NCBI GenBank assembly: GCA_029258835.1
Contig: JAPDJY010000076.1
Coordinates: 1 to 52,812, forward strand
DNA: 52,812 bases
Direction: 5' to 3'
Source: Thermoproteota archaeon
GTDB lineage: Archaea > Asgardarchaeota > Jordiarchaeia > Jordiarchaeales > Freyrarchaeaceae
The position numbers were made by a program, and so were the translations under genes. How positions within the stretch are numbered: the stretch's first letter is position 1; every line of letters begins with the position of its first letter. The notes below the pieces were generated by a model. It did not search any database and was not told the origin of the DNA. It was given only the letters and a program-made list of their open reading frames with translations. Shown here in pieces: positions 1 through 52,812 of the stretch.

Positions 1-972
1 CTTGTCTGCATGAGGAAGTGCGTCATACCGGATGGTGGACTCGGGTTCTGCGGAACCAGAAGGAACGTTAAAGGGGAAATCCACACCCTAACCTACGGGG
101 ACATATCATCCATAAGCGTTAACCCAATAGAGAAGAAACCCCTCTTCCACTTCCACCCAGGCTCAAAAGCCCTAACAGTCGGCAGCTGGAGCTGCAACTT
201 CACCTGCCCATGGTGCCAGAATTGGGAGATTAGCAAGCAGCAGCCTGACGTGGAGAGGCGGAACTATGTGAGCCCTGAGCATTTTATCAGGATAGCTAGG
301 GTGAATAGGTGTGATGGGACGTCTATTTCGTTTAATGAGCCTACCTTAATGCTTGAGTACTCGTTGGATGTTTTCAGGCTTGCAAGGGAGAATGGACTTT
401 ACAATACTTACGTAACTAACGGGTACATGACGCCGGAGGCGCTACGCCTTTTAGTTGAGGCAGGGCTTGACGCCATGAACGTTGACGTGAAGGGGTGCAG
501 AGAAGCGGTTAAGAAATATTGCGGGGCTGATGTTGAACATGTTTGGAGGAACATACGTGATGCTAAGAGGATGGGTGTATGGGTTGAGGTGACGACGCTT
601 ATTATACCGGGAGTGAATGATGATGAGGATTGTTTGAGGAGCATAGCGGGGAGGATACGTGAGATAGACGCGGATATGCCGTGGCACGTCACAAGGTTTC
701 ACCCAGACTATCAGATGCTTGATAGGCCCCCAACTCCTGTAGAGACTCTGGAGAAAGCCAGGATGATAGGGGTGGATGAGGGGTTGAAGTACGTTTACGT
801 TGGGAACGTTCCAGGGCACAGGTGGGAGAACACGTATTGTCCTTCGTGTGGTGAACTGTTGATTGAAAGGTACGTTTTCACTGTAGTCAGGTTTGGCGTT
901 ACGAGGGAGGGCAGGTGCCCGAGCTGTGGGGAGAGAATACGGTTAGTGGGGGGTGTTGGCGGGGGGAGGTGA
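1..972 (+). CDS. amrS: AmmeMemoRadiSam-system radical SAM enzyme (PFL-activating-enzyme-like), 5' end probably outside window
   Basis: PIEKKPLFHFHPG, CNFTCPWCQN (CxxxCxxC), SFNEPT, C-terminal NTYCPSCG...CPSCG; frame is open from position 1 (LVC-MRKC). Confidence 0.85.
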   Translation, partial: LVCMRKCVIPDGGLGFCGTRRNVKGEIHTLTYGDISSISVNPIEKKPLFHFHPGSKALTVGSWSCNFTCPWCQNWEISKQQPDVERRNYVSPEHFIRIARVNRCDGTSISFNEPTLMLEYSLDVFRLARENGLYNTYVTNGYMTPEALRLLVEAGLDAMNVDVKGCREAVKKYCGADVEHVWRNIRDAKRMGVWVEVTTLIIPGVNDDEDCLRSIAGRIREIDADMPWHVTRFHPDYQMLDRPPTPVETLEKARMIGVDEGLKYVYVGNVPGHRWENTYCPSCGELLIERYVFTVVRFGVTREGRCPSCGERIRLVGGVGGGR

Positions 973-1040
973 AAGGTGGGGGGGTGGTTCGGGGTTGTCG
1001 GGTGCCTTTTGGCTTAGCATAGGTCGGAGAAGAAGGTATG

Positions 1041-1317
1041 TTAGGCTATAGCCTCCTTGAGGTATTTACTGGTTCTTCCGCTTGTGCGGAGGACGGTTTC
1101 GTAACTGGCATTTTCAACGTGTAACCCCTTTAATCTGAACCTTGTCGCGTCTGAGCTTGAATCTATAGAGTTTCTGGTAGCGTCCGATTGTGCTGCGGCT
1201 GGCGTTCATGACGCGGCCGTCGCTGTTAACGTATCCTAGGGTTGAGCCGCTGCTGGTTTTTACAACGCCCCTTGAGACCCTGGCGAGTGTGCTTCCGGAA
1301 GGAGTCATGATATACAA
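1041..1317 (-). pseudogene. Small beta-repeat (beta-flower-like) protein, apparently frameshifted
   Basis: Repeats TPSGSTLA / TSSGSTLG / NASRSTIG in ORF 1114-1317; similar pattern (DSSSDAT, VENASYETV) continues in the +1 frame to a TAA at 1041-1043. Confidence 0.45.
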
Positions 1318-1542
1318 TTTCGGTCACCCGTGCCATTAGAAGAAGGATGTATTGCTAAAAGCTTTTTTGAGGAAAAGAGTTCAAGTATTGTTTGGATTTT
1401 ATGTGGGGTGGGTTTCGAGTTGGGTGGAGACGGATTTGGAAGCGCGTTTTTTAGTTGGGGAAGGCTTATTGGGTGCGGAGCGTAACCGATGACTGGAGCA
1501 TTTTTAAGTGGGTGTTTTTTGGCTTGTTTCAGGGTGGTTGAA

Positions 1543-2340
1543 GTGGATTTGATAGGAGATGGAAGTTACGTGCTGATTATTTTAGATGAGAGGAGGAGGT
1601 GGCTTGTGAGGGTGGAGGAGGGGAAGAAGCTTCATACGCATAGGGGGGTCGTCGACGTCGGATGCTTAATAGGTAAACCCTATGGCTGTATTATCGAAAG
1701 CAGTAAGGGTTACAGGTTTTACGCTGTGAAGCCAACCCTAGCCGACTTGGCTATTAAGGCTAGGAGGGCAACTCAGATTATATATCCTAAGGATTTGGGG
1801 TTCATCCTTCTAAACCTTACCATAGGGAGGGGGAGCATCGTGGTTGAGGCTGGCACCGGCAGTGGAGTGCTGACTGGGGTGCTGGCAAGCTGGGTCATGC
1901 CGGAGGGCAGGGTTTACAGCTATGAGGTTCGGGAGGAGTTCCTAGACGTGGCTAGGAGAAACCTGGAGCGTATGGGCGTCTTAGAGTATGTTGAGCTTAA
2001 AAACAAGGACGTGGTTGAAGGGATAGACGAGGAGAACGTGGACGCCGTCGTGCTCGACATGGCAACCCCCTGGCTTGTTGTAAGGCACGCTTACAGGGCG
2101 CTCAAGCCGGGGAGGGTCATGGCATCCTTCAGCCCCACGATAGAGCAGGTCCAGAAAACCGTTTTTGAGATGGAGAGGGAGGGGTTCATCGACGTGAGAA
2201 CCTACGAGTGCTTACTAAGAGACGTGATAGTTAAGGAGGGGAAAACCAGACCTGACACCTTCATGATAGGGCACACGGGATACATGACGTTTGGACGAAA
2301 AATTGTAAGGAGTTTAGGGGGGGAACAGCTTGGCAACTAG
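1543..2340 (+). CDS. trmI: tRNA (adenine-57/58-N1)-methyltransferase (TrmI/Gcd14)
   Basis: RATQIIYPKD, EAGTGSGVLT SAM motif, DAVVLDMATPW, FSPTIEQV, HTGY; start GTG 1543 preferred over 1489. Confidence 0.92.
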   Translation: MDLIGDGSYVLIILDERRRWLVRVEEGKKLHTHRGVVDVGCLIGKPYGCIIESSKGYRFYAVKPTLADLAIKARRATQIIYPKDLGFILLNLTIGRGSIVVEAGTGSGVLTGVLASWVMPEGRVYSYEVREEFLDVARRNLERMGVLEYVELKNKDVVEGIDEENVDAVVLDMATPWLVVRHAYRALKPGRVMASFSPTIEQVQKTVFEMEREGFIDVRTYECLLRDVIVKEGKTRPDTFMIGHTGYMTFGRKIVRSLGGEQLGN

Positions 2341-3117
2341 GTTTTTTAGTGTCCCGATTATTTTGTCACGTCTCCCTGCGAAGTCCGAACCGTAGGATAC
2401 TACGAGATCCTTGCCTTCCACGGACACCCTAGCAATCGGGCCTTCGGATGACTCGAACTCGAAGACAGGGCCCGCTTCGCCCTCCTTGCGGCTAACGAAA
2501 AGCACCGGGAACTCCTCTGTTAGGATGTTAAAGAGGAGGCCCAGTTTAACTTTGCCGACGAGTTCAGGATCTATTAATGGTGACTCCACAGCCGCCGGTG
2601 TGGGATGCTGCTCCTCTAAGGGGGGAGGTACCGCCTCTTCGGCCTGTGCTTCCACTTGCTCGGGCATCACCGCCTCTTCACGCTCGGTTTCGGGTGGGTG
2701 TGCAGGTGGCGAGACGGCTTCTGGTGTTGGGAGGGTTACTTCCACCTCGGCGAGAAACTTATCCTTTAACTTGTATGGCCTCTTGAATAGGGAGTTAAGG
2801 GCAGCTAGCTTTTCTTTCGCTTCCGGCTCTGAGAGGCTGGACTCGTCTATTTCAACCATTTCCCCGAGGCCGTGGCCAACGTGGAATTTCCCGTAGGCGA
2901 AGCCGGACTTCAGGATCGACTTAGCCACCCTCATGGCAGCCCGCTTATCTACCAAACTCCTGTTTTTCCCCATCCAAAAGTAAAGTTTCCCGTCCAGCTC
3001 GTCTATGACCACCACTAAAGAGTCACTGTTAATGGCGTCTTGACTGAAGGGGATCGGGGATTTTTCGCCAGGCTCCACTTTAACCATGAGCATGTATTTG
3101 GGGATGGAAGCAACCAT
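2314..3117 (-). CDS. Gelsolin-like domain protein with Pro/Glu-rich linker and C-terminal unknown domain
   Basis: N-terminal INSDSLVVVID..KLYFWMGKNRSLVDKRAAMRVAKSI matches the gelsolin repeat pattern (LxSxD..D..iyiWxGK.s..k..A..A). Confidence 0.7.
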   Translation of the reverse strand: MVASIPKYMLMVKVEPGEKSPIPFSQDAINSDSLVVVIDELDGKLYFWMGKNRSLVDKRAAMRVAKSILKSGFAYGKFHVGHGLGEMVEIDESSLSEPEAKEKLAALNSLFKRPYKLKDKFLAEVEVTLPTPEAVSPPAHPPETEREEAVMPEQVEAQAEEAVPPPLEEQHPTPAAVESPLIDPELVGKVKLGLLFNILTEEFPVLFVSRKEGEAGPVFEFESSEGPIARVSVEGKDLVVSYGSDFAGRRDKIIGTLKNLVAKLFPP

Positions 3118-3410
3118 AAAGCCACCTCACAAGCTTTAAACCTAAAATCCTCCTTCACACCTTAACAAGCATTAACAATTACAATTTGGTTTTAGTATTA
3201 TTTAAGGATTAACTGGAGTTCTCGGAGGAGGACACTACCCCCTCCACATTACCCTTAAACAACTGGTGAAGGGTGAACGCAACCAACATGGCAGATCTTT
3301 ATGGGGGGGAAGCGAGTTCGTTGGTGGCTGCGTGAGAGGAAGCCTGTTTCAGGCCGGAGGAGAGATCATAAGACGTGTGAACTCCAAAAAAGGAGGGTGG
3401 GTGATGGATG

Positions 3411-5019
3411 TCAGGAGGCGTCGACCGTTTTCACGGTTTCCTCGCTGGCGACTCCTCTCCGCCTCCTCCGCCATTCCTCAACTGGAATGCTGAACTGCTT
3501 CTCAACCATTGGCCGGTGGATCGTGTTGTAGGTACAGAATGGGATTATCCGCCCATCAGGTGTGCCGTAGTGGATAACGCAGCGCTCAACTCTGGCAAGG
3601 TCGAGGTTGTATGGATCCTGAAAGTGCATCATCCCGATCAAGATTACGCTACGCATGAAGTCTCCTAGCGCGTTATAGTTCGCTGAGGTAAGGACGCGCC
3701 TGAAGAGGCTGAACATGAGACCCTTCTTCTTGAAGAAGCGGAGCATTCCCATGGCAACTCTCAATCTGCCTTTAAGCTTCGAGAACCACCCGCCCTGAAA
3801 CTCCTCAGCACACTTCTCGAAGGTCTCCATGATCCTGTCGACGTCGACGTAATGGGTGATTGGGTAAAACTCGCCGTCACCCTCCACCCGGATGAAAGTT
3901 GCCATGCCGCAGTGCACGTGGTTGCCGAACTCCACCATGGGTCTGCCGAAGTAGGCTGAGAGAGCCCTAGACAATGGGGTCGGGGTCGTACAGGGGTAGA
4001 AGTCGGACGTCTTGATGCGCCCTCCAGTCTGCTCCTCGCAAGCCTTGATGACTTCTGGGATCGTTATCCGCATCTCCATCCTTTTGGATTCATCGATCCT
4101 CCCTGTGATGCTTACTGGCTGGAAGATTATGCCCCGCACCACGTCATAGTTCTCAACGGCAAAACGTATGATATCGCCTATCTGATCATCGTTAACGCCC
4201 CTAACAACCGTTGGGACCAGTACTATGGAGTGGAGGCCCGCCCTACGGCAGTTCTCGATAGCCTTAAGCTTTAACGGGAGAAGGTTGCGTCCTCTAGCCT
4301 CAAGGTACGGCTCAGGCGTCACACCGTCAAACTGCATGTACACCGTGCTGAGGCCAGCCTCCACCAGCTCACGGCAGTAATCAACGCTCTCTGCAAGCTT
4401 CAAAGCATTAGAGGCGATCTCAACGTGGGCGAACCCGACCTCCCTAGCCATCCTTATAAGCTCAGGGAGGTCCTCCCTGACGGTAGGTTCTCCACCAGCA
4501 AACTGAACAGCGGGGGCTGGGACGGGAGCATTACGTCTGAAGTTTTCAAGCATGAACCTAATCTGCTCGGCGCTGGGCTCATACACATAACCAGAAACCG
4601 CTGCGTTAGCAAAACATATTACCCCACGCGGAACCCGGATGGAAGTAAGCGTCCTCCGGGCAACATCGCGTGTTTGGGCATCGCAGATTACACCGGTTCG
4701 TTACATCGATGAGCGCCAGTGCAGTGTAGGTTTTATGGTTTGTACATAGCCCACAGTCAAAGGGGCATCCTTGACGGGCTTCCGTTCGGGGGTTTTCTAT
4801 TTTAACCCTGTTATAATTCCACTTTGTGACTTTCCTGTAGAGTTCCGCATCTCCCCAGTACACGTCCGTCACCTGTCCGTGTTCAGGGCAGGTTTTCGTT
4901 ATCATTACCTTCCCGTCTTCCTCGTACACTGTCGCATCTATTACTTTCATACACTCGGGGCATATGCTCTTGGTCTGAAAGGGGAGCTCAGGGAATTGCT
5001 CGTGCGCAAGCCTTTGCAT
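3411..5019 (-). CDS. tes: Tetraether lipid synthase (Tes/GDGT-MAS, MJ0619 family radical SAM), join(5019..4674,4618..3411), 517 aa after intron removal
   Basis: SICPEC..KTCPEHG, CPFDCGLCxxH, restored CNLRCPICFAN, QFAGGEPT, HCGMA, MMHFQDPYNLD..RCVIHY..IIPFCTYN; 346+1208 nt = 518 codons including stop. Confidence 0.9.
4619..4673 (-). other. 55-nt bulge-helix-bulge (archaeal-type) intron in tes mRNA
   Basis: Central helix GCCC/GGGU, 3-nt bulges AAA and AAU, internal stems CACGCG/CGCGUG and CCCGGA/UCCGGG; cleavage after the 2nd nucleotide of each bulge restores frame and motif. Confidence 0.85.
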
Positions 5020-5281
5020 TTTACCACCACCTTTAGTGGTGTTTTAAAGAGATTTCACTTAGATGCTTATTTAATATTTTCCCGACGAAACATAATTGGA
5101 ATGGTATGAACCCGGGTTGGAAGGCTTCTTTACCAAGCTGGTTTTGCAGTGCTAGAAGAAGTGCTGGGAGGACGGGAAAAGGTAGTCTTAGGTAGCATGA
5201 ATGGTGGCGGTTCAACCCAGCAGAGCCTAAATGTGGCTGTCCGCCCCTTTTAACTATTTCATTAACGTTTCTAAAATGCTG

Positions 5282-5935
5282 TCAGCTGAAATTTTCCATC
5301 AATGAGCCTATAGTTCCGTCGAACTTTCCCCATTCGATCCTTATTCCCGCCTCTTCCGCCACTTTTTCTGCCTCCTCCCTTGTTAATTCAGGTATTTCAA
5401 TCAGGGTGAAGCCCATCTCTTCCAAGAGGTCTGGAAACCTAACTATAACTTCTTGAAGTGATTCCGTTCTACAGGTTGCTGCCACCACCACCTTTCTCCT
5501 CCCGCCGAGCTTCCCAACCAAGCCGTGAAGGTTGGCGTTTAAGTACAGTTCGACGTCGTCGAGAACTAGAATTTTCTTGCTTCTTTCAGGAAATGGGGGC
5601 ATATCACTCAGTTCAGGGATCTTATCTCTCCTAATCTTCACGACCCTGTAACCTTTCAACTTTCTTAGAGCCTCGTAAAGCATCCTAGTTTTCCCCGCCT
5701 TCCTCCTTCCAGCTATGATCACGCTCCTTCCGGAAGACAACGCATCTTCAACTAATCCATCAACATCACGCTTGTAATAGTACGGCTTATACCCTTTAAC
5801 ACCCATATCTTCAGGTGAAACATCCCCTGCATCCTTAAACAATTCGAGAAACTCCCTTGGAACGGTCAGCCTCCCCCAGACACGCTCGATAATCCAGTTA
5901 AGTACGCCATATAACTTGAAGAGAAGATACGCCAA
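5282..5935 (-). CDS. P-loop NTPase (AAA/STAND-like) domain protein, possibly truncated
   Basis: Walker A GRRKAGKT, Walker B ILVLDD, VVAATCR; ends soon after the NTPase core. Confidence 0.6.
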   Translation of the reverse strand: MAYLLFKLYGVLNWIIERVWGRLTVPREFLELFKDAGDVSPEDMGVKGYKPYYYKRDVDGLVEDALSSGRSVIIAGRRKAGKTRMLYEALRKLKGYRVVKIRRDKIPELSDMPPFPERSKKILVLDDVELYLNANLHGLVGKLGGRRKVVVAATCRTESLQEVIVRFPDLLEEMGFTLIEIPELTREEAEKVAEEAGIRIEWGKFDGTIGSLMENFS

Positions 5936-6177
5936 GGAGGTTCAACCCCCCTCGTTTTCCTAACAACCCTTAAACGGAAAAACGGAGGTTAACATTATAA
6001 GTAATAAGTGATCATGGTCTGGGGGAATATCGCCCCCACCAATCAGTAAGCTATCTATCGTTATCCAAGGTCATTAAAGGTGATGTTGAAGTAGGGTGGG
6101 AAAAATTGCGTTAACAAGAAAAGGGGGAGAAGAGTGAATAAACATTTTTATGGGAGAGTACGAACTTTCATGAGAGG

Positions 6178-7512
6178 TTATCTTCTGAAAAGCCCACGCT
6201 TTTTCTTTTCTTCTTTCTTTTCCTTTTTCTCCTCTGCTTTGCTAACGGGCTCTTCTACGGGAACCTCGGGTGGCGCCTGCTCCTTTTGGTGAATGGATTT
6301 AGTGAAGGTTCTAGCAAGTTCACCGTACCAGGAAAGCAGCTTTCCAAGGTCTGAAGCGTAGAAGTAAACGCCGCCTGTCATCGAGGCGATTTGCTGCATC
6401 AGAACCTCGTTAACCTCGCCTCCGATACCCACAGTGTAGAGCACGACGTTAGGCATCCGTGCAATCTCGTTTTCAACGATGGCCCTTACTGATTCCTCTC
6501 TATCGGTTCCTTGCGGGAAGCCGTCGGTAAGGAAAACGAGCATGGTGTTCGTCCCTTTAAACTCATTTTTAAGAATGGAAGCCGCCTTTCTTAGGGCGTC
6601 GCTCATGTTCGTGTACCCGCCCGTTTTGTATGCCACTTCCTTCAGGATCGTGTTTGCTACTTCCTCTATGTTTCCTGTGGCTGCATCAAAGTAGTTGTTA
6701 TGGTTGAACTTTATGATTTCTGCTTCGTCGTGATATGTTATTATGGCTACTTTTTCCCCATACCCTCTTCCCACCTTCTCTGCCAGGTAGAGGAGAGCTG
6801 CAAACGCTGCCCCATGCCTTCTTCTCACCGTTTCTCCTTCCTCGAATCTTGTGAGGAAGTCGGCTATGTCCTCTGAGGTTAGGAGGCTGATTATTCCCTC
6901 TCTTGCCGGTGCTATGTTTGTTACTTCCATGTCCTTAGTGCTCATGCTTCCTGAAATGTCTATTAGGAGTATTGCATTAAAGGGCATAGCCGGCCCTATA
7001 GGCACTATTTCAGCTTTCTCCATCTCCGCCCAGTTAACTATGGCGAGCTCCCTTCCCTTTAAGTCCGGTTTGGTTGCTTCTATCGAGATGTTAGAGTTGA
7101 GGTCCTTCCAGCGTATTTTCATTTTCTTGAAGATCACCCGTTTGTCCAGTAGTTTTTTAAGTTCTTTCCTTCTTTCCTGCGCTATCTTAAAGACGTCCTC
7201 AGGTTTCTGATCTCCTAGGGGTTCTATTCCTATTACGAGCTCCCTAAGAGGCTGAATTCTCCCCGCGTATTTCTCAACTTTCACTGTGAAACCTTCGTCT
7301 AGCCCACAGGATTCAACAAGGGTAGAATCTATGTGTATTGTTCCTTTTTGAACCTTTTTATCCATATATGCTGGTGCTGCTCCAAAGTTTCCTGTTGTAG
7401 GGTCTTCAAATATGATTATCGTGCCTTCAAAGATGTTTTGTGATGCAGCATCTTCAGGATTTAGAAGGGCTGCTCCTTCCCGCTCCCCTGCTTTAACTAT
7501 TTCAAGCTCCAT
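6178..7512 (-). CDS. vWA-domain protein with Cdc48/NSF N-domain-like N-terminus and Lys/Glu-rich tail
   Basis: MIDAS DISGS, T in GYTNM, VFLTDG, TGGVYF; start ATG 7512 follows RBS-like GAGGTGAGG (track starts at 7611). Confidence 0.75.
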   Translation of the reverse strand: MELEIVKAGEREGAALLNPEDAASQNIFEGTIIIFEDPTTGNFGAAPAYMDKKVQKGTIHIDSTLVESCGLDEGFTVKVEKYAGRIQPLRELVIGIEPLGDQKPEDVFKIAQERRKELKKLLDKRVIFKKMKIRWKDLNSNISIEATKPDLKGRELAIVNWAEMEKAEIVPIGPAMPFNAILLIDISGSMSTKDMEVTNIAPAREGIISLLTSEDIADFLTRFEEGETVRRRHGAAFAALLYLAEKVGRGYGEKVAIITYHDEAEIIKFNHNNYFDAATGNIEEVANTILKEVAYKTGGYTNMSDALRKAASILKNEFKGTNTMLVFLTDGFPQGTDREESVRAIVENEIARMPNVVLYTVGIGGEVNEVLMQQIASMTGGVYFYASDLGKLLSWYGELARTFTKSIHQKEQAPPEVPVEEPVSKAEEKKEKKEEKKKRGLFRR

Positions 7513-7701
7513 TTCCTCACCTCGGAAAGAAGAGGAAACATCAATAACTTTTTCTTTAAACCGAGAAATATAGTTTTTCCCGAGAAAGAAGGAGTCTTTC
7601 CCGTTATTCACGGTTCTATCCTGTTAATAATGGCTATGAATTGCCGCTCATATGCTACCTGCGTATGAGGAGACCACCCGAACCTTCTTCCTTCGTTTCC
7701 A

Positions 7702-8415
7702 TTACCGTTCTCCGAGATGGTCTCTGAAGATTTGAGTTACGGCTTCTACGAACCCTTCCCCGTAAGGCTTCGTGGTTACGTGGTCGGCTATTTCCTTAAG
7801 GGATTGAGGGGCGTTCCTGAGGGCTACCCCGTATCCGCATTCACGAAGGAGATCCACGTCGTTAAGTCCATCCCCTATTCCAACGGCTTCACAGCTTCTT
7901 ATTCCCAGCCTTTTGAGCGTTTCCCTTATTCCTGTCGCCTTGCTGACGTTAGGATCAGCAAGGTGAATGGCGTAGCCTGAGTCGAAAATGTTAACTTTTA
8001 TCCCGGAACGACTTAGCGCCTCCTTCAGCTTCTCCACCGCCACCGTCCTCCTGAGAGCCACGTCCGTCAACCTAAAAATTTGATCTATTTCCTGTATCGT
8101 GTTCCCCAGTACTTTTTTGAGGACGGTAAGAGCTTTAAGAGGGGCCTCCTTTGAGGCTAAAACTTGAAGAGGAGGCTTCCAGAAGGGGGCACCTATTACC
8201 CCGCCATTTTCCGCTATAAAAGGCCCATTTGACCCCATGTAAAGGGATAAGGTCATCAAGGTGCAAGCAGTGTTGCCTGAACACAGGATTACGGATATCT
8301 TCCTAGCTAGCTTTCGTATGAGCTCCACTGCGGGCAGGTGAAGAGCCGTTCCCTCGCCGGTGAGGGTGCCATCTACATCCGTTATAAGCACCTTAAACTC
8401 CATTTTCATCTCCAT
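7702..8415 (-). CDS. HAD-superfamily phosphoglycolate phosphatase (SPP-like, IIB)
   Basis: DVDGTLT, CSGN, AENGG, SKATG, GDGLNDVD. Confidence 0.85.
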   Translation of the reverse strand: MEMKMEFKVLITDVDGTLTGEGTALHLPAVELIRKLARKISVILCSGNTACTLMTLSLYMGSNGPFIAENGGVIGAPFWKPPLQVLASKEAPLKALTVLKKVLGNTIQEIDQIFRLTDVALRRTVAVEKLKEALSRSGIKVNIFDSGYAIHLADPNVSKATGIRETLKRLGIRSCEAVGIGDGLNDVDLLRECGYGVALRNAPQSLKEIADHVTTKPYGEGFVEAVTQIFRDHLGER

Positions 8416-8437
8416 GCCCTTAACGACTCATGGTTTT

Positions 8438-9388
8438 TCAGGGTTTAAGCAGTATTTTAATTGCTTTCCTGTCTTCAGCATGCTTGAAGGCTTCCATCCC
8501 TCTTTCCAGCGGGTACTGGGACGTTACTAAGGGTTTCACTTGGACGAGGCCATGCTGGAGGAGGCGGATGGCTGGAGGGAAGGGCCCACACCGCGACCCA
8601 ATAATTGATAGTTCATCCACTACGATGGCAGAGTAATCGACGGGCGCTTGCTGGTTGTACGTGCTTTTCGCCACGACCACGCCTCGAGGCTTTACGAGGG
8701 TTCTTGCAATGCTGATTCCCTGAGGGTTTCCGGTGCACTCCACAACCATGTCTGCTTTTTCCTTTGGCAACTCGGTGTAGGAGGCTGTCTTAACGCCCAG
8801 CCTCCGTGCCACATCCATCTTCTCAGGATGCTTCCATATGAGAAGCGTGTCGCAGCCGTGGAGGCGTATGACTTGGGATGCTAGGAGGCCAAGACGGCCG
8901 TCGCCGAGGACATAAACGGTCCACTCTGGTTTGACGTGTACTTGGGATGTTATTTCTAGGCATGCAGCTAAGGGCTCCGTGAAGACTGCTTCTTGATCTT
9001 CAACATTGTCAGGAACAAGGTGGAGGTTTCTTTCAGGGGTGAGAACGTATTCTGCGAAGGCACCGTCCGCGCCCATTATTCCAAGCACCTTTCTTTGGGG
9101 ACAGTGCCGCTCTAGACCGCTGGTGCAAAAGCTACACTCGCCACAGTAAATATTTATCTCAGAAACCACCCTTTTACCGATGAGTTCGGGGTCTGATGCC
9201 TTCTCCACCACGCCTACGAATTCGTGTCCCAGAACCCCTTTGAAGGACATGTAGCCCCGCGTTATCTCTAAGTCTGTTTTACATATTCCCGCTAGGGATA
9301 CCTTGACTAAGGCCCATCCTGGCTTAGGCTCTCTTATGGGGTAGTCCTCCACGTAGCGTAACGCGCCATCGAACACTAGCGCCTTCAA
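8438..9388 (-). CDS. Zn-dependent medium-chain alcohol dehydrogenase
   Basis: GICKTD, GHEFVG, CGECSFC...C structural Zn site, GDGRLG. Confidence 0.88.
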   Translation of the reverse strand: MKALVFDGALRYVEDYPIREPKPGWALVKVSLAGICKTDLEITRGYMSFKGVLGHEFVGVVEKASDPELIGKRVVSEINIYCGECSFCTSGLERHCPQRKVLGIMGADGAFAEYVLTPERNLHLVPDNVEDQEAVFTEPLAACLEITSQVHVKPEWTVYVLGDGRLGLLASQVIRLHGCDTLLIWKHPEKMDVARRLGVKTASYTELPKEKADMVVECTGNPQGISIARTLVKPRGVVVAKSTYNQQAPVDYSAIVVDELSIIGSRCGPFPPAIRLLQHGLVQVKPLVTSQYPLERGMEAFKHAEDRKAIKILLKP

Positions 9389-10038
9389 AACGTTTCCCCT
9401 CCTATTCCTCTTCCCTCCATAAGGGAAAGGGCATATCTATAGTTTGCCTCTAGGTTCCTCGACGCCCCTTTTAGGACGATGTTCCCGTGTCCTGGAAGGA
9501 GGAGGTCGACTTCCAGCCTTAGGAGGCGGGATATGGATGAGGCCAGCTGCCTTATGCTTCCCCCAGGGAGATCGAAACGGCCTATGCCATAGGCGAAAAC
9601 GGTGTCTCCTGAGAAGAGGATCTTCCGGCTCGGCTCATAGAGACATATGGATCCTGGTGAATGGCCAGGAGTGTGAATAACATGTAGACTGCAGCTTCCA
9701 ACATTCACTACGTCTCCGTCTGAGAGGATCTTCTCAGGCGGGACTCCTATGAACTCTACGAAACGCGCTTCAGCCCTGTGAACCAACACTTCTGGCTCGG
9801 ACAACTTGTGAAAGTCGGGGAGACCTCCTATATGGTCAGGATGCGTGTGCGTTATGACTATTCTTGCCACGTCACGGGGGTTCACCCCTAAGCCCTGCAT
9901 TTCCCTGAAAATGTACTTTTTAGGCGCTCTAGGCCCTCCAGCGTCCACCAAGGTTAGCTCCCCTTCACCGATGATGTAAACGTTAGACGAGAAAAAACGT
10001 CCGGGAACCATTCGAAGCCACCGAACAGGTATCATCAT
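9385..10038 (-). CDS. MBL-fold metallo-hydrolase (glyoxalase II-like)
   Basis: THTHPDHIGG, HTPGHSPGS, SGDTVF, PGHG. Confidence 0.88.
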   Translation of the reverse strand: MMIPVRWLRMVPGRFFSSNVYIIGEGELTLVDAGGPRAPKKYIFREMQGLGVNPRDVARIVITHTHPDHIGGLPDFHKLSEPEVLVHRAEARFVEFIGVPPEKILSDGDVVNVGSCSLHVIHTPGHSPGSICLYEPSRKILFSGDTVFAYGIGRFDLPGGSIRQLASSISRLLRLEVDLLLPGHGNIVLKGASRNLEANYRYALSLMEGRGIGGETF

Positions 10039-10244
10039 CTCCCGTCCAGAACTTGCATTACATGCTTTCTAAGGGGATCATCGGGAGCGAGTGAGAACTC
10101 AACGAAGGCTGCCCCTTTTCGGGTGCCTCCCTCACCGGTCGCCAATATACATTGAAGGTTTTAGTCTCTTGAAAAAGTTTCTTAAACTTTAATGGGCTGA
10201 CATCCAGTAAGTATTTTAACGCTGGTTTCGCTTTCATAGTTAGC

Positions 10245-10718
10245 GTGGCTGGAAGGCGTAAGCTAAAAGGGGTTTTATGTGGGGGATCGTGGATGGTGAC
10301 GGATTTGAAAGACGAGTTGCTGAAGAAAGCTAGGTCATTTTACCCAAACCATCCAGATCTGATGAAGCATTTAAAAATCGGGTCAATATGGGAGTATAGG
10401 GTTTTCTCGCCTACCCTAGACGGGGAAGAGATCCTTGTTTTCCACTTAATGAAAATGGGGAATAGTGAACTTGCGCTCAAAGAGGGAGGCGCTCCGGAAA
10501 AGCCCGACCTAATCCTGTATTTCACCGTTAAGGCTATGCTTCAGCTCATCGAAAACTCGAAGAATGCCCATGAATACTATAGAGACTACAGGAGAATCCT
10601 AGAGGAACCATCCCGAGAAGTCGAGTTAGATTATAAGATTAACAAAAACAGGTTGAAACTGTGGAGGGCGGGGTATAAGGAGTGGGCAAACGAGTTCGGA
10701 TTCACAAAGTACATGTAG
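10245..10718 (+). CDS. Hypothetical protein (weak SCP2-like resemblance); start may be ATG 10293
   Basis: Open frame filling an intergenic gap; PDLILYFTVKAMLQLI. Confidence 0.55.
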   Translation: MAGRRKLKGVLCGGSWMVTDLKDELLKKARSFYPNHPDLMKHLKIGSIWEYRVFSPTLDGEEILVFHLMKMGNSELALKEGGAPEKPDLILYFTVKAMLQLIENSKNAHEYYRDYRRILEEPSREVELDYKINKNRLKLWRAGYKEWANEFGFTKYM

Positions 10719-10739
10719 GCATTCTGCAAGCGTGCCTTT

Positions 10740-11321
10740 CTAGAGGGGGCCACGGTACGCCTTCGATGGAGGGCATCCTGGACAGTTATTTTCCAAGTAG
10801 TAGATGCATGACGAGCACTCCGCTCCGCACGGAGGCTCTTCACCCAGCATCTTATCTACCCTCACGGCCAGATATGGGGAGTAATAGATTTCATTGAAGA
10901 CTTGTAGTTCAGCCTCTAAAACGCCCTCTTGAGACTTAACCGAGTTGAGCAGCCCTTCAAGGGCGCCTCTACATTCACCCACCACGAGCATCATCGCCAT
11001 TTGGGTATTGTTCCTGCGGGTGAAAAGGGAAACCACCTTAGGACAGTTCTCGAAGCAGCCAACTAAGTTTTTAAGGCAGCCTCGTTGTAGCTGAACGGTT
11101 ATGCTTGCAGGCTGAAGCTTAAAGAGTGAATGGTTTAACAGGGCAGAAACACTAACCACATTCTTCTCTATTAGCTTGGCAAGGCGCTTTTTAACCCCCA
11201 TGCTGGTAAACCCTATTTCTGCACTAAGTTCGACAAGCTTTGACCTGCCGTTCTTCCGCAACATAGCGATCAATTTCCGGTCTATTTCATCCAAAAGCTT
11301 TTCCTGCAACCTAACAACCAT
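10740..11321 (-). CDS. Lrp/AsnC transcriptional regulator with C-terminal Cys cluster
   Basis: LDEIDRKLIAMLRKNGRSKLVELSAEIG HTH; C-terminal PCGAECSSC..NCPGCP. Confidence 0.85.
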   Translation of the reverse strand: MVVRLQEKLLDEIDRKLIAMLRKNGRSKLVELSAEIGFTSMGVKKRLAKLIEKNVVSVSALLNHSLFKLQPASITVQLQRGCLKNLVGCFENCPKVVSLFTRRNNTQMAMMLVVGECRGALEGLLNSVKSQEGVLEAELQVFNEIYYSPYLAVRVDKMLGEEPPCGAECSSCIYYLENNCPGCPPSKAYRGPL

Positions 11322-11426
11322 CCCATGATTCTTTAACTTAACATGCTTATGAACACGACTGAACTAAATTTAGCAGAGTTTAATCACTTCTAAGGGAAGG
11401 TGAGTATTAAGTGTACTGTTGCAACC

Positions 11427-11447
11427 ATTTAGTGAAGTTTACTAAAT
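11427..11447. promoter_or_regulatory. Near-perfect 21-bp inverted repeat, candidate operator between divergent lrp-like and tfe genes
   Basis: ATTTAGTGAA-G-TTTACTAAAT in an AT-rich intergenic region. Confidence 0.35.
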
Positions 11448-11662
11448 AAACAGTTCCTTAAGAATGTTATGGTAACTGTTTCTTAAAATGATATGGAAGG
11501 TTTTAACAGAGCTCGGCTTTGAAATACAAAAAAACGTTTAAAATAATTATTTATGATGTCAAATTTAGAGGTAAACTTAGAAAAGGCAAGATTTTTTAAG
11601 GATAAACTCTACATATATAGCTTAGGGGGTTCCTCTGTACACGGGAAAGGCGGTGGAGTAAC

Positions 11663-12247
11663 TTGTTAACGTCTCAGGAAGCATGTGGTGAGGAGCTTCT
11701 TGAAGCCGTCGTTGAGGAAATAGGTGGGGAGAACGCTTACAAAGTTGTTAGAGTCCTTCTCGAAGCGGATAAGGAGGTAACGGACGAGGAGATAGCTGAG
11801 AAGCTTGAACTTCAGCTTAACTCGGTCAGGAAAGTGCTTTACAGGTTATACGAGGAGAGACTTGCATCCTACAGGCGTACAAGGGACACCAAGACAGGAT
11901 GGTTCATATACTTCTGGAGGATAAGACCTGAGAAGGTTAAGGACCTCGTCCTTAGGAGGAAGAGAGAAGTTTACCTTAAGCTTAAGGAAAGGTTTGAGTA
12001 TGAGAAGAACAACATGTTGTTCCATTGCGGAAACCAGAACTGTCCACGCCTAACGTTTGACGAGGCAATGGAAGCTGAGTTTAAGTGTCCAAGCTGCGGT
12101 GAAAGGCTTAATTACCAAGATAGCAGTGAGAGCATAAGGGTTTTAGAGGTTAAGCTCCAAGAGTTGGAAGAGGAGCTTAAGGAGCTAGAGGGACGTTGCG
12201 AAAAATACCTTCTAGAGAGGAATGCCTTAAAATCCTTGAAAGCGTAG
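11663..12247 (+). CDS. tfe: Transcription factor E (TFE/TFIIE-alpha)
   Basis: TDEEIAEKL..VRKVLYRLYE..GWFIYFW winged helix; C..C..FDEAMEAEFKCPSCG zinc ribbon. Confidence 0.95.
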   Translation: MLTSQEACGEELLEAVVEEIGGENAYKVVRVLLEADKEVTDEEIAEKLELQLNSVRKVLYRLYEERLASYRRTRDTKTGWFIYFWRIRPEKVKDLVLRRKREVYLKLKERFEYEKNNMLFHCGNQNCPRLTFDEAMEAEFKCPSCGERLNYQDSSESIRVLEVKLQELEEELKELEGRCEKYLLERNALKSLKA

Positions 12248-12723
12248 GTGCACCGCAGAATGTGATTAAGCACTGTATAGCAGTTTCACGTTACGCCCGT
12301 ATGCTGGCGGAGAGGGCGGCGAGGAAAGGTAATAGGGTGAATGTGAGGCTGGTTGAGGCAGGAGGGCTGCTACACGACATAGGACGAGCAAGAACTCACG
12401 GAGTAGATCATGGAGTAGTGGGTGCAAGGATTATTAGAACAATGGGTTTACCGGAGGAGATTGCACTAATAGTTGAAAGACACGTAGGAGCTGGAATACC
12501 TAAAAGGGAAGCTGAAGCCTTAGGGCTTCCAGCAAGGGACTACTTGCCATTGACGCCTGAGGAAAAGATTGTTGCTCATGCTGACAATCTCTTCTTTGGA
12601 GACAGGAAGGTTAGCATGGACGAGGTCATAGAAAGGTTCAAGGCCGAGCTTGGAGAAGGAAGTGATGCTTTAAAAAGACTTAGGAAGCTTCAAAAGGACG
12701 TTGAGGCACTTATTGACCCATGA
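12196..12723 (+). CDS. HD-domain phosphohydrolase (TIGR00295-like)
   Basis: HCIAV, LLHDIGR, HGVVG, ERHVGAG, EEKIVAHAD; conserved neighbour of tfe. Confidence 0.88.
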   Translation: MRKIPSREECLKILESVGAPQNVIKHCIAVSRYARMLAERAARKGNRVNVRLVEAGGLLHDIGRARTHGVDHGVVGARIIRTMGLPEEIALIVERHVGAGIPKREAEALGLPARDYLPLTPEEKIVAHADNLFFGDRKVSMDEVIERFKAELGEGSDALKRLRKLQKDVEALIDP

Positions 12724-13520
12724 CGCGAAGAGTAACCATACTTGAAAGAGTTTACGGGCCGTGGGCTAAGCAGGGGTTAAAAGCAGCTTACATGCTTTTA
12801 AGAGGGGAAGTAGCAGACCTAGAAGTTGAGGTGAAGGAAGTATCCGCCGATGAAAAGGGAAGGATAATAGTCGTCCTCGAAGGGGAGGACGAGGAGGCTG
12901 CAGGGACATACCTTGCAAGAAAGTACGGGTACACACGTAGCATAAAGGAAGTTGTGGAGGGTGAAAACTACCGTGGGAGAATCGTCCAGCCGTTTAGTTA
13001 CGGCTATGGCCTCTACGTTGACATTGGAGTTGTCGCGCCCTCGCCGAAGGATGCACTCCTACCCCTTTACACGCTTAGAAGGCAGCTTGCAGGGGGAAGG
13101 CAGGCTCCCCTTAGAAGGATAATTAGGGTTTACGGGTTCATTGAAAATCTTCCTTTAGGAGTTAGGGTCGTAGACGTTGATCCTGCAGGAAGAATAGAGG
13201 CAGAATTAAGTGATGGAGAGATCGAAAAGCTGGATGAATGGGCTAAGACGCGGTTTGACCGTGTTATTGTCTGCGGTGCAACCAGACAGCAAGTTAGACG
13301 GGCAATCATAAAGTCAGGCCACTTGAAGGACATCGTGTCTATTGAGAGGCTTGGATTAATGGAGCATGCAATCATATGTAAGTATGGAACGGACGCTCCT
13401 GGGATCATAGCAGAGATAGGCGGCTACCTGGAGGGGGTTCCAATGAAGGCGTTTATTCCTAAGGAAGTGAGGGAATTCATGAGGGAAAAGAAGCCTAGTC
13501 GCTCTCTTCCCCACTTGTAA
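12720..13520 (+). CDS. DUF2110-family protein
   Basis: YGYGLYVDIG, ERLGLMEH, GTDAPGII; tfe-HD-DUF2110 synteny. Confidence 0.75.
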   Translation: MTRRVTILERVYGPWAKQGLKAAYMLLRGEVADLEVEVKEVSADEKGRIIVVLEGEDEEAAGTYLARKYGYTRSIKEVVEGENYRGRIVQPFSYGYGLYVDIGVVAPSPKDALLPLYTLRRQLAGGRQAPLRRIIRVYGFIENLPLGVRVVDVDPAGRIEAELSDGEIEKLDEWAKTRFDRVIVCGATRQQVRRAIIKSGHLKDIVSIERLGLMEHAIICKYGTDAPGIIAEIGGYLEGVPMKAFIPKEVREFMREKKPSRSLPHL

Positions 13521-14064
13521 ATATTACTTTCTTCCCGGAGGGTGAGGGGACAACTTTAATTTTTGCGTTTTCGAAGTTGAAGTAGAACTCTTTGCCTTGG
13601 TGGTAATAGTCTAGGAAAACAGCTAGGGCTGCTATTTCGGAGTGGGGCTGGTTTGTAACTGAAACGTTGTATGTTGCCAAGGAGTACACTTCACGTTGAA
13701 CCTTTGCGCCTCCAACAACGACCATTAAATCTTTACCTGATGACCTGATCTCATCTATTACCTTGGGAAGGGGGATGCCGTACATTGTGAGGTGAACTAC
13801 TATCCCCCCACCTGAAAGCCAGCTTTCAACTATGGAACGCCAGCTCCCTCCAACGGAGACCTTAAATGATCCACCGAAACGCCTTACAACATCCTCAACA
13901 TTCTCTACCAGCTTCGTGTCGCTGGTGTCCGGGAAGATCACTTCGGATGCGCCGAAGGCCCGGGCGACAAGCGCTAAATGGGTTGAGACGCGGGCGTCAC
14001 GTATGAGCCGGTGGCCCAGCCTTAAGACTACTATCCGAGGATTAGATTTGAGCAACCCCGTCAC
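13495..14064 (-). CDS. trm56: tRNA (cytidine-56-2'-O)-methyltransferase
   Basis: LRLGHR..RDARVSTH, HLTMYG, VGGAKV, NQPHSEIAALAVFLD. Confidence 0.95.
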   Translation of the reverse strand: MTGLLKSNPRIVVLRLGHRLIRDARVSTHLALVARAFGASEVIFPDTSDTKLVENVEDVVRRFGGSFKVSVGGSWRSIVESWLSGGGIVVHLTMYGIPLPKVIDEIRSSGKDLMVVVGGAKVQREVYSLATYNVSVTNQPHSEIAALAVFLDYYHQGKEFYFNFENAKIKVVPSPSGKKVIFTSGEESD

Positions 14065-14094
14065 CTAGCAAGCATTGTGGAGAAGGCGGATATT

Positions 14095-14592
14095 TTACTT
14101 CCGAAGCCTTACCACGTCGCCCAAGGTTAGCTCTCTTCCTCCTTTAGATGTAGATACACCGCCCATCGAGCTAGCCGGCACATAAAGAGTGATCTTCAAA
14201 ACCTTCTCTATTTTACTGGCTAGCTGCCTCGGCGGCTCCATCCTTTCAGCCTCGATTCTCTTTATCACTGAAAGCTTCTCTTTAAGCATCTTCGCAAGGT
14301 CCTCTTGGGATAGCCCCATTTTTTCCCTACTTTCCCGGATCAGCCGCCCGTATCCTTCAACGAGTTCAAGGTCGCTGCCAGCCGGGATACGTCTCTTCGA
14401 CTTAGCAACGGTAGGGCTTACGGGCATGGCTTTAACGGGTGGCTTCCTAGGGATTCGAGACCAGGTTTTAGGAGTTACACCAAACCTAGCACAGTTTTCA
14501 CATACACTCATAACTGCTCCTTCGATCACGACCCTTCTGGCTGGGCCAACGATCTTACGGCCGCAAACCTCACAGTTCAATTTAACCCCCAA
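14095..14592 (-). CDS. mbf1: Archaeal multiprotein bridging factor 1 (Zn ribbon + HTH)
   Basis: CEVCG..IEGA..VCENC; GLSQEDLA HTH; LTLGDVV. Confidence 0.92.
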   Translation of the reverse strand: MGVKLNCEVCGRKIVGPARRVVIEGAVMSVCENCARFGVTPKTWSRIPRKPPVKAMPVSPTVAKSKRRIPAGSDLELVEGYGRLIRESREKMGLSQEDLAKMLKEKLSVIKRIEAERMEPPRQLASKIEKVLKITLYVPASSMGGVSTSKGGRELTLGDVVRLRK

Positions 14593-14675
14593 GTAAGAGA
14601 AGGAGCGTAAACGATATTAAAGCTTCTCCAACAGGGGAGACGCCATGACAGCTACTTCGTATCCAGCCATACCTG

Positions 14676-14699
14676 TTAAAGGGTGCCTTAAAGGGTGCC
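14676..14699. repeat. Perfect 12-bp tandem duplication TTAAAGGGTGCC x2
   Basis: Seen directly in the mbf1/pan divergent intergenic region. Confidence 0.8.
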
Positions 14700-14891
14700 C
14701 TACGCGTTTTTCAGGTTTCTGAAGGCTACTAGTATTCCTTCTCGGCTAGGACGCTTCACGCCATGCGGTTACATGAGCGGCGGTAAGCCTAATAAGGAGG
14801 GTTTAAGAAAGTTTTAGTACTGCCGGAAGGCAGATTAGTGCGTCAAGCGGAAAGTAAATTAACGGCTAGGAGCTAAATGTAGTGTGGGGGT

Positions 14892-16079
14892 GTGGTTGTG
14901 CCCGGATCCACGGAGAACAGTGGTCAAAGCTATAGTGGACGCTATGATGATATTATCGCATATGCCCGGGATATTGAGAGAAGACTTTACAAGATTGACG
15001 CTGAAAGAATGAGGCTTCGCCAGGAGATCATCCAGCTTAGGAAGGAGCTGGAGGTGTTAAGGCAGCCGCCTCTTATAGCCGCAACCGTGCTTGAAACGCT
15101 TGAGGATGGGAGAGTTATAGTTAGAAGTTCAACTGGTCCAAACTTTGTGGTTTACGTTTCAAACAACGTTCCTAGGGATAAGCTTGTCCCTGGGGCGCAT
15201 GTCGCTTTAAGCCAGAAAACGTTCGCTATAGTTGAGATTTTACCCTCTCCTGAGGATCCATTCGTTAGGGGGATGGAAGTTGAAGAGGTGCCGCCGGTAA
15301 CCTATAACGACATTGGAGGGTTGAGGGAGCAAATAAGGGAGGTAAGGGAGACCGTTGAGCTGCCGCTAACCCACCCTCACCTCTTCGAGGAAGTAGGAGT
15401 TGAGCCGCCGAAGGGCGTCCTTCTCTGTGGCCCCCCTGGAACGGGGAAAACCCTGCTTGCGAGGGCGGTAGCCCATGAGACGAAAGCCACCTTCATAAGG
15501 GTGGTGGGATCCGAGTTGGTTCAGAAGTTTATTGGTGAAGGAGCGCGAATGGTCAGAGAGGTTTTTAACTTAGCTAGGAAGAAGGCGCCGAGCATAGTTT
15601 TCTGCGATGAGATAGATGCTATAGGCAGCAGGAGGCTTGACGTGGGGACGAGCGGAGACAGGGAGGTCCAGCGAACCCTAATGCAACTCCTCTCTATAAT
15701 GGACGGGTTTGACCCCCGAGGGGACGTCAGGATAATTGCAGCTACGAACAGGCCTGACATATTAGATCCAGCTCTTCTCAGGCCTGGACGCTTCGACAGG
15801 ATAATATACTTCCCCCTCCCAGACAGGGATGCCAGAGAGGAAATATTCAGGATACACACGCGTCGAATGAAGCTTGACAGCGACGTGAGCTTGGGGGTGC
15901 TGGCTGAGATGACCGAGAACGCTACGGGGGCGGATATAAAGGCTATATGTACAGAGGCGGGGATGTTTGCCATCAGAAACTTTAGGGTGAAGGTGAAATT
16001 CAAAGACTTTGAGCAGGCTATAGAGAAGGTTCTGAAGAGAAAGGGAGCTGGGGGCGAGCCTAAAGGAATCTACTGTTAA
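14892..16079 (+). CDS. pan: Proteasome-activating nucleotidase
   Basis: Coiled coil + OB domain (SSTGPNFVV), [20 protein letters not shown]-terminal HbYX-type IYC. Confidence 0.96.
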
Positions 16080-16088
16080 GGCGGCTTT

Positions 16089-16610
16089 TTGGATGGTGGA
16101 GGAGTATTCTTGGAGGCAGCTGACTACTGGACGCTGCGAAGAATACGGTTAATTGCCGACTACCAGTTTTTCCCGGGGGCTGGGCGGGTTCTTTTCCCGG
16201 ACGGAGTGAGGGTTGTCTTTTCCTCCAAGACTGGCAGGGTGAGGCAGGTATACTTAGATGGAGATCTTGTGGCTAGCTTTAGACCTGATGAGGGAACGTT
16301 CGCTCTTAACATTAGAGGGGGAGAGCTGCTTTTAGAGCATTTTGAAAGGCCGACACTGAGGGTGATCGTCACGGAAAGAATTGCAGGATTGGTGGTTGAG
16401 GGAAGAAACGTGTTCGCTAAGCATGTTGTTGCAGCGGACCCTGAAATCCGCCCGTGGAGCGAAGTCCTCGTGGTGGACGAAGCAGACAAGCTGGCTGCGG
16501 TTGGGAGAGCAGTTCTGAACGGGGAGGAAATGGTGGCGTTCTCGAGGGGGGTGGCTGTGAAAACCAGGATCGGAAACCCACGGTTTAAAAGTAAGGAGGG
16601 GATGGTTTGA
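16089..16610 (+). CDS. PUA-domain RNA-binding protein (archaeosine TGT C-terminal-like)
   Basis: IADYQF, SKTGRVRQV, GRNVFAKHVV..DPEIRP, GVAVKTR. Confidence 0.85.
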   Translation: MDGGGVFLEAADYWTLRRIRLIADYQFFPGAGRVLFPDGVRVVFSSKTGRVRQVYLDGDLVASFRPDEGTFALNIRGGELLLEHFERPTLRVIVTERIAGLVVEGRNVFAKHVVAADPEIRPWSEVLVVDEADKLAAVGRAVLNGEEMVAFSRGVAVKTRIGNPRFKSKEGMV

Positions 16611-16963
16611 GGAAGGTTAGCCCTAAGCAGCTTAGGAAAATGATGAAGCAGATGGGAGTGAGGGAAGTCTCATCCGTAAAGGTTGTCATAATAAAGTGTA
16701 ATGACAAGGAAATAGTTGTGTCAAGCCCGCAGGTTGTCGAGATGAAGGTGGGAGGACAGAGGGTTTATCAGGTTTCAGGCGTTGTGGAGGAAAAACCTCT
16801 AACCCCAGAAAAAGCGGAGGAAGCAATAATGGAAATTCCAGAGGCGGATGTCATGCTAGTAGCCCAACAGGCGGGGGTGACGCCTGAAGAGGCAAGACGG
16901 GCACTCGTAGAGACAGAAGGTGACCTAGCTAAGGCAATACTCCTCCTCAAGAAAGCGGACTAA
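16607..16963 (+). CDS. nac: Nascent polypeptide-associated complex protein
   Basis: PKQLRKMMKQMG, YQVSG, C-terminal UBA DVMLVAQQAGV..GDLAKAI. Confidence 0.92.
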   Translation: MRKVSPKQLRKMMKQMGVREVSSVKVVIIKCNDKEIVVSSPQVVEMKVGGQRVYQVSGVVEEKPLTPEKAEEAIMEIPEADVMLVAQQAGVTPEEARRALVETEGDLAKAILLLKKAD

Positions 16964-16981
16964 TCCAATTAATTTAATTTA

Positions 16982-17650
16982 TTATTGTTCAGCCTGCTCT
17001 TTTTGCCTTTCCAGAAGCTGTTTAACGCGTTTCAGCCTGAACAGGTCTTCCCTTTCCCGCTCCTCCAAGTGGAGGGAGATGTACCTAATAGTGTTTTCTA
17101 GTTTGGGGATAACTATGTATTTTAACGCGTTAACCCTCCTTTTAGTCCTGTCAATCTCCTCGGCCATTTTCCTTATTGCCGTTTCCACCTCAGCAAGCTT
17201 AACCGTAAGCTTTAGAGCTTCCCTAAACTTTTGAACGGCCTCGTCAAGCTTAGCAGACGTCGTGGCGAAACTGTACGACGCCACACTACCTTTCTCCTTA
17301 ACCCTTAAGAGTGGAACCTTAACACCCATTATATTCTGCAGGGAGACATCAACGTCATAGAATGGCTCAACGCCCATAGCCGCCTCTTCCACCTTAAGAG
17401 GCCCCATAAGCATCTTAGCCATAGTGAGGGTTTCAAAAGCATCTTTAAGGGCGTTCACAAGTTCACGCCTAATCCGCCCCACATCCTCTAATATGTCAAA
17501 GAACTGCATTACAAGAGCATCTCTTTTTTCTTTAAGTAAATCATGGCCTCGCTCAGCTAACGTCATACGTTTCTTCAAAGTTAAAAGCTCCATGCGGGTC
17601 GGATGCACACCCTCAATTATTTCAGTCGACATCTCTGGAATCCTCCTCAA
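16982..17650 (-). CDS. atpD: A/V-type ATP synthase subunit D (start may be ATG 17632)
   Basis: PTRMELL, GHDLLKEKRDAL, NIMGVKVP, TKRRVNAL, EREDLFRLK. Confidence 0.95.
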   Translation of the reverse strand: MRRIPEMSTEIIEGVHPTRMELLTLKKRMTLAERGHDLLKEKRDALVMQFFDILEDVGRIRRELVNALKDAFETLTMAKMLMGPLKVEEAAMGVEPFYDVDVSLQNIMGVKVPLLRVKEKGSVASYSFATTSAKLDEAVQKFREALKLTVKLAEVETAIRKMAEEIDRTKRRVNALKYIVIPKLENTIRYISLHLEEREREDLFRLKRVKQLLERQKEQAEQ

Positions 17651-17817
17651 CCCTAAAGGGACGGGAACACTAATCTAAAATAGAAACATAAATTTTTCTC
17701 TAATAGCTATTAACGTAGGAGTTTGCTTCAAATTTAAATGGATGAAGCCGATTAAGGGAGGAATTTGATGGTTAAACAAGTTATCAGAAGGAAGTTTTAG
17801 GGGTGGTTGAGAGATGT

Positions 17818-17970
17818 TGGCGCGGGGGGCGGGATTGCCACCTTAGAGCAGGATGCTCCCTTGGTTTTGAACCCGCGCTCCCCCATGGGGAACCGGCTTC
17901 GCTCCAAAACGCTGGCTTAGCAGGCCGGCACCTGTCGGCAGAATGTATAACCGGGCTTGGTTACCCCCGC
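17818..17970 (-). tRNA. tRNA-Ser(GCT) with three introns (17934-17947, 17899-17917, 17835-17865), CCA encoded
   Basis: Acceptor stem GCGGGGG/CCCCCGC + G-CCA; anticodon arm CCGGC-CTGCTAA-GCCGG; long variable arm TCCCC/GGGGA; T arm GCGGG-TTCAAAT-CCCGC after splicing; mature length 89 nt; TTTAAA box about 30 nt upstream. Confidence 0.9.
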
Positions 17971-18239
17971 CGTTAATGTATGAGAAACTTAGAGAATTTT
18001 AAACTTTATGGTTTATGGTTGCTGAAAGCTGATTGCCGGGTTATGGTCGGTTAAGAGTGCTTTTGTTGTTTAAGTATTTTTATTGGAGCTTTAGGTCGAC
18101 GTTGCCTTAACCGTGTTCTTCGCTTCAGGCATCATTCAACATGAATGTTTAAAAAAGGCTTTTTGTATTATGTCCTTTTTTCCATAATCTTTATATTTTA
18201 GCTCTACCTTGTTGGCTTACTTTCCCGAGGCGAGTAAGG

Positions 18240-18587
18240 ATGGCTTGCAGAGTGGAATGTAGCGTGGAGGAGGACGTCTTCGAGTACAGGGTGTATGACG
18301 ACTACGGGATAGGCGTTATAGCCTACGCTAAAGTTACGCGTGGCCCCGGCGGGGCAGAGATAAAAGTGATAAATGTTAGCAGGGAGTACAGGGGTAGAGG
18401 GGTTGGAAGCGAAGTCTTAGCTCGGATCGTAAGGGATCATGGTGATTGCCTGATAATGGTTGAAACATTCGGCTATCTTGTTGGGTGGTATGAAAGGTTT
18501 AATTTTAAGTGTGTCTGCGATAAGCCCCTCATAATGGTTAGAAGCCCGGGGGGTGGCTTTAGGCTACCTCGCATTTCTCCCCCTTAG
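18240..18587 (+). CDS. GNAT-family N-acetyltransferase
   Basis: VSREYRGRGVGSEVL acetyl-CoA motif A; WYERFNF. Confidence 0.8.
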   Translation: MACRVECSVEEDVFEYRVYDDYGIGVIAYAKVTRGPGGAEIKVINVSREYRGRGVGSEVLARIVRDHGDCLIMVETFGYLVGWYERFNFKCVCDKPLIMVRSPGGGFRLPRISPP

Positions 18588-19158
18588 CGAGATCGAGGAG
18601 GAGATCCTTGCCTTGCGTGTAACCTCTCGCTATTATCACGTCTCCGCTTTTGAGCTTGAATGAGTCGGACGGCGAGTAGAACCACTTGCCTCTCCTCCTG
18701 ACGGCGATTATCCGCATTCCTATCCGGTCATCTAAGGCTACGTCCCCTATGGTTCTCCCTTCCAGCTTGGATCCTGCGCCGACGCACGTCCGCACTATGG
18801 TTTCCTCCGCTTCCTCCATGACCATTTTCAGTATTGGGTGTGGCTCTAGCCCCCTCAGGACTGCATCGGCTATTTCAGCGGCGGCGTCAGCTATGTTTTC
18901 GGATGCAATCCCTATTCTTATGAGGGCTAGCTTCGCGTCGGGGCTTATCACTTCGTCCTCTGCATCTATGACTTTAAGTTCAAAGTTTATGTGGAAGGTG
19001 TCGAAGAGCTCTTCTAGCTCCATTACCTCTTTTGCAATCTCCTTATTGTTGAAGAGAAAGGCTGAGTAGGCGAGGTCAACCATTAGCTCTGAGGTGTTCT
19101 TCATTTCCACGAGCATCTGCTCTATTTCAGCAACCTCGTCCTCCTCCAACCCCATCAT
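18559..19158 (-). CDS. PhoU-like + TrkA-C (RCK_C) domain protein
   Basis: MKNTSELMVDLAYSA, ENIADAA, GMRIIAVRR..GDVIIARG. Confidence 0.85.
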   Translation of the reverse strand: MMGLEEDEVAEIEQMLVEMKNTSELMVDLAYSAFLFNNKEIAKEVMELEELFDTFHINFELKVIDAEDEVISPDAKLALIRIGIASENIADAAAEIADAVLRGLEPHPILKMVMEEAEETIVRTCVGAGSKLEGRTIGDVALDDRIGMRIIAVRRRGKWFYSPSDSFKLKSGDVIIARGYTQGKDLLLDLAKGEKCEVA

Positions 19159-19747
19159 CCCCCTCCGCTAAAGCCTTAAACTCCTGGACGCTTTTACCCG
19201 AGCCTCTAACGATAACCGTGTCGCCGGCGAGCAGCTTGGTGTTCTCCTTAGGGTTAATGTGTAGCTTATCCTTTCTCCTAATGGCTATGACGTCTACTCC
19301 GAGGCGTCCTCTGAAGCTGGCAATCTGCTTATTACAGAGGGGAGAATTCTTTGATATGGTCGCTCTGACCAGCCTTTCCTCCGTCATGCTGAAAGCATGC
19401 GACAGTATTTGGAGGCCTTCCCCTCTAACGATTGTTGAGGCTATGTCCCCGGCGGCGTCGGATATCCTGTTAGCAGCTAAGGCCACCTTCATTATGCCAG
19501 CCATCTTCTCTGCGTCCTCCCTGTCCCTCACCGCGAACGAGGCGCTCATGAACAAGAGGTAAGTTAAGTAGTCTACGCGTTCCTCAAGCTCCAGCACTTC
19601 CTCCCTGAGGTCTGCGTCGTTAAACAAGACTGCCGAGTAGGCTAAGTCGATGGTTAACTCGGAAATGTTCTTAATCGAAGTTAAAATACTTTTAACACTA
19701 AGAGGTTTGTACTCAACTTTTCCCTCAGCCAACCAGTTGCCCTCCAA
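19127..19747 (-). CDS. PhoU-like + TrkA-C domain protein (tandem paralog)
   Basis: IKNISELTIDLAYSA, RISDAAGDIA, GVDVIAIRR..GDTVIVRG. Confidence 0.85.
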   Translation of the reverse strand: MEGNWLAEGKVEYKPLSVKSILTSIKNISELTIDLAYSAVLFNDADLREEVLELEERVDYLTYLLFMSASFAVRDREDAEKMAGIMKVALAANRISDAAGDIASTIVRGEGLQILSHAFSMTEERLVRATISKNSPLCNKQIASFRGRLGVDVIAIRRKDKLHINPKENTKLLAGDTVIVRGSGKSVQEFKALAEGDDGVGGGRGC

Positions 19748-19821
19748 AGAAGAGAAAACTCTTAAACTAGAGTCGGAAATGCAAGAGAAAAGTGTTAAAC
19801 GGTGAGAATTAAACTTTTCGA

Positions 19822-21618
19822 CTATAAAGCTTCAGGAAAGGGCTGATGGGAAGGTTGAGGAGGGTTAATGTATCCTCCCTTAGAGGGGGACGTAGCGGTC
19901 GACGTGTATAGTGCAAGCACACCCCTAGTAAACCTTTTCTTCGGCCTCCATCCCTTTGCCCTTTCCTTTAGGACTGCTTCGATTTCCTCATTTTCCGCCT
20001 CAGACCCCTTTAACCCGACGATGTTAAGTTTACGTTCAGGTATGTCTATCTCGACTAAGTCTTCATCCTCTAGAAAGGCTATTGGCCCTCCTTCCGCAGC
20101 CTCAGGGGACACGTGGCCTATGCATGGTCCCCTGCTTGCCCCTGAAAACCTGCCGTCCGTCACCAGCGCCACGGTCCTGCTAAGCTCCTCATTAGATGCG
20201 ATCGCCTCCGTCACGTAGAACATCTCAGGCATGCCTAGGCCCTTCGGCCCAGCGTACCTTATGACCACGACGTCGCCCCTCGCTATCTCACCGTCGAAAA
20301 TGGCTTTCAACGCTTCCTCCTGAGAGTCGAAGACCTTGGCTGAGCCCTTATGGACCAGCATTTGTGGGTCTACAGCGATCTTCTTGACCACAGCTCCGTC
20401 TGGAGCCAAGTTCCCTCTAAGCACTGCTATGGCTCCTTCCCTGCTTAACGGATCGTTTACGCTTGCCAGAACGTCCCTAACGTTTAACTCGTAGTTTTTC
20501 AGGTATTCCGCTGATTTCTCGAAGAAGCCGGATGACTCAAGCTCTTTAAGGTTTTCTTCGAGTGTTTTCCCTGTGACTGTAAGCTCGTCCATGTGAAGGT
20601 AATCCTTCAACTCTCTTATGACGGCTTGAACTCCGCCAGCATACCAGAACAGGGAGGTTGGATATCTTCCACTTGGCCTACAATTAAGAAGGAAGGGTAT
20701 TTCCCTGTGAAGTTCGTCGAAGAGGTCTATTCCAACGTTGATTCCTGCCTCTCTCGCTATGGCAGGTATGTGGAGGAGCGCGTTGGTTGAGCCGCCTATG
20801 GCTGAGTGGATCATCACAGCGTTCTCTATGGAGTTCCTCGTAACTATTCTCGATGGGGTTAGGTTCTCTTCAACCAACTCCACCACCCTTTTTCCCGCTT
20901 CCCTTGCAAGCCTGTAAAACGAGTTAAGGTAGGCGGGGTGTACGGCTGATGTTGGAAGAGCTAAGCCGAGTGCTTCAGCCATGACCTGCATAGTGTTTGC
21001 GGTTCCCATGAAGGCGCACGCCCCACATGTCGGACATGAGCTACGCGTCTTCGAAAGATACTCTTCGGTTGAAATCTCACCCCTCTTCAGCATGCTGTGG
21101 AAGGTGCCTACTTGCTCGAGCGTCACCATGCCTGGGCCTTCAGCCATAACGCCGCCAGGTACTATAACCGTCGGCATATCGATCCTCATAGCGGCTATGA
21201 GGTGGGCGGGCATAGACTTGTCGCATGAGGAGACTAGAACCAGGCCGTCGAATGGGGACGACAATGCGTGGATTTCAACCATGTAGGCTATGATCTCCCT
21301 CGAAACCAAGCTGAAGTTCATACCCTCATGCCCCTGGGCTACGCCATCACACATGTCGGAGGCGTAAAAGTAGCTTGGCTTCCCGCCCTTCTCGAACACG
21401 CCTAAGCCAACAGCTCTAGAAACCTTGTCCAAGTGTATGCTGCCAGGGTGAGCATACCCATATGTACTCTCAACTATAATTTGAGGCTTACCTAAATCTT
21501 CAATGGTCCAGTCCATGCCGAGCCTGAGCGCGTCAATTTCAGGCGCCTTATCCCTTAAAAGGGTACTTTTAGTTTTCAAACATATCACCTTAAAGGAGAA
21601 ATGAGAGACTGATGCCAT
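19822..21618 (-). CDS. ilvD: Dihydroxy-acid dehydratase (IlvD/Edd family)
   Basis: CDGVAQGH, SCDKSMP, CGACAFMGTANTM, GGSTN, GMPEM, TDGRFSG, HVSPEA; true start probably a few codons in. Confidence 0.9.
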   Translation of the reverse strand: MASVSHFSFKVICLKTKSTLLRDKAPEIDALRLGMDWTIEDLGKPQIIVESTYGYAHPGSIHLDKVSRAVGLGVFEKGGKPSYFYASDMCDGVAQGHEGMNFSLVSREIIAYMVEIHALSSPFDGLVLVSSCDKSMPAHLIAAMRIDMPTVIVPGGVMAEGPGMVTLEQVGTFHSMLKRGEISTEEYLSKTRSSCPTCGACAFMGTANTMQVMAEALGLALPTSAVHPAYLNSFYRLAREAGKRVVELVEENLTPSRIVTRNSIENAVMIHSAIGGSTNALLHIPAIAREAGINVGIDLFDELHREIPFLLNCRPSGRYPTSLFWYAGGVQAVIRELKDYLHMDELTVTGKTLEENLKELESSGFFEKSAEYLKNYELNVRDVLASVNDPLSREGAIAVLRGNLAPDGAVVKKIAVDPQMLVHKGSAKVFDSQEEALKAIFDGEIARGDVVVIRYAGPKGLGMPEMFYVTEAIASNEELSRTVALVTDGRFSGASRGPCIGHVSPEAAEGGPIAFLEDEDLVEIDIPERKLNIVGLKGSEAENEEIEAVLKERAKGWRPKKRFTRGVLALYTSTATSPSKGGYINPPQPSHQPFPEAL

Positions 21619-21695
21619 TTAAACCTTAAACTAATTATTTTTAGTTGAGCATCGCTTGAGGTTTTACATTGGTTGGCGGTGGGATGGATGTTAAC

Positions 21696-22364
21696 TCAAT
21701 CGTCAACTAGCTTCTGAAGCGTGTAGAGGCTGTTGAGGTACATGTCAGGTTTAACTCTTAATCTTACGTGTGGGCGTTTAATTACAGCTACCGTCGAGCC
21801 AGCGTTTCTACCGGCTAGGACGTCGGCGTCGCTATCACCAACCATTAAGCCGTCTGATGGATGACATCCTAACACTTTAAAGGCTTCCAGAACACCGGTT
21901 GCCTCCGGCTTCGCGTCTTCTTGCCTTTCAGTTCCCAGGGCTATTATAACGTCGAAGTATTTCTCAAGGTTGAACGATTTAACCTCTAGGAGGGTTACTC
22001 TAGGAGAGGTGTTTGTAACCAAGCCCAGGGGAACTGTAAGGTGGAGGTTTTCAAGCGACTCTACGTCTACGTAGGGTTTTATCGCTCCCTTCCTTATTAA
22101 GCGTGATCTAAGCTTTAAGTCGAATTCGTCAAACGTACGCCAGAAGAGACCTGGGTCAGTTACACCCCATGATTTGAGGATCCTCCAGTGTTCTCGCCCG
22201 CTAACCCAGAGCCTTAACCGTTCCCTGCGTGGAGGAGGAGGTAAGCATAGTTTCCTGAGTGTTTCAACGAGGATAGAGTCAAAAAAATCAGGTGAAGGCA
22301 TTCGGATCAGGGTTCCATCAAGGTCAAAAAGGATCGCGTGAAACCCTCTAGCCATTTCAACCAC
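21696..22364 (-). CDS. HAD-superfamily hydrolase (class IA)
   Basis: FDLDGTL, VTN, KPEA, VGDSDADV. Confidence 0.85.
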   Translation of the reverse strand: MVEMARGFHAILFDLDGTLIRMPSPDFFDSILVETLRKLCLPPPPRRERLRLWVSGREHWRILKSWGVTDPGLFWRTFDEFDLKLRSRLIRKGAIKPYVDVESLENLHLTVPLGLVTNTSPRVTLLEVKSFNLEKYFDVIIALGTERQEDAKPEATGVLEAFKVLGCHPSDGLMVGDSDADVLAGRNAGSTVAVIKRPHVRLRVKPDMYLNSLYTLQKLVDD

Positions 22365-22383
22365 TTAGGCTCTATAACGTAAA

Positions 22384-23502
22384 TTAAAGGTGAGATGCTA
22401 CCAGGTCAACGAGGTCACATACTTTCAGTGGTGATTCAAGCCTTTTCGCAGCAAGGTCAAGGTTTGTTCTGCAGAGAGGGCAGCTCGTGACTAGCAACTT
22501 GGCGCCTGTAGCCTCTGCTTCACGGATCCTCTTTTCGGCTATTCGAACAGCCGACTCGGGTTTAAACGTGAAGTATCCTCCTCCGCCTCCGCAGCAGTTA
22601 GCAGCGTCACGGTTATGTTCCATTTCTACAAGTTCAACTCCCGGTATAGCTTTTATCACGTCTCTCGGAGGATCATATAGTCCGCAATGCCTCCCCATGT
22701 GACATGGATCGTGATAGGTTACAGTAAGCTCTCCTTTATCCTTTAATTGAAGCTCCCCTGCTTTAACCAGGTCTCTTATGACTTCTGAAATATGCTTAAC
22801 GTTAAAGCCGAAGTTTTCAAGCAGCTCAGGGTATGCCTTAGTGAACGTCGAGTAGCAGCCGGCGCACGGCGTTATCACGGTTGACGCTCCCACCTTATCG
22901 AATATTGCAACGTTTTCCTCAGCTAGTGCTTTAGCGGTCTCCAGCTTCCCATCCCAGTAAGGGTGCATTCCGCAACAGATCTCCTCCTTTGACACGGTGA
23001 AGTCGACGCCGGCAGCACTCAAAATGGACACGGCACCTTTAGACGTTTCCGGTTGACGGAAAGAGTTTACGCATCCAATGTAGAGAAGGTTGTCTGCCTT
23101 CCCGGGGAGCGCCACGTCAAGCCACTGGAAGCGCTCGTCCTGCGTTCCAGCGTAAGGGTTCTTATATCTCTCTATGCGAGCGTCGAGCTTCCTGTTAGGC
23201 GGCGGGGGGCCTATACCCTTCTCAGCAAATGCCTTTCTAGCGGCCAGGAAAACGTCGAGGGGGTCTATTTCAGCGTCACAGTTAATGTTGCACAGCGCAC
23301 AGGACGTACAAGAGTATATTTTCTCGATGACTTCTGGCGTGGGTTCAAGTAAGTTGTACACTATACCTCTTAGAAGGGTCATTTTGCCACGCGGCGAGTC
23401 TGACTCCCATCTGGTTAAGCTGTAAACGGGGCATGTGACTCTACACCATGCGCAAAGGTTACACATGGCGATCTTGGTTTTAAACTCCTCCAGTTTCTCC
23501 AC
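22384..23502 (-). CDS. Fe-S oxidoreductase, GlcF/HdrD-like (2x[4Fe-4S] + two CCG domains)
   Basis: CNLCAWCRVTCP, CTSCALCNINC, EICCG, YHDPCH, NCCGGGG, SCPLC. Confidence 0.88.
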   Translation of the reverse strand: MEKLEEFKTKIAMCNLCAWCRVTCPVYSLTRWESDSPRGKMTLLRGIVYNLLEPTPEVIEKIYSCTSCALCNINCDAEIDPLDVFLAARKAFAEKGIGPPPPNRKLDARIERYKNPYAGTQDERFQWLDVALPGKADNLLYIGCVNSFRQPETSKGAVSILSAAGVDFTVSKEEICCGMHPYWDGKLETAKALAEENVAIFDKVGASTVITPCAGCYSTFTKAYPELLENFGFNVKHISEVIRDLVKAGELQLKDKGELTVTYHDPCHMGRHCGLYDPPRDVIKAIPGVELVEMEHNRDAANCCGGGGGYFTFKPESAVRIAEKRIREAEATGAKLLVTSCPLCRTNLDLAAKRLESPLKVCDLVDLVASHL

Positions 23503-23504
23503 GC

Positions 23505-24938
23505 TTACACCACCGGCATGTAGACAAATTCGTCTTCGGGTATTTCGATGAGGCCCATTACTCCAGGATTCATTATGCCGTTTGGGTCAAAGATCTTCTT
23601 GATCTCCCTCATGTACCGGAGCGTGTCACCGTGCTCTAGCTCCACGAGGCTGGACTTGGTTACGCCCAGCCCGTGCTCTGCTGAGAGGGTGCCACCATAC
23701 TTCTTTACGACGGCCTCCGCCAGCTCCCTAGCAAACTTAACCCCTACTTTCCTGTCCTCCTCGCTCCACGGGTTAATCGCTGTGCCAAAATGAATGTTAC
23801 CATCACCTATGTGGCCAAACATCACTATAAGACGGCCGTATCTTTGCGCAATCGACTTAAACTCTCGGACAACATCCGGGATCTTGCTTATTGGGACGGC
23901 GAAATCTTGTATGTTGTTAAGAGGGATGTTTTCACCTCTGATCTTGGCGAGCAAGTTGTAGAGGGTGTGGCGTAACCCCATGAGCTCCTCTATCCTCTCA
24001 GGATCTGTGGTGTAAACGACTTTCTGGGCGCCCTTTTCCTCGCAGATCTCCTTAACCCGCTTGCTCTCCTCCGCCACTGGGCTTTCACTGTAGCCATCGT
24101 TTTCTATGAATAGCAGCGCTTCGCCTGTTGGAAGCTTTTCCTCTAAAACGTTGTTTAATATCATTATGCATAGGTCGTCGAGGATCTCCATCGCGGAGGG
24201 CATAATCCCCTGCCTTATTATCTCCGTACTGGCTTCTAAGGCCTGCTCTAGCTTCTCAAAAACCGGAACAGTTAAACCGTAATAGCGTGGTTTGGGTGTA
24301 ATCTTCAAAATTATTTCGGTGAAGACGCCGAGAGACCCCTCAGAGCCAACCATAAGCTTCGTTAAATTGTAGCCTGAAGACGATTTCCAAACTCTCCCTC
24401 CCGTTCTGATCACCTTCCCCCCGGGGAGGACGACCTCTAAGCCCAGCACGTGGTCGACGGTTGCCCCATACTTTAGCGCCCGGATGCCGCTCGCGTTGTT
24501 GGCGACCATGCCTCCAACGGTACATGATATGGCTGAGCCAGGGTCAGGCGGGAAAACGTAGCCAAGCTTCCCCAGCTCCCTGTTGAGCTCATCGTATATT
24601 ACGCCCGGCTCGACGACAGCCACCCTATCCTCCAAGCTTATCTCTTTGATCCTGTCCATTTTACACATGTCAAGCACGACTCCCCCCTTAACAGGTACAG
24701 CCTGGCCGCTCAGGCTTGTTCCAGCCCCTCGAGGGACGATGGGAACCCTATTTTCATTCGCCCACTTCAATATCTCGACGACTTCCTCCCTACTCTCAGG
24801 CCTCGCAACAGCTGTTGGTAGAGACATGCGTAGCGACGCGTCCATTGAGTATGCGTATAGGTCCGCTGCGTTCACTGTTACATCGTCTTCTCCAACCACC
24901 CCTGCAAGGAAGCGATAAATTTCCTCTTGGCTTAACAT
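23505..24938 (-). CDS. FAD-linked 2-hydroxyacid oxidase/dehydrogenase (GlcD / D-lactate dehydrogenase family)
   Basis: PRGAGTSLSG, PPDPGS, GSEGSLG, GHIGDGNIH, AEHGLG, DPNGIMNPG. Confidence 0.9.
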   Translation of the reverse strand: MLSQEEIYRFLAGVVGEDDVTVNAADLYAYSMDASLRMSLPTAVARPESREEVVEILKWANENRVPIVPRGAGTSLSGQAVPVKGGVVLDMCKMDRIKEISLEDRVAVVEPGVIYDELNRELGKLGYVFPPDPGSAISCTVGGMVANNASGIRALKYGATVDHVLGLEVVLPGGKVIRTGGRVWKSSSGYNLTKLMVGSEGSLGVFTEIILKITPKPRYYGLTVPVFEKLEQALEASTEIIRQGIMPSAMEILDDLCIMILNNVLEEKLPTGEALLFIENDGYSESPVAEESKRVKEICEEKGAQKVVYTTDPERIEELMGLRHTLYNLLAKIRGENIPLNNIQDFAVPISKIPDVVREFKSIAQRYGRLIVMFGHIGDGNIHFGTAINPWSEEDRKVGVKFARELAEAVVKKYGGTLSAEHGLGVTKSSLVELEHGDTLRYMREIKKIFDPNGIMNPGVMGLIEIPEDEFVYMPVV

Positions 24939-25145
24939 TCGAAGACACCTCTCCCAGTCTGGCGTTTAGACATTAAATGGTAAACGTAAAGATATATGTT
25001 TCTTAGGATCCCTCAGCGGCCTCTCACGTTACGACCGCCTCAACTTTCAACCGGCTTGCCAATTGCAGGGAAGGAAATATTTTAGAGGAGAGGCTAAACC
25101 CTAAGTTTAACATGCCTTTAGATAGGATTCCTTGGAGGAAGGAAG

Positions 25146-25442
25146 GTGGAAGTTAGAGGTGTGGTGGGGCTGGCGCTTATCGCCATGCTAATGGCGCCTT
25201 TAGCCATTGGGGCAACCTCTCTAATCTTACCCTACCTTGGCGACGTGGCAGGGTGCGGTTACGTTTCCGCTTCAATAGGACTTACCCCTCCTGTAAGGGA
25301 CATGATTATCGCCTACCTGTACTCAGTTATGCTGAAGTACTTTGCTGATAGGCAGAGAACAAACTTAATTATCATAGGAGTAGTGGCGTTGGTTCTCTTC
25401 GGGGTGCTCATAGCTGCGGTAGTGTACGCAGCTAAAACATAA
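25146..25442 (+). CDS. Small membrane protein
   Basis: Hydrophobic N- and C-terminal segments; purine-rich RBS-like sequence upstream; T-run downstream. Confidence 0.6.
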   Translation: MEVRGVVGLALIAMLMAPLAIGATSLILPYLGDVAGCGYVSASIGLTPPVRDMIIAYLYSVMLKYFADRQRTNLIIIGVVALVLFGVLIAAVVYAAKT

Positions 25443-25681
25443 AACACCTACTCTTTTTTGGATAACGGGGGACAGAAAAAGTTAAGTTGATGTTTAAGGA
25501 TAGAGTGGGTTGTTAGGGCTTAGTAATGGCGTTACACGGTTAACAAACGATTCACTTCCCCCTATAAAACTTCGTTCCCTATAGAAGGAGGGTGGAGGGG
25601 GCCGCTGAAAAACTTATTTTTATATACTCTTCTGATGTCGTTTAAGCCGGGAGATACCTCTGCTATGCGGGAGGTTTACTG

Positions 25682-27649
25682 TTGGATGCGAGGATTGGAG
25701 TGTACGTTTGCCACTGTGGCACAAACATAGCGGGTGTAGTTGACGTTGATGAGGTGGTTAAACATGCATCTACACTTCCCGGAGTCGTCATAGCGAGAGA
25801 CATAATGTATACTTGCTCTGATCAAGGGCAGAACACGATAAAGGAGGATATAAGGAAGCAGAGTTTAAACCGTGTTGTCATCGCCGCTTGCTCCCCTAAG
25901 ATGCATGAAGGTACGTTCAGGAGAACCATCGAGGCTGCCGGGCTTAACCCGTACCTGTTAGAGGTAGCGAACATTAGAGAGCAATGCTCATGGGCTCACC
26001 CAAACGAGAGGGAGAAGGCTACTGAGAAGGCGAAAGCGCTCGTTAGAGCTGCTGTAGCGAAGGCGCGCTTACTGGAGCCCCTTGAAAGGAGGAAGATACC
26101 GGTTGAAAAGTCGGTTCTCGTCATTGGAGGAGGTATAGCAGGGATCCAAGCTTCACTAGACTTGGCGGAGGCTGGGATGAAGGTTTATCTTGTTGAAAAG
26201 TCGCCGAGCATAGGGGGCCATATGGCCCAGCTTAACAAAACTTTTCCAACCATTGACTGCTCAGCGTGCATTTTAACGCCTAGGATGGTTGACGTTGCAA
26301 ACCATCCTAACATAACCCTGCTAACATATAGCGAAGTGGTTGGCGTCGAGGGATACGTTGGAAACTTTGAAGTTACCATATTGAGGAAGGCGAGGTACGT
26401 TGAGGAAGACCTGTGCGCTGGGTGTGGGATGTGCGCTGAGGCGTGCCCTAGGAGGGTTCCAAACGAGTTCGACATGGGGCTTAGCATGAGGAAGGCGATC
26501 TATATCCCCTTCCCCCAGGCTGTACCACTCAAGTACACTATAGACCCGGAGCACTGCCTCTACCTGACACGGGGGAGGTGCAGGAGGTGTGAGGAGGCTT
26601 GCCCCCGGGGAGCCATAAACTTCAACCAGAAAGACGAGGAGGTTAAGGTGAAAGTTGGCGCGATAATAGTTGCCACGGGGTACAGGGTTTTTGACGCGAG
26701 AAAGATACCTTCACTCGGGTATGGAAGATACAGGAATGTGATAACCGGGTTGGAGCTGGAGAGGCTTTCCAGCGCCTCCGGGCCGACTGGAGGAAAGGTT
26801 TTAACGGCTTCGGGTGAGAAGCCTAGGAGTGTTGCTTTCATCCAGTGCGTCGGCTCAAGGGACGTTAAGCATAACAGCTGGTGTTGCAGGGTGGGTTGCA
26901 TGGCAACGCTAAAGCAGGCATTCCTCCTTAAAGAGGAAGATCCTGAGGTTGAAGTCTACGTGTGCTACATAGATTTGAGGGCGTCGGGGAAGGGATACGA
27001 GGAGTTTTACCGGAGGGTGAGGGACATGGGGGTTCGCTTCATACGTGGAACACCGTCTGAGGTGTTCGAGAACTCCGACGGGACGCTGACCATTAGGGTC
27101 TTCGACGAATCAATAGGGAGGATTTTAAATCTTAAAGTTGACATGGTGGTTCTTCAAGTAGGCATAGAGCCAGTGGAGGACGCCGTTAAACTTCAAAGGA
27201 TTCTTAACGCCCCTATAGGCGCTGAAGGGTTCTTCTTGGAGGCACACCCGAAACTTCAACCGGTCGAGTCGCATACGAGGGGCATCTTCATGGCTGGCTG
27301 CTGTCATGGCCCTAAGGACATAGCGGAGACTGTGGCCCATGCGAGCGCCGCCGCAGCCAAGGCGATAGGCCTCCTATCTAGGGGAATGGTCGAAGTTGAG
27401 CCATTAATAGCTCAGGTAAACCAGGAGATATGTAGTGGGTGTGAAATATGCCTCAGCGTATGCCCTTATGGAGCGATCCAGATGGAAGAAAAGATGGGTG
27501 AAAATGGGGGTAAGAGGGCTAAGGTTATCGAGGCGCTTTGCCGCGGCTGCGGCGCTTGCGTGGCGGCTTGCCCGTCTAACGCCATAAAAGTGCACGGGTT
27601 CACTGATGAGCAAATCATGGCTCAGGTTGAAGCCATAGTGAAGGGGTGA
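25682..27649 (+). CDS. hdrA: Heterodisulfide reductase subunit A
   Basis: IGVYVCHCGTNI, AACSP, ANIREQCSW, GGGIAG, FPTIDCSACILTP, ferredoxin motifs, QCVGSRD, EAHPKL, GPKDI. Confidence 0.95.
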   Translation: MDARIGVYVCHCGTNIAGVVDVDEVVKHASTLPGVVIARDIMYTCSDQGQNTIKEDIRKQSLNRVVIAACSPKMHEGTFRRTIEAAGLNPYLLEVANIREQCSWAHPNEREKATEKAKALVRAAVAKARLLEPLERRKIPVEKSVLVIGGGIAGIQASLDLAEAGMKVYLVEKSPSIGGHMAQLNKTFPTIDCSACILTPRMVDVANHPNITLLTYSEVVGVEGYVGNFEVTILRKARYVEEDLCAGCGMCAEACPRRVPNEFDMGLSMRKAIYIPFPQAVPLKYTIDPEHCLYLTRGRCRRCEEACPRGAINFNQKDEEVKVKVGAIIVATGYRVFDARKIPSLGYGRYRNVITGLELERLSSASGPTGGKVLTASGEKPRSVAFIQCVGSRDVKHNSWCCRVGCMATLKQAFLLKEEDPEVEVYVCYIDLRASGKGYEEFYRRVRDMGVRFIRGTPSEVFENSDGTLTIRVFDESIGRILNLKVDMVVLQVGIEPVEDAVKLQRILNAPIGAEGFFLEAHPKLQPVESHTRGIFMAGCCHGPKDIAETVAHASAAAAKAIGLLSRGMVEVEPLIAQVNQEICSGCEICLSVCPYGAIQMEEKMGENGGKRAKVIEALCRGCGACVAACPSNAIKVHGFTDEQIMAQVEAIVKG

Positions 27650-28101
27650 GAAGGGTGGAGGGTTCAGTGTATGAGCCTGTGATTGTAGCTTTTCTATGTA
27701 ACTGGTGTAGCTACGGGGGAGCAGACCTAGCTGGCATGAGCCGGATAGAGTACCCGGCTAACATACGTGTGATAAGAGTTATGTGTAGTAGCAGAGTTGA
27801 CCCGGTTCACGTGTTATACGCCCTTAGGATGGGGGCTGATGGTGTTCTAGTTTCAGGATGCCACCCGGGAGATTGCCATTACGTTAACGGAAACTACCGG
27901 GCGGAGCGCAGGTTTGCCCTCTTAAGGTTTATGCTTAAGCAGCTGGGGGTTGAGCCTGAAAGGGTGCGGGTGGAATGGGTTTCGTCATCTGAAGGAGAAA
28001 GGTTCGCTAGGATAGTTAGGGAGTTCGTTGAGGAGTTGAGGGTGCTAGGCCCATCACCCTTAAAAAGGTTTCTGGGCGATGGCGAACCCGGGACACGATA
28101 A
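27646..28101 (+). CDS. mvhD: MvhD [2Fe-2S] subunit
   Basis: FLCNWCSYGGAD, IRVMCSSR, GCHPGDCHY..GN. Confidence 0.95.
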   Translation: MRRVEGSVYEPVIVAFLCNWCSYGGADLAGMSRIEYPANIRVIRVMCSSRVDPVHVLYALRMGADGVLVSGCHPGDCHYVNGNYRAERRFALLRFMLKQLGVEPERVRVEWVSSSEGERFARIVREFVEELRVLGPSPLKRFLGDGEPGTR

Positions 28102-28749
28102 AGTCATGTGTGTAGATTGGGACGGATGCTGTTAGTTCATTTCTAACCTCTATAATTCACCATGTCCACGTTACTTGAGGGTTAAACTTGTTCAAGGTTC
28201 CCTTTGATGGGTAAAAACCTACCTTGTCTTCCTCCTTTTTTTATGTTGAGCCTTCACGTCAGCAGCCTGCATCGGCAGTTGAAGGTCTCGATAACGGCGG
28301 CGGGGAGGGGAAGGGAGTGGGAGCTGCTGGAAGAAGATAGGATGGGAGTCTTAAGCAGGGAACCGGTGGTGTCTGGTTCCCGAGAGTAGCTCTAGTGGAG
28401 GAATTCGCTTCTGCGAGTAAGTAAGGTAGAGGGGGCGGAGGTGGCGCGTAGCTGATAGCTGTTTAAGGAATGGTGCTCGTGAAAGTTGGAGGTATAGGTG
28501 TGGAGAGGTAGTCTCCCGGAAGGCTCCTTAAAGGGTTCCGTAAACATTAATGGGTTGAAGGTGGGCTACGTCTTTCAATCCATGCTTTTATGGCTAAACT
28601 TCTTTAACATGCAGGGTGTATGGGTTGGAGGGCTATCTGACTGGGGTGGACGTATACTTTTTAAGTGGAGGCCACGTTAATGATGATGGAGGCTTTCTCA
28701 GGGTTTAATCGTTGATTTTAAGCAGTAGGCATGTGGGGGTAAGAGAAGA

Positions 28750-29259
28750 GTGGATACGTCAACTCTCTCGGAGGCAGACGAGTTATTGGGAAAGATGAAG
28801 GAGACTGTTGCGGAGTTAACCCCATTCGTCTGCTATAACTGCACTAGGTGTTCTTCGGGTTGCCTTGCCGTTGAAACGGGGTGCACGCCTCACAGGATCA
28901 TCCAGCTCTTCAGGCTTGGGCTACTAAGAGAAGTCGAGGAGGGTATCTGGAGTTGCTTTTTCTGTTTAAAGTGTGATGTCCGCTGCCCTCAGGAGGCTAA
29001 ACCGGCGACGTTAATCTTAGCCATAAGAAACCTTCTGGTCAGTAGAGGGAGTGGCCCTCCAAAGGGGTACAGGGTTATGCTTGAAAACGTGGAAAAGTAC
29101 TCCACGATTCAGCAGCCGCAGGAAACGATGAACAAAGACTTCGACTTTGTCTCCAGAGGCGATCTGGGACTGCCTGAAATGAAGACGCCTAACATGGAGG
29201 TTTTCAGGCGGAACTTAAGGAAGATAGAGCCAAGGCTTCTTGGAGGTGGAGAGAGGTGA
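28750..29259 (+). CDS. hdrC: Heterodisulfide reductase subunit C-like
   Basis: CYNCTRCSSGC and CFFCLKCDVRCPQ; overlaps hdrB start. Confidence 0.85.
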   Translation: MDTSTLSEADELLGKMKETVAELTPFVCYNCTRCSSGCLAVETGCTPHRIIQLFRLGLLREVEEGIWSCFFCLKCDVRCPQEAKPATLILAIRNLLVSRGSGPPKGYRVMLENVEKYSTIQQPQETMNKDFDFVSRGDLGLPEMKTPNMEVFRRNLRKIEPRLLGGGER

Positions 29260-30125
29260 AGTACACGACCTACTGGGGGTGCATGATAACAACAATAGAG
29301 TACGCATATGAGATTTCCGTGCGTGAAACGTTTCCCAGGCTTGGCGTGGAGCTCGTCGACCTTGACTGGAACGCTTGCTGCGGCTACCCGTTAATGCAGG
29401 TTAACCTGAGGATTTGGCTGTATTTGGCAAGCCGCATTTTAGCGGCGGCACAGGAGAAAGATAACCCTCTTTTCGTACCGTGCAATGGATGCCACATTTC
29501 CCTTTGCGAGGCACAGCACCTTCTGCTCAAACACCCCGAGCTTGTAGGCTGGGTAAATGGGTTGCTGAGCGAGGAGGACATTGAATTTAACCCGCAGAAG
29601 CCACTCAAAATACTTCACACCATAGACCTACTTTACGACGAGCTCGGCTTAGACAGGATTAAGAGTGTCGTCAAGAAGCCACTTGGTTTTAAGCTTGCAT
29701 GCCATTATGGCTGCCACATTCTGCGTCCTACAGAGTACCCTAGAGTCGATGACGCCGAGAACCCTGTGAAAATGGAGGAGATCATAAGGGCTCTTGGAGG
29801 GGAGGCTGAAGATTACCCTGAAAGGCTGGAGTGCTGTGGGGCTGGCGCCAACCTGGTTGAGCCGGAGGCTGTCGCCGCCCTGAGCGGCTGGAAGCTGAAG
29901 GCTGTTAAAGCGAGAGGGTTTGACGCAATGGTGACTTCCTGCCCGGCATGCCAGAATAACTACGATACGAAGCAGGACATGATAAGGCAGGTTACGAAGG
30001 ATCCGGAAATTTCCCTTCCAGTATTCTACTTGACCCAGCTTTTAGGGCTCGCCATGGGGATTGAGCCACGTAAACTTGGAATAGACCTCAACAAGAGCCC
30101 TGTGGAGGAGCTTGTTGACCTTTAG
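29256..30125 (+). CDS. hdrB: Heterodisulfide reductase subunit B
   Basis: YWGC, ACCG, PCNGC, HYGCHILRP, ECCGAG, SCPAC, TQLLGLAMG. Confidence 0.9.
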   Translation: MKYTTYWGCMITTIEYAYEISVRETFPRLGVELVDLDWNACCGYPLMQVNLRIWLYLASRILAAAQEKDNPLFVPCNGCHISLCEAQHLLLKHPELVGWVNGLLSEEDIEFNPQKPLKILHTIDLLYDELGLDRIKSVVKKPLGFKLACHYGCHILRPTEYPRVDDAENPVKMEEIIRALGGEAEDYPERLECCGAGANLVEPEAVAALSGWKLKAVKARGFDAMVTSCPACQNNYDTKQDMIRQVTKDPEISLPVFYLTQLLGLAMGIEPRKLGIDLNKSPVEELVDL

Positions 30126-30723
30126 ACTTAGGCGGCAACGTTTCAGGTATAAGGTCACATCTTAGGAGCGCCCTTGATAGAAGGCGGGCTACGCGTAAAG
30201 GCTCTGGAACTGCACCCTGCAGAGTAAACCTGTTGAGTATGAGGCGTGCTTTCCTAACGGTGACGCCAAGGCAGCGTACCAGAACCCGGTGGCCTGTGTG
30301 AAGCTCCACCGCTTCTCTTTCTCCGAGGCTTCGATATGCTTCTAAGCGTTCCCTCCAGTCAGGGAAATACTCTTTAAGATACTTTTCGATCCCCTCAGAC
30401 TCCTCATAGGTTACGCATATTAACGGCTTCTTTATGGTTTTATAAAGGAGGTTGAGGTCTATTATGTTAAACCAGCTTATTATGCATCCGTTAAGCATGA
30501 TGAAGTTTACGTCGCTCCTATTTAGGTTCTCGTAAAGGTTGATCACGCTTTGGGTGGCGTCCATTCCTCCAATAGTTGTTGTTGAAAAGGAGAAACCATC
30601 TATCTGGAAGTCCCCTCTCATGACGACGCCAGAAATAATAGAGCGCTCACAGTTTTTGACGAAGCTTTCGGCAACCCCTAAAACTCTCACGCCATGCTTA
30701 AGCAAGTAGGCCACCTTAAACAA
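30088..30723 (-). CDS. DUF99 family (endonuclease dU / endonuclease V-like)
   Basis: RVLGVAESF, TIGGMDAT, WFNIID, VPEPLRVARL. Confidence 0.85.
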   Translation of the reverse strand: MFKVAYLLKHGVRVLGVAESFVKNCERSIISGVVMRGDFQIDGFSFSTTTIGGMDATQSVINLYENLNRSDVNFIMLNGCIISWFNIIDLNLLYKTIKKPLICVTYEESEGIEKYLKEYFPDWRERLEAYRSLGEREAVELHTGHRVLVRCLGVTVRKARLILNRFTLQGAVPEPLRVARLLSRALLRCDLIPETLPPKSKGQQAPPQGSC

Positions 30724-31039
30724 GTTTGGTTAGTAGTTCGCGGGCAAGCCACCCCTTCTCGAACGCCTCCCTAAAATTCTCGGACAGGTATGCCTCATTA
30801 ACTAAGGAGAGAGTATTTAAGATCTCGTCGAGAACTTCAACGTTAATCTCCACCTTACCGGTATGCTTCAGGTTAGGTTCGGGTTCTTCTTCGAAGCCGT
30901 GCAGGAGCGAGAGCTTAACCAGAAACACCTCCAGTTTCGCGCGGGCCATCCAGATGTCCATTGCGGGATTGCCACCATCCTCTAGGGAAGCCTTGGCATT
31001 CATAATATGTCGCAATGCAGCGTCTAACTCCTCCAACAC
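30716..31039 (-). CDS. Hypothetical helical protein
   Basis: Open frame overlapping the DUF99 start; GGTGA upstream. Confidence 0.6.
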   Translation of the reverse strand: MLEELDAALRHIMNAKASLEDGGNPAMDIWMARAKLEVFLVKLSLLHGFEEEPEPNLKHTGKVEINVEVLDEILNTLSLVNEAYLSENFREAFEKGWLARELLTKLV

Positions 31040-31144
31040 GGATCACCAGAAAGCGTACCGACTCCAAATTTAACAAGATGAAAGGAAAGATAAAAAGATT
31101 ATTTTTCTCCTTCGAGAGCTTGGAGGGGGGAAACAGTGTTATCA

Positions 31145-31192
31145 GGAGAACCCGCAGGAACGGCGGATGGTGAACCGTTCCTGCAGGCTCCC
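31145..31192 (-). other. Strong 18-bp RNA hairpin 3' of longin-like gene
   Basis: Minus-strand GGGAGCCUGCAGGAACGG / CCGUUCCUGCGGGUUCUC pairs continuously with three G-U pairs, 11-nt loop. Confidence 0.6.
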
Positions 31193-31208
31193 CACCCCAC
31201 CCCCTTCA

Positions 31209-31664
31209 TTAACTCTCGGTAAGAATGCTTTTCAGGTCGTTTTCGAGTTCAGCCCTGTAAATCTCCTTTCTCCTGATCAAGTTTATTAGGTGGCTGCGGA
31301 AGGATTCGAATGCTTTTACGTCTCCATCCCAGCTGTCTAGGGAGCTACCATAGATCTTTAGAAATTCAGAGCCCGCCCTTTCAGCTAGTATTTTTGCTTC
31401 GTTTTCATCGTCGCCTATGGTAATCGTTATAATGCCGCCAAACTCTTTGAGGACTATTTGGAGAGAGCCGATCTTTATCGTGTGAACCCTTTCATTAAGC
31501 TCAGACTTAGCAACCTGTAACATGGCGGATAACAAACCGGCCGTTAAGGTTGGGTTCTTAAACAGTTTTTGGCTATCTTCCCTGTGTTGGAATATGGGTA
31601 CACCATCCTTTACAATCCATACTTCCTGTATCAAGAAGAACCCAGCCTCCAGCCACGAGAGCAA
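31209..31664 (-). CDS. Longin/roadblock-like domain protein (Asgard-type)
   Basis: VWIVKDGVPIF, LTAGLLSAMLQVAKSE, FLKIYG..WDGDVKAFESF pattern. Confidence 0.65.
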   Translation of the reverse strand: MLSWLEAGFFLIQEVWIVKDGVPIFQHREDSQKLFKNPTLTAGLLSAMLQVAKSELNERVHTIKIGSLQIVLKEFGGIITITIGDDENEAKILAERAGSEFLKIYGSSLDSWDGDVKAFESFRSHLINLIRRKEIYRAELENDLKSILTES

Positions 31665-32011
31665 ATTAGAGGTACCATACTGATACTTTTATCGTTACTT
31701 TTACTTAAAAATTTTTCTCGGAAAATAAATTAAATAAAATTTAATCTGATGAATTGAAAAATACGTAAGGAATAACCGAGAATGCGAAAAACGTAAAAAA
31801 CAGACAGAGTGCTGCAATTCTTCACGCGTAAAACGACGTCCATTGTAGAAAAGGGAAAGCTCGACGAGAAGGGAGACTTTAAAAGAGGGAAAGTAAGAGG
31901 CAGTAGTAGGGGGAACGTTAAAAGAGAACCTTACCGGTTGATGAAGGTTATAAAGGGTATGAGGAGGAACCTCCACCCCCTGTAATTACCCGTCCTCGGA
32001 GGCTGCATAGC

Positions 32012-33445
32012 TTGAGGAGAGGAAACCTGGAAGATGCTTTCAACCCGGAGAGCATGGCCGTGGTTGGTGCATCAAGTAAGAGAGACTACTTTTTTCTACG
32101 GTCCTTTCTAAGGGGATTTAGAGGTAAAGTTTACGCTGTCAACCCGAGGAGGAGCGAGATACCGGAGTTGAACATGACGGTTTACCCGAGCGTGGCAACT
32201 ATCCCTGGTAGGGTTGACTATGTTTTCGTTGAAACGAGCGCCCCTAATGTTCCAGGGGTTGTAGAGGATTGCGTTAGGAAAGGAGTGAAGCTCATCGCTA
32301 TTTTCACGGCTGGCTTCAGCGAGACTGGACGGGATGAAGGGAAAACCTTGGAGGAGAGGATTAAGGAGACGGTTAAGGGGAGCAATACAAGGGTTCTTGG
32401 GCCAAACTGCCTTGGACTCTACAATCCGCGAGTTGGGTTAGCTTGGAGGATAAATTTCCCTCTCGAACCTGGAGACGTAGGATTCATAAGCCAGAGCGGC
32501 GGACTGGCAAATCTTGTCATCCTCTACGGCTACAATAGAGGGTTAAGGTTTAGCAAGGTGGTGAGCTTTGGCAATGCCTGTGACATAGACTTCATGGAGT
32601 TACTTGAGTACTTTAGAGATGACGAGGAAACAAGGGTTGTAGGGGCATACCTTGAAGGTGTGAACGATGGAAGAGGATTAACGGAAGCTTGCCTTGAGGT
32701 GTCTTTAAGGAAGCCGCTTATCATGTGGAAAGGTGGAAGAAGTGAGGATGGAGCCAGAGCGTGCACGTCGCACACAGGTTCTCTGGCTGGTTCATACACT
32801 ATCTGGAAGGCCGTTTTCAAGCAAGCAGGGATTGTAGAGGTTAAAACACTCGAAGAACTCATAGACACAGCGTTAGGATTTTCGTTCCTCCCACCCTTTA
32901 ACGGCAACAGGGTAGGCACCATATCCTTAAGTGGCGGTGCAAGCGTCACGATAACAGACCTTCTCTCGGATGTTGGATTCAGGGTTCCTCCTTTAGAGAA
33001 GGATACTATAGAGGAAATAGAAGGAGTCGTCAGGGAAGTGTATCCTGAGGGGATAAGCGTCGTAAACCCAGTTGACATTTCAGCAGCATACTATAATCCT
33101 GACGTAGTCTTAGCGGTAATTAAAGCTGTAAGTGGAGATCCAAACATAGACATAGTCGTATTTGACCTGCCAATAGTTTACCTTGCATCATACTGGAAGA
33201 AAAGTGATAACTTCGAGGAGAAGTTCGTGGATGCTATGGTTAAAGGTGGAAAAGAAACATTGAAGAAGGGAAAACCATTCATGGTTGTGCTATCCCCTGT
33301 AGGACACGAGGAGTTATGGGTTAAAGTTAAAGATAGACTAACTGCTTCACGAATACCAGTTTACCCAGATATGAGAAGAACATGCGAAGCTTTAAGGAAC
33401 GTCAAGGGCTACTATGAATTTCTAAAAGCAAGAAGAAAGGTTTGA
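32012..33445 (+). CDS. ADP-forming acyl-CoA synthetase alpha-subunit-like (CoA-binding)
   Basis: AVVGAS, GPNCLG, SQSGG, SHTGS phospho-His, NPVD. Confidence 0.88.
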   Translation: MRRGNLEDAFNPESMAVVGASSKRDYFFLRSFLRGFRGKVYAVNPRRSEIPELNMTVYPSVATIPGRVDYVFVETSAPNVPGVVEDCVRKGVKLIAIFTAGFSETGRDEGKTLEERIKETVKGSNTRVLGPNCLGLYNPRVGLAWRINFPLEPGDVGFISQSGGLANLVILYGYNRGLRFSKVVSFGNACDIDFMELLEYFRDDEETRVVGAYLEGVNDGRGLTEACLEVSLRKPLIMWKGGRSEDGARACTSHTGSLAGSYTIWKAVFKQAGIVEVKTLEELIDTALGFSFLPPFNGNRVGTISLSGGASVTITDLLSDVGFRVPPLEKDTIEEIEGVVREVYPEGISVVNPVDISAAYYNPDVVLAVIKAVSGDPNIDIVVFDLPIVYLASYWKKSDNFEEKFVDAMVKGGKETLKKGKPFMVVLSPVGHEELWVKVKDRLTASRIPVYPDMRRTCEALRNVKGYYEFLKARRKV

Positions 33446-33474
33446 CATAAAAAGAGAAAAGAAGAAAACCATGT

Positions 33475-33618
33475 TTATTCTTTAGTAGATTCGTAATAAA
33501 CTAGGTTACATTTTGAGCACTCAAAGACGTTAACTCTTTTTGATCTTGTTTTACCTATCGGTGTGAGCACAGTTCCAAGTTTAACTCCGCTTGAGGCGCA
33601 CCTTGGACACGAACCCAT
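33475..33618 (-). CDS. 47-aa zinc-ribbon microprotein (not in ORF track)
   Basis: MGSCPRCASSGVKLGTVLTPIGKTRSKRVNVFECSKCNLVYYESTKE; CxxC...CxxC; RBS-like GGTGGTGA upstream. Confidence 0.75.
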   Translation of the reverse strand: MGSCPRCASSGVKLGTVLTPIGKTRSKRVNVFECSKCNLVYYESTKE

Positions 33619-34049
33619 CAAGGTCACCACCAAAAATATTCTTTGATATCTCTAAGATGAAAATTTCCTAATTTTGAATTTCGGGAAAACATTTACCGTT
33701 TAACATTCCTATTGGATAGATAGATTAGAACCGACAAATACTGAAAAGTGTACCATGAAATTATAAAGAAAATTATAAAATTGATTCGTTAACCAACTTA
33801 TATGGCACTTTTAGGTGGGAAGATAGAAGGGTTAAAAAAAATAATTTTATTTGAAGGGAAGCGCAATCGAAAATATCAATGTTCAATCGTTTATTTTTAT
33901 AAGATTTACTTATGAAAAATGTAAAAAATTGTTTTTTATCGTGATACAACCAAAAGTTTTTAAGGGAAGGAAAGCATAAAAATATTGCAATAGATTGGAG
34001 GGATAGTTGAGGCAATTACAAATATGTTCTCGATGTTCTCAGGGAAGGG

Positions 34050-34580
34050 GTGTATGATTTGATTGTAATTAAACTTCTTGTGGAAGGTGATGGTGGGGTT
34101 GGGAAGACAACTCTTGTGAGGAGATATTGTCAGGGAGTATACTTTGATGGAAAAATGACTATAGGAGTTGAGTTTGAGAAGAAAGTTGTCAAGTTTAACG
34201 GAGAAGACGTTACACTTATGATATGGGATTTCGGCGGGGAGGAAAGGTTTAGAGAGTTCCTTCCCAGCTTTTGCAGGGGCGCCAATGCAGCTCTCTTAGT
34301 TTACGATGTTACTAGGAAAAAGTCATTGTTGAACTTGGAGGAGTGGCTTAAACTTACAAGGAGGCATGCCGGGGACATACCAGTTATACTTGTTGGAGCT
34401 AAATGTGACTTGGAGAAGAAGGTTTTCGAGGAGGACGTGAGGAAGTTTATGCAGGAGAATAATGTAGCCTATTGGGTTGAAACCAGTTCAAAGAATAATA
34501 TTAATGTCGAGAAACCATTCGGGCTTGCTGTTAAACTTGTTATGGAGCGAGTTGGAATGGTTACGAACGTTGTAGCTTAG
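34050..34580 (+). CDS. Rab-like small GTPase
   Basis: G1 GDGGVGKT, G2 TIGVEF, G3 WDFGGEE, G4 GAKCD, G5 ETSSK; LVYDVT. Confidence 0.92.
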   Translation: MYDLIVIKLLVEGDGGVGKTTLVRRYCQGVYFDGKMTIGVEFEKKVVKFNGEDVTLMIWDFGGEERFREFLPSFCRGANAALLVYDVTRKKSLLNLEEWLKLTRRHAGDIPVILVGAKCDLEKKVFEEDVRKFMQENNVAYWVETSSKNNINVEKPFGLAVKLVMERVGMVTNVVA

Positions 34581-34592
34581 GAAGTTACCAAG

Positions 34593-35825
34593 TTACTTTT
34601 TCACTTCTACGTCGGAGAGCGAGGTATTCCACCATGGTTTCCCCCACTTTTCGGGGGATTCTGGTAGTTCACTAAGAAGAATATTACATTTTTCACATAC
34701 TTTCTCCTTAGCTTTATTTGAGCATTTTAGCGGAATTTCATCTATGTTTTGTGTTAGCATTTCAAGGTTTAAGCGTACCGTTTTCCTGAGTTTCTTGTCC
34801 TTTGAAAGTATTTGGTTTAGTTTTTGCATGTTTAATTGTTCTCTCGTCTCATTTTGCCTGCCAGACGATTTTTGGTCTTCGTCTACTATTTCATGGTCGT
34901 GTAGGAGAGCGCAAACGTCGACTATGTCTTTATACTCCATTCCTATGATGAACTTGTCATCGTTGAAGTACGGGTATGGAAGGATACGGTAAGACATTCC
35001 CATGTCTTCAAGGTGTTTTATGTATTTTTTAGGGTGATCCTCTATGAACTGGCACTTCGTTAAGAGAAGTTTCTCCAACCCGATGGTGTAAAGGTTTCTT
35101 ACTCCTGGCTCTTTAAGTTCCTCTCTAACATCTATGGTGTGCCGCATTTCTATCTCGTCGGTTAGTATGTCCATGACACCTATGACGGGGACTTCACAGC
35201 CATGCTCGTCCTTTTCAACGGCGTCTATTCCCCTCACCCTCCACCGTTTCCCCCTCCTCATAGCGTTGAAAACCTTGTCTGACATGAGGAGGAAGTGGGT
35301 GTGTAGGCTTCCGAAAATGTGGCCAAGGCATAAAAGCAAATTTTTAGCGGCACTACCATGACTTCTCGGCACGACTATGTCTATGTCATTCAGCTTCCTT
35401 TCGAACTCTCCACCCTTATTTGAACTTTTACAGTGAAGCTTGAACGCGCCTCCACCGAAAAGCCTTATTGGGATGGGAGAACTATTAACTTTCTTTTTCC
35501 CGATTACTTTCTTGAGTGTTTCCTCGTGCTCGTTAACCTTATGAATGTTCTCGCCGGCCCAAAGTATTAAAAGCGCTCTCTTCATGGGAATGTATTCGGT
35601 ATCTATGTAATTACAGTCACTTAGTCCAAGATCTTTTTTTAGGGATTCAACGTCCACGTTTGAGGATAACGGGAGAGATATCTCCAGCCTAGTTCCACCA
35701 TGATCTTCGCAAATTACAACTTTGTCATAGCTTACATTTCCCGTCAAACAGTAATTCACGCCCCACGCGGCTTTTAGCAGGATTCTATCACGGTTTACGC
35801 TTCGTATTTTATATTTAGACCACAT
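34593..35825 (-). CDS. Hypothetical protein with nucleotidyltransferase-like motifs
   Basis: RLFGGGAFKLH...NDIDIVV (GG-A + DxD), LLLTKCQ, KDIVD. Confidence 0.6.
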   Translation of the reverse strand: MWSKYKIRSVNRDRILLKAAWGVNYCLTGNVSYDKVVICEDHGGTRLEISLPLSSNVDVESLKKDLGLSDCNYIDTEYIPMKRALLILWAGENIHKVNEHEETLKKVIGKKKVNSSPIPIRLFGGGAFKLHCKSSNKGGEFERKLNDIDIVVPRSHGSAAKNLLLCLGHIFGSLHTHFLLMSDKVFNAMRRGKRWRVRGIDAVEKDEHGCEVPVIGVMDILTDEIEMRHTIDVREELKEPGVRNLYTIGLEKLLLTKCQFIEDHPKKYIKHLEDMGMSYRILPYPYFNDDKFIIGMEYKDIVDVCALLHDHEIVDEDQKSSGRQNETREQLNMQKLNQILSKDKKLRKTVRLNLEMLTQNIDEIPLKCSNKAKEKVCEKCNILLSELPESPEKWGKPWWNTSLSDVEVKK

Positions 35826-35990
35826 AGAGGGGAACCTTATTTTAAATATTTTGTTCGTTTAAATATTTTGCCCGGTTTTACTTGGCCAATTTAGCATTTT
35901 CCAGTTTAATGGCTGGCGGTCTTGAGGGGGTAGTTGGGTTGCTGGCTGCTTACTTTATTATAATACTGAGATGATAGGCGATTTTAAATA

Positions 35991-36797
35991 TTGAAAAGTT
36001 TAAATTGTTGTTTGGTTAATTCGGGTTTATTTCCACTGGATGTGGCGGTGAAGGCCATGTATGAGGTAACCGTGAGGAAGCTTAGGGAAAACGTGAAGCT
36101 TAAAGATCCTGTTTGCGTTCACGCACTTCCAGATATAACAGAAGTAGGCGTTACAGCCGTTAAAAGGCTGGTTGAAGCGCTGGGAGCAGAGAAGATAGTT
36201 GAGGTAGAATTTACTGATATGCCTCCGATAGTTATAGTGGAGAATGGAATTGTAAGGCCGCCGCAGGTCCACTTTTACGCTTGGAGGAACCCTGGCAGGG
36301 AGGAAGACCTTTTGCTTATAATAGGTGACGACCAGCCTATGACTGCTCCCGGAATATATGCTTTATCGGAGCAAATAGCTAAGTTGATATCGGAGTTAAA
36401 CGTCAAGTTTCTGGTTGCACTGGGAGGATACCTTTCAGATTCTGATAGTGGTGAGAGAAGCGTATACTTCACCAGTACAGGAGAGCTGGGCGAGTTCTCT
36501 GGTATGGGAAAGCTTGAAAGGATGCCTAAGGGGGAGATTATGGGTGCTAATGGACTAGTTCCAACAATCGCTAAGGGGAAGTATGGGATCAACGGTGTAA
36601 TACTTCTTTCTGAAACAAACGGGAAGTTAGCTGCAATCGGTCAAAGCGATGAGGAAGCCGTAGCCGCGCTTCTCAGAACCCTTAAAAAATACCTTAAACT
36701 CCCCATCGACGAGGAAAAAATGAAAGTTACAGAGAAGAAAACGAGAACCGCTGAGATGTGTGAAGAAAAGATCGAATATCAAACTTACATATACTAA
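35991..36797 (+). CDS. PAC2-family proteasome assembly chaperone-like protein (start probably near 36057)
   Basis: LPDITEVG, IIGDDQP, ALGGY, IMGANGL, LLSET, C-terminal YIY. Confidence 0.8.
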   Translation: MKSLNCCLVNSGLFPLDVAVKAMYEVTVRKLRENVKLKDPVCVHALPDITEVGVTAVKRLVEALGAEKIVEVEFTDMPPIVIVENGIVRPPQVHFYAWRNPGREEDLLLIIGDDQPMTAPGIYALSEQIAKLISELNVKFLVALGGYLSDSDSGERSVYFTSTGELGEFSGMGKLERMPKGEIMGANGLVPTIAKGKYGINGVILLSETNGKLAAIGQSDEEAVAALLRTLKKYLKLPIDEEKMKVTEKKTRTAEMCEEKIEYQTYIY

Positions 36798-36900
36798 TAT
36801 TTAGAACGGGCAACGCTTTTATCAATGATGGGCTTTTCTATATTCATAGGAGAATTCGCAATGAAGTACGCATTTCCCATCTTTTAAAAATGTAAAACTA

Positions 36901-37233
36901 TTATGTTTCCTTGACTTTTTCCACTAGTTCTGAGGTCTCCATAATGGAGTCTAGGGCTAATTCGTGAAGGATTTCAAGTAGCTTAAAGACTAAGGGGCGT
37001 TTTACCCTGTAAATTTTCCTTTGAGCTTGTCTTTCGTAGTCTAATATTCCGGCGTCTATTAATATTTGAGCGTGCTGGGAGATGGTTGACTGCGACTTTC
37101 CAAGGGAGGGGATCAGTTCACACTGACACTTCTCACCTTCTCTTAGAAGGTCTAAGATTTTAAGTCGTGTCTCTTCGCTTAGAGCTTTTAGAATCTCCAC
37201 TTTTTTCCTTAAAAGGGGATCGCCGCTCTGCAA
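36901..37233 (-). CDS. ArsR/SmtB transcriptional regulator
   Basis: KALSEETRLKILDLL..GEKCQCEL..SQSTISQH; CxC in the alpha3 site. Confidence 0.88.
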   Translation of the reverse strand: MQSGDPLLRKKVEILKALSEETRLKILDLLREGEKCQCELIPSLGKSQSTISQHAQILIDAGILDYERQAQRKIYRVKRPLVFKLLEILHELALDSIMETSELVEKVKET

Positions 37234-37437
37234 CCTACCACCTTAGGCATGTTTAACTTTTTTACTAAAAATATAGGCATATTAAAATACTTAAATTTAA
37301 TTGGCATCATCTGTTCAGCGGACCACAAAATTTTAGTCTATTTTGCCTGTAGACAGCAGCGACGAAGAGCGGCCATGCAGTAATCAATAACGTATTGGGT
37401 TTTAGCTTCCATTATCCCCGCTTGACGAGAAACGGTT

Positions 37438-38640
37438 ATGTTTGCTTATGTTTTTAGGGGTAAGTTGGAGGAGCAGGGTTTGAGTTGGGTTTGGCAGCTT
37501 ATACCTAGTCGATGCACTGTATGTGGGGGGAAGCTGGAGAAGCCTGTCAAGGTGGGAAACGTAGGATTCGCTCAACATCCCGAGTGCTTCTTCGGGTACT
37601 GGAAGGAGCAGGGGCGCGTTCCAGTCATAGAGGTACTGCGAGTATTTAAGGGCTCACCCCTTAAGACGGCAAACATGGAGTGTTTGATGGGTAAGTACTC
37701 ACTTAACCTCACGGATGGGTGCCCCCACTGCTGCGTTTACTGTTACGCTAGAGCTATGCCGTCCTCACCGCCCCATGGAGCGTTCTTTACGAGGAAGAGC
37801 ATTTTGGCGAGGGTGAGAGGCTTCGTGGAGCATTCACGCGTCGTTAAGCCAGTTTACATGTCCCCTGTAAGCGACCCGCTGGCAACTAAGAAGTTAGCTG
37901 AGACTACTGTTAGCCTAGCAGAGTTCTTCGTATCACAGGGAATTCCCTTTTACCTAGTGACGAAGGGTGAGGTTCCCATTAGGCTTCTTAAAGTTGTGGA
38001 GGGATTCCCGTTCTTTGCCCTCCAAGTCTCCCTTAACACCTTAGACAGGGACGTATCCCGTTTTTTGGAGCCGAATGCGCCTCCCCCGGAGGTTAGGGTT
38101 AGAAACCTTGTCAGGGCAAAGGATTATGGCGTGTTCACGATCCTAAGGGAGGACCCGCACATGCCGTTCCTAACCGACCACCCGAAGCAAATCGAGGAAC
38201 TCACTCAGACAGCTTTGGACATAGATGTAAATCACATAATAGGGAGTTTTATGGGGTTGAGGGTTGCGTCCCCGAGCCATAAGGAGTACCTTTACCTTTG
38301 GTTTAAAGTTAATGGGAGGGGAGAACTCGTAGAGAAGTATGAGCGCCTCTTCGCTAGGGGGAAGACCATTTCAGGCTATAGGGTTGCAGACGAGAGCTAT
38401 AGGTTTCAGAGGCTTAAAATGATAAGAGATTTGATTTTAAAGGCGAAGGGTAAAACTACTTATGGGTTGTGCATGGAGGGGCTGCCAAGCCTGTGGATAG
38501 GAGATAAATGTGAAGGATTCCACTTTCCCCCTGTAAAGAGAAGGGACGGCAGGTTCGTACCCATCGAGGGGTGCACGGGGAAATGCAGAGTTTGCAGGAC
38601 TCCATGCACCCCTAGGCAGGTTAAGCTCTTCACCGGATGA
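37438..38640 (+). CDS. Spore-photoproduct-lyase-like radical SAM protein
   Basis: GCPHCCVYCYA, SPVSDP, VTKG, LEPNAPPP..R; extra Cys clusters at both termini. Confidence 0.8.
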   Translation: MFAYVFRGKLEEQGLSWVWQLIPSRCTVCGGKLEKPVKVGNVGFAQHPECFFGYWKEQGRVPVIEVLRVFKGSPLKTANMECLMGKYSLNLTDGCPHCCVYCYARAMPSSPPHGAFFTRKSILARVRGFVEHSRVVKPVYMSPVSDPLATKKLAETTVSLAEFFVSQGIPFYLVTKGEVPIRLLKVVEGFPFFALQVSLNTLDRDVSRFLEPNAPPPEVRVRNLVRAKDYGVFTILREDPHMPFLTDHPKQIEELTQTALDIDVNHIIGSFMGLRVASPSHKEYLYLWFKVNGRGELVEKYERLFARGKTISGYRVADESYRFQRLKMIRDLILKAKGKTTYGLCMEGLPSLWIGDKCEGFHFPPVKRRDGRFVPIEGCTGKCRVCRTPCTPRQVKLFTG

Positions 38641-38743
38641 AAAAGGCAAAATCGAGCTTTTAGGAGAAGTGCTTATGCTAGAGAGACCGGAATTGATGGA
38701 GGTGGAGATGGTAATGATTCACAGAGCGTGGCGGAGGGGAACG

Positions 38744-39487
38744 CTAAGGAGGAGGCTGTTGAAAAATGATGCTTTTAAATTTTAAAGCGTCTTCTTTCAT
38801 GTAAACGTTATTGAACATTACGTATACACGTCCACTTAACCTTTTCACTTCTCCGGCAAGCCATGCTAGGTCGCTTTCAGTGTACTTATACCTGTAAAGT
38901 TTTTTTCCCGGTGGAGATCCGTGGAGCCTGAAGTATACTGTTTCGCTCTGCGTCGCCGGGAGAGTATTGAAAGGGTCGACTACGTGGAGTATTTTTAGCT
39001 CTTCGCAGAGAAGCTTAACAGTTTCCGGGCTCCATCCTCTAGGCTCCCATGCAAACTCGACCCCGTCAGAGATCGACGAGAAGAACTCTTTCATGTTCTT
39101 GATGTTCTCAGGGGTTTCCTTGAAACTACGTGGTGTCTGGAAAACGCATACTCTTGCCCCTAGAATAGTGCATGCTTCACGGGTTCTCTCCCATGCATCG
39201 AAGACTTCACGTGTAGGCTTAAAGAAGCCAACTTGTGAGGAAGCGTTAAGCTTTAACCCTGCCTTCCTGTAAGTTGGGGAAGAAGGAGGGTGGGTTATTA
39301 ACTGCCACGCCTTCACGGTGAACTCGAAGCCACTCGGGGCTGAGACACGCCAATTCCTAAGTGTTTCGGGTGAGGGGGGATTATAAAACGTTTTCTGAAC
39401 CTCGACAACCACAAAAAGTTCAAAGTATTTTTTCATGCCAATAGGGAAGCCGCAACACCCAACCAAAACCTCGGTCAAAGCGGACAC
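38744..39487 (-). CDS. DUF72 family protein
   Basis: VGCCGF, VEVQKTFY, FTVKAWQLITH, WEPRG, YFRLHG, VMFNN. Confidence 0.9.
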   Translation of the reverse strand: MSALTEVLVGCCGFPIGMKKYFELFVVVEVQKTFYNPPSPETLRNWRVSAPSGFEFTVKAWQLITHPPSSPTYRKAGLKLNASSQVGFFKPTREVFDAWERTREACTILGARVCVFQTPRSFKETPENIKNMKEFFSSISDGVEFAWEPRGWSPETVKLLCEELKILHVVDPFNTLPATQSETVYFRLHGSPPGKKLYRYKYTESDLAWLAGEVKRLSGRVYVMFNNVYMKEDALKFKSIIFQQPPP

Positions 39488-39552
39488 CGGCGTAGTATTA
39501 TTTAAAAAGGGAAAATTAAGGTTACGATGGCGCAGGGTGGGTGATGTAGTCC

Positions 39553-40992
39553 ATGAACTTGATGAACCTGAGAGCTATTTTCCAGCCTAAGACCATGTGT
39601 GTGGTTGGCGTCTCGCAGACAAATCCTCTGAACCCTGGGACAGTAATATACCAGAAGAACATGCACGAGATGAAGGTTGAAGTCTTCGGCGTGAATCCGA
39701 GAGGAGGGTTCTTAGAGGACCGCGAACTTTACAGGTCTGTGTCCGACGTGCCGAAGGACGTAGACTTAGCGGTGATCTGCGTGCGCGCGCCCATAGTTAA
39801 CGGGATAGTCAAGGAGTGCGGGGAGGCTGGCGTGAAGGGTGTCGTGGTGGTTTCAGGGGGGTTCGCAGAGGTCGGCGGGGAGGGCGTTGAAAGGCAGAGG
39901 GAACTCGCCGTAGTAGCGGAAAAGTATGATTTAGCGTTGATAGGGCCGAACTGTGTTGGCGTTTATAGTCCACCATACGTGGACACTTTTTTCCTTCCAA
40001 GCGAGAGGCTTGTAACGCCGCCTCCCGGAAGGGTTGCAGTGATAAGCCAGTCAGGAGGGGTACTCGTCGACCAGTTTTTCAGTAAATACGCTGAGAGGAA
40101 AATAGGGGTTTCAGCAGCGGTTAGCGTGGGGAACAAGGCGGTAGTAGACGAAACATTGCTTTTAGAATACTTTAAGGAGGACTCGAGGACTGGCATAGTG
40201 GCAGTTTACCTTGAAGGGTTTGAGGAGGGGGAGGGCGCTGCTTTCCTTAGGAAGGCTGCAGAGTGCTTTGCGAAGAAGCCGGTTATCGTCTTCAGGGCTG
40301 GGAAAACAGATTATGGGCGGCGTGCCACCATGAGCCACACCGGGTCCGTCATGGCGTCCCTGAACGTTGCCTCAGCGGCGTTTAAGCAGTGGGGGATAAT
40401 AGAGGTGGAGACGGAGTACGAGATAACGACGTTCAGTAAGGTATTGTCGTTCGAGTTACCCTCAATCCGTAATGGGAACGTTGTGATCCTGACGATCTCC
40501 GGTGGACATGGGGTTATATGTTCGGACCTGTGCGCTAGGTATGGGTTGAAGCTCGTGGAGTTCACGGAGGATGAGATGAAGGAGTTACAGGAGCTTTTGA
40601 ACCCCTCCGCCGCACCCATAGCATCGCTGAGAAACCCAATAGACCTTACTGGAAGCGTGGTTGATAGGGATGTTGAAAGGGTGCTTGAACGGCTGATGGA
40701 GATGGATAAGGTTGAGGCAGTCATACTTTTAATGCTGCCTTACCCTCCTACGATTACCATGCAGCTTGGGCGCAGGGCATCTAACATAGCTAGGAAGTAC
40801 AGGAAGCCTGTTGTAGCCTACGTGCCATGGGTTCAGAAGTACCAGATGATAGTGGAGGGGCTTGAACTTAACGGGGTGCCAGTTGGACACACAGTGGAGG
40901 AAGCCGTCCAGATGGTTAAGGCTTTAAAAATGAAGGGTGAAGCCGAGGAGAAGGTAAGGATGAGGATGACTGGAGAGCAAACGGCTCCTTAA
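39553..40992 (+). CDS. ADP-forming acyl-CoA synthetase alpha-subunit-like (second paralog)
   Basis: VVGVS, GPNCVG, SQSGG, SHTGS, NPIDLTG. Confidence 0.88.
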   Translation: MNLMNLRAIFQPKTMCVVGVSQTNPLNPGTVIYQKNMHEMKVEVFGVNPRGGFLEDRELYRSVSDVPKDVDLAVICVRAPIVNGIVKECGEAGVKGVVVVSGGFAEVGGEGVERQRELAVVAEKYDLALIGPNCVGVYSPPYVDTFFLPSERLVTPPPGRVAVISQSGGVLVDQFFSKYAERKIGVSAAVSVGNKAVVDETLLLEYFKEDSRTGIVAVYLEGFEEGEGAAFLRKAAECFAKKPVIVFRAGKTDYGRRATMSHTGSVMASLNVASAAFKQWGIIEVETEYEITTFSKVLSFELPSIRNGNVVILTISGGHGVICSDLCARYGLKLVEFTEDEMKELQELLNPSAAPIASLRNPIDLTGSVVDRDVERVLERLMEMDKVEAVILLMLPYPPTITMQLGRRASNIARKYRKPVVAYVPWVQKYQMIVEGLELNGVPVGHTVEEAVQMVKALKMKGEAEEKVRMRMTGEQTAP

Positions 40993-41137
40993 TGCTTAGC
41001 GTTCAGCCGAGGTTTTAAGTTGACGGAGTGCTGGTATTCCGACGTGAGGTGGCCGTAGCGCTCTCGATAAGTTCTTAAAGATTTCCTTAATTAAGACAAG
41101 AGTTACTGGGGGATTCTCGCTCTTAGAGGGGGAGAGC

Positions 41138-41905
41138 TTGAGGCGTTGTGCCCTAAGTTATTTGGCGTGTCCTCGCTGTGAAGGAGAGCTAAGCCTGATC
41201 GACTTCAACGAACATGGAGGGGAAGTAGTTTCCGGGGTGATTTCATGTGGTCGGTGCGGTAGAACTTACGTGAAGGAATGACTTACCCGATCTGACCGTA
41301 CATGAGCGGTTAACGGTTTCCAATAGGATTTCCACCCTAGCCTACAACATTTATGCCCCCTTTACGACCTAGTTGAGGGAGCCCCCGCCCGCCGTCTTTT
41401 TTTAAACGTGTCCGAACTGGAACTTAGAAGAGAGTTGGTGGATAGATTAAACCTACAGAGAGGCGACGTCGTGCTGGAGGTTGCCGTCGGAACAGGTGGA
41501 AACGTTCCGCTAATCAGGAGACGTACTCAGAACGTGATCTTCGGATTAGACCTTTCCGAGGGGATGCTAAGGCAGTGCTTGGATAAGGCGAATAAGCGGG
41601 AATGGGACTTAGAGCTGTGCTTGGGCAACGCCGAGTACCTGCCCTACAAGAGTGAGAGGTTTGACGCGCTGCTAAACTTTGGAGGGATGAGTTACTTCAA
41701 CGATAAGAGAAGGGCGCTTGAGGAGATGTACAGGGTCGTTAAACTAGGTGGGAATGTGGTCGTGGGGAGCAAGTAACCATTCTGGAGAAGATTCTGAGAA
41801 GGGATAAGCCGCCCTATGAGTTGATCCCAGGGGGACGCTGTAAACGTTAAGGTTGAACACGTTTTCAAGGGATACTTCTACGTAATGGAGTTTGAAAAAC
41901 CCTGA
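41138..41905 (+). pseudogene. Disrupted Trm112-like/UbiE-type SAM methyltransferase fusion
   Basis: LACPRCEGEL..SGVISCGRCGRTY then stop; frameshifted pieces NDLPDL..YNIYAP / YDLV..VLEVAVGTG..GLDLSEGML..GNAEYLPY; further stops before YFYVMEFEKP*. Confidence 0.75.
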
Positions 41906-42051
41906 CCACTCCGTGGAGGGAGCACGCTTGACTTTTACCTTTAAGGTTAAAGAGAGTTGTGTAGGCTGGCGACGCTGGATGAGAGACGGCAAAACTGATT
42001 TATATGCGATGGAGGCTTCAACTTGCCTAGAAAGGAATGTGAGGGGTTAAG

Positions 42052-42972
42052 TTGCCGGATGTTTACGTTATAGGGCATAGGGCTCCTGATACTGATTCGA
42101 TATGTTCAGCGATCGCGTATGCTAGGTTTAAGAGGGAGGTTGAAGGTGTTGACGCTGAAGCGGCTAGAGCGGACGAGTTAAACCCGGAGACAAAGTACGT
42201 TTTAGAGTATTTCGGCGTTGAGGAGCCGCCTCTCTTGGAGGACGCTTCAGGTAAGAAGCTGGTTCTTGTGGATCACAACGAGTTTTCCCAGGCTGTTAAG
42301 GGCGTTGAGAGAGCGGAAATAGTTGAGGTGTTGGACCATCACAGGATAGACTTCAAGTATCCTGAACCTATAAGATTTCACGTTGAGCCTGTTGGCTCAA
42401 CAGCCACGTTGATCGCAGAGAAGTACTTTGACCGTAAGGCGGACATTCCCAGGGAAGTGGCGGGGATGCTCCTTGCGGCTATCCTCTCGGACACCGTCGT
42501 CTTTAGGTCTGCTACGTGTACTCCTAGGGATAGGGATGTGGCGTTAAAGCTGGCTGAGATCGTCCAAGTCGACCCCGAGAAGTTCGGTGTGGAGATAAAG
42601 AAGGCGAAGGCGAGCCTTAAAGGGAAGACTGCCGCGGAGATACTGATGTCTGACTTTAAAGATTACGAGTTTGGGGGGGTTAAGGTAGGGATAGGGCAGG
42701 TTGAGGTGGTCGACCTCAGCGAGGCGCTGGAGAGGAAAAAGGAGATCCTTCAGGAGATGGAGAGGAAGCGAAGCGAGGAGGGCTACGGCCTCATCCTCAT
42801 GATGCTCACCGACATTATAAAGGAGGGAACGGAGCTTCTAGCCGTGGGGGATAAGCTGGACATCGTTGAAAAAGCATTCGGGAAGAGGGTGGAGGACGGC
42901 TCAGTTTACTTGGAGGGTGTAATGTCGAGGAAAAAGCAGGTAGTTCCCCCCGTGGAAAAAGCGTTTGGGTAG
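42052..42972 (+). CDS. ppaC: Mn-dependent inorganic pyrophosphatase (family II)
   Basis: GHRAPDTDS, LVDHNE, DHH, ILSDT, SRKKQVVP. Confidence 0.95.
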   Translation: MPDVYVIGHRAPDTDSICSAIAYARFKREVEGVDAEAARADELNPETKYVLEYFGVEEPPLLEDASGKKLVLVDHNEFSQAVKGVERAEIVEVLDHHRIDFKYPEPIRFHVEPVGSTATLIAEKYFDRKADIPREVAGMLLAAILSDTVVFRSATCTPRDRDVALKLAEIVQVDPEKFGVEIKKAKASLKGKTAAEILMSDFKDYEFGGVKVGIGQVEVVDLSEALERKKEILQEMERKRSEEGYGLILMMLTDIIKEGTELLAVGDKLDIVEKAFGKRVEDGSVYLEGVMSRKKQVVPPVEKAFG

Positions 42973-43136
42973 CCTCCTATCATTTAATTTTTATGGATTG
43001 CAACAGCACCCAACTCTTATTTTTTAGTCTCTTTTAGTTTTAGTTGTTTTCTCGGTATGCTGTTAGCGGGAACATATTTAAAGGTGAACTGTCGACAGTT
43101 CATTTATACGGGTAAATTGAACTGTTTGGTGGTCAC

Positions 43137-44408
43137 ATGCTTCTTGAAGCCTTAGAGGACTGGAACCCCTGGTGGAGTGAGGGTGAAGTCAGCGAGGATC
43201 TTAAAGGGGTAACACGCGACATACTTAGCACAGCATTAGAGTATGTTGAACTATCTAAGGTTAAGGTCGTTACTGGGATTAGGAGGTGTGGTAAAAGCAC
43301 GCTTCTCTACCAGATTATAGATAGCATTTTAACAGGGGAGGATGCTTGCAACGTGCTTCTCCTCAACTTCGACGACGTTAGACTGGCGTCTACACCCATA
43401 GAGGAAATATACAGGATGTATCTTGAGGAGTTAAGGCCCACTAACGTCTACCTTTTCTTGGACGAGGTTCACGGGGCATCCGGCTGGGTTAGCTTGGTTA
43501 GAAGGGTGACGGATCTAGGTAAAGCAAAAGTTTTTGTCACCGACTCATCGTCGTACTTTATCCCTTTAGATTACGCTAGGGTTTTAACAGGTAGGAAGAT
43601 ATCCCTTGAACTTTACCCCTTATCCTTCAGGGAGTTTTTAAGGTTTAAGGGTGTAGTGGAAAGAGCTGCTGGGACGGAGGGGCACGCGATACTTAGAGGG
43701 CACCTTAAAGAGTACATGGTTAAGGGGGGGTTTCCTGAGCCCTTCTTCCACTCAGAGAAGACGGCTAGGAGAATCCTGTTAGAGTACTTCGAGGACATAG
43801 TTGCAAGGGATGTAGTGAGCAGGTTCGGCGCAAACTACGGTAAAGTCAGAGATTTAGCCTACTACCTTATTTCGAACACGTCCCAGATGGTCACCTACCG
43901 GAAGCTTAGAGGTATCTTAGGGTTAGGGCTTGAGACCGTGCAGAACTACGTGAACTATCTTGAAAGCGTCTACTTGATTTTTAGGGTTCCAGCCTTCTCG
44001 GAGAAGGTTAAAAGCCAGCTCATGCTTCCTAAAAAGGTTTACGCGGTGGATACCGGGCTAGTTAACACGGTCGGATTTAAGATCTCTGAGAACATTGGAG
44101 CCATACTTGAGAACATAGTGTTCCTAGAATTGAAAAGGAGAGGATACGACATTTATTACCTGCCAACGGAAAAGAGGGAAGTGGATTTCGTAGCCAAGAG
44201 AGGAAGCGAGGTAAGGCTTATAAACGTGTGCTATGACCCATCAGACACGAACACGTTCAGAAGGGAGGTTGAAGGACTGATTGAAGGGCTGAGGTCAATC
44301 GGCCTGGCAAGAGGCGAAATAGTAACTTGGAACTACAGGGACAAAGTAAGAGTTAACAATAAGGAAGTGTTTTTCACCCCGGCAACCGAGTGGCTGCTCT
44401 CCAGCTAA
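43137..44408 (+). CDS. AAA_14/DUF4143 ATPase
   Basis: WNPWW, GIRRCGKS, FLDEV, GGFPE, KVYAVDTGL, EVDFV. Confidence 0.9.
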   Translation: MLLEALEDWNPWWSEGEVSEDLKGVTRDILSTALEYVELSKVKVVTGIRRCGKSTLLYQIIDSILTGEDACNVLLLNFDDVRLASTPIEEIYRMYLEELRPTNVYLFLDEVHGASGWVSLVRRVTDLGKAKVFVTDSSSYFIPLDYARVLTGRKISLELYPLSFREFLRFKGVVERAAGTEGHAILRGHLKEYMVKGGFPEPFFHSEKTARRILLEYFEDIVARDVVSRFGANYGKVRDLAYYLISNTSQMVTYRKLRGILGLGLETVQNYVNYLESVYLIFRVPAFSEKVKSQLMLPKKVYAVDTGLVNTVGFKISENIGAILENIVFLELKRRGYDIYYLPTEKREVDFVAKRGSEVRLINVCYDPSDTNTFRREVEGLIEGLRSIGLARGEIVTWNYRDKVRVNNKEVFFTPATEWLLSS

Positions 44409-44648
44409 CCAATATCCCGGATCATCAACTGCACTCTTACCAGCTACGTTATTCTAAGGTTCACTTCAGCTACTGGAGAACTACCAATCGTCTCAAGGCT
44501 TTACATGCGGCATTTTAGCTTCGGGTTTCTGCGCACGCTTCCAGTTCTCCTTCGTGAAGATTAATGAAACGGTAAAACCTAAACATTAGATACGATCAAA
44601 GGCTTACAAGGGATTAAAAGGAGGGGTTCCTCTAACATTTAGAGAGGG

Positions 44649-44948
44649 ATGCGTGTGAAGATCAAGGAGTTTCAAAGGTTAATGTATGAATTGTATTTTG
44701 AAAACGACTCTAGGAGAGGTGTTCTCGGAAACTTCGCTTGGCTTGTAAGTGAGGTAGGGGAGCTCGCACGCGCCATAAGGGAAGGAGACAAGGGAAAAAT
44801 TGAGGAGGAAATAGCAGACGTCTTAGCATGGCTTGCATCCCTAGCTAACGTTTTAGAGGTTGACATGGAGGAAGCAGCTACACGCAAATACCCGGGTAAG
44901 TGTCCACGATGCCTCCAGAACCCCTGCAAGTGCAAGTTCAGAACATAG
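44649..44948 (+). CDS. MazG-like nucleotide pyrophosphohydrolase
   Basis: SEVGELA, EEIADVLAWLASLAN, KYPGKCPRC..PCKC. Confidence 0.9.
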   Translation: MRVKIKEFQRLMYELYFENDSRRGVLGNFAWLVSEVGELARAIREGDKGKIEEEIADVLAWLASLANVLEVDMEEAATRKYPGKCPRCLQNPCKCKFRT

Positions 44949-45025
44949 CATAATTAAGTGACTCGCCTAGTAATTAAATTAAAGAAGTTCTACTTGATAT
45001 TCAAGTTGAGCTAGGAGGAGGTACT

Positions 45026-46768
45026 ATGGGACTTGAGTTTTTCGACTTAGAGTTTGGTGGTGAGGATAAGCGAATGGAGCTTAAGAGTGCGGTTGAAGAA
45101 ATAATAAAGCCTGGGTTTTTAATTCATCTGGGTGCGACGCATACTCTGCCCTATGCGGTGTGCTACGAGATTTCTAGGGTTTTCTGGGGGAGTAAGCCGG
45201 GGTTTAAGGTGGTCAGCGTCGGAGGCGGGTTAAACCTTCAACTCATGGTTTTCGGCGGCCTAGTGGACAAGATAATTACATCTTATGTTGGAGACTTCTA
45301 CCCTTCTCCATCCCCCTCACCGGTCATCCAGAAAAGTTACGTTGAGGGGAGAGTAGAGTACGAAAACTGGTCGCTTCTATCGATCTGCCAGATGCTGATG
45401 GCGGGGGCGTTAAACGTAGGGTTCATGCCGACAAACTCCATATCGGGGTCAAGCATGGAGGAAAACAGGGGGTTTAAGCAGATCGTAAACCCGTTTACAG
45501 GGAGGAAGCAGGGGGTTTTAAGAGAGCTTAAGCCAGATATATCGGTTTACCATGGATGGTGTGCGGATAAGGAAGGAAACACGATCGTGTTTAACCCGTC
45601 GGTTGAGGGAGTGGCCCTCTGGGGTGCTTACGCAAGCAAGAACGGGGTTATAGTAACTGTTGAAAAAATAGTTGACAGCGACTTTATAAGGAGACATTCT
45701 TACCTTGTAAAGATCCCCGGGTACCTTGTAAGGGCGGTTGTAGAGTTACCCTTTGGAGCTCATCCATCAGCCCTGTATGTGCCCGAGTCTTTCGGGGGAG
45801 GATACGCTGAAGACTACGACTTCATTGTGGAGTTTAGAGAGGCGGCTAGAAGGGAGGAAACCCTTGAAAAATGGATTGATGAGTGGGTGTTAGGCGTCGA
45901 CCACGAGAAGTACCTTGAAAAACTAGGTTTTGAAAGGCTATTATATTTGATGGGGAAGGCGAGGAGGAGTTCCTGGAGGTACGAGGCTAAAGGGAAAGAG
46001 GGGGAGGTATCGAGGAGCGAGGAGCCGTTAAGCGTTGAGCTAATGGTGCTTGTGGGGGCCAGAAAAATAGCTGAGAAATGCGTTGAGAAAGGCTACAGGG
46101 TTATTCTCGCGGGGATAGGTGACTCAAACCTTGCGGCGTGGATGGCCAATTACATGCTTAAGGAGAAGGGGTACCCTATTGAGCTGGTAGCAGAGATAGG
46201 CTTCTACGGGTACATGCCTCGGCCAGCCAGCCCCTTTGTCTTCAACATGGCAAACATCCCGACGTGTAAGGGGATACTAGGATCCATGCAGATCTTAGGT
46301 GCGGTCATGGGGCGGGAGGATAGTAGGAGCATAGGGGTTCTAGGGGCGGGGCAAGTAGACAAGCATGGAAACATAAACTCGACGGTGATACCGGGTTCAA
46401 TGTACCTTCTAGGGTCTGGTGGCGCCAACGACGTAGCCTCAACAGCTGAGGAGGTGGTTGTCATCATGAGGCATTCACCATTAAGGCTGGTTGAAAGGGT
46501 GCCCTACGTGACTGCACCCGGGGAGAAAGTGACGATGCTCGTAACGACGGAGGGAGTTTTCGAAAAAGTTGATGGGGAGCTAACCCTTACAGGGTACTTT
46601 CCAAAGCAGGGACAGAGCAAGGAGCAGATTATCGAGAGAATAAAGTCTGAAACAGGATGGAGGCTCAGGGTTTCTGAAGAGGTGAGAGAAGAGAAGCCCC
46701 CCACGCTGAGGGAGCTCATGATACTCAGATACTTCGACCCAGACCATAACTTCCTACGGGAGAAGTAG
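45026..46768 (+). CDS. Family I CoA-transferase, fused alpha+beta (glutaconate CoA-transferase-like)
   Basis: ADKEGN, PFGAHPS, LVAEIG (catalytic Glu position), GAGQVDKHGNINST, GSGGAND. Confidence 0.85.
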   Translation: MGLEFFDLEFGGEDKRMELKSAVEEIIKPGFLIHLGATHTLPYAVCYEISRVFWGSKPGFKVVSVGGGLNLQLMVFGGLVDKIITSYVGDFYPSPSPSPVIQKSYVEGRVEYENWSLLSICQMLMAGALNVGFMPTNSISGSSMEENRGFKQIVNPFTGRKQGVLRELKPDISVYHGWCADKEGNTIVFNPSVEGVALWGAYASKNGVIVTVEKIVDSDFIRRHSYLVKIPGYLVRAVVELPFGAHPSALYVPESFGGGYAEDYDFIVEFREAARREETLEKWIDEWVLGVDHEKYLEKLGFERLLYLMGKARRSSWRYEAKGKEGEVSRSEEPLSVELMVLVGARKIAEKCVEKGYRVILAGIGDSNLAAWMANYMLKEKGYPIELVAEIGFYGYMPRPASPFVFNMANIPTCKGILGSMQILGAVMGREDSRSIGVLGAGQVDKHGNINSTVIPGSMYLLGSGGANDVASTAEEVVVIMRHSPLRLVERVPYVTAPGEKVTMLVTTEGVFEKVDGELTLTGYFPKQGQSKEQIIERIKSETGWRLRVSEEVREEKPPTLRELMILRYFDPDHNFLREK

Positions 46769-46837
46769 CTGAAGAACGTCAAGAAAACCGTGTGGAGGAA
46801 CGTTTTCCTCTTTTTTGTTTTCTCATCTGTTGCCTCA

Positions 46838-47857
46838 TCAAGTATTTTTCATGATCAGTTTTCGAAGGTATTTTGCCGCCTCCTCTGGTAGAACGGTATT
46901 TATGATTATTCCAGTATTTAGTTCGAAACCGGCATAGGTTGAAAGCTTCGGGAGGATTCGCAGGTGCATGTGGTACTCCTCACGTGAGAGAGACTGGTGG
47001 AAAACGTAGTTGTAGGGGGGGTCGCCTAGCAGGTCGTGAAGCGCCTTCAACACTCTTCTAGCTAGGAGGGCGAAGGAGGCTCTTTCGCTTTCAGTTAGCT
47101 CGGCTATGTTTTTCACGTGCCTTTTTGGTGTAACCCATACTTCGAATGGAGCCGTAGACGCGTAGGGGCAGAAGGCAACAGCATCCCTGTTCTCGTCCAC
47201 AAACCTGTCGGAGCCCGCTTCATACTCTAAAACTTCATCGAGAATACATGAAGAACCATCCCAGCTCCTCCTGAACGAATTTGTCTCCTCTGATATTTTA
47301 GGCGGCACGATTGGGGTGGCAATTATCTGGGAGTGAGGGTGTGACAGGCTTGCACCAGCCATCCTGCCATGATTCCTGAAAAGGCTCACATATTTCACGT
47401 AAGGTACGGCTGCCAACGACCTAAACCTCTCAGCGTACACCCTGAAAACAAGGTTTAACTGGCGGTCATCAAGGGCGTGAACGTGAACTTCATGTCTCGG
47501 TGTTTCAACTATGACCTCATGCACTCCTGCCCCGCCGACGCAAACCCTAAAACCGTTGACGTGTTCAAGAGGCTTCACGTCAGGCCTTAAAGCAGGGTAA
47601 AGGTTCGGGATTACGCGGATCAGCCATCCCTTCAGCCTTTCACCATCACGGTCTGCCTTAACAGTTAACCTACCGTCTTCCTCCAAGTACAAGAATTTTG
47701 CGGGGGGAGTCATGTGCTCGTTTCCCGGGCAGAACGGGCAGGCGCCACTTGGAGGCTGCGACGCCTTCTCAACTTTAAAGTCCGAGGGGCGCATGCCCCT
47801 CTCCTTAGCTATTATCACCCACCTCTCAGCGAGGTAGTCGCGTCTCAGCTCGGTCAA
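46838..47857 (-). CDS. galT: Galactose-1-phosphate uridylyltransferase
   Basis: ELRRD, CPFCPGNE, PNLYPAL, GASLSHPHSQ, AGFEL. Confidence 0.92.
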   Translation of the reverse strand: MTELRRDYLAERWVIIAKERGMRPSDFKVEKASQPPSGACPFCPGNEHMTPPAKFLYLEEDGRLTVKADRDGERLKGWLIRVIPNLYPALRPDVKPLEHVNGFRVCVGGAGVHEVIVETPRHEVHVHALDDRQLNLVFRVYAERFRSLAAVPYVKYVSLFRNHGRMAGASLSHPHSQIIATPIVPPKISEETNSFRRSWDGSSCILDEVLEYEAGSDRFVDENRDAVAFCPYASTAPFEVWVTPKRHVKNIAELTESERASFALLARRVLKALHDLLGDPPYNYVFHQSLSREEYHMHLRILPKLSTYAGFELNTGIIINTVLPEEAAKYLRKLIMKNT

Positions 47858-47869
47858 CCGACCCCCCCT

Positions 47870-48112
47870 TTACAGTATTTTCTGAAGAACTAAGTAAGTA
47901 TTATATGCATTTTGAAGGTCGGTGAGCCATTTAGGCTGGTTAATAGGCTGCCCAAACAGGGCGAAGAGGACTATGCCTGCGGAAGCTGCTAGAAGGATTG
48001 CCGTCACCCTCCAATCCACGTTTCGGGGATTAAAGGGGTTTCCGTACGTCCTGTAAAGCCCTATGAAGATGAATACGACGATAAGCAGTAGGGTTAAAAC
48101 AACTAGGCTCAC
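47870..48112 (-). CDS. Small two-TM membrane protein
   Basis: Two hydrophobic segments; directly upstream of galT. Confidence 0.6.
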   Translation of the reverse strand: MSLVVLTLLLIVVFIFIGLYRTYGNPFNPRNVDWRVTAILLAASAGIVLFALFGQPINQPKWLTDLQNAYNTYLVLQKIL

Positions 48113-48237
48113 GCTTCCAGCCCTCCACGTTCAAAGCTACACTACCCTTACCCCTCTGCTTAATATTTACTTTTTCTTTTTCAGCTACGGCGGCCATAAG
48201 AGGTTCACAGGCACAAACACGCTTAAAATGAGGAAGA

Positions 48238-48435
48238 TTACAACTTGAGGAAACATTAGGTGCTCCTGTGGATCTGCACATCCTTAACGAGGCTCCTCCA
48301 CCTTCCAGCACCATGACATAACGGAAAAGGGAGGAAAAAGGGAGGAAATTTTGCTTTTCACAAGGCGAAGAAACCAGACTGAGTATGGTGGAGAAGACCG
48401 TTAAGAAGTGCTTTGACTTGAAGTGCTTAAGGGGA
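48238..48435 (+). pseudogene. Remnant of a minimal nucleotidyltransferase (MNT/MntA-like)
   Basis: LQLEETLGAPVDLHILNEAPP followed by frameshifted ..VEKTVKKCFDLK; no N-terminal GS/DxD part. Confidence 0.45.
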
Positions 48436-48442
48436 ACAGTTG

Positions 48443-50767
48443 CTAAAGCGGGTGAAACATGCTTTTCAATGTAAAATATGATGAGAGGGCGTTAGCCTTC
48501 CCGTACCCGTAGAAGGGGTCAAAGCCGGGTGGACCTAGGTCGTGGCAAGCGGCACCATATATTAAAGCCTGCCTCACGGCGATACCCCTGACTTCTTGAG
48601 GTACATGCAGTTTCTCAGCTGCGTGATGAAGGAGGGCGGCTACTCCCGCCACCACGGGGGCTGAACCGCTAGTGTATGGTCCCGGCGCCACCAAGTCTGG
48701 CTTTGGCGTGCTCCATCCCGGCCCTACGGCGCTTGCCGGCAGGTAAGCCCAAGAGTCGTCATTGTAACTTTGAGTTGCCCCTACGGTGACTGCAAGGTCC
48801 GCCGTCCCAGGGGTAAATATCGAGTTGAGATGGTTTTCCGCCGGATTCAGGTATGTTCCAGCTGCAGCGACAACCGTTATTCCAGCTAAAGCAGCCTTCT
48901 CTATTGCCTCATCTATTGGTCCTCCAGTCCCCTCCCGGTTGCCCATGCTTAGGTTTATAACTGAAATGTTGAATCTCTGCTTGTTTCGTATGCACCACTC
49001 TATGGCTTCGACTATGCGTAGGCTTGCAGGGTAGTACATTTCCCCTATTTCCAGCTGGACTTTAAGGTCTATTAGGTTCGCGTGGGGGGCTATCCCCGCC
49101 ACCCCTGCTATCGTCCTCGCAACGAATGTCCCATGATACTTGCTACCGGCCGGGGTTAGGTCTCCAACTAGGAGCGGATCACCCTCCTCCCCCGTTATGA
49201 AGTTCACTTGGTAGAGTATGCGTCCCTCGCTTTTACCCGATATTTCCGGGTCGGCATCGTTGATTCCCGAGTCTATGACTGCGACTGTCACGCCACGCCC
49301 GGTTATGTTTAACGCATGGAGAACGTCTGCGTCGATCGAGTACACTGCTGGGTGGAGGGTGAACGTTGGGGGCTTCGAGGGGTTCCTGTCCAACAGGACG
49401 TATTCCACATTGAACTCTCCCACCAAGCTCCTAACCAGGTTTTTCCAGTTGTTAGTTGAAGCGTTCAGAACTCCGTAAACAAGGTTGACGGGGGTCCTGT
49501 AAACTGCCGGCCTACCTGAGTGGTTCGATATTTTAAAGTATGGTAAGGCGTTCAGCCTTTCTAGGACGTCGTCTGGAAGGGAGGGGAAGCGCAGTATTAC
49601 GTGTATGGGGCCAGGTGGGCTCTCCAGCTCCAGTATGGACGGGTCTATTCGGCCGTCAACTGACATGGGAGGAGGGGTCAGCGGAGTTAGGGTTAAGGGA
49701 TGGAGGGGGAGGGAGGGTGGATAAGTGAAAAGGAGGAGGAGAAGGGGGGTGATGAGCAGCGCTTGAGGAGGCTTAGGGAGGTTGGTGCTGGAGTGAAGTA
49801 GCATTAAGGCTGCTAGACCCACGGTTAACCATACAAGGGGGGCTGGCTCTACGGCTACCGGCCTGAGGGGGTGAGCCAGCATCCTATATAGCGTCGGGTA
49901 GGAAAGGATGAGGGCGATGCAGGAGAGGAGGGAGGCTTGCTCCAGCCTCCTAGTCGAGGAGAGTGCTACCCCTCCCAGAAGCGTGGCTACCGAGATGCAC
50001 GTGAAAACGTTGAAGTGGAGGGGGAATGCTGAATGGATCAGGTGGTCGTACCATCCTAGAATGGAGGCTGCCCTTTCAGCTACGAACGACTCCGAAGCTG
50101 GAAGGAGGATTGTGGGCGTAAACGTCAACGCTGCTGCCACCTTTCCAGCCAAGTTTTTCGCTGGTGGCCTGACGCCTATAAGGCCGCAGGCGAAGACCAG
50201 GAGGGATGCTGTTAGGGCGGACGAGGAGGGGCCGGTGGGGAGCAGAAGAAAGTACGAGTCCAGCCCTAATATTAGGGTTGGGGATTGGTTGAAGAGTAAG
50301 AGAGGGAGGAGGAGAGATGCGGACGCTGCTAGGGGGAGGTAATCCTTCACCGAGGAGAAGCCTTTAATGGAGCGAAGCCAGCTTACGAAGTAGAGGATGG
50401 AGGGGAGAACCCACATTGCCTGCCTCGTGAAACCGTCCCAAAGCGTTATGGATAAGTTCTGGACCCTTAAGAGTATGGTGTATCCTGACAGGACTGCCAT
50501 GTAGGATAGGAAGACTTGGGTGCCCGCGGAGAGAGCGTAGTTGAGGTTATCTCGGCCTCCAGCCGCTAAGGGAAGCGAGAGGAGAGCCGCGGAGAGGATT
50601 AAGAGTGGAAGGGAGAAAGGTAGGGCAGACGATGAGAGGATAAGGGGGGTTAACCATTCAACTTGGAGGTTTAGGCTGAACACCGAGGAGAAAGCGAGGA
50701 GAAGACCTAGGAGGAGGCTGAAGCGCGTGAAGACAGGATCTCGGACATTCAAAAGGCAACCCTCCAC
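48443..50767 (-). CDS. S8 subtilase fused to a large polytopic N-terminal membrane domain
   Basis: VAVIDSG (Asp), HGTFVA (His), TSGSAPVVAG (Ser), VINLSMG, KPDLVAPG, GFDPFYGYG; first ~350 aa contain many hydrophobic segments. Confidence 0.85.
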   Translation of the reverse strand: MEGCLLNVRDPVFTRFSLLLGLLLAFSSVFSLNLQVEWLTPLILSSSALPFSLPLLILSAALLSLPLAAGGRDNLNYALSAGTQVFLSYMAVLSGYTILLRVQNLSITLWDGFTRQAMWVLPSILYFVSWLRSIKGFSSVKDYLPLAASASLLLPLLLFNQSPTLILGLDSYFLLLPTGPSSSALTASLLVFACGLIGVRPPAKNLAGKVAAALTFTPTILLPASESFVAERAASILGWYDHLIHSAFPLHFNVFTCISVATLLGGVALSSTRRLEQASLLSCIALILSYPTLYRMLAHPLRPVAVEPAPLVWLTVGLAALMLLHSSTNLPKPPQALLITPLLLLLFTYPPSLPLHPLTLTPLTPPPMSVDGRIDPSILELESPPGPIHVILRFPSLPDDVLERLNALPYFKISNHSGRPAVYRTPVNLVYGVLNASTNNWKNLVRSLVGEFNVEYVLLDRNPSKPPTFTLHPAVYSIDADVLHALNITGRGVTVAVIDSGINDADPEISGKSEGRILYQVNFITGEEGDPLLVGDLTPAGSKYHGTFVARTIAGVAGIAPHANLIDLKVQLEIGEMYYPASLRIVEAIEWCIRNKQRFNISVINLSMGNREGTGGPIDEAIEKAALAGITVVAAAGTYLNPAENHLNSIFTPGTADLAVTVGATQSYNDDSWAYLPASAVGPGWSTPKPDLVAPGPYTSGSAPVVAGVAALLHHAAEKLHVPQEVRGIAVRQALIYGAACHDLGPPGFDPFYGYGKANALSSYFTLKSMFHPL

Positions 50768-50925
50768 ACAGCGATAAAGAGATAAGACGAAAAAGTAATA
50801 ATTTTTTCCTCAAGGCAGTTAGAGCCCTCTAAATGTAACGTTGCCACCCCGTTTTAGTGGCTGGTGAAGACATATTAATGGGTTTAAGTCATCTTTTACT
50901 GATAAAGGCATGGTGGTGAGTTAAA

Positions 50926-52011
50926 ATTATAATTAGCTCGGTTAGAGCATCCGTCCTCAAGCTGCCTTTTTCGATAAAGATCGGGGCTATGCCTAGGATT
51001 CCTGCTTCCGGGACCCTCGTCGAGGTTGAGACGGATGAGGGGATCATTGGATACTCGATGACGCATCTTCCGGTTTCTGACAGGGCTTTAGCAAGGTACA
51101 TCGAAGACGTGCTTGGGAGAATAGTCGTCGGTAAGGATCCATTCATGGTTGAGGCGATATGGAGGGACGTGTACAACACGTGTAACAGGATTCTCTTCGG
51201 TATAGCTCAGGCTACGAGCGCTGTGGAGTGCGCGATCTGGGATGTGATTGGGAAGGCGTTGAAGACTCCTGTTTACAGGCTTCTCGGCGGGTTTAAGGAG
51301 AAGGTTAGAGCTTACGCTAGCTTCCCATTCGCCTTGAAGCCTAAGGCAGCCAGCCAGATGGCTGAAACCGCTAGGAAGAGAGGGTTTAACGCTGTGAAGG
51401 TGAGGATAGGAGAAGGACTCAGAAGGGACGAAGAGATCATAAGGACCGTTAGGGAGGAGCATCCAGACATTGAAATAATGGTGGATGCAAACTCGGGGTA
51501 TGAGACGGTGAGGGAAGCCGTCAGGCTTTCCGAGATATGTGAGGCGTACAATGTAAGGTGGCTTGAGGAGCCGCTCCCATCAGATAACTTGTCAGCTCTC
51601 GCAGAGCTCAGGGCACGTTCAGGCGTTGACATAGCTGGAGGGGAAAACGACTTCTCAATATTCAGGTTTAAGGAGATACTGGACGCAGGAGCATACGACA
51701 TAGTTCAGCCGGATGCAACCAGATGCGGAGGGATACTCCAGTGCAGGAAGATAGCTGCCATGGCTGAGGCCTACGGGGTGGAGGCGACGCCGCACATATT
51801 TGGCTTTGGATTGGTAATGGCGGCTAACCTGCAGGTCATAGCTGCAAGTTACAACTCCCCATGGATGGAGTACCCTCTCTTCCCAGAGGAGTTTTACATG
51901 CTGGAAGAGCCGATAAGAGTTGAGGACGGGTACGCTGTGGTGCCCAAGGAGCCCGGGTTGGGTGTAAGGCTTAACTTTGAAACAATAGAAAGGTTCCTTG
52001 AGAAGAGCTAG
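50926..52011 (+). CDS. Mandelate racemase/muconate lactonizing enzyme family protein (track start 50989; probable non-canonical start at 50926 or 50929)
   Basis: VETDEGIIG, AIWDVIGK, KVRIG, MVDAN, WLEEP, GEN, QPD, PGLGV. Confidence 0.9.
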   Translation: MIISSVRASVLKLPFSIKIGAMPRIPASGTLVEVETDEGIIGYSMTHLPVSDRALARYIEDVLGRIVVGKDPFMVEAIWRDVYNTCNRILFGIAQATSAVECAIWDVIGKALKTPVYRLLGGFKEKVRAYASFPFALKPKAASQMAETARKRGFNAVKVRIGEGLRRDEEIIRTVREEHPDIEIMVDANSGYETVREAVRLSEICEAYNVRWLEEPLPSDNLSALAELRARSGVDIAGGENDFSIFRFKEILDAGAYDIVQPDATRCGGILQCRKIAAMAEAYGVEATPHIFGFGLVMAANLQVIAASYNSPWMEYPLFPEEFYMLEEPIRVEDGYAVVPKEPGLGVRLNFETIERFLEKS

Positions 52012-52016
52012 GTTTT

Positions 52017-52812
52017 TCATGGTGAGAGGTACTTCATTGCTGCCATAGCGTATGCCTTAGCCGCCAGGGGGAGTTGGCTTACCTCAACGTACTCGTCAGC
52101 GGTGTGGGCTTTCTCGGGATCCCCCGGCCCAAATATTATGCTTGGTATGCCTGCATGGATTAAGTGCGATGCGTCCGTAGCGTATGACATGGAGGCGATC
52201 TGCGGCCTTCTTCCGGTTAGCTTCTCTACGGAGGCGACGACACAATCGACTATGGGAAGGTTTTGATCTACTAGGGCTGGAGGGATAACTGTGATGGCTG
52301 CTACTTCAGCTTTTAAGTCTCTATCTTCCTTCATAAGCTCGGAAATTAATTCTTCAAACTCCCTCTGAACCTCCTCGGCTGTTTCCCCTATGATCGTTCT
52401 CCTGTCAACTTGGATGATGCACTGGTCTGGAACCATGTTGAGTGCGCTGCCGCCTTTTATGATGCCGACGTTGAATGATGGGTTTCCGAGGATGGGGTGA
52501 CGCTTCCCCTCGTAGATTTCCGGAAGGACCTCCTCCATTTTCAACAGGATTTTCGCAGCTTTCATCACGGCGTTAACACCCTTCTCCGGCATGCTGCCAT
52601 GGGCGCTCTTGCCATGCACGGTTATCGTTACGGGGGTGATCCCTCTAGCCCCTATTATTACGTTAAGGTTTGTTGGTTCCCCTACAATGGCGCAGTCGGC
52701 TTTCAACCCGTCCCTGATAAGCTTTAACGTCCCAGCGCTCCCTGTCTCCTCACCGGAGACGGCCGTGAACATTAAGGTGCCCTTAAGCTTTACCCCTGTT
52801 GCGCTGAGGGCG
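52017..52812 (-). CDS. M20 metallopeptidase (ArgE/DapE family), 5' end outside window
   Basis: GEETG, VGEPT, GKSAHGS, NMVPD, ATDA, FGPG..AHTADE. Confidence 0.88.
   Translation of the reverse strand, partial: ALSATGVKLKGTLMFTAVSGEETGSAGTLKLIRDGLKADCAIVGEPTNLNVIIGARGITPVTITVHGKSAHGSMPEKGVNAVMKAAKILLKMEEVLPEIYEGKRHPILGNPSFNVGIIKGGSALNMVPDQCIIQVDRRTIIGETAEEVQREFEELISELMKEDRDLKAEVAAITVIPPALVDQNLPIVDCVVASVEKLTGRRPQIASMSYATDASHLIHAGIPSIIFGPGDPEKAHTADEYVEVSQLPLAAKAYAMAAMKYLSP

What the first reader, a model, noticed from the sequence alone, without database searches (positions are those of the whole stretch)
4607..4685. Bulge-helix-bulge intron inside the radical-SAM motif of the tetraether lipid synthase mRNA
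Seen in sequence: ORFs 4606-5019 and 3411-4586 are two halves of one Tes/GDGT-MAS gene. On the minus strand the junction reads UGCCC-AA|A-CACGCG...CCCGGA...UCCGGG...CGCGUG-GGGU-AA|U-AUGUUUUGC. This gives a 4-bp helix (GCCC/GGGU) with two 3-nt bulges on opposite strands closing a GC-rich hairpin; the outer exon-exon helix is short (about 2 bp, plus 2 after a bulge). Cutting after the second nucleotide of each bulge removes 55 nt (4619-4673) and yields TGC CCA ATA TGT TTT GCT AAC, restoring CNLRCPICFAN (CxxxCxxC) and a 517-aa ORF. Established: EndA cuts and RtcB ligates BHB introns in tRNA/rRNA; the well-known protein-gene case is crenarchaeal cbf5. Inference: this is a spliced mRNA intron in a membrane-lipid gene of a probable Asgard archaeon, which pipelines would miscall as a pseudogene. 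I know of no description of it but cannot check the literature.
Basis: partly seen in the sequence, partly recalled or inferred. Interest (0 to 1): 0.97.

Follow-up and report, generated by a model that had tools for sequence, protein, structure and literature searches.

The report
tRNA-type intron in Asgard tes gene
A 55-base insert that breaks the only membrane-spanning-lipid synthase gene of an Asgard archaeon has the shape and cut sites of an archaeal tRNA-type intron, and it is very probably spliced out of the messenger RNA, because essential genes in the same genome carry similar inserts.

Summary
On the minus strand, a 55-nt insert (4619-4673) splits the genome's single tes/GDGT-MAS gene inside CxxxCxxC. 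Cutting after the second nucleotide of each 3-nt bulge gives a 517-aa ORF (CNLRCPICFAN) that aligns without a gap to the solved M. jannaschii enzyme.

The bulge-helix-bulge (BHB) shape alone is common by chance. The evidence is that its cut sites coincide with the exact repair (about 3e-5).

The insert is in independent metagenome assemblies and in a 98.4%-identical strain. Between the two strains the exons show 19 synonymous and 5 nonsynonymous changes (neutrality P = 5e-9). The only intron change lies in the apical loop.

The genome is Jordarchaeia (Asgard). It has two EndA paralogues and RtcB. I verified the same kind of insert in cbf5, kae1, EF-1alpha and aIF2gamma. The cbf5 insert splits the same catalytic Asp codon as the published crenarchaeal intron and covaries across 14 genomes.

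About 195 other tes loci, including relatives at 69-83% identity, lack the insert, so it is confined to this lineage. Removal from RNA is not shown: the RNA contigs missed the junction.

This scan has noted BHB mRNA introns before, in this and other Asgard genomes. I found no paper describing them outside cbf5.

The parts
4674..5019 (-). tes exon 1: Zn-ribbon domain and the start of the radical-SAM domain, ending ...CNLRCP plus the first base of the Ile codon
   Evidence: PF23545 E = 2e-21. Aligns to 7TOL residues 23-124. Spliced ORF built.
4619..4673 (-). 55-nt bulge-helix-bulge intron candidate. It is not a multiple of 3, and unspliced reading stops at TAA 4608-4606.
   Evidence: Present in independent DNA contigs and in JGI contigs L040, L041 and L045. 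No other copy in the genome.
3411..4618 (-). tes exon 2: the rest of the CxxxCxxC motif (..ICFAN) and the radical-SAM and C-terminal domains
   Evidence: E = 1.2e-123 to 7TOL residues 135-516. PF04055. 16 synonymous and 3 nonsynonymous changes versus the second strain.
4676..4679 (-). 5' strand of the central 4-bp helix H (GCCC, exon 1)
   Evidence: Pairs with GGGU at 4621-4624.
4673..4675 (-). 5' 3-nt bulge AAA. The predicted cut lies between 4674 and 4673.
   Evidence: The rule of cutting between the 2nd and 3rd bulge nucleotide is as in PMC2738675.
4621..4624 (-). 3' strand of helix H (GGGU, 3' end of the intron)
4618..4620 (-). 3' bulge AAU. The predicted cut lies between 4619 and 4618. 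In the MFE fold this is part of a 7-nt loop.
4625..4672 (-). Intron-internal helix h' (CACGCG/CGCGUG) closing a second GC-rich hairpin (GCCCGGAGGA...UCC.UCCGGGU)
   Evidence: MFE equals centroid in the 96-nt and 221-nt folds. The only strain difference (4645) lies in the apical loop.

Best explanation
The 55-nt insert is a bulge-helix-bulge (tRNA-type) intron in the tes pre-mRNA.

Proposed mechanism (inferred):
1. The transcript folds so that exon GCCC pairs with intron GGGU between two 3-nt bulges, propped by a strong intron hairpin and a long but interrupted exon-exon helix.
2. The splicing endonuclease EndA, probably an (alpha-beta)2 heterotetramer made from the two paralogues in this genome, cuts after the second nucleotide of each bulge.
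3. RtcB joins the exons and probably circularises the intron.
4. The mature mRNA encodes a 517-aa tetraether lipid synthase with an intact CNLRCPIC radical-SAM motif.

Shown here: the geometry, the exact in-silico repair, presence of the insert in DNA of independent samples, purifying selection on both exons, presence of the enzymes, and the same insert type in essential genes of this genome.

Inferred, not shown: the cleavage and ligation of tes RNA itself.

The intron is confined to this species-level lineage, so it is probably a recent gain.
For: 1. Excision by the BHB rule gives a 517-aa ORF that is collinear without a gap with PDB 7TOL GDGT-MAS and restores CxxxCxxC.
2. The MFE and centroid folds contain the BHB core. 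In a 221-nt context z = -4.5 and 0 of 200 shuffles fold as well.
3. The motif's cut sites coincide with the exact repair, at roughly 3e-5 given the genome-wide hit rate.
4. DNA contigs from two other studies span the insert without a gap, and no joined form appears. JGI contigs from two samples carry it at 98.4% identity.
5. Between the insert-bearing strains there are 19 synonymous and 5 nonsynonymous changes, dN/dS about 0.075, with neutrality rejected at P = 5e-9. The single intron change is in the apical loop and creates a stop in the read-through frame.
6. This is the only tes copy in a 94.7%-complete genome.
7. Two EndA paralogues are present, one with the Y/H/K catalytic signature, together with RtcB. 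The paper abstract (PMC5829648) states that only (alpha-beta)2 and epsilon2 EndAs cut non-canonical motifs.
8. The same architecture and cut rule repair cbf5 (27 nt), kae1 (14 nt), EF-1alpha (43 nt, P-loop) and aIF2gamma (30 nt, P-loop) in this genome.
9. The cbf5 intron splits the catalytic Asp codon, as the published crenarchaeal intron does. It is conserved with covarying helices in 14 genomes.
10. tRNA genes here are heavily interrupted.
Against: - No RNA evidence exists for the junction.
- There is no covariation for the tes intron itself, because only two near-identical strains carry it.
- The outer exon-exon helix next to the 3' bulge is only 2 bp, and the MFE fold makes the 3' site part of a 7-nt loop rather than a strict 3-nt bulge.
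- At 55 nt it is longer than the other mRNA inserts I verified (14-43 nt).
- The insert is absent from every relative at 83% identity or less, which would also fit a recent disruptive insertion.
Confidence: 0.87

Rival explanations
1. A recently disrupted pseudogene: a 55-nt insertion that happens to form a hairpin killed tes in this lineage, and the transcript is never repaired.
For: The insert is absent from about 195 other tes loci, including relatives at 69-83% identity. Another Jordarchaeum tes carries plain frameshifts. No junction RNA was seen.
Against: dN/dS is about 0.075 between two strains that both carry the insert, and neutrality is rejected at P = 5e-9. There are no other stops or frameshifts in 1.55 kb. 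This is the only tes copy. The chance that a random insert has BHB cut sites at the exact repair point is about 3e-5. Essential genes carry the same kind of insert.
Confidence: 0.05
2. The message is not spliced but recoded during translation: ribosomes hop over the 55 nt, as in phage T4 gene 60, or the two halves act as separate polypeptides.
For: A stable hairpin follows the break, and a stop lies downstream in the unspliced frame. The unspliced N-terminal fragment still has Cys-x3-Cys-x4-Cys-Cys.
Against: There is no matching take-off and landing codon pair around the gap. The second strain changes the GTG start of the C-terminal ORF to GTC and puts a stop in the intron read-through. A split after the first strand of the radical-SAM barrel without the cluster loop is unlikely to work. 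BHB geometry and the genome-wide pattern explain the insert without any new mechanism.
Confidence: 0.04
3. An assembly or binning artefact: the insert is not in the organism's DNA.
For: The genome is a 91-contig metagenome bin with 6% contamination.
Against: Independent assemblies from other studies and two JGI samples contain the insert at the same place with no gap or joint.
Confidence: 0.01

Closest known systems
cbf5 pre-mRNA BHB intron of Crenarchaeota (Aeropyrum, Sulfolobus, Desulfurococcales; PMC2738675)
   Same: It is a short insert in a protein-coding gene with often relaxed BHB geometry. The cut lies between the 2nd and 3rd bulge nucleotide. A hetero-oligomeric EndA is present in the host. 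The insert breaks a catalytic motif. It shows a gain-and-loss pattern among relatives. This genome carries the cbf5 intron at the same Asp codon.
   Different: The host gene is a membrane-lipid radical-SAM enzyme rather than an RNA-modification enzyme. The phylum is Asgard (Jordarchaeia). The insert is 55 nt and confined to one species-level lineage. Splicing has not been verified experimentally.
[quoted passage not shown]
   Same: The motif and presumed enzymes (EndA, RtcB) are the same, and relaxed motifs are tolerated. The same clade has very high intron loads and repeated gains. tRNA-Ser in this window needs three excisions before it is recognised.
   Different: The substrate is an mRNA. 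The exon half of the motif is constrained by coding sequence rather than by tRNA structure. Those papers do not mention mRNA introns.
IRE1/RtcB-type unconventional splicing of HAC1/XBP1 mRNA in eukaryotes
   Same: A protein-only endonuclease cuts at paired stem-loops in an mRNA, RtcB-type ligation follows, and removing a short intron changes the reading frame.
   Different: The endonuclease and recognition motif differ. That system is a regulated stress switch, and no evidence of regulation exists here. This comparison rests on my own knowledge and was not tested.

Membership tests
Archaeal BHB (EndA/RtcB-spliced) intron | [quoted passage not shown] | tested here: met
   GCCC/GGGU lies between AAA and AAU. 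The MFE fold adds a U-A pair and enlarges the 3' bulge to a 7-nt loop, so the motif is relaxed.
Archaeal BHB (EndA/RtcB-spliced) intron | Flanking helices h' (intron) and h (exon) | tested here: met
   h' is 6 bp plus a second hairpin. h is only 2 bp next to the bulge, followed by a long interrupted exon-exon helix. The verified cbf5 intron of this genome has no outer helix at all.
Archaeal BHB (EndA/RtcB-spliced) intron | Cutting between bulge nucleotides 2 and 3 and joining the exons yields the functional product | tested here: met
   The result is a 517-aa ORF with CNLRCPICFAN restored, collinear without a gap with 7TOL. The cut rule is as stated in PMC2738675.
Archaeal BHB (EndA/RtcB-spliced) intron | Host encodes the splicing endonuclease and RtcB ligase | tested here: met
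   Two PF01974 paralogues score over the cut-off and one PF01139 gene has E = 1.6e-182.
Archaeal BHB (EndA/RtcB-spliced) intron | Intron absent from mature RNA (junction reads, circular intron) | tested here: inconclusive
   Metatranscriptome contigs X22 and X23 cover only 3377-3979 of exon 2, and nothing crosses the junction. No full-length near-identical Tes is in the protein collection.
Archaeal BHB (EndA/RtcB-spliced) intron | Structure conserved through compensatory changes in relatives | tested here: inconclusive
   Only two strains carry the tes intron, with one apical-loop change. For the cbf5 intron of the same clade, covariation is clear in 14 genomes.
Tes / GDGT-MAS tetraether lipid synthase | N-terminal Zn ribbon plus a radical-SAM domain with CxxxCxxC, and full-length similarity to the characterised enzyme | tested here: met
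   PF23545 and PF04055 both match. E = 5e-40 and 1.2e-123 to 7TOL over residues 23-124 and 135-516. The motif is restored only after excision. Enzyme activity was not tested.

The most novel reading that the evidence does not exclude
The tes intron may be one recent gain within a genome-wide system of endonuclease-spliced introns in ordinary protein-coding genes of Jordarchaeia, including EF-1alpha, aIF2gamma, kae1 and cbf5. That would mean close prokaryotic relatives of eukaryotes routinely interrupt and splice mRNAs, and still acquire new mRNA introns.

A weaker extension is that splicing of tes gates the synthesis of membrane-spanning lipids.
Probability: 0.7. Interest if true: 0.9.

Novelty: new member of a known kind. 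Interest (0 to 1): 0.77.

Why it matters
In the papers I could search, splicing of an archaeal protein-coding message by the tRNA endonuclease is confirmed only for cbf5.

- **Wider scope:** here the same intron type interrupts a membrane-lipid enzyme, and in the same genome core translation factors, in an Asgard archaeon. The mechanism therefore extends to a new phylum and to many genes.
- **Annotation errors:** pipelines will call such genes pseudogenes or split ORFs. That distorts metabolic reconstructions, for example whether a lineage can make GDGT lipids used as palaeoclimate proxies.
- **Intron gain:** the insert is restricted to one lineage, which offers a datable example of intron gain in a coding gene near the root of eukaryotes.

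Tried and rejected
- **RNA evidence:** no RNA holder was listed for the junction stretch. Two metatranscriptome runs found with the whole gene covered only part of exon 2 when laid, so they cannot test splicing.
- **Genome-wide de novo search:** I looked for further mRNA introns by combining BHB hits with open-frame fusion, with and without a codon-usage filter. Real cuts and frame-shifted control cuts gave the same counts (4,072 vs about 4,100; 1,323 vs about 1,250; 1,648 vs about 1,585). Adjacent genes swamp the signal, so I gave no genome-wide count and verified single genes by conserved motifs instead.
- **Covariation on the tes intron:** about 195 tes loci from relatives, metagenomes and species genomes were screened, and none outside this lineage has the insert.
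- **Other short Tes fragments:** the Thorarchaeota, Bathyarchaeota and Jordarchaeum fragments turned out to be contig ends, a truncated remnant beside a transposase (L044), or insert-free frameshifts (L042, L043, L200, L204), not introns.
- **Spliced or intron-less protein:** the search found nothing above 81% identity.
- **Mobile-element origin:** the genome holds no second copy of the insert.
- **Rfam and ARAGORN:** neither found anything in the window as it stands.

Full report
**Observation.** ORF 4606-5019 (137 aa) carries the HMPTM/Tes zinc ribbon, and ORF 3411-4586 (391 aa) is a radical-SAM domain lacking its first 26 profile positions. The N-terminal half aligns to residues 23-124 of the solved M. 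jannaschii GDGT-MAS (PDB 7TOL), ending ...CNLxCP. The C-terminal half starts at residue 135, with E = 1.2e-123. Removing 4673-4619 (55 nt) joins them into a 517-aa ORF reading CNLRCPICFANAAVSGYVYEPS. Exactly ten residues bridge the gap, as in 7TOL. RNA folding of 96 nt gives the proposed core: UGCCC/GGGUA, an AAA bulge, CACGCG/CGCGUG and an inner hairpin. In a 221-nt context the MFE equals the centroid and keeps this core. It adds a long interrupted exon-exon helix, with z = -4.5 and 0 of 200 shuffles folding as well. The 3' site is relaxed. The outer helix next to the AAU bulge is 2 bp, and the MFE fold prefers a 7-nt loop.

**Is it more than chance?** The shape alone is not. A scanner for a 4-bp helix H, 3-nt bulges, an inner helix of at least 6 bp and an outer helix of at least 2 bp finds about 14,500 hits in the 2.72-Mb genome, or about 1.1e-5 per position and length. 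What is improbable is the coincidence. Only three equivalent 55-nt deletions give the exact repair, because of the AA repeat at the borders. The BHB rule picks one of them, at roughly 3e-5.

**Is the insert real DNA?** Contigs from two metagenomes of other studies span it without a gap or joint: X3 covers 4585-4798 and X6 covers 4409-5100. JGI contigs from two samples (L040/L045 and L041) carry it in a strain 98.4% identical over 1.8 kb. It has no second copy in the genome.

**Is the gene alive?** Between the two insert-bearing strains, the spliced frame shows 19 synonymous and 5 nonsynonymous differences. One of the five is ATG to GTG at the start codon. dN/dS is about 0.075, and neutral evolution is rejected at P = 5e-9. 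The only difference inside the insert (4645) lies in the apical loop and turns TAC into TAG in the read-through frame, so the insert is not constrained as protein. The other strain also changes GTG 4586-4584, the start of the stand-alone C-terminal ORF, to GTC. tes is the only copy in a 94.7%-complete genome.

**Who is it, and does it have the machinery?** The nearest named relatives are Ca. Jordarchaeales (83%), Jordarchaeum, Freyarchaeota and Atabeyarchaeum, which places the genome in Asgard. It encodes RtcB and two EndA paralogues. One is 190 aa with the Tyr/His/Lys signature and the other is divergent, which fits the (alpha-beta)2 type. Only (alpha-beta)2 and epsilon2 EndAs cut non-canonical motifs (PMC5829648 abstract). 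Two-paralogue EndA was reported in 44 of 60 Asgard genomes (bioRxiv 10.64898/2026.10.13.758758). tRNA genes here are mostly over-long. The window's tRNA-Ser(GCU) is recognised only after three excisions.

**Internal positive controls.** cbf5 on contig C27 is split by a 27-nt insert with H = CACU/GGUG, bulges AGA and AAA, an 8-bp hairpin and no outer helix. The same cut rule restores GHAGTLDPKVTG. The cut falls between the first and second base of the catalytic Asp codon, which is exactly where the experimentally studied crenarchaeal cbf5 intron lies. That paper also states the cut is between bulge residues 2 and 3 (PMC2738675). The insert is present at this codon in 14 genomes from at least four families, at lengths of 27-41 nt, always repairing GTLDP(K/R)VTG. 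Both helices covary.

Following leads from earlier notes of this scan, I verified three further cases myself:
- kae1 carries a 14-nt insert, C27:22172-22185, restoring GPG-L-GPCL.
- EF-1alpha carries a 43-nt insert, C27:28832-28874, inside GHVDHG|KST.
- aIF2gamma carries a 30-nt insert, C27:26080-26109, at the homologous GHVDHG|KTT.

EF-1alpha and aIF2gamma both have H = CGGC/GCCG and A-rich bulges. These genes cannot be pseudogenes, so this organism must remove such inserts from mRNA.

**Distribution.** The four genomes of the sister genus have an uninterrupted tes of 525-527 aa. So do full-length relatives at 81, 78, 71 and 69% identity. Of about 195 tes loci screened, only this lineage has the insert. 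Other multi-frame cases are insert-free frameshifts. The intron is therefore lineage-specific, most simply a recent gain, and covariation cannot be tested on it.

**What is not shown.** RNA contigs cover only exon 2, so excision from tes RNA is inferred. Attempts to count mRNA introns genome-wide from frame fusion failed against controls.

**Literature.** In the searchable library, archaeal pre-mRNA splicing is confirmed only for cbf5, with other genes merely predicted (PMC2738675). Asgard papers report extreme tRNA-intron loads but no mRNA introns. Subscription journals are not covered. This scan's own notes record similar mRNA introns in this and other Asgard genomes, some with reported spliced RNA. 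I treat those as leads, not evidence.

**Verdict.** This is a genuine BHB intron in tes mRNA (confidence 0.87). It is a new member of the cbf5-type class, and is notable for its host gene, its phylum, its recent origin and the genome-wide company it keeps.

Noticed in passing
G000 contig C27:28832-28874 and C27:26080-26109 (minus strand; loci L236, L239): EF-1alpha and aIF2gamma carry BHB inserts (43 and 30 nt) at the homologous P-loop position GHVDHG|K. They share an identical central helix CGGC/GCCG and the 5' bulge AAU. This could be parallel gain at a favoured site or an old shared intron.
   Followed up: partly
G000 C27:11929-11955 (L038/L205) and loci L206-L216, L228, L230, L232: The cbf5 intron splits the catalytic Asp codon (G|AC), the same position as the published crenarchaeal cbf5 intron. 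It is conserved with covarying helices in 14 Asgard genomes at lengths of 27-41 nt.
   Followed up: yes
G000 C27:22172-22185 (minus strand): kae1 carries a 14-nt micro-insert with a 9-bp outer helix and almost no inner helix. Excision restores ...AFSQGPGLGPCLR...
   Followed up: partly
window 17818-17970 (minus strand): ARAGORN detects tRNA-Ser(GCU) only after removing three proposed introns (17934-17947, 17899-17917, 17835-17865). The result is a clean 89-nt type II tRNA.
   Followed up: yes
window 4658-4684 (minus strand): The 5' part of the tes intron (GCGAUG-UUG-CCC) repeats the exon sequence just upstream (GCGAUGCCC). This may hint at origin by local duplication, but it is a post hoc observation of weak significance.
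   Followed up: no
L042:3001-4611 and L043:2304-3914 (Ca. Jordarchaeum sp.): tes in another Jordarchaeum is broken by two insert-free frameshifts near residues 168 and 410. The same breaks appear in an NCBI MAG and in a Logan assembly. It could be a pseudogene or a shared error.
   Followed up: no
That fits the Asgard assignment.
   Followed up: no

Follow-up and report, generated by a model that had tools for sequence, protein, structure and literature searches.

Two open reading frames on the minus strand of the analyzed window (the entire 52,812-nt stretch of DNA, contig C19 of the MAG), 4606..5019 (137 aa) and 3411..4586, proved to be two parts of one gene. The upstream part (exon 1) codes for an N-terminal Zn-ribbon/rubredoxin-like domain, matched by Pfam PF23545 with an E-value of 1.9e-21, and for the first two cysteines of a radical-SAM motif (CNLRCP). 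When compared with NF045702, the NCBIfam equivalog model of the tetraether lipid synthase Tes, exon 1 covers model positions 1-101 (157.4 bits) and exon 2 positions 103-485, the latter alone reaching 494.7 bits versus the curated cut-off of 450 bits. The model of the TrsS paralogue, on the other hand, gave 273 bits only versus its cut-off of 490. The two exons align with residues 23-123 and 124-516 (E-value of 5.8e-129 for exon 2) of the solved M. jannaschii GDGT-MAS (7TOL_A), the join falls at 123|124, and the spliced protein is collinear with this enzyme and gap-free, with no residue missing or added. By these matches the gene is a tetraether lipid synthase (Tes / GDGT-MAS), and tail-to-tail C-C coupling of archaeol lipids is its predicted function. 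Only one Tes copy is present in the genome, a 2.72-Mb MAG of 91 contigs (94.7% complete, 6% contamination) whose unassembled part could hold another.

Removal of the 55 nt that separate the exons (Table 1) yields a single 517-aa ORF reading ...CNLRCPICFANAAVSGYVYEPSAEQIR... and it is only then that the CxxxCxxC cluster motif, CNLRCPIC with the split point at CNLRCP|ICF, becomes intact. Left unspliced, the frame gives ...RCPNTRCCPEDAYFHPGSAWGNMFC before meeting a TAA, with the motif broken. The anatomy of the locus thus agrees with an earlier sequence-only reading, which had Tes divided by a 55-nt intron, the unspliced frame closed at this TAA after 137 aa with the SAM-cluster motif broken, and both exons intact: the DNA alignment with seven intronless relatives displays a clean 55-nt insertion within TGCCC(A/C)|ATATG, and the ORF obtained by removing it is gap-free with respect to 7TOL_A.

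Table 1. Features of the split Tes gene and of its intron (positions are those of the window)
Feature	Position	Strand	Comment
Tes exon 1	4674..5019	(-)	start codon ATG at 5019-5017; 115 codons plus 1 nt
Tes exon 2	3411..4618	(-)	from the third motif Cys (ICFAN...) to the stop codon TGA at 3413-3411
BHB-type intron, 55 nt	4619..4673	(-)	canonical cuts after the second nucleotide of each bulge; from the insertion relative to homologs and the fold
Central helix, 5′ strand GCCC (exon 1)	4676..4679	(-)	pairs with 4621-4624; probability at least 0.89 up to 70 °C
Central helix, 3′ strand GGGU (intron)	4621..4624	(-)	pairs with 4676-4679; G-U replaced by G-C in L099
5′ bulge AAA	4673..4675	(-)	unpaired in the minimum-energy fold; predicted cut 4674|4673; identical in L099
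3′ bulge AAU	4618..4620	(-)	read from sequence; predicted cut 4619|4618; AGU in L099
Inner helix, 5′ strand CACGCG	4667..4672	(-)	6 bp with 4625-4630; third pair C-G replaced by U-A in L099
Inner helix, 3′ strand CGCGUG	4625..4630	(-)	pairs with 4667-4672
GC-rich apical hairpin of the intron	4633..4661	(-)	loop 4644-4651
TAA closing the unspliced frame after 137 aa	4606..4608	(-)	from the ORF list and translation
Upstream region	5021..5080	(-)	putative TATA-like AT-rich box AAAATATTAAATAAG at 5080-5066 and Shine-Dalgarno-like AGGTGGTGG at 5032-5024, both suggested by sequence

A 4-bp central helix with two 3-nt bulges on opposite strands can be drawn directly from the sequence of the junction RNA, which runs U4680, GCCC (4679-4676), AAA (4675-4673), CACGCG (4672-4667) ... 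CGCGUG (4630-4625), GGGU (4624-4621), AAU (4620-4618), AU. Folding of 106 nt gave a dG of -44.6 kcal/mol (z = -3.4), and the pairs of both the central and the inner helix are predicted with a probability of at least 0.89 up to 70 °C. The outer exon-exon helix, correctly described as weak in the sequence-only reading, comprises two canonical base pairs only (U4680-A4617 and A4681-U4616) with a predicted probability of ~0. The minimum-energy fold includes the central helix and the 5′ bulge, but U4680 is here the partner of A4620, and the 3′ bulge moves by 1 nt and grows to 7 nt. Because of the 2-bp outer helix and the shifted and widened 3′ bulge of this fold, the Tes motif is a relaxed BHB, not a canonical one. 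Nevertheless, the frequency of a BHB of such stringency in the genome is ~1.2e-5 per site and length, and its match to a junction defined by homology is therefore not a matter of chance. Cuts at 4674|4673 and 4619|4618 restore CPIC and a gap-free Tes; the intron borders proposed originally (4674-4620) and the canonical ones (4673-4619) lead to an identical mRNA because AA is present at both junctions.

An E-value-based Rfam search of positions 3000-6000 produced no relevant match, no C or D box was seen by eye within the intron, and ARAGORN reported no tRNA in the window. With respect to a possible donor, a blastn comparison of the intron with its own genome and 40 related genomes returned chance-level matches only, and no match came from an exact-pattern scan of the genome contigs.

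As the genome is a MAG, and as the Logan contigs of one run (X1) break at 4670-4689, we considered whether the 55 nt might be a chimeric join introduced by assembly or binning. The same insert is present in nine other assemblies, 98-99.7% identical and derived from different samples by different assemblers (JGI, ENA, Logan). An 11-kb contig from a hydrothermal vent metagenome (X4) covers the gene, insert included, a JGI contig (L085) carries it within 9.5 kb of 98.3% identity, and loci from further samples (L091-L098) carry it at 98.2-99.7% identity. Metagenomic runs with this stretch come from marine sediment and hydrothermal vents. A single intron substitution was observed among these strains, at position 4645 in the apical loop (strain 2). 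The independent assemblies, together with a diverged homolog of the insert in a sister lineage (L099, see below), refute an assembly artefact, which we regard as the least probable of all explanations considered.

The nearest Tes loci come from Candidatus Jordarchaeia/Freyarchaeota MAGs (Asgard archaea). Approximately 70 other Tes loci, from Asgard and other archaea, are uninterrupted at the site; these include all four sister-genus genomes analyzed (4/4), six Freyarchaeaceae, other Asgard classes, methanogens and Bathyarchaeia. By parsimony, the gain of the intron would fall on the branch of this genus, after its split from the intronless sister genus.

A more distant intron-bearing locus, L099, is a 1.9-kb Logan contig from run SRR21418557, whose Tes is 82% identical to that of the window at the nucleotide level and 92% at the amino acid level. 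It contains a 57-nt intron at the same site, and the intron has thus persisted in at least two species-level lineages. When spliced at the canonical positions, L099 encodes a 517-aa protein without gaps relative to the window, including CPIC; this register alone gives CPIC, whereas shifts by 1 or 2 nt give CPVC. The intron itself has diverged extensively (38 identities in 63 aligned columns), and the differences are distributed around a maintained structure. The central helix is kept with a G-U to G-C replacement, the inner stem contains one compensatory double change (C-G to U-A), and the apical CCCGG/CCGGG stem is kept with its loop replaced and 5 nt longer, while the linkers differ. Over the three distinct intron sequences, helix cells are paired in 98% of cases versus 32-55% with slid partners. 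The shuffle control for covariation is weak with only three distinct sequences, 165 of 500 shuffles reaching the observed score. With respect to length, the argument that the intron is not a multiple of 3 holds for the window (55 nt) but not for the sister lineage, where the 57-nt intron is in frame and is blocked by an internal TAA. What is conserved is therefore the BHB and not the frameshift.

The evolution of the exons allowed us to assess whether the split gene is functional. One may suppose that the insertion killed Tes and that the two halves are decaying. In fact, this is how the locus looks to public gene callers, which annotate partial halves only (101-137 aa and 380-402 aa). No full-length protein at least 95% identical was found among 5.8 billion public proteins, the nearest full-length one being 81% identical, and all members (7/7) of the 90% cluster of the window protein are truncated exon-2 calls. 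The divergence between the window and L099 speaks against decay: at a dS of 1.36, dN is as low as 0.042, with omega of 0.03 overall (0.02 for exon 1 and 0.034 for exon 2) and zero indels in 517 codons, in a comparison of two intron-bearing lineages. Between the window and strain 2, we counted 20 synonymous and 5 non-synonymous changes (P = 1.4e-9 against neutrality), the latter including an ATG to GTG change of the start codon. In addition, the BHB cuts restore the motif exactly. Strong purifying selection in both intron-bearing lineages means that the split gene has long yielded a selected protein and, therefore, that the insert must be removed. Such an omega value in lineages that carry the intron excludes a pseudogene, an explanation to which we would assign a very low probability.

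A selected protein could also be produced by translational recoding, in which the ribosome bypasses the insert or shifts frame over it with no RNA splicing involved. A 50-nt ribosome hop operates in T4 gene 60, and the Tes insert is likewise short and contains a stable hairpin. The codons that would serve for take-off and landing do not match (CCA before the insert and GUA at its end), and a frameshifted read-through would place 18-19 residues inside CxxxCxxC. Moreover, the sister intron has a length of 57 nt and an internal TAA, yet its BHB helices are kept, which fits a signal residing in RNA structure and not one for recoding. We consider recoding even less probable than a decaying gene.

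The machinery for removal of a BHB intron is encoded in the same genome. The EndA alpha subunit (190 aa) contains the Tyr/His/Lys triad, and its beta paralogue is 32% identical to alpha with the His replaced; the presence of both subunits is consistent with an (alpha-beta)2 enzyme. RtcB is present as well (607 bits). Judging from the properties reported for (alpha-beta)2 EndA (PMC5829648), the host enzyme would be capable of cutting relaxed BHB motifs.

Tes is not the only interrupted gene in this genome. The sole full EF-1alpha gene (contig C27) is split within GHVDHGK|S by a 43-nt canonical BHB intron (central helix CGGC/GCCG, bulges AAU and AAG), and hypD is split within CGT|H by a 17-nt insert. 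ARAGORN recognized only 25 tRNA genes, 20 of them with introns, in agreement with the heavy tRNA interruption described for Jordiarchaeia, which have more than two intervening sequences per tRNA gene and a two-subunit (alpha-beta)2 EndA (bioRxiv 10.64898/2026.10.13.758758). A genome-wide census of mRNA introns, attempted by combining a BHB scan with an ORF-joining test, proved too unspecific and was dropped: the relaxed scan gave 39,843 matches versus 31,080 in shuffled sequence, and the 729 ORF-joining candidates came mostly from adjacent genes.

Overall, the explanation that we favor, with a probability of roughly 0.8, is a genuine BHB (tRNA-type) intron in the single Tes CDS of an Asgard archaeon of the Jordarchaeia class, most likely a constitutively removed passenger. 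Its core, the existence of a spliced BHB intron in Tes, appears very probable on its own. The pathway we envision is the following. In the pre-mRNA, GCCC of exon 1 would pair with GGGU of the intron, forming the 4-bp helix between the AAA and AAU bulges, which would stack on the 6-bp intron stem and the GC-rich hairpin. A heteromeric (alpha-beta)2 EndA would cut within each bulge, behind its second base, and the exons would be ligated by RtcB. The spliced mRNA, 55 nt shorter and predicted to read TGCCCAATATGT, would contain TGC CCA ATA TGT (CPIC) and encode the 517-aa enzyme, while the unspliced mRNA would give only the 137-aa fragment devoid of the third cluster cysteine. We infer cleavage, ligation and the constitutive character of splicing for the Tes transcript; RNA contigs from two metatranscriptome runs (X14 and X19) cover positions 3377-3979 only, outside the junction, and no run showed a joint. 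The Tes intron would then be no dedicated regulator but one of the many BHB introns present in tRNA and protein genes here.

The sequence-only reading had gone further, suggesting that active Tes requires splicing and that splicing may be a regulatory switch, with tetraether content tuned by the stability of the weak outer helix or by EndA availability. In such a scheme, splicing efficiency would vary with temperature, growth state or EndA/RtcB activity and, through the amount of active Tes, set the diether:tetraether ratio. The first of these suggestions is borne out, if indirectly, by the restored motif, the encoded EndA and RtcB, the retention of the intron and its helices in L099 and the selection on the exons. 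This dependence of the active enzyme on splicing also speaks in favor of the switch, as does the retention of the intron over a dS of 1.36, and in Haloferax the EndA-mediated removal of a BHB intron from the 5′UTR of HVO_1309 does matter for expression (PMC7714728), a precedent for an influence of EndA on mRNA output. Still, the proposed knob is not specific to Tes: in the EF-1alpha intron the outer helix is equally unpredicted, and the stability of the core resembles that of Tes from 37 to 90 °C. An essential EF-1alpha cannot rely on inefficient splicing, and the idea of splicing as a dedicated tuner of tetraether content is not supported. Retention of the intron does not discriminate between these possibilities either, as BHB introns with no regulatory function are likewise maintained in tRNA genes. 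The intron is absent from Tes in the other genera of the class and in the other Asgard classes searched. We found no substrate-specific feature of the Tes BHB, the stability profile of which is like that of the EF-1alpha intron, and no dedicated sensor nuclease in the genome, only the housekeeping EndA alpha and beta subunits. Thus, even given a spliced intron, a dedicated regulatory role is unlikely, and the switch as originally formulated is somewhat less likely than that. A post-transcriptional gate, coupling EndA/RtcB capacity or the temperature-dependence of splicing to membrane-spanning lipid synthesis, is a shade more doubtful still; if true, HAC1/XBP1 splicing would have an archaeal counterpart, and this in a lineage closely related to eukaryotes.

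A constitutively removed passenger in Tes is of interest in its own right. It adds a member to a rare known kind, for which cbf5 was the only earlier precedent within a CDS in the literature searched (PMC7714728, PMC2738675), and our search of the literature revealed no later report of BHB introns in Asgard protein genes. Together, the Tes, EF-1alpha and hypD introns indicate that the tRNA-splicing machinery can be a requirement for protein genes of this lineage, a point relevant to the way in which interrupted genes, and the means of processing them, emerged close to the origin of eukaryotes. The finding has a practical side, too: with Tes annotated in a standard way as two "hypothetical" halves, surveys would wrongly score the lineage as lacking an intact GDGT synthase.

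Among the known systems, the closest is the crenarchaeal cbf5 pre-mRNA with its BHB intron (Watanabe 2002; Yokobori 2009, PMC2738675). This intron occurs patchily, having been gained and lost, and its splicing was demonstrated experimentally; according to a 2020 paper (PMC7714728), no other BHB intron had been reported in archaeal mRNA, apart from that paper's own case in the HVO_1309 5′UTR. As in Tes, a short tRNA-type intron interrupts the CDS, EndA and a tRNA ligase are the presumed agents, and removal is needed for a full-length protein. On the other hand, cbf5 encodes a pseudouridine synthase of Crenarchaeota, whereas Tes is a radical-SAM lipid enzyme of an Asgard archaeon with the intron inside the catalytic CxxxCxxC motif, and splicing, experimental for cbf5, is deduced for Tes. 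The EndA of Haloferax volcanii is homodimeric (alpha′2) and needs canonical BHBs. Its HVO_1309 transcript (Schwarz 2020, PMC7714728) likewise represents an mRNA substrate of an archaeal splicing endonuclease whose removal of the intron affects expression, but that intron lies in an untranslated leader and no reading frame is rebuilt. The tRNA introns of Jordiarchaeia/Freyrarchaeaceae (bioRxiv 10.64898/2026.10.13.758758) share with the Tes intron the lineage, the presumed (alpha-beta)2 EndA, relaxed BHBs and repeated gains; that preprint, however, deals with tRNA genes and mentions mRNA 0 times.

The comparison with HAC1/XBP1, also drawn in the sequence-only reading, concerns the presumed chemistry: in both cases a short non-spliceosomal intron would be handled by an endonuclease and RtcB-type ligation, with a change of the protein product. 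In HAC1/XBP1 the nuclease, IRE1, is devoted to sensing stress, regulation is exerted at the splicing step, and ligation is performed by tRNA ligase/RtcB. The nuclease presumed to act on Tes, in contrast, is a housekeeping tRNA enzyme, and the likeness is one of analogy only. The last parallel is found within the same enzyme family. Intein-containing Tes proteins (NF045703), common among archaeal Tes, have two intein sites in the very same CxxxCxxC motif, site a located before the first Cys and site b (CPI|intein|CF) a single codon downstream of the Tes intron site. Inteins and the Tes intron are alike in being removable insertions that occupy one and the same 8-residue motif of Tes, but the former are elements of ~450 aa that leave by protein splicing and carry a LAGLIDADG homing endonuclease, whereas the latter is an RNA intron of 55 nt. 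With two intein sites and an RNA intron in a single 8-residue motif, Tes exemplifies well how conserved motifs may serve as havens for self-removing elements.

The product of the Tes gene (tetraether lipid synthase; window 3411-5019, minus strand) is represented in public gene calls, as are its close relatives, by truncated halves in every case (P0082, P0202-P0207), a Zn ribbon half of 101-137 aa and a radical-SAM domain half of 380-402 aa. Surveys would accordingly misjudge the Tes/GDGT potential of this lineage. The gene is flanked by the same two neighbours (see the table below) in the related contigs L091-L098, neither of them an obvious lipid gene. The start codon (window 5019) is preceded, at a distance of 5-13 nt, by a Shine-Dalgarno-like AGGTGGTGG; the codon is GTG in strain 2 (X4/L085) vs ATG in the window.

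The analysis of the sister-lineage contig L099, whose Tes shares 92% aa identity with that of the window, revealed an intron in the same position. This intron (57 nt) keeps the frame, yet it contains a TAA.

Tes is not the only split protein gene in this genome (G000). The sole full-length copy of EF-1alpha is interrupted in its P-loop (GHVDHGK/STL) by a 43-nt canonical bulge-helix-bulge (BHB) intron. In its fold, CGGC/GCCG is accompanied by the bulges AAU and AAG, the inner stem has 10 bp, and an outer helix is practically absent. The hypD gene is interrupted within MHVCGT/HEHT by a 17-nt insert, GCTTCCCAGCCCCGAAG, with a BHB register read as non-canonical. ARAGORN identified only 25 tRNA genes in this 94.7%-complete genome (20 of the 25 called with introns) and none in the 52.8-kb window; the majority of the tRNA genes of G000 are probably masked by multiple or non-canonical introns.

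Locations of the insertions and of the Tes neighbours
Feature	Location	Strand	Remarks
Tes intron of L099	L099:523-579		Logan contig of SRR21418557
First intein site, DVTNR/intein/CNLRCPIC	Tes relatives P0001-P0011		matches window 4660-4700
Second intein site, CNLxCPI/intein/CF	Tes relatives P0001-P0011		matches window 4660-4700
EF-1alpha BHB intron	C27:28830-28875	minus	outside window
hypD insert	C36:about 2540-2560	minus	outside window
267-aa protein	window 2314-3117	minus	Tes neighbour; flagged gelsolin-like from sequence alone
477-aa vWA-domain protein	window 6178-7611	minus	Tes neighbour

A different kind of insertion is found in the Tes relatives P0001-P0011, proteins of about 1000 aa that carry a LAGLIDADG-bearing intein at either of two sites, both in CxxxCxxC. 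Since the BHB intron of the window falls in the same CxxxCxxC, a single 8-residue motif has been targeted by three kinds of self-removing insertion; the second intein site of the relatives is offset by a single codon, in the 3' direction, from the position of the BHB intron in the window.
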